This document shows, one piece after another, positions 1 to 20,000 of a DNA stretch of 20,000 nt; the first letter of the stretch is position 1; every line of letters starts with the position of its first letter. Origin of the DNA: an uncultured virus (IMG/VR IMGVR_UViG_3300006735_000024) (Duplodnaviria; Heunggongvirae; Uroviricota; Caudoviricetes); the IMG/VR virus record IMGVR_UViG_3300006735_000024; one strand, 5' to 3'. Position numbers and translations under genes: made by a program. Below the pieces are notes generated by a model. It was not told where the DNA came from. It saw only the letters and a list, made by a program, of their open reading frames with translations, and did not search any database.

Positions 1-718
1 TAGAAAGATTACCACCAAAAACTACAAAGAATCCTAATTCACTTCTTTCCAACCAGTAAACTTGACTCTTGCTATCTAAATTGTCTTCGATGTTTCCTGC
101 TCTACTCCACGGAACCCACCCAACAACCCCCAGGTCTAAATTATTTTCATCAATATACGAAGAGTCATACACCTCCACTGTCAATGTGTTTATGTCAATA
201 TCAAGACCAGACAAAAATCCTTTTTGTGTTACTTGATCCACCAGAAGGGGAAGTTCTTTCGTAAGTGATTTTGCTTCAGTGATGGTTACTACTGATTCAC
301 CATCATCATCTGTTGTGTAGGCATCAGTAGTATAAAAAGTGTAAGAAGTTCCTGCTGAATTATTACCTACAAATCTAGTGTAAGCAGGTATAACGGGATT
401 ACCAGAACCATAACCACGAACTTTTACTCTTGCACTCGATGAGGTTCTACCAGGCACAACATACCCTAATGGTTTCACAAGAGAGATTATAGATTCTTCT
501 CTTTGTGCTGTATCTAAAAACATCTCACTCGCAACCATATTTGAATAATAACCATAGTAGAGAGTGTTATATGCAAGAATATCTAAAAGAACCTGAGCCG
601 CCGAACCAGAGTAATCAAAGTCCTTTATTGTGTCTTGAGTTTTGAGATGATTTATGATACTTTGTTTGATATCATCAAACTCTAAACTTCCTAATTGTAC
701 GTCTAGTTTATTTGCCAT
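1..718 (-). CDS. gp6: Baseplate wedge subunit gp6 (N-terminal part; runs off the left edge)
   Basis: Not in the ORF track. Manual translation from ATG at 718 gives MANKLDVQLGSLEFDDIKQSIINHLKTQDTIKDFDYSGSAAQVLLDILAYNTLYYGYYSNMVASEMFLDTAQREESIISLVKPLGYVVP, the hallmark gp6 N-terminus. Lies directly after gp25. Confidence 0.93.
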   Translation of the reverse strand, partial: MANKLDVQLGSLEFDDIKQSIINHLKTQDTIKDFDYSGSAAQVLLDILAYNTLYYGYYSNMVASEMFLDTAQREESIISLVKPLGYVVPGRTSSSARVKVRGYGSGNPVIPAYTRFVGNNSAGTSYTFYTTDAYTTDDDGESVVTITEAKSLTKELPLLVDQVTQKGFLSGLDIDINTLTVEVYDSSYIDENNLDLGVVGWVPWSRAGNIEDNLDSKSQVYWLERSELGFFVVFGGNLS

Positions 719-719
719 T

Positions 720-1124
720 TTATCTTACCTTTGTTATTTGTATCTGAAGGGAATCTAAGATTGGTTCTGCGTTTAATCCTTGTCGGACAATATAATTCAC
801 GGATATATTCAACAAATTCGCATCAGTATCAGGAAAATTAAATTCTACACTTTCAACCTCTGCTCTAGGTTCTCTTAGTGTTACCTGATCTTTTATATCC
901 AACTCCATTCTTTGTAGTTCTATATCGGTTGGGCTATCAAATAACAAATCATGAACACCAACTCCAAAGTTTCTGTTGAAAGGTTTTTCACCCTTTCTTG
1001 TCAATATTAAATTCATGATAGATTGACGAATAGAATTACGATCTCTCATAATAGACACATCATTCGTGAAACTATTTTTAGTAAAGTCTATATCAAAATC
1101 TGTGAATTTATAGTTTGATGACAT
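720..1124 (-). CDS. gp25: Baseplate wedge subunit gp25 (GPW/gp25 family)
   Basis: Motifs SIRQSIMNLILTRKGEKPFNRNFG and EPRAEV; position upstream of gp6. Confidence 0.93.
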   Translation of the reverse strand: MSSNYKFTDFDIDFTKNSFTNDVSIMRDRNSIRQSIMNLILTRKGEKPFNRNFGVGVHDLLFDSPTDIELQRMELDIKDQVTLREPRAEVESVEFNFPDTDANLLNISVNYIVRQGLNAEPILDSLQIQITKVR

Positions 1125-1165
1125 CCAGCAAAATCCTTATTTTGGTTACTATATGTATAAGGCGA

Positions 1166-1891
1166 TTAGTCAAATAATCCGCCTAACCAGTCCGCAACCG
1201 AATCAAACCATCCTAAAATTTGACTTTCGTTTGGTTCGACTGGACTACTATCTCTTGATAATCCTATTAGCATCCTATGACTTTCATTTTGAATTACATG
1301 AGATATAGTCGTCACCATCCACCTACCTGAAAATCTTCTTGTATTTGGATCATCATTCCCAGGCATTTTATTAATAATTTTAATAAGTTCTCCAGGTCTT
1401 AAACTTAAATCACCGTTCAGTGCTATTTGTGCAGTTTGTGCAGTTATAAGAAACATCTGTGCATCTCTCCACAGAGGAGTAGTCTCGGGAGTGTTCCAGT
1501 ATGTTGCATATGTTCTTGTATAGTCAAGATATTCACCAAAGTTATCACCTCTACACGGACAACCACAACTACTTGGATGATCTTGATCTGCCCAGATACA
1601 TCCCAACCAATCTTCTCCCAAAGAACTTTCGATATAATCACACTCTTTGATTGATTCGAGTGCTTCTTGTAATTCTTCGTCAGTTGGTTCTGGTTCGGTT
1701 GGTTTTAATTCCTGACATGGACAATTGCACAACGGATCATCTTCGTCACACTCAGAATTATCTACCGGACCATCTGGATTTGCACATGGATATTTGTCAT
1801 TAATTGCACCAATGGAATGACCTACCCTGATAGTAGGCCAAACATTGTTAACAAAGGAAGAGAGTTTTAAGATATGATCTGCTTTTGCCAT
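1166..1891 (-). CDS. C-terminal part of a gp27-type baseplate hub protein, with a Cys-rich N-terminal extension
   Basis: C-terminus AQIALNGDLSLRPGELIKI...RFSGRWMVTTISHVI...HRMLIGLSRDS matches my recall of the conserved end of T4-like hub proteins. Has its own GGAG RBS. Confidence 0.75.
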   Translation of the reverse strand: MAKADHILKLSSFVNNVWPTIRVGHSIGAINDKYPCANPDGPVDNSECDEDDPLCNCPCQELKPTEPEPTDEELQEALESIKECDYIESSLGEDWLGCIWADQDHPSSCGCPCRGDNFGEYLDYTRTYATYWNTPETTPLWRDAQMFLITAQTAQIALNGDLSLRPGELIKIINKMPGNDDPNTRRFSGRWMVTTISHVIQNESHRMLIGLSRDSSPVEPNESQILGWFDSVADWLGGLFD

Positions 1892-1911
1892 TTATTTCTC
1901 CAACTTATATA

Positions 1912-4863
1912 TCAAGGATCTGTGAAACAACTAAAATTATTTCCAGTCCAGTAACAATCACATATGTCACAACCGCCGATTGCTAGACAGTTATTACAAT
2001 CACACTCTTCTGGTGTACCACCCGACTCTAAACAATCATTTTGTACCCCCGTACAACAATAGTCTGGTGGTTCGCATGTGTTGCATACAAAATTAAAACA
2101 ACAATACCCCTCTGGACATTCACTATCGTCACCTTCAGAACACCCACAATTTTCGCATGTCTGAATTGGGCCGGGGAAATCTTCGCTATATGATGTGGTA
2201 CAGCATTGATTGTCGGAAGTATTACATTCACATGGTGCTGTAGGATTTGAAGACTGACCGCAACATGAGCCTGGTGGAACTCCGCAACATCCATAACTAT
2301 CATCAGGAAACGGTACATTGTCTTCTTCGCAATCACCGTTATCTGCCGTACCCCAGTAGCAAGTACGACAACCTGCCTGACCATAATCTCCCATTTCATC
2401 ACAAATTGTACCATTCTCCTCGAAATCAGATCCGTCATCATCGTTCCGTTCGCAGGTTGCAGGTGTTCCGTCAGGACAAGTTCCTGATGGTGGTTCTGTT
2501 GTTGGTGGTTCCTCATCGACACAATAACCATCCTCGCAACGCCGGCGACAGTCCTCGCCCGCGTCGATGCAGCAATCCGCGTCACCGAAACATTCTGGAG
2601 GACATTCTTCACAATATCCATCATTACAACACAGGCCTGGTGGACAAGTTTCTGCGTCGGGATTACCGCCGATCAGACCACATTCGCCACCGGAACAATA
2701 AATACATTCTCCGAATCTACAGCATTCTTTATATGGACAATCTGAATCTGTTTCACATTCTGGAGGATCTGGATCAAAGGTTGTACACCAATCACCACTT
2801 CCCTCTCGACGCCATTCTATTGTATTTTCCCACGGACAGTCCCATTGAGGATCGCTTCCACCTGCGAAACCAGAACCATCTGCCCAACACTTATCGCTTG
2901 ATTCAGTTGCAAAACAAAAACATTCATGTTGGTAATTTTCAGATGTTGCTTCTTCATAACCAATCCATTGTCCTGCATCATTGAACACAGTTTGACAACA
3001 TTTACCTATAGGAAATTCTTGACAACTATATCTTAGTTGATCACATGTTGCATTGCAACGACCTTCACAAAATCTTTGATCTCCAAACCCAGCATTTAAA
3101 TCGGGATCGAAGTTCGACGGCGGTGGATCCTCGAAAAATTTGAGGTTATGGTCAAAAATAAAGTCTGTAGATCCTCTCCACAATCCTTCTTCTTTAAAAC
3201 AATCCCAGTAATTTGTATCAACACAAGAACCATCCGGTAAACAACAAGCGGCAGTTCCTGCATCTAGTAAACACTGGTTCTCATTGTATGGTTTCGAGAA
3301 TTCATCCCAAAAACAAGTTCCCTCATCACAAGGATAATCTTCTGCTCCCTCACTGATAAATTCTTCACATAAGAATTTCCAAAAATCATTATTGCAGTCT
3401 TTGAGTTTTAATTCTTCTGCTGTCAGGTTTTCGGTATTTGAAGGATGTTGTGCTGCCAGTTCATACCACCCGATAGGAATTTGTGTGGCCTTTGCTCCAA
3501 AAATTGTAGAGTCGTAAATTACAATAACAGCACCCAAACCGTTTTTCTTATATACCGCAGTACATGCCGGAGTATCACAACTTCCTATTAATCTCTTTCC
3601 TCCGTTTTGAGGAACGAGTCCACCAGCGTCGGATGTGTTGACTGAAAACGGATATTCTTCCTCTCCATCGCCTTTTTTAAACGGAGATAAAGTTTTCTGA
3701 CAACACATCTGTGGAAATGCACCAGTTTCATCATATTCAATCCTATTAATTGTTGGTTCAAATTGTCCTTCCTCTAAACATCTATCCACACCAACATAAG
3801 AATCGGAATAGCATAGATGATAAAACTCTCTATCCTGCTCCCCATCATCACCACAGAAGAATGCAAATTCTCTCAACTGTTCTTCTATTTCAACATAATT
3901 GTATCTCTCTCTTGTTCCATATTGGTTTTCACTTTCATCTTCAGGATCTCTTACTAGTTCCCACCAATCATCATACATGCAGGAGAAATTATTTCTTCTC
4001 CCCATTTCACCACCATTATTGGTATGCACATTAGAATTAGCCCATTCTCTAAAATCAAATTTATATCTGCATCCAGTATTGAGAGATTCCTGAAGAATCA
4101 CCAACTTACCACCACTCTGTACCCAATCCCTAACCCATAACCAACCTTCATCATTCTCTCCCCTCACGGGAGGGATTGTAGAAATATCAGCACCACATCG
4201 AGGTAAATTATCGAAAACAGAGTTACCAATGTGATTTCCCCAATAATTACCAAGTCCCCCAACGAATGCTAATTTATGACATCCGATGTTTTCTGGATTG
4301 CAGTGCATGGTACAATCTCCTCTTGGTTGAAGAGGACCGTTCCAATTTTCTTTCCAGTCATTCATTACCTGCGGAGACCATGGAAGATGTCCCCACGGAG
4401 GAGTGAACTGATAATATGTAACTCTCGGGACGGGACTAGATCCGGGCGCGATAAAATTACCACTTCCCGGATATCTTTCCCAGCAACGATTAAACTCACA
4501 TCCTGTTTCAGAATAATAATATGCACCTTGAGGATTACAGGATGGAGGACAAATATCTAGGTTCGTCTCTCTTGGGTCGGAAAAACCTTCACCATCAGGT
4601 AAGAACGCTCTAGAATCTAAACATATATCTCCGACATATAAATTAGAAGGATGTGCTTGATCATAAAAATCAATATCTGGCCCGTTCTCCATAGGTGCAT
4701 AAACAGTATTTTGAAATCCATACCTCTGTGCATGATCTTCTTCGCGTTCGGACCTACCAATGGCACAAATTGGACATGAACCGGAAGTATTCTCGTACCG
4801 ATATTCTATACCTGTACAAGGTCTGTCTCCACAACCACAACAACATGTTCTATGTGTACTCAT
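1912..4863 (-). CDS. Large Cys-rich hypothetical protein (983 aa), probably virion/baseplate-associated
   Basis: Long ORF inside the baseplate operon. Many CC and CxxDxDC motifs, plus a central alpha/beta-like segment. Confidence 0.8.
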   Translation of the reverse strand: MSTHRTCCCGCGDRPCTGIEYRYENTSGSCPICAIGRSEREEDHAQRYGFQNTVYAPMENGPDIDFYDQAHPSNLYVGDICLDSRAFLPDGEGFSDPRETNLDICPPSCNPQGAYYYSETGCEFNRCWERYPGSGNFIAPGSSPVPRVTYYQFTPPWGHLPWSPQVMNDWKENWNGPLQPRGDCTMHCNPENIGCHKLAFVGGLGNYWGNHIGNSVFDNLPRCGADISTIPPVRGENDEGWLWVRDWVQSGGKLVILQESLNTGCRYKFDFREWANSNVHTNNGGEMGRRNNFSCMYDDWWELVRDPEDESENQYGTRERYNYVEIEEQLREFAFFCGDDGEQDREFYHLCYSDSYVGVDRCLEEGQFEPTINRIEYDETGAFPQMCCQKTLSPFKKGDGEEEYPFSVNTSDAGGLVPQNGGKRLIGSCDTPACTAVYKKNGLGAVIVIYDSTIFGAKATQIPIGWYELAAQHPSNTENLTAEELKLKDCNNDFWKFLCEEFISEGAEDYPCDEGTCFWDEFSKPYNENQCLLDAGTAACCLPDGSCVDTNYWDCFKEEGLWRGSTDFIFDHNLKFFEDPPPSNFDPDLNAGFGDQRFCEGRCNATCDQLRYSCQEFPIGKCCQTVFNDAGQWIGYEEATSENYQHECFCFATESSDKCWADGSGFAGGSDPQWDCPWENTIEWRREGSGDWCTTFDPDPPECETDSDCPYKECCRFGECIYCSGGECGLIGGNPDAETCPPGLCCNDGYCEECPPECFGDADCCIDAGEDCRRRCEDGYCVDEEPPTTEPPSGTCPDGTPATCERNDDDGSDFEENGTICDEMGDYGQAGCRTCYWGTADNGDCEEDNVPFPDDSYGCCGVPPGSCCGQSSNPTAPCECNTSDNQCCTTSYSEDFPGPIQTCENCGCSEGDDSECPEGYCCFNFVCNTCEPPDYCCTGVQNDCLESGGTPEECDCNNCLAIGGCDICDCYWTGNNFSCFTDP

Positions 4864-4871
4864 AATTTAAA

Positions 4872-6899
4872 CTACGGACAACTACACAAACCATCGTGTG
4901 CATTCGGGACATCAAAGAGATAAGTGTCTGTTGGAATTTCTGAATTTTCCTCATCCTCTTGTGCAACAATTGTCGATAATACATGATTGGGAATCTTATA
5001 CATCTGAACAATATGCTTATGAAAATAAACTCCAGACTCTCCTTCCTCTGGAATTTCACACGGATCATCGCCTACTCTAAAGTAACCTCCAACTGGCATC
5101 ATTTGGAATGCTTCTGGATAGTCATTGAAATCATCATTTGCCAAGTTTACTCCAGGTCCTGCGAAGACATCATTCTCCTCATCTAAGTTCATCAATTCGT
5201 TTATGTTGTATGCGGGAGAATCATCCGAATCTCCTTCCATACCACCTTCTACAGCAACCACCGTGACCGGAGCGCCTTCTGGTGTTATAACTTCACCACC
5301 GTCCTGATCGATGAAATCTTTTGGCCAGATTTCCACTTCTCTCCAAGAATATTCATATATTCCTGCTCTACCATTATCTTGAACCTTCACCGCATCTTCT
5401 ATCACTGCAAAGAATGTGTACTTCTGTAAATCTTCTGCATCACAGCAAACAGATTGACTATAGACGTTCCATTTTTCTTTTAAATTTTTCTTCTCAACAT
5501 AGTTCTGGTAATTTTGTTTTATTGGTTCTTTAATTTCATCTTTAATTATCTTTGCGGTTTCGGGATCTAAGTTTGTTTGATCAAACATAGTTTGCCACAT
5601 TATATCGTTTGTTTTTCCATACTTCCCGTCAGTTTGTATACTTCCCATATAGTCGTGATTATTACTACCATAATAATTGTACGGAGAAGAAAAGTAACCA
5701 TAGAGACCACTTTCATCATATTTTCTTCTCGACTTAGGATGTATGTTCATCGGATCACTGATATCAATTGATGTATCAAATGTTTCCGGTAACAATTTAT
5801 ACTTTTCTATTCTACCACCACCGTCAGCATCACCCCACAAATCAGAATCTCTGTGGTAGTCATAGGTTATGATTTCTCGTTCTCCCCAACTGTCGGAATT
5901 GCTTCTAGAGTGGTTGGAAGTAAAATCTAAATATTCAAAATAATCGTCATCATAGTTTGGTTTTATTAATTCATAATAAGAAGAATATGCTCCATTTTGC
6001 AAAGACGCTAGATGATCATACTCTGAAACAATCTTAAATGATTCTATTCTGGGATCACCAAACTCCCCCCACTCACTAACTGGAACATTTTGATCTGTGA
6101 TGTAGTAGGTTCTTGCCTTATCTTCACCAAACAAACCAAATCCCCAAGTTGTGTCCGAATCATCAATCAGTTTTCTAATCGATTTGAAATGCCAACCATT
6201 GAAATCTTGCCAGAATAAGTAATTAACACCAAGTGTATCCTCTGTTACAGAATTCTCACAAATATTATTCATAAGACTCAATAAGTTTGGAGGATGAACG
6301 TCCTTCCCCCAAGGATACATCATGTGATTTTTCTTCAACCACATTGAATTGTGAGTTTCCTCAACTGAGGTTGGTTCTTGTGCATGACTCATAGAAGTAG
6401 AGCCTGGATCTAAATACTTTTCTGCTATTGTTTGCACAAACTCACTATTAAGTCCAATGAAGTCATTGTCCATGTAATCTAAAACGCCGTTGTCAAGAAA
6501 ATAACTTTCACATGCGATTAAATCAAGTTCCCAACCTGCTCCTGCCCTACCTTTGTCTCCAGATAGTGCTTGAGTAAATGCTTCGTCTCCAAGAAACCTA
6601 ACATTACTTACGCACAAAGTCAGAGTGTGTGAAGAATTCGGAATGTCTGGTGATTCAAATTGTATTTCTACCTTCTCGTTACCAATCATGTTGAAATAAT
6701 CACCGACAATTCCGGGATCTTTTATCTTCAACAACCCAGTAATTCCAGTTTGAAATACACTCTCTATTAAGTTTAAATTTGCAAATATAGATTTAGCGGA
6801 TTCAGGACCTGGGATAACATCCAATACCTGTCCCTCTGGTTTTATAATCTTAATAGTGGATATATTAATCGCTGATCTTAATTGTCTTTCATTAGGCAT
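4872..6899 (-). CDS. N-terminal part of a gp27-type baseplate hub protein
   Basis: LNLIESVFQTGITGLLKIKD...IGNEKVEIQF, YLFWQDFNGWHFKSIRKL and DHLASLQNGAYSS match hub proteins encoded after gp53 in T4-like phages. The usual C-terminal GxWxxxxxxH...LxRDS segment is absent. Confidence 0.8.
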   Translation of the reverse strand: MPNERQLRSAINISTIKIIKPEGQVLDVIPGPESAKSIFANLNLIESVFQTGITGLLKIKDPGIVGDYFNMIGNEKVEIQFESPDIPNSSHTLTLCVSNVRFLGDEAFTQALSGDKGRAGAGWELDLIACESYFLDNGVLDYMDNDFIGLNSEFVQTIAEKYLDPGSTSMSHAQEPTSVEETHNSMWLKKNHMMYPWGKDVHPPNLLSLMNNICENSVTEDTLGVNYLFWQDFNGWHFKSIRKLIDDSDTTWGFGLFGEDKARTYYITDQNVPVSEWGEFGDPRIESFKIVSEYDHLASLQNGAYSSYYELIKPNYDDDYFEYLDFTSNHSRSNSDSWGEREIITYDYHRDSDLWGDADGGGRIEKYKLLPETFDTSIDISDPMNIHPKSRRKYDESGLYGYFSSPYNYYGSNNHDYMGSIQTDGKYGKTNDIMWQTMFDQTNLDPETAKIIKDEIKEPIKQNYQNYVEKKNLKEKWNVYSQSVCCDAEDLQKYTFFAVIEDAVKVQDNGRAGIYEYSWREVEIWPKDFIDQDGGEVITPEGAPVTVVAVEGGMEGDSDDSPAYNINELMNLDEENDVFAGPGVNLANDDFNDYPEAFQMMPVGGYFRVGDDPCEIPEEGESGVYFHKHIVQMYKIPNHVLSTIVAQEDEENSEIPTDTYLFDVPNAHDGLCSCP

Positions 6900-6911
6900 G
6901 ATAATTCACTT

Positions 6912-7958
6912 TCAATTCAATTCAATCAACCGAGTCGTTCCTCTTGGAACAGCACCACTTAATAAACTTTCCAATTCATCAACGATAATATTTGCCATTC
7001 TTGGGACAATCAATTTGATATTTCTATTTCTGTCATTGGTATTCATAATATCTGCGTATGTGGTAAGAATTTCTATTTTAGGATTTAAATTATCTGTGAT
7101 ATAATCATAAAGAATTGTTCCTGTCATTCCGCACAGACTTTGGTATGAGAAAAAGTCACCACTTGGACCATCATCTTGACCGTCGATGTTTGAAAGATAG
7201 GCAGAATATGGATTTACATCATCTCCTTCATATTTAAAACTTACAATACTATCTTTGATACTATCTTTTCTTTGAATGATACCAAAGGTAGAACCGGAGG
7301 TTGCACACAGTTCTCCCCAATGAGTAAATGTGTCATTACTTTCAGGACCGGAAATCCCAACGCATGATGTTGAACCGAAGTATGGTTGGTAGCAACCAGT
7401 TTCACCAAATCCACCAATAGAAACATAGTTACCTTCTACACCTTTTCTAAAAATATGAACCTCGTCTCCAGCGTTCAATGTACCAGAACCAATCTTCACA
7501 TCTAATTTTCTCAGAAGAGGATCATAACTATCTACAACTCCATATTTGTCTATGTCAATACCTGCGGTTCCACCACCTCCGTTTTCCACAGAAACAGTAT
7601 CTCTCTTTACAATGACATCACCATGTCTCGCATCGAGTCCTTCAAACAAGTAGTAACTGTTTCCACTTAGAAAAGCAGAAAACAACCTATCAAGTTCGGA
7701 CATAGATTTAGGCCATTCGTTTTCTATATCAATTATGTTATTGCAAAGTAGAACTAACCACCAATAGGAAGGACTTCCGTAAAATTTATTGGCAATATCA
7801 TCGGGACTTTCTCCCTCGATTACCAAATACTCCTCGAAGTTTTTCTTATCGTTCAGTGTCTTCTCTGTAAATTGAACTCTACGAAATATATCCTGAACAG
7901 AAACCCCAACCAATTGAGGAAAGTCATATTCAATTTTAGGAAACCTATTAAAATACAT
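6912..7958 (-). CDS. gp53: Baseplate wedge protein gp53 (with internal insertion)
   Basis: MYFNRFPKIEYD, GESPDDIANKFYGSPSYWWLVLLCNNIID..EWP, and C-terminal NDRNRNIKLI. Confidence 0.9.
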   Translation of the reverse strand: MYFNRFPKIEYDFPQLVGVSVQDIFRRVQFTEKTLNDKKNFEEYLVIEGESPDDIANKFYGSPSYWWLVLLCNNIIDIENEWPKSMSELDRLFSAFLSGNSYYLFEGLDARHGDVIVKRDTVSVENGGGGTAGIDIDKYGVVDSYDPLLRKLDVKIGSGTLNAGDEVHIFRKGVEGNYVSIGGFGETGCYQPYFGSTSCVGISGPESNDTFTHWGELCATSGSTFGIIQRKDSIKDSIVSFKYEGDDVNPYSAYLSNIDGQDDGPSGDFFSYQSLCGMTGTILYDYITDNLNPKIEILTTYADIMNTNDRNRNIKLIVPRMANIIVDELESLLSGAVPRGTTRLIELN

Positions 7959-7973
7959 GAATCTTTCCTCTTA

Positions 7974-8747
7974 TTATTTTACCTGACTTCTTGACTTGAT
8001 TGTGTTTCCGGCAGCAACTGCTGGTTCTAGTTCTTGGAAGTCGCATGTGAGAGTGGTAATCGCAGGATAATATTTAAAGTTTTTACCATGTCCATATGTT
8101 CCTTCTGGTGTGGTGTTGATTGTGACCTTAGTTAGAACAGAAGGAAGAACTTTAAACAACCATGTTTCATTAGGATTAGTTGTACCAGGCCCCATAGCAT
8201 TTATATGCCAAACTGCCGGGTGAATTACTCTAGATGCACTTTCAAGTCCAGACATCATCGGATATGCACACGTTTGAAATGCATTAGCGATCTTTGCTAT
8301 TTCGGGTGCATCTTTGTCGCATTTCGGTATGAGTCTCCACTCAAATGAATGTGTTCTAAAGTTTGCCCCTTGGTAAATCGAATCCCTCATATCCATAGGT
8401 CTTTGTCCCATAAGAGAACTCACACCAAGTAGGTCTTTTGCAACCGAAAGGAAACCACCCCCTGTTTTGAAGAATTCAGCAATTCCACCAGAAGTTAAAT
8501 CAAACATATGACCTGTCTCGGTTTCTCCCATACCATATGAAATTGAATTTTCTCTTGCCATATTTTTAACAAAAGGTAGAACTATATCTGCAAAAGAAGA
8601 ACCGGAATCTGGTGCTTCGTCTCTCACTTCTGAAAAAATGCTATATGGTTGCGCCTGAAATCTTAATTTGAGTGGGGTGTTGTCTGCCCCATCCAAACCG
8701 CACTGAGACGACGGCCATTGTAATTTTCCAAAATTAGGTTGCGACAT
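7974..8747 (-). CDS. gp48: Baseplate tail-tube cap gp48
   Basis: YQGANFRTHSFEWRLIPK and TLTCDFQELEP motifs; position between gp53 and gp4. Confidence 0.85.
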   Translation of the reverse strand: MSQPNFGKLQWPSSQCGLDGADNTPLKLRFQAQPYSIFSEVRDEAPDSGSSFADIVLPFVKNMARENSISYGMGETETGHMFDLTSGGIAEFFKTGGGFLSVAKDLLGVSSLMGQRPMDMRDSIYQGANFRTHSFEWRLIPKCDKDAPEIAKIANAFQTCAYPMMSGLESASRVIHPAVWHINAMGPGTTNPNETWLFKVLPSVLTKVTINTTPEGTYGHGKNFKYYPAITTLTCDFQELEPAVAAGNTIKSRSQVK

Positions 8748-8797
8748 TTTTCTTTTCTCCGTTTACTAATATATATTCATGTTAAGGATTATCTTTT

Positions 8798-9232
8798 ATG
8801 GCATATAAAACAAAGTATAAAATAGAAAACCCTTCAAAATATATAGGTGATCCTACCAAAATTATATGCAGGTCTTTATGGGAAAGAAGAGTTTGTAAAT
8901 ATTTAGATGAAAATATAAATGTTCTGAGATGGGGGAGTGAAGAATTGATTATTCCCTATTACTCACCAGTTGATAAAAAGAACCACCGTTACTATCCAGA
9001 CTTCATAGCAGAAATTAAAGATAAGAGCGGGAATATAAAAACATATGTGATAGAAGTCAAACCTAAAAAACAAACAAAACCCCCAAAGAAACCTAAAAGA
9101 CAAACAAAGTCATACTTAAATGAGTGCATGACATATGCTGTAAACGAAGCAAAATGGAAGTCTGCTAATAGACTGTGCAAAAAGAAAGGTTGGGAATTTA
9201 TTATATTGACAGAGGACAATATTTTACCCTAA
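8798..9232 (+). CDS. gp4: Head completion protein gp4 (TnsA-like nuclease fold)
   Basis: NPSKYIGDP, RSLWERR, WGSEE..IPYYSPVD..HRYYPDF, IEVKP, NEAKW, ILTE. Confidence 0.95.
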   Translation: MAYKTKYKIENPSKYIGDPTKIICRSLWERRVCKYLDENINVLRWGSEELIIPYYSPVDKKNHRYYPDFIAEIKDKSGNIKTYVIEVKPKKQTKPPKKPKRQTKSYLNECMTYAVNEAKWKSANRLCKKKGWEFIILTEDNILP

Positions 9233-9273
9233 AACTGCCATAAAAAGCATAAATAAATAAAAAGGGAACACAG

Positions 9274-9822
9274 ATGGCAACCAACGAAAATTCAATTGAT
9301 CATTTCAAAAATACTTTTCTGAAGAATGGTATCGCAAGACCAACAAGATATCTTGTAGAACTATCTGGTCCAGAGGATACTTTAACATTTCAACCAGAAC
9401 TACTAAATCTACCGGCAAGAGGATTTACTCAGATTCAGGACGATTTGTTTTTTGGTCCTTCGAGAAACATACCTGTCGCAAGAGACTTTCAGGGTACTAT
9501 TCTCATGCAATTCCCAGTAGATGATAAACAGGGAGAGAGAACATTCTTTGAAGCATGGATGGACAAAATAGTTCATCCTACCACTCAAATGACATCATAT
9601 TTGAATGACGGTACTATTTACGGTACTATGGTCATCAAAACCCTTAATGCATCGGGTAAAGTATCATCCACATATGAATTTGAAGAAGTTTACCCCGCAA
9701 GCATACTACCAATACAGTTGGGGTATCGACAAAGAGATAGTTACACCCAAATGCAAGTTAACATTGAGTTTAGGTCGTATAAATATATTACAGATGACTA
9801 TGAGACACCAACTACTTTTTAG
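9274..9822 (+). CDS. Tail-tube-like baseplate protein (gp54/gp19 family)
   Basis: GIARPTRY, FFEAWMDKI and YEFEEVYP..I..IQL motifs of the tube fold; synteny between gp4 and gp26. Confidence 0.75.
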   Translation: MATNENSIDHFKNTFLKNGIARPTRYLVELSGPEDTLTFQPELLNLPARGFTQIQDDLFFGPSRNIPVARDFQGTILMQFPVDDKQGERTFFEAWMDKIVHPTTQMTSYLNDGTIYGTMVIKTLNASGKVSSTYEFEEVYPASILPIQLGYRQRDSYTQMQVNIEFRSYKYITDDYETPTTF

Positions 9823-9840
9823 AGTACAGGAAATTAAAAT

Positions 9841-10557
9841 ATGAATTCATTATCCGATTTGTTGATAGCGACACCAAAATATCAAGTAACAATACCCTCA
9901 ACAAAAACTAAAACCTCTTTCCGTCCCTTTTTAGTAAAGGAAGAAAAGATTCTTCTGCTTGCTCAAGAGGGAAACGATCCAGATAATATGGTAATGGCAT
10001 TACAATCACTAGTTGAATCGTGCGTAGACGATATTGACGATGCCTCTTCTCTGCCTCTGTTTGATATAGAATTTCTTTTTCTAAGAATCAGAGGAAAATC
10101 AGTAGGTGAAATGGTACAACCCATAATAATATGTCCAGATACTGGAGAAGAGATTGAAATTTCTGTAAATCTTTCAGATATAGCAGTAAAGTATACAAAA
10201 GGACATACAGATAAAATCAAAATATCAGATGATTTAATTGTTCATATGAAATACCCTTCACTTGCTCTCCTAAAGGAAAGAAACACTGGAATTGATTATA
10301 CTTCTCCGTCATCTTTTTATGATTTGATTTCCGATTGTATATCAAAAATAGAAACGAAAGAAGAAGTTATAGACACAACAACCTATTCCAGAGAAGAACT
10401 GGTATCTTTTGTTGATAATATGACAAAAGAGCAGTTTGAAAAATTATTAGAGTTCTTTGTTACTTCTCCAAGAGTAGAACACATTGTAAAATATACAGCA
10501 TCAGACGGGGTTGAAAGAGAGGTGGTTCTGTCTGGACTCTCGGATTTTTTCGGTTAG
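9841..10557 (+). CDS. gp26: Baseplate hub assembly protein gp26
   Basis: TPKYQVTIPST..FRPFLVKEEKILLLAQE, FDIEFLFLRIRGKSVGE, MKYPS, and C-terminal LSGLSDFF. Confidence 0.93.
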   Translation: MNSLSDLLIATPKYQVTIPSTKTKTSFRPFLVKEEKILLLAQEGNDPDNMVMALQSLVESCVDDIDDASSLPLFDIEFLFLRIRGKSVGEMVQPIIICPDTGEEIEISVNLSDIAVKYTKGHTDKIKISDDLIVHMKYPSLALLKERNTGIDYTSPSSFYDLISDCISKIETKEEVIDTTTYSREELVSFVDNMTKEQFEKLLEFFVTSPRVEHIVKYTASDGVEREVVLSGLSDFFG

Positions 10558-10769
10558 GGCTCACACATACGAGCCTTCTTCAACACTACCAAATAACCTT
10601 TCAACTGATGCAACACCATAAATACAATCTCAGAGAATTGGAATTTTTAATGCCTTGGGAAAGAGATGTCTATGTTTCGCAGTTAATTGAATACATAGAG
10701 GTAGAGAATGAAAAAATTCAAATGGCAGAACTAGAAAGAAAACAACAATCTAAAATGGGCTGGATGTAA
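10545..10769 (+). CDS. gp51: Baseplate hub assembly protein gp51 (first ATG at 10608; probably reached by -1 frameshift from gp26)
   Basis: Not in the ORF track. The frame reads ...LTHTSLLQHYQITFQLMQHHKYNLRELEFLMPWERDVYVSQLIEYIEVENEK, with the typical gp51 motif. Its TAA overlaps the next ATG (TAATG). Confidence 0.88.
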   Translation, partial: FFRLGLTHTSLLQHYQITFQLMQHHKYNLRELEFLMPWERDVYVSQLIEYIEVENEKIQMAELERKQQSKMGWM

Positions 10770-11995
10770 TGGAAAATAAACCGACATTTAAAAACTCTCT
10801 CCTTTCTTACTTTGATTCCAGAAAGAAGGGAGAGGATATACCCGAACTAAATGAGAAGAAGTTAAAGGCACACCCTACTCATAAAATACCAAATCAAATA
10901 ACTCCAAATCCAGTCGATGAGCAGGTAGGAAATAAGAACATATCTGAATTAAGTGGTTCTATTGACAACCTAATTAAAGCACTCAATAGTATGTCTGGTT
11001 CTTCCTCTATTTTTAAAAAAAGCATAACCAACAATAACACAGTAAGTAATAATATCACCCACAAAGAAAGTCCTTCTCAGGAAACATCAAACACAAGAAT
11101 GGACATCTTTAATAACATTCACAAAACATTCAAGAAGAATATATTAAACAACCCAACAAAGAATATAAAGAATGCTAAAGAGATAGCATTTACTCCAATT
11201 CCTAAGATTATTAAATCCACAAACACAGATAAATCAGAAAAGTTTGTTGAAAATCTAATATCTACGAATACTTTGCAAAATAAAATAAACAAAGTATCAA
11301 GTCAAATGACTCATAAATTGACAAAAATGAATAAACCCAACAGGCAATACAGAGCGACAACAGCAAACAAAAGAGTTCCTAAGATTGTTGAGTTGACTCA
11401 CATGACAGAGAATAACAAAAATGTATTTAAAAATCTATCAAATAAAATGATGACAGTTGTTCCTAACAAAACATCAAGTAAGATACTGTCTTCTTTGATG
11501 AATTATGAATCAACTTCAAATTATAAGAACATCAATCCAAGCACCATTGAAAAACATATTCAAACGTCAATTCATAAAATGAATATGAGTAATGTTGTTG
11601 GAAAACAAAAATACAATTTACTCCAAGTGCCTTCTCTCGCAGAAGGTGGTGTTGTTGACACCCCAACCCTTGCAATGGTAGGAGAAGGTAGAAGGGGTGA
11701 AACAGTATCTGAAATAAAACCAATCGACAGACCCACAAATATACAAAAATCACAGTCACCTACTGCTTCTTCGGTAGGTGCAGAAAAAATGAATGCGAAT
11801 GCCGCTCTGAAGATGCATAATGATACTTCCAATCAAGAGGCGGGAGGACCATCAAGTGTGATAATCGATAAATCCACAACAAACCCATCAAAAAATCCCC
11901 CCGACTCAGCGAGTTTTACGGATGGTGCCCCAAAGAGTATGACAGCACTACAAACACAAACCCATTTCCCAAGGTGGCGAAGAACTATGGGATAA
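10769..11995 (+). CDS. Putative tape-measure-like (gp29-position) protein, low complexity
   Basis: Follows gp26/gp51. Contains VPSLAEGGVVDTPTLAMVGEG, a motif common near tape-measure C-termini. N/K/S/T-rich. Confidence 0.5.
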   Translation: MENKPTFKNSLLSYFDSRKKGEDIPELNEKKLKAHPTHKIPNQITPNPVDEQVGNKNISELSGSIDNLIKALNSMSGSSSIFKKSITNNNTVSNNITHKESPSQETSNTRMDIFNNIHKTFKKNILNNPTKNIKNAKEIAFTPIPKIIKSTNTDKSEKFVENLISTNTLQNKINKVSSQMTHKLTKMNKPNRQYRATTANKRVPKIVELTHMTENNKNVFKNLSNKMMTVVPNKTSSKILSSLMNYESTSNYKNINPSTIEKHIQTSIHKMNMSNVVGKQKYNLLQVPSLAEGGVVDTPTLAMVGEGRRGETVSEIKPIDRPTNIQKSQSPTASSVGAEKMNANAALKMHNDTSNQEAGGPSSVIIDKSTTNPSKNPPDSASFTDGAPKSMTALQTQTHFPRWRRTMG

Positions 11996-12025
11996 AAAAA
12001 AGGGAGTCCCGAAGGACTCCCTTTT
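11994..12025. terminator. Bidirectional intrinsic terminator
   Basis: A8-GGGAGTCC-CGAA-GGACTCCC-T4 between convergent genes. On the minus strand it is a C(UUCG)G tetraloop stem followed by U8. Confidence 0.93.
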
Positions 12026-12048
12026 CCACAAGAACTAGATGATTCAAA

Positions 12049-12927
12049 TCACTCGTTCGCCAACTTTTCAAAATATGATAGAGCGTCTGTATCTTCTTGT
12101 GTTTCTTCAACATTACGAGTTGAAGGAGAATCTTCATTACTGAAACTTGTGCTTTCGGCAGTAGAGGTTTCTGAAACCTCTGTTTGACGAATATCAGAAC
12201 CAATAACCTCATTGAGTCTCTTCTTGAGTTCATCGTAAGTCTTGAAGGTAGAAGGATCTGTAAACTCACTGAGAGCATATTGAGTATTCCAAAGTTCTTC
12301 TAGTTTTGTATCATCACCATCATAAATGGCAGAAGATGAATCAAACTCTGACTTATCGTAGTTGATAAATCCTGCAACCTTGCGAACCTTCAACTTGAAA
12401 TTAGCACCCTTCCAGAAGTCAAATGGGTTGATTGCTTCCTCATCAGCAAACTCTGGTTGCATCGCTTCCTGAATCTTGTCGAAAATCTTCTTACCATACT
12501 TGTAAAGAAATACCTTACCTTCGTTCTGTGGGTTCGCAGGATCACTCACAATGAGAATATTGGAAGTATAATGCAAACGACGCTTTCGTTCCCTTGCAAT
12601 ATCCTTGTCTCTCTCCACACCGCTGTTCCAAAGTTCAGTATTCATTTCTGATACTGGGTCTTCGTCTCCGATGGTTGTTCGAGACTTTTCGATATACCAA
12701 CCACCCTTACCTTTGAAACCGTGGGAGTAATACTTCGCCCAAGGAAGATCCTCACCCTCAACGGCAGGAAGGAATCGAATAACAGCATAACCGTTACTGG
12801 ACTTGTCCAACTCTGGACGCCAGAAGCGATCATCCTTATAGGAATCCTTCTTGTTTAGTTGTTCAATTTGTTTTGTTAGATCACCAATGCTAGATTGTGA
12901 ACGCTTCTTAAAATCTGAAAATGACAT
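12049..12927 (-). CDS. gp32: Single-stranded DNA-binding protein gp32
   Basis: DDRFWRPELDKSSNGYAVIRFLP, GGWYIE, NEGKVFLYKYGKKIFDKI, NPFDFWKGANFKLK, and acidic tail ending SYFEKLA. Confidence 0.97.
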   Translation of the reverse strand: MSFSDFKKRSQSSIGDLTKQIEQLNKKDSYKDDRFWRPELDKSSNGYAVIRFLPAVEGEDLPWAKYYSHGFKGKGGWYIEKSRTTIGDEDPVSEMNTELWNSGVERDKDIARERKRRLHYTSNILIVSDPANPQNEGKVFLYKYGKKIFDKIQEAMQPEFADEEAINPFDFWKGANFKLKVRKVAGFINYDKSEFDSSSAIYDGDDTKLEELWNTQYALSEFTDPSTFKTYDELKKRLNEVIGSDIRQTEVSETSTAESTSFSNEDSPSTRNVEETQEDTDALSYFEKLANE

Positions 12928-13008
12928 AAATGTCTCCTTGTTTTTCTCACGGTACTCCCGTGTTCTAGTAATCGGTGGGACCTCCCCACCACTTAACTAT
13001 GTATATCC

Positions 13009-13036
13009 ATTATAGTGACATTCGACGCCACTACAA
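13009..13036 (-). promoter_or_regulatory. Possible sigma70-type promoter for gp32
   Basis: TTGTAG-16 nt-TATAAT, immediately followed by a TATACATA late-promoter-like box (12998-13005). Confidence 0.5.
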
Positions 13037-13039
13037 GAA

Positions 13040-13267
13040 TCAAATTGGTAGTTTTGAAGTTTTTTGTGGAAGCATATTAAACTTGATACCTTCCTGTTCA
13101 ATTTTCTCTATAATTGGTTTCGACAAATACTTTGCCGCAATTGTAGGTTCGATGTCATATTCTTCACATGATGATAATATGGCGTCTATATATCCATAAT
13201 CACCAGATAGAACCAACTGTTCTATTCTTCGGATAAATTCACTCTGTATCTCTTTACTAAATAACAT
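13040..13267 (-). CDS. gp33: Late-transcription coactivator gp33
   Basis: F...IEQLV...YIDAIL..CEEYDIEP...AKYLSKPIIEKI..E....NMLP..KLPI; position next to gp32. Confidence 0.88.
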   Translation of the reverse strand: MLFSKEIQSEFIRRIEQLVLSGDYGYIDAILSSCEEYDIEPTIAAKYLSKPIIEKIEQEGIKFNMLPQKTSKLPI

Positions 13268-13318
13268 ATAGATTGCCTCCTCTTTTTAGGCATTTCAATT
13301 ACAAGATTTGTTATATAT

Positions 13319-13346
13319 AGTATAACAGACAGAATCAGAAAGGCAA
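13319..13346 (-). promoter_or_regulatory. Possible sigma70 promoter with extended -10 for gp33
   Basis: TTGCCT-16 nt-TATACT with TGn directly before the -10. Overlaps a palindromic TATATATA box. Confidence 0.5.
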
Positions 13347-13372
13347 GAACTTTCTTAGGAGATTTAAACTAA

Positions 13373-14794
13373 ATGGCACAACCAGACGAAAATCCAAATA
13401 TTATTATTCAGACATTCGGCAACACTGCTGAAATGGCGACTGACTATGGAAACGCAGGGAATAGTTTCGGTGCTGCCCATATTCCTGTATCTAAGATGGT
13501 TTGGGGAGATAATGTAACTGGCAACAGAGTGACTCTCGCCAACCCACTACCAATTCAGATTGCTGGTCAAACTGGGCCGACTGAAATCAGTGGTAGTATC
13601 TCAGGAACTACTGGTGGAAAAGTTGCAATGGTGAACTTTGTTCAATCAGACCTTTCCTATGCACCGTTTAAAGATGGTGCAACAGGTCTTCATTATCTCG
13701 CTGTCGCAGGTTCTACAAATGGTGCAACTCCCGTTGGTGTTACTGGACAAGTTCAGGGAATATACAATGGAATTCCTGTTGCTGTAACTGGTGATGTTAG
13801 AATTCTGGGAGCAATGGGTTCTGATAGAAACCCATCCCTCGGTGAAAATTATAATTATGTTGTTGTTGCAGGATCTTCTGGTGGAGAAACTGGTTATGGT
13901 GGTGGAGGAGAAGTTTACCCTGGCTATGGTTATGGTGTTCCAATCGCAACCACTGGTGGTAGAAGATTAAGTTCTGCGGTTGATAGCGTAAATGTCGTTG
14001 GTACAGTGAATGCAACTGGTGGTAGACAACTCAAACCAACCTCAGATGCAGTGGTTGTTTACGGAACGGATCAAACCAAATATATCCCATCGATATTATA
14101 TCGTTCCCGTGATGGTGCAACAGCAGGATTCTCTGGTGATGCAATGAAAGTAGCGATTACTAATGCTACAGGAATTACCTTTAGTGTTGAGTTGCAAAGC
14201 ACAACAACAGTCAACAACAGTGATCAACCTCAACCACTAAGAGTTCAGGGTGCGACTGGAAGTTCACCTGCTGATCCGGTAATCGTCGCAGGACAAAACT
14301 CTGGGGCACTCGAAGTTGTTTCCACTTCTGGTCTTTCTACTACAGTCTCGAATACTGTAAATATTAATGATACCGCGATTGTTTCATCTCTTGAGGATTC
14401 GTCTAAGCCTATTGTGAATAACCTCAGTGCAATCAAGACAGGAACAAATGTAATATCTGGTATTCGTTCAGACTTAAATTCTGGAAATATCAAAGCACAG
14501 ATTAGCCAGATTGTTAAGCCTACCGCTTTACGTTCTGGTACTAAGAAAGTAACCAATAATAGTTCACAGGTACACAACAACCTAGAAATATCATCTGGTA
14601 TCACTGTGAAAAATCATCCAAGCAGTCAATCAAATGTATTGATAGGAAATTCGAGTCTAGTAAATAGTGCAGACAATGGATATTTACTTGAACCGGGAGA
14701 ATCTATATTCTTAGAGATCAATAATCTAAACAAAGTTTATGTTCGACTTGAAGGTAAACTTGGACAAGCCACTGTTAATTACATTGGTAGTTGA
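13373..14794 (+). CDS. Hypothetical G/T/V-rich protein, probably virion structural
   Basis: AGGAG RBS; repeated PVAVTG/GATG-like beta motifs; C-terminal NGYLLEPGESIFLEI domain. Confidence 0.8.
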   Translation: MAQPDENPNIIIQTFGNTAEMATDYGNAGNSFGAAHIPVSKMVWGDNVTGNRVTLANPLPIQIAGQTGPTEISGSISGTTGGKVAMVNFVQSDLSYAPFKDGATGLHYLAVAGSTNGATPVGVTGQVQGIYNGIPVAVTGDVRILGAMGSDRNPSLGENYNYVVVAGSSGGETGYGGGGEVYPGYGYGVPIATTGGRRLSSAVDSVNVVGTVNATGGRQLKPTSDAVVVYGTDQTKYIPSILYRSRDGATAGFSGDAMKVAITNATGITFSVELQSTTTVNNSDQPQPLRVQGATGSSPADPVIVAGQNSGALEVVSTSGLSTTVSNTVNINDTAIVSSLEDSSKPIVNNLSAIKTGTNVISGIRSDLNSGNIKAQISQIVKPTALRSGTKKVTNNSSQVHNNLEISSGITVKNHPSSQSNVLIGNSSLVNSADNGYLLEPGESIFLEINNLNKVYVRLEGKLGQATVNYIGS

Positions 14795-14804
14795 TGGATA
14801 AACC

Positions 14805-16760
14805 ATGCTCAATAGAGGTAGAAGCAATTCGAGAAAGAATAAAAAGAGTAAGGTTTCCATACTAGGAGAAGGAACCTTTCTCGGATTGCAATTTGCTCAA
14901 TACCTAGAAGAATTAAAAGACTCTTCTGAAGTTGTAACATTAAATCCAACAATAACCTTTGTTGGGAACACTGTGATATTTGATTATAGTCGTGTTACAA
15001 ATAAAGATGACATTGACGAAATCAGAGTATTCTTTGAAAGCACTGTGTCTAGCGGAGATACCTTAACAGTCACAGGAGGAGAATATACAAATCCTCTCAG
15101 TGGTGATTCAAAAGTATATGACATCGGCGGAACATACACGTTTGATAAGTTTGATTCAAACAACTTTCTTATCTTTCTTACAAAGAGTTCCATAAACAAT
15201 GAAAGTCAAACGTACAGCAAGTACGATCAAAGATATTTTCTCAACGATAGCATTCAATGGACAACGGAAGTTGTAACCACAAATAAAATAGAAATCAATG
15301 AAGTGGTGAATATATTCGGAAGTGACTCATTGAATTCTTTTTCACGAGTCTTGGGAGAAGAACCCCAAGAGAATGATATTCTAGAAATCCAAGCAGACAA
15401 AGCAACCATAAGCACATTTAAAGTTCTTGGTTTCTATATCGACGAAGAAAGAGGCGAACACATAGTTGTGGAGGAAGAACTTCCCAATCATGGAACAACC
15501 AAAGTAGGACAGGAAATTTTTGTTAGGTTGTCCCGAGTAGAAAGCACCCAGAGTGTCACAACAACCACAACTCCTGCACCAGAAGAAGAACCACCCCCAT
15601 CAGCAGAAACACAAGATAGTCCTTTCGCACTACCTCAACCACCAGAGCGAGCAGAAGCAACTCCTTCTCCGCCCGTCCAACCAAGAACAATACAAAACTC
15701 TGCACCAACTACAAACATAACTACGGTTCCTCCAAGAACTTTAGAAGACGAAGCATATTCTAAATGGCAAAATTCTGGTAGAATAACTTATAATGTTACT
15801 GTGAAAAGACAAAGAACCGATCAAGGTTTCTATAAGAATGTTTTCTTCATTGACGGTGAACCAAATAAAACTATAAGTCTCCCTCCCGGAACTTGGGTAA
15901 GATTTAAACAGAGCGATAAGAGTAACACTAGTTCAGGCTATTCAAATACAAATCATCCATTTAAGATATCACTTACTCCTGATGGAATTCATGATGGAGG
16001 AGCGGAAAGAATAAATGGTGTTGTTCAGAAGGGCATTTTAGGAAGAACCAGAACTCCTTATACCTACGTTCAAATTGGTACTCAGGACTTATTTTATTAT
16101 TGTGCAAACCATCCGGGAATGGGTGGTAAAATTGAAGTTGCTATTGAAGAAAGAAGTTCTGTTCCCGAATGTTCAGGACAGTGTTATTCAAAGAGAATAG
16201 ATGAACTGTGCTGGGCTCCAGTACCGACAGGATGTAACGGAAGATGTGGTGGAAAGAATTTAGATGAAGATTCAGGATTTGAATATGCATGTATCTCTCC
16301 GTATGATCCACCACCTGAATGTATGCAGTACAATACACAATTTCCGTGTCTTCAACGTGGACCCATTGCATTGGATATTCCGTGTACTTCTGATATTTGC
16401 GGAAATGAAGACTCCAAAAGGTGTGCTGGTAGGGAAACTTGCATTAAATATAGAATAATCAATGCTTGTCCAGATTTGGACATTGATGGTTGGTTTGGTG
16501 TTACAGAATGTTGTTGTGGGATCGATTCCACCGACTCAGTAAGTTCTGTTAGTACTAACATCCTAAGCACACCCACACCCACACTCTCCCCGATTACTAC
16601 AACTCCTGAACCAAGAATGAACATGACAACTCCCGCACCCACCACAACTCCCGCACCCACCACAACTCCTGCACCGAGAAGAATAACAACTCCCGCACCA
16701 ACAACACCACCACCAAGTATGCCTAGTAGTGGAGGTGGTGGATATAGTTCTGGTTACTAA
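14805..16760 (+). CDS. Multidomain putative virion protein with cupredoxin-like domain, Cys-rich domain and Pro/Thr linkers
   Basis: HPFKIS...LFYYCANHPGMGGKIEV motif; PT-rich linkers; GGGGYSSGY C-terminus. Confidence 0.8.
   Translation: MLNRGRSNSRKNKKSKVSILGEGTFLGLQFAQYLEELKDSSEVVTLNPTITFVGNTVIFDYSRVTNKDDIDEIRVFFESTVSSGDTLTVTGGEYTNPLSGDSKVYDIGGTYTFDKFDSNNFLIFLTKSSINNESQTYSKYDQRYFLNDSIQWTTEVVTTNKIEINEVVNIFGSDSLNSFSRVLGEEPQENDILEIQADKATISTFKVLGFYIDEERGEHIVVEEELPNHGTTKVGQEIFVRLSRVESTQSVTTTTTPAPEEEPPPSAETQDSPFALPQPPERAEATPSPPVQPRTIQNSAPTTNITTVPPRTLEDEAYSKWQNSGRITYNVTVKRQRTDQGFYKNVFFIDGEPNKTISLPPGTWVRFKQSDKSNTSSGYSNTNHPFKISLTPDGIHDGGAERINGVVQKGILGRTRTPYTYVQIGTQDLFYYCANHPGMGGKIEVAIEERSSVPECSGQCYSKRIDELCWAPVPTGCNGRCGGKNLDEDSGFEYACISPYDPPPECMQYNTQFPCLQRGPIALDIPCTSDICGNEDSKRCAGRETCIKYRIINACPDLDIDGWFGVTECCCGIDSTDSVSSVSTNILSTPTPTLSPITTTPEPRMNMTTPAPTTTPAPTTTPAPRRITTPAPTTPPPSMPSSGGGGYSSGY
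16626..16706 (+). repeat. 18-bp coding tandem repeat (TTPAPT)
   Basis: ACAACTCCCGCACCCACC occurs twice exactly (16626-16661), with two degenerate copies at 16662 and 16686. Confidence 0.9.
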
Positions 16761-16835
16761 TAGACTCGGCGGGAGTCGAACCCACGACCAGGCGCTTATA
16801 AGGCACCCACTCTTACCACACTGAGTTACGAGTCA
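16761..16835 (-). tRNA. tRNA-Ile(UAU)
   Basis: Cloverleaf with D-stem ACTC/GAGT, anticodon arm GGTGC-CTTATAA-GCGCC, T-arm GTGGG-TTCGACT-CCCGC, acceptor GACTCG/CGAGTC and a U1:U72 mismatch. No encoded CCA. Confidence 0.88.
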
Positions 16836-16836
16836 A

Positions 16837-16910
16837 TACGAGCGGTGGGACTCGAACCCACACTGGACGGATTTTAAGTCCGTTGCCTCTGCCGATTGGG
16901 CTACGCTCGC
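16837..16910 (-). tRNA. tRNA-Leu(UAA), short variable loop
   Basis: Acceptor GCGAGCG/CGCTCGT, anticodon arm ACGGA-CTTAAAA-TCCGT, T-arm GTGGG-TTCGAGT-CCCAC, A73. Confidence 0.9.
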
Positions 16911-17227
16911 TCTCTTAGTCTCTTATGGAATTGTTCTTTGGTTTCAAAGAATGGAACATCACCCATGAGTATTTTCTTCACATGAAAAATCTCAATCGCA
17001 GTACATATAAAACAAATAACAACTGCAATAATGGCTAGATACTTTGGGAATCCAATAATCAAGTCAAGAACAATCAAAAACGCTGCACAAAAGTTCTGTG
17101 CTGTAATCATACCCAACATGGTTTGTCCAAACTGTGCCTTTGATTCATTAGACAAATCATAAATTGTACTGCAAGCAAACTTATAGCACGCATAAACTAC
17201 CAAAGGAATACAAATTATTGCAAACAT
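16901..17227 (-). CDS. Small membrane protein (about 3 hydrophobic segments)
   Basis: Hydrophobic stretches; AGGA upstream; stop codon lies inside the 5' end of tRNA-Leu. Confidence 0.65.
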   Translation of the reverse strand: MFAIICIPLVVYACYKFACSTIYDLSNESKAQFGQTMLGMITAQNFCAAFLIVLDLIIGFPKYLAIIAVVICFICTAIEIFHVKKILMGDVPFFETKEQFHKRLRERA

Positions 17228-17229
17228 GC

Positions 17230-17412
17230 TCAGTCCTGTAGGAAATTACCGTTGGGTGCTTCGTCAAGAAGAAGTTTTGCGACCTGTTCGTTGTTTACCC
17301 AATTAGAGGAACCATCCTCACATGTCACACGAATCTTATCCTCATTCACTTCAGATATTACCCCCTGCTTCAGTGATTCTTTAATTACTACCTTTTCTCC
17401 AACATCATACAT
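17230..17412 (-). CDS. Small hypothetical protein, possibly SH3/KOW-like barrel
   Basis: YDVGEKVVIK....GVISEV....IRVT.EDG...WV pattern; AAGGAG RBS; overlaps the upstream gene end. Confidence 0.7.
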   Translation of the reverse strand: MYDVGEKVVIKESLKQGVISEVNEDKIRVTCEDGSSNWVNNEQVAKLLLDEAPNGNFLQD

Positions 17413-17788
17413 TATTGGTCTCCTTTATATTAACCATTCCTGTGTTAGTAGTATACCATATATCATCGAACAATGCAAGACACCATTTCAAACAATTGCA
17501 ACATGGTTTACTCATTCGCATATCACCAAAACGATTGAACCTGTAATTGAACAATTTAAGATTATCCTTTGGTCCTTTATAACGCAAGAGTGCATCCAAT
17601 TCTGAATGCACCTCGTCAAACCTGTAACCCAATTCCTTCGCCTTCGGATGAGTCCGAAAATTATTCGTACCAATTGCAACAACTTCATTCTTACGAACGA
17701 TAATCGATACATGTTTCTTGGGACGAGTAATTGATAGCGCCGTGGGAAGTGCAATGTCGGTTAGTTTTTTAAGTTTCACGGGAGTCAT
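17405..17788 (-). CDS. Zn-dependent cytidine/dCMP-deaminase-like protein
   Basis: HSE and PCCNC Zn-binding motifs, plus N-terminal HVSIIV.KNEVVAIGTN. Start moved to ATG 17788 because the track start lies inside tRNA-Arg. Confidence 0.85.
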   Translation of the reverse strand: MTPVKLKKLTDIALPTALSITRPKKHVSIIVRKNEVVAIGTNNFRTHPKAKELGYRFDEVHSELDALLRYKGPKDNLKLFNYRFNRFGDMRMSKPCCNCLKWCLALFDDIWYTTNTGMVNIKETNNV

Positions 17789-17794
17789 TATAAA

Positions 17795-17868
17795 CACGCC
17801 TGGATGGACTCGAACCATCAACTTGCGGCTTAGAAGGCCGCTACTCTATCCAATTGAGTTACAGGCGC
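17795..17868 (-). tRNA. tRNA-Arg(UCU)
   Basis: Acceptor GCGCCTG/CAGGCGT, anticodon arm GCGGC-CTTCTAA-GCCGC, T-arm GATGG-TTCGAGT-CCATC, G73. Confidence 0.95.
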
Positions 17869-17874
17869 TCTGTG

Positions 17875-18006
17875 TCACCTGAGTTTCTTACCGTTTCCTC
17901 TTCGAGAAGTTTTCGAGGGTGCGTTACCCTTTCTCTTCTTTGAAACGCGAGGAGAACCTACCTTAATTCGAGTTGATGTCGCAGGATCATGATTTTTATT
18001 TGACAT
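17875..18006 (-). CDS. Small highly basic protein (43 aa)
   Basis: Not in the track. MSNKNHDPATSTRIKVGSPRVSKKRKGNAPSKTSRRGNGKKLR; GAGGT RBS; fills the gap between the Sm-like gene and tRNA-Arg. Confidence 0.7.
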   Translation of the reverse strand: MSNKNHDPATSTRIKVGSPRVSKKRKGNAPSKTSRRGNGKKLR

Positions 18007-18017
18007 TATATTTTACC

Positions 18018-18329
18018 TCACGTTGTAAGTTTAAGACCAGCACCGGAGATAGGTCCCTTCTCGGGAACTACGATACCAGAACCGAATGAAGAACTATACT
18101 GGTTTACCAGTTCAGTCATTGGTGGGATTACAAACACAACATACTTCTTGTTGATTTCAATTCCATTTTCAATATCCGCATATGGCAACCACTGTCCAAA
18201 TGCAAGTTGATCTCTACCAGCAGGAATGAGAATAGCGGGATTCTTCAATGTATAACTATCATCATTCTCTGTTACCTTGGCAACAATTTCTTCACCAGTA
18301 CTCAATCTAACAATTTGTGTTTCACTCAT
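18018..18329 (-). CDS. Conserved T4-like phage protein, predicted Sm/Lsm-like fold
   Basis: IVRLSTGEEIVAKV...LKNP...WLPY...VVF..P..ELVNQY...FGSGIVVP is typical of this phage family. The fold assignment is from recall. Confidence 0.7.
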   Translation of the reverse strand: MSETQIVRLSTGEEIVAKVTENDDSYTLKNPAILIPAGRDQLAFGQWLPYADIENGIEINKKYVVFVIPPMTELVNQYSSSFGSGIVVPEKGPISGAGLKLTT

Positions 18330-18463
18330 TTTTTAGTATCCTTTTTCTTTTCTTTGGGTTTAGTTTTTTTGTTTTTTCCGAATGCAGATTCCCAACCTGC
18401 ATCGTATTTCTTTTGATCTACGGGTCTATATCTACCACCCTTTCCTGCTTGCCCATCAACCAT
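18326..18463 (-). CDS. Small basic hypothetical protein (45 aa)
   Basis: MVDGQAGKGGRYRPVDQKKYDAGWESAFGK..., with a GKG..RP....Y...W...F pattern seen in small phage proteins. GAGG RBS; ATGA overlap with the next gene. Confidence 0.7.
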   Translation of the reverse strand: MVDGQAGKGGRYRPVDQKKYDAGWESAFGKNKKTKPKEKKKDTKK

Positions 18464-18662
18464 CTTCACATTCCTCTTGTACATTTTCGCACACCGTAAC
18501 ACTTCCCGGTAAAGAATTGATCCAGTCGTTTGCGGCAGAAATATCATCCAGTACTTGGTTGCATGTGCATCGATCCGCAGGAGTGCAAATTAAGTCACAA
18601 CTTTCATATGTAAGTTTTGCCTTCAATCCACGAATTACACTTTCATTTGGTTCTATACTCAT
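18456..18662 (-). CDS. Small Cys-containing hypothetical protein (68 aa)
   Basis: Start at MSIEPNES with AAGGAG RBS and an upstream CATACATA late-type box. Confidence 0.65.
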   Translation of the reverse strand: MSIEPNESVIRGLKAKLTYESCDLICTPADRCTCNQVLDDISAANDWINSLPGSVTVCENVQEECEDG

Positions 18663-18715
18663 AATGTTCTCCTTGTACATAAGTATTCTACTATATGTAT
18701 GGTGCAATTGCAAAT

Positions 18716-18767
18716 AAAAAAAGGGACGGTAAGGAATCTTTTTTATAAAGACTCAACCTACCGTCCC
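18716..18767 (-). terminator. Long-stem intrinsic terminator
   Basis: Minus strand: GGGACGGTAGG..GAGTCTTT-loop-AAAGATTC-CTTACCGTCCC followed by T7. Confidence 0.8.
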
Positions 18768-18769
18768 TC

Positions 18770-18980
18770 TGGAAATCATGGACGGGAAGGATTAACATTT
18801 ACCTTCAACTTTCGGGGTCATCTAGTTGATTATTCCCTACTCGCACTACGCTTGAGTCAGTTAAACTCTGCTACACTCATTTGAGCATTCACACCCCACT
18901 ACAGGGAACCGCATACATTATTTCCAATAACAAAAAACATTCTGTCACCGTCCTATGCGGGAGTAATTAATTCCCACATA
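18770..18980 (-). ncRNA. Candidate structured ncRNA (multi-stem, two putative pseudoknots), family unknown
   Basis: No credible ORF; at least 8 manually identified helices; flanked by a boxA-like site and a terminator. Confidence 0.7.
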
Positions 18981-19028
18981 TCTTTATTCAATTGTCAAAG
19001 CACCGGCGAGGCGGTTAAGCCCCGCCGG
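18973..19028 (-). promoter_or_regulatory. rrn-like antitermination leader (boxB hairpin, boxA, boxC)
   Basis: CCGGCGGGGC/GCCTCGCCGG hairpin, then TGCTTTGACAATT, then TATGTGGG. Confidence 0.55.
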
Positions 19029-19036
19029 GCATAATC

Positions 19037-19145
19037 GATTTTAGTTAGTACTCTCTACAGCACTTGCAGATTCAACAGGATACAAAACGAGCCTGCATAA
19101 TATAATCCACTCCATTCGATTGACACCACTCAATCAACTAAAATC
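19037..19145 (-). ncRNA. Candidate multi-branch structured RNA element
   Basis: A perfect 10-bp closing stem GATTTTAGTT/AACTAAAATC encloses three hairpins. Confidence 0.5.
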
Positions 19146-19164
19146 ATGGTAGGTAAGACTCGGA

Positions 19165-19422
19165 TCAGCAGAGTCCTGCACGGATCGCATGTGGGTTATC
19201 AGTGTAACCGTTGAAATCCATTCCGTAGGAAGTCTTACCACTGGGGGTATCATTGGTGGTAACGCTCCAGTTACCGTATGCTTCAACCTGTGACTTGATG
19301 TTGCTCATGGTTGCACGCATGTTACCGACACCGAATCGGCTCTTTGCTTGTGAAGCAGTAAGGGTGTTGCCCTTGGCAAGATAATCCATTACTCGACGCT
19401 TCTTTGAAACTGTGTTGCTCAT
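19165..19422 (-). CDS. Small winged-HTH-like DNA-binding protein
   Basis: KKRRVMDYLAKGNTLTASQAKSRFGVGNMRATMSNIK pattern (HTH_39-like); AGGAG RBS. Confidence 0.75.
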   Translation of the reverse strand: MSNTVSKKRRVMDYLAKGNTLTASQAKSRFGVGNMRATMSNIKSQVEAYGNWSVTTNDTPSGKTSYGMDFNGYTDNPHAIRAGLC

Positions 19423-19514
19423 AATTATGAACTCCTAAAAACTAATGCGACTCTAAGTAAGAAAGGGTTAGATACTCGTCGCAGTCGTATCCGTTCCCTG
19501 ATTGTTATACTAAT

Positions 19515-19543
19515 AGTATACTCTATACTATTCTAATTGTCAA
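19515..19543 (-). promoter_or_regulatory. Strong sigma70-type (early) promoter
   Basis: TTGACA-17 nt-TATACT upstream of the HTH gene. Confidence 0.85.
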
Positions 19544-19634
19544 TCCTTTTACTGGATAAAATCATTCTTTTTTCTGCCTCTTCTTCGTGTGTTTAAATGT
19601 GGTCAAACTTTAGACCACATAAATTGGCAATCAA

Positions 19635-19707
19635 TGAGTCAGGCGGGACTCGAACCCGCGACGAACGGTTTAAAAGACCGCTACTCTACCAACTGAGTTA
19701 CTGACCC
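19635..19707 (-). tRNA. tRNA-Lys(UUU)
   Basis: Acceptor GGGTCAG/CTGACTC, anticodon arm GCGGT-CTTTTAA-ACCGT, T-arm GCGGG-TTCGAGT-CCCGC, A73. Confidence 0.95.
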
Positions 19708-19715
19708 TAAATGAG

Positions 19716-20000
19716 TCAGTGTTTCAATTCCAACTCTGATGGTAATGGCGATTCATAATAAATGTCAAGTCCAAGGGCCTTTGCAAGATGCCATTCTGCC
19801 TTTGCACCGCGACTCTTTTCCCACTCCGACATCATATAGATTGCAGTACACTCGTCACAAATGGCAACCATGTCTCGCTTGAGTGCTTGACGCATATACT
19901 CATGGTCTTCATAGTTGTTATCTGGGTCGAACTGCATAGGTCCGTTAATTGGTTTTTCATCATTCCTGTCCATCTCTGCGGGATTGATTACATTCCAACC
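19716..20000 (-). CDS. DUF4406 / nucleoside-deoxyribosyltransferase-like protein (5' end outside the window)
   Basis: The frame stays open to the edge (GWNVINPAEM...). Motif CTAIYMMSEWEKSRGAKAEWHLAKALG. Confidence 0.8.
   Translation of the reverse strand, partial: GWNVINPAEMDRNDEKPINGPMQFDPDNNYEDHEYMRQALKRDMVAICDECTAIYMMSEWEKSRGAKAEWHLAKALGLDIYYESPLPSELELKH

Follow-up and report, generated by a model that had tools for sequence, protein, structure and literature searches.

Evidence for a divergent, probably free-standing and self-assembling manA RNA in a marine T4-like myovirus

Weinberg et al. 2010 introduced the manA RNAs, found in marine metagenomes and in T4-like cyanophages, as a candidate riboswitch (Genome Biol 11:R31, PMC2864571). 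The alignment of that paper carries two extra pairing lines, namely SS_cons_1, between UGGU (loop L5) and ACCA (loop L7), and SS_cons_2, between CUGU (L8) and ACAG (L9) (PMC2864571). The family remained an orphan for sixteen years; RNA-only cages formed in vitro are now described in a 2026 preprint, cryo-EM showing manA RNAs as pentamers, pentamer-based decamers and a 60-mer cage, in which L5-L7' and L8-L9' are kissing loops joining neighbouring molecules (10.64898/2026.07.01.735769). Here we analysed 20,000 nucleotides from an uncultured phage (IMG/VR record IMGVR_UViG_3300006735_000024), and refer to this whole stretch as the window. On its minus strand, about 450 nt without a credible ORF lie between an 85-aa ORF (19165-19422) and a 68-aa ORF (ATG at 18662), in a region with four tRNA genes (Ile, Leu, Arg and Lys; 16760-19707) on the same strand. 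We estimate with a probability of roughly 0.8 that positions 18776-18979 of this strand represent a divergent manA RNA of a marine T4-like myovirus that is free-standing and probably self-assembling. The proteins encoded in the window (baseplate wedge, tail tube, head closure, gp32) are those of a T4-like myovirus; its gp32 shares no more than 55.6% identity with the gp32 of cultured cyanophages, P-TIM40 and S-SCSM1 among them, and cyanophages are the nearest cultured relatives of the phage.

The Rfam manA model (RF01745) aligns over its entire length (positions 1-192 of 192) to 18776-18978 of the minus strand with 51.7 bits, corresponding to an E-value of 3.9e-12 when 1 kb is searched and 7.8e-11 for the whole window. 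This score is 3.5 bits short of the curated gathering cut-off of 55.2 bits, and for this reason a default scan at the gathering threshold reports only the four tRNAs of the window and misses manA. A whole-window cmscan with E up to 0.01 found no Rfam family besides tRNA and manA; with E up to 0.1 it returned the four tRNAs, manA and two weak matches elsewhere that are probably due to chance. A preliminary description of this locus, made from the window alone, had presented the RNA as unrecognised and had itself held that a strong Rfam match would refute the novelty only; indeed, the manA match removes the novelty of the class and leaves the RNA standing. We also scanned 15 relatives (84-96% identical or of the same subgroup) with cmscan, and 9 of the 15 scored above 55.2 bits (L410, 65.5; L065, 65.3; L346, 64.7; L381, 64.0; L380, 62.4; L404, 59.7; L344, 59.4; L359, 58.7; L250, 57.6), the remaining six lying just under the gathering score (52.3-54.3 bits). 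As relatives fall on both sides of the cut-off, the window RNA is best placed in a divergent manA subgroup that straddles the Rfam threshold. Its score is about one third of that of canonical manA RNAs in viral contigs (155 and 177 bits), and the manA RNA of cyanophage S-CREM1 reaches 100.6 bits (PMC9964418, table 4). In the window RNA P6 and P8 are remodelled relative to the family, and P8 is misaligned by the covariance model.

At aligned places the window has the conserved blocks GUGACAGAAU, UAAUGU, GUAGUG, AACU, UGACCCC and GGUAAAUGUUAAUCC, the family counterparts of which are GUGaCUGAAUAA, UAAgGu, GUGGUG, ACCA, ugCC and GGUA..AAUCC; GUAGUG and AACU deviate from the manA consensus by a compensatory pair. 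Membership in manA rests on the model match, the architecture, these signatures and the L5-L7 pairing. The only family criteria from which the window RNA departs are the curated score cut-off and the annotation as a potential 5' UTR, the latter being a feature of the manA annotation and not of its structure. The signature strings of the subgroup were not found in the 2010 manA alignment, in which gap characters could hide a match.

Homologues were collected by pattern scans, three on viral contigs and one on metagenome contigs, which gave 75 complete loci with the subgroup motif (50 distinct sequences); six loci truncated by contig ends were left out, and L353 and L355 from the metagenome scan were dropped after inspection as chance matches. 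The resulting alignment A4 comprises 48 distinct homologues, taken from viral contigs and from marine metagenome contigs. Since the search patterns fixed GTGACNGAA and AATGCTCAAATGAG, these two strings are invariant by construction. Seventeen other loci of the first pattern scan that have the spacing of the window (35 bases) were rejected as chance occurrences, cmscan finding no manA in them. A blastn search in distant mode with 18700-19010 against a phage collection gave no match, and the nearest public record, an 18.5-kb fragment, has no manA candidate; both results are uninformative on absence. An all-against-all column scan of the alignment served for picking registers only, the relatedness of the sequences making it too noisy to be the sole basis for defining helices.

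The motif together with its downstream terminator (271 nt) folds at -89.4 kcal/mol (z -6.15, 0/200 shuffles as good) and the 203-nt motif alone gives z -2.30 (2/200 shuffles as good); the covariation in the 48 homologues argues more strongly for a real RNA than this folding energy. On A4, a manA-like model of 12 helices and sub-helices has 94.2% of its cells paired and 25 pairs changed on both sides, and its covariation score of 0.341 compares with 0.160 for shuffles (0/500 as high) and 0.063-0.095 for slid partners. The full manA helix set is present in family order and with compensatory changes, P3 being weak and P6 uninformative: P1, P2, P3, P4 (around P5-P7), P8 and P9. The model of the preliminary description has 90.7% of its cells paired, 16 double-changed pairs and a covariation score of 0.210 on the same alignment, a comparison that somewhat favours the manA-like model, the P5 and P8 registers of which were chosen after inspection of the alignment. 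Thirteen of these 16 pairs lie in helices common to both models, and the other three in the pseudoknot TGGAAAT/ATTTCCA. Bases that the two models pair differently covary with the manA-like partners: G18836 and G18835 form pairs with C18815 and C18816 in all sequences (G-C 43 and A-U 5; G-C 32, A-U 14 and U-A 2; 0 unpaired), whereas the partners proposed earlier leave 5 and 16 sequences unpaired at these bases. Likewise, C18906 covaries with G18894 (C-G 40, U-G 5, U-A 3), a base that is unpaired in 10 sequences when placed in the second of the pseudoknots proposed earlier. The window RNA is non-coding, as the preliminary description had stated: 0/48 homologues are open in any RNA-sense frame, antisense frames are open in at most 3/48, and 73 of the 74 indel runs are 1 nt long. 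Its reading of the locus as a compact structured non-coding RNA in a phage tRNA region is likewise supported.

The 5' hairpin P1, AUGUGGGA/UCCCGCAU (18955-18979), had already been proposed as ATGTGGGA/TCCCGCAT; 7 of its 8 pairs are double-changed in the 48 homologues, and its 9-nt loop L1 occupies 18963-18971. The closing helix P2, GGACGG (18948-18953) with CCGUCC (18780-18785), corresponds to the [[[[[ ]]]]] helix of the Rfam model and is 100% paired, 2 of the 6 pairs being double-changed and GGAC/GUCC appearing as GAGC/GCUC in 5/48; conservation stops about 3 nt beyond its 3' strand, after CCGUCCA. In the J2/3 and P3 arm (18915-18947), conserved GUGAC-GAAU ... AAUAAUGU, which aligns to GUGaCUGAAUAA ... 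UAAgGu of manA, flanks a weak U-rich hairpin (18931-36 with 18921-26; 88.9% paired, one pair double-changed in 9 cells); the hairpin that the preliminary description put in its place shows 0 double changes. The junction helix P4 (18847-18913; 18907-13 with 18847-53) encloses P5, P6 and P7 and has 5 of 7 pairs double-changed at 94.9% pairing, with one G-G mismatch in the window (18909/18851). P5 (18894-18906), a CCC/GGG hairpin with loop L5 (U GUAGU G), is 100% paired with 2 of 3 pairs double-changed; it competes with two elements of the preliminary description, the helix TTCCCTGT/GTAGGGAA (0 double changes, 46 unpaired cells) and the pseudoknot GGGGT/ACCCC (0 double changes, 22 unpaired cells). 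P6 (18873-18888) is the hairpin (AU)GCUC-AAAU-GAGU(GU), named ATGCTC/GAGTGT in the preliminary description, the inner 4 bp of which are invariant, an observation that is uninformative because they lie inside the metagenome search pattern; the outer two pairs fail to form in 7 and 9 of the 48. P7 (18854-18868), GAGU/ACUC with loop L7 (UUAACUG), is 100% paired with 2 of 4 pairs double-changed (2 of 5 in the version GAGTT/GACTC put forward earlier). P8 (18814-18837) consists of an outer helix GGG (18835-37)/CCC (18814-16) and an inner hairpin AUC-AACUA-GAU (18820-30) with loop L8, both of which covary; the inner hairpin varies as AUC/GAU, ACC/GGU and AUGC/GCGU, is counted as 70.3% paired, a figure depressed by MAFFT gaps, and replaces the hairpin TCAACT/AGTTGA of the preliminary description, which has 0 double changes. 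P9 (18786-18806), GAAGG/CCUUC with the 11-nt loop L9 (UAAAUGUUAAU), is 100% paired and has 2 of 5 pairs double-changed, in 23 and 18 cells, in agreement with the earlier GAAGG/CCTTC. All arms that had been named (8 with coordinates and 12 further ones) are found on the minus strand as described, and bases of the rejected helices covary otherwise (CCC 18904-06 with GGG 18894-96, and GGG 18835-37 with CCC 18814-16); one hairpin, GTGACAGAA/TTTTGTTAT, is ambiguous on the 48 homologues.

Two loop-loop pairings complete this architecture. In the window L5-L7 reads UAGU/ACUG (L7 bases 18858-61 with L5 bases 18898-18901). Across A4 its 4 pairs are paired in 192/192 cells with 11 A-U to G-C swaps, the middle pair being A-U in 34 sequences, G-C in 11 and G-U in 3. 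Mapped onto the 2010 annotation it is the SS_cons_1 pairing, which the window keeps with covariation; such covariation reads the same for pairing within a molecule and for pairing between identical molecules. L8-L9 is down to 3 bp in the window (AAC/GUU), and with the register fixed the pairing amounts to 56.1%. In a register-free comparison of 28 distinct loop pairs, the longest complementary stretch averages 3.54; the corresponding values are 3.01 for shuffled partners (0/2000 as high) and 3.12 for shuffled letters (7/1000). The locus had been called doubly pseudoknotted, which fits the two loop-loop pairings of the manA family, but the partners there are L5-L7 and L8-L9 and not the strands that had been proposed.

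The loop of P1 has a further property. L1 of the window reads AU-UAAUUA-C, with the self-complementary hexamer UAAUUA at 18964-18969, and the other allele reads AG-UCAUGA-G; positions 3-8 are self-complementary in 48/48 homologues. UCAUGA occurs in 8/48 and amounts to a coupled A-to-C and U-to-G change, the number of half changes being 0. Mapped on a tree computed without P1, the two alleles require no fewer than 5 changes, of which supported branches force 4, and L380 and L399 differ in their L1 allele yet are identical outside P1. The palindrome is unable to pair within the loop because its axis is offset from that of the hairpin and its central pair consists of adjacent bases; intermolecular pairing via L1 would be the simplest reading. 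There are two alleles only; the palindrome could instead be a protein-binding site, and module exchange by recombination is possible. Canonical manA loops L1 in the 2010 alignment read GACG or GAUC (PMC2864571), and the main text of the 2026 preprint does not mention a palindrome in L1 (10.64898/2026.07.01.735769).

On its 3' side the RNA is followed, 12 nt after P2, by an intrinsic terminator (18716-18767, minus strand), a 45-nt hairpin GGGACGGUAGG...CCUUACCGUCCC (18723-18767) of -25.8 kcal/mol (RNAfold; calculated on L350, which is identical to the window) with TTTTTTT directly after it (U7, 18716-18722); a consensus terminator scanner does not list 18716-18767. Homologous terminators with covarying lower stems lie 3' of the RNA in other lineages. 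After the terminator come a promoter-like TTGCAA-17-TAGAAT (18713-18685), a Shine-Dalgarno-like AAGGAG and the 68-aa ORF, so that a terminator and a promoter-like site precede the next ORF and the window RNA does not occupy the potential 5' UTR position of manA. On the 5' side a GC-rich hairpin CCGGCGGGGC ... GCCUCGCCGG followed by UGCUUU (19003-19028, minus strand), read from the sequence, is likely the terminator of the upstream 85-aa ORF. Between it and P1 lies a conserved box, TTGACAATTGAATAA (18984-18998, minus strand), a promoter element or 5' leader. Its TGAATAA with the left neighbour recurs in almost every upstream context, mostly directly behind a hairpin and a T-run, and most relatives show the order hairpin, T-run, conserved box (T)GACAAGTGAATAA and P1; in L344, L379 and L380 the box is closely preceded by a sigma-70-like promoter. 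Two promoter assignments were rejected, TTGACA (18993-98) having no -10 element at 16-18 bp that is compatible with the P1 covariation, and TGAATAA being too near P1 for a sigma-70 -10 element and the box lacking sigma-70 spacing. A pairing of the box with the P3 loop or the 3' tail was sought by eye, and the box shows no variation across relatives.

Among 51 distinct downstream contexts of the family, a strict rule flags a terminator in 15, that of the window included, and several further contexts have a hairpin with an interrupted U-tract that this rule misses; a second structured RNA lies downstream in 17/51, and the remainder are variable or cut. tRNAs follow further downstream in L047, L065, L356, L371 and L392. 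The presence of terminator-like hairpins around the RNA and the variable downstream contexts therefore speak for a free-standing RNA and not for a switch of a conserved downstream gene, and we regard the RNA between these hairpins as probably free-standing and self-assembling rather than a riboswitch. Contigs from RNA libraries (4 runs of 3 studies) cover 18779-18957; they stem from relatives, comprise the conserved core only and show presence and not ends, strand or level, DNA carry-over being possible and their loose ends running on into downstream elements of the relatives; the flanks that they leave uncovered are uninformative.

We infer that a discrete RNA of about 200-265 nt would be made from the tRNA region and act in trans. 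Its loop-loop complementarities may be used between molecules to give closed homo-oligomers, by analogy with canonical manA, oligomerisation being known in vitro and for other family members only; the contacts in such an assembly would be L5-L7, a weak L8-L9 and the self-complementary L1 hexamer of the subgroup. As a tentative extension, which we consider less likely than not, the manA subgroup might be a phage sRNA that forms closed RNA-only particles in infected cells via these three sets of loop-loop contacts, with the palindromic L1, which canonical manA lacks, as a two-fold contact resembling the HIV-1 dimerisation initiation site, so that a different quaternary form would result; sister lineages would co-transcribe a second, undescribed structured RNA in the slot of the terminator.

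The T4 tRNA region yields small stable RNAs, and the window RNA might likewise be a stable by-product or processing element of a tRNA-cluster transcript, cut by tRNA-processing enzymes without any need for self-assembly. Its position between tRNA-Lys (19635-19707) and tRNA-Arg (17795-17868) on the same strand would fit, as would the tRNA-Lys genes that end about 23 nt before P1 in L352, L370 and L396 and the tRNAs found in 9/48 loci within the ~400-600 nt examined on either side. Two RNA-library contigs give weak hints of ends close to the borders of the motif, one having an adapter that abuts 18784, in the 3' strand of P2, and the other joining 18834 to the P1 start of a relative. In the window, however, two ORFs and terminator-like hairpins part the RNA from the tRNAs, and the loop-loop complementarities and the palindromic L1 are left unexplained. 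We consider this origin unlikely as the whole account of the RNA, and it is compatible with a self-assembling manA RNA rather than exclusive of it.

A cis-acting riboswitch, in which a ligand stabilises P2, releases the GGACGG of the terminator from its pairing with CCGUCC and thereby causes termination before the 68-aa ORF, appears quite unlikely. The 2010 paper grades manA as certainly RNA, certainly cis-regulatory and probably a riboswitch (PMC2864571), and in the window CCGUCC (18780-85, the 3' strand of P2) can pair without mismatch with GGACGG (18761-66) at the start of the 5' arm of the terminator. As CCGUCC pairs with either GGACGG, P2 and this 6-bp antiterminator are mutually exclusive, an arrangement expected of a riboswitch expression platform. 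However, the competition is found only in the terminator lineage of the window (window/L350, L351, L361 and L393, with one G-U in L369), for which reason we keep the antiterminator idea solely as part of this alternative; in other lineages the lower stems of the homologous terminators differ and covary (GGGUAGUGAG, GAGGGAGACAAG, GAGGUAGGGGCAAG), and the complementarity is absent. Moreover, a 6-bp alternative would have to compete with the terminator hairpin of 45 nt and -25.8 kcal/mol, the 68-aa ORF has a promoter-like site of its own past this hairpin, the downstream content (terminator, second RNA or tRNAs) is not conserved, and the parts of the manA literature drawn on here report no ligand for any manA RNA. 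Finally, that the locus is a new RNA class with the doubly pseudoknotted topology of the preliminary description is extremely improbable, as, although all proposed arms exist, the default Rfam scan is silent and the 271-nt minimum free energy fold does use TGGAAAT/ATTTCCA (as a nested helix), manA matches over its full length with an E-value of 3.9e-12, the peculiar helices lack compensatory changes in three cases and are 56.7% paired in the fourth, TGGAAAT/ATTTCCA, with its 3' partner beyond the end of conservation and outside the motif, and covariation links their bases to other partners.

In terms of annotation this is an ordinary case of a known RNA family slightly under its threshold. The RNA class, manA, is already known, and what is new is the subgroup, the palindromic L1 and the terminator-bounded unit; novelty is low at the level of the class and moderate in the details. 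The subgroup, partly missed by the default Rfam cut-off, widens the manA family; it is bracketed by terminators instead of lying in a 5' UTR and has kept the kissing-loop complementarities. It also supplies natural sequence variation for testing the cage contacts, and the UAAUUA/UCAUGA swap in L1 predicts that dimerisation would be lost when the palindrome is broken and regained when it is restored.

With regard to other described RNAs, GOLLD and ROOL are phage-borne and tRNA-adjacent RNAs of unknown function that are several times longer than the window RNA and for which homo-oligomers have been reported; neither has a covariance-model match in the window at E up to 0.01. The HIV-1 dimerisation initiation site has a 9-nt loop of 2 nt, a 6-nt palindrome and 1 nt, and its alternative palindromes stay self-complementary; L1 has the same 2 + 6 + 1 layout, the molecules being unrelated and dimerisation via L1 being putative. 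wcaG (RF01761) is likewise a structured orphan RNA found in these phages and waters and is often clustered with manA; it has a different fold and no match in the window at E up to 0.1. With manA (RF01745) the window RNA shares the order of nine helices and the closing helix, the signatures GUGAC-GAAU/UAAUGU, AUG(A)CCC in P8 and GGUA...AAUCC in P9, the L5-L7 pairing (UGGU/ACCA in the family, UAGU/ACUG in the window, with A-U to G-C covariation) and the habitat, i.e. marine T4-like phages and metagenomes near tRNAs. It differs in the AAAU loop of P6, which in canonical manA is a variable hairpin often with a GNRA loop, in P8, where the outer helix has 3 bp, a 15-nt insert precedes it and the inner hairpin is shortened, in L8-L9, which is down to 3 bp, and in L1, a 9-nt loop with a 6-nt palindrome in place of the GACG/GAUC of the 2010 alignment. 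The manA cages (10.64898/2026.07.01.735769) were formed in vitro by other family members, with RNA at mg/mL concentration and 10 mM Mg2+; the kissing loops that join their molecules, L5-L7' and L8-L9', are the loops with conserved complementarity here.

The terminator hairpins that follow the manA-type RNA, at window 18716-18767 (-) and in its relatives, are homologous between lineages. While the lower stems show free covariation, the top of the hairpin is kept (GUUGAGUC...GAUUCC), and on these grounds we regard the terminator itself as a conserved part of the manA-type RNA unit. In L350, a metagenome contig of 12.1 kb, the motif and the downstream terminator are identical with those of the window; this contig may derive from the same genome or a very close one and is therefore given no weight as independent support.

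Conservation also extends upstream of the RNA, where a box, (T)TGACAAGTGAATAA, lies at window 18984-18998 (-), 6-12 nt upstream of the 5' hairpin P1, and is kept across nearly all lineages. In the lineages compared it usually follows directly after a hairpin and T-run, and in three of the related loci (L344, L379 and L380) a sigma-70-like promoter is found just upstream of it. The box may be a promoter element or belong to a 5' leader. Two contigs assembled from RNA libraries, both derived from relatives, give weak hints of ends of the RNA. In run X4, one contig joins the middle of the RNA (to window 18834 (-)) to the P1 hairpin of a relative; the joined segment begins 1 nt before P1, and the contig resumes from window 18957 (-). 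This 18834/18957 junction may have arisen artefactually, through assembly or template switching, or it may point to P1 as the place of a 5' end. In a single contig of run X1, sequencing-adapter letters occur right at window 18784 (-), within the 3' strand of the closing helix P2, and may hint at an RNA end at this position.

Among the neighbouring genes, one related locus has an ARAGORN prediction of a permuted tmRNA with the tag ANDMRIAA* (L289:791-1118 (-)), immediately upstream of its manA-type RNA; it is a candidate only and may be a false call. The window itself carries a 651-aa ORF (14805-16760 (+)) for which a PHROG match was not found, and the end of which adjoins a tRNA-Ile gene on the opposite strand. 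Its product has a Cys-rich region and a long tail rich in Pro and Thr.

In sister lineages, the slot that the terminator occupies in the window is taken by a second conserved structured element of ~105-155 nt, which follows the manA-type RNA. It was found at L344:292-402 (-), L364:672-782 (+), L380:297-403 (-), L250:473-582 (-) and L065:575-690 (+) and in 12 further distinct loci; it is not present in the window, where its core gave 0 matches. The element is closed by a CGUUCC/GGAACG helix. Within it are two hairpins, one variable and the other (AGUGAG-UGGCC-CUCACU) covarying, as well as the sequence GAUGAUGUAAGAUUCAUUAGGA, which does not vary. Of the 25 pairs in the RNAalifold prediction, 10 show compensatory changes. 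When nine of its loci were scanned, no Rfam match was obtained at E up to 0.5, and the second element may represent an undescribed RNA motif.
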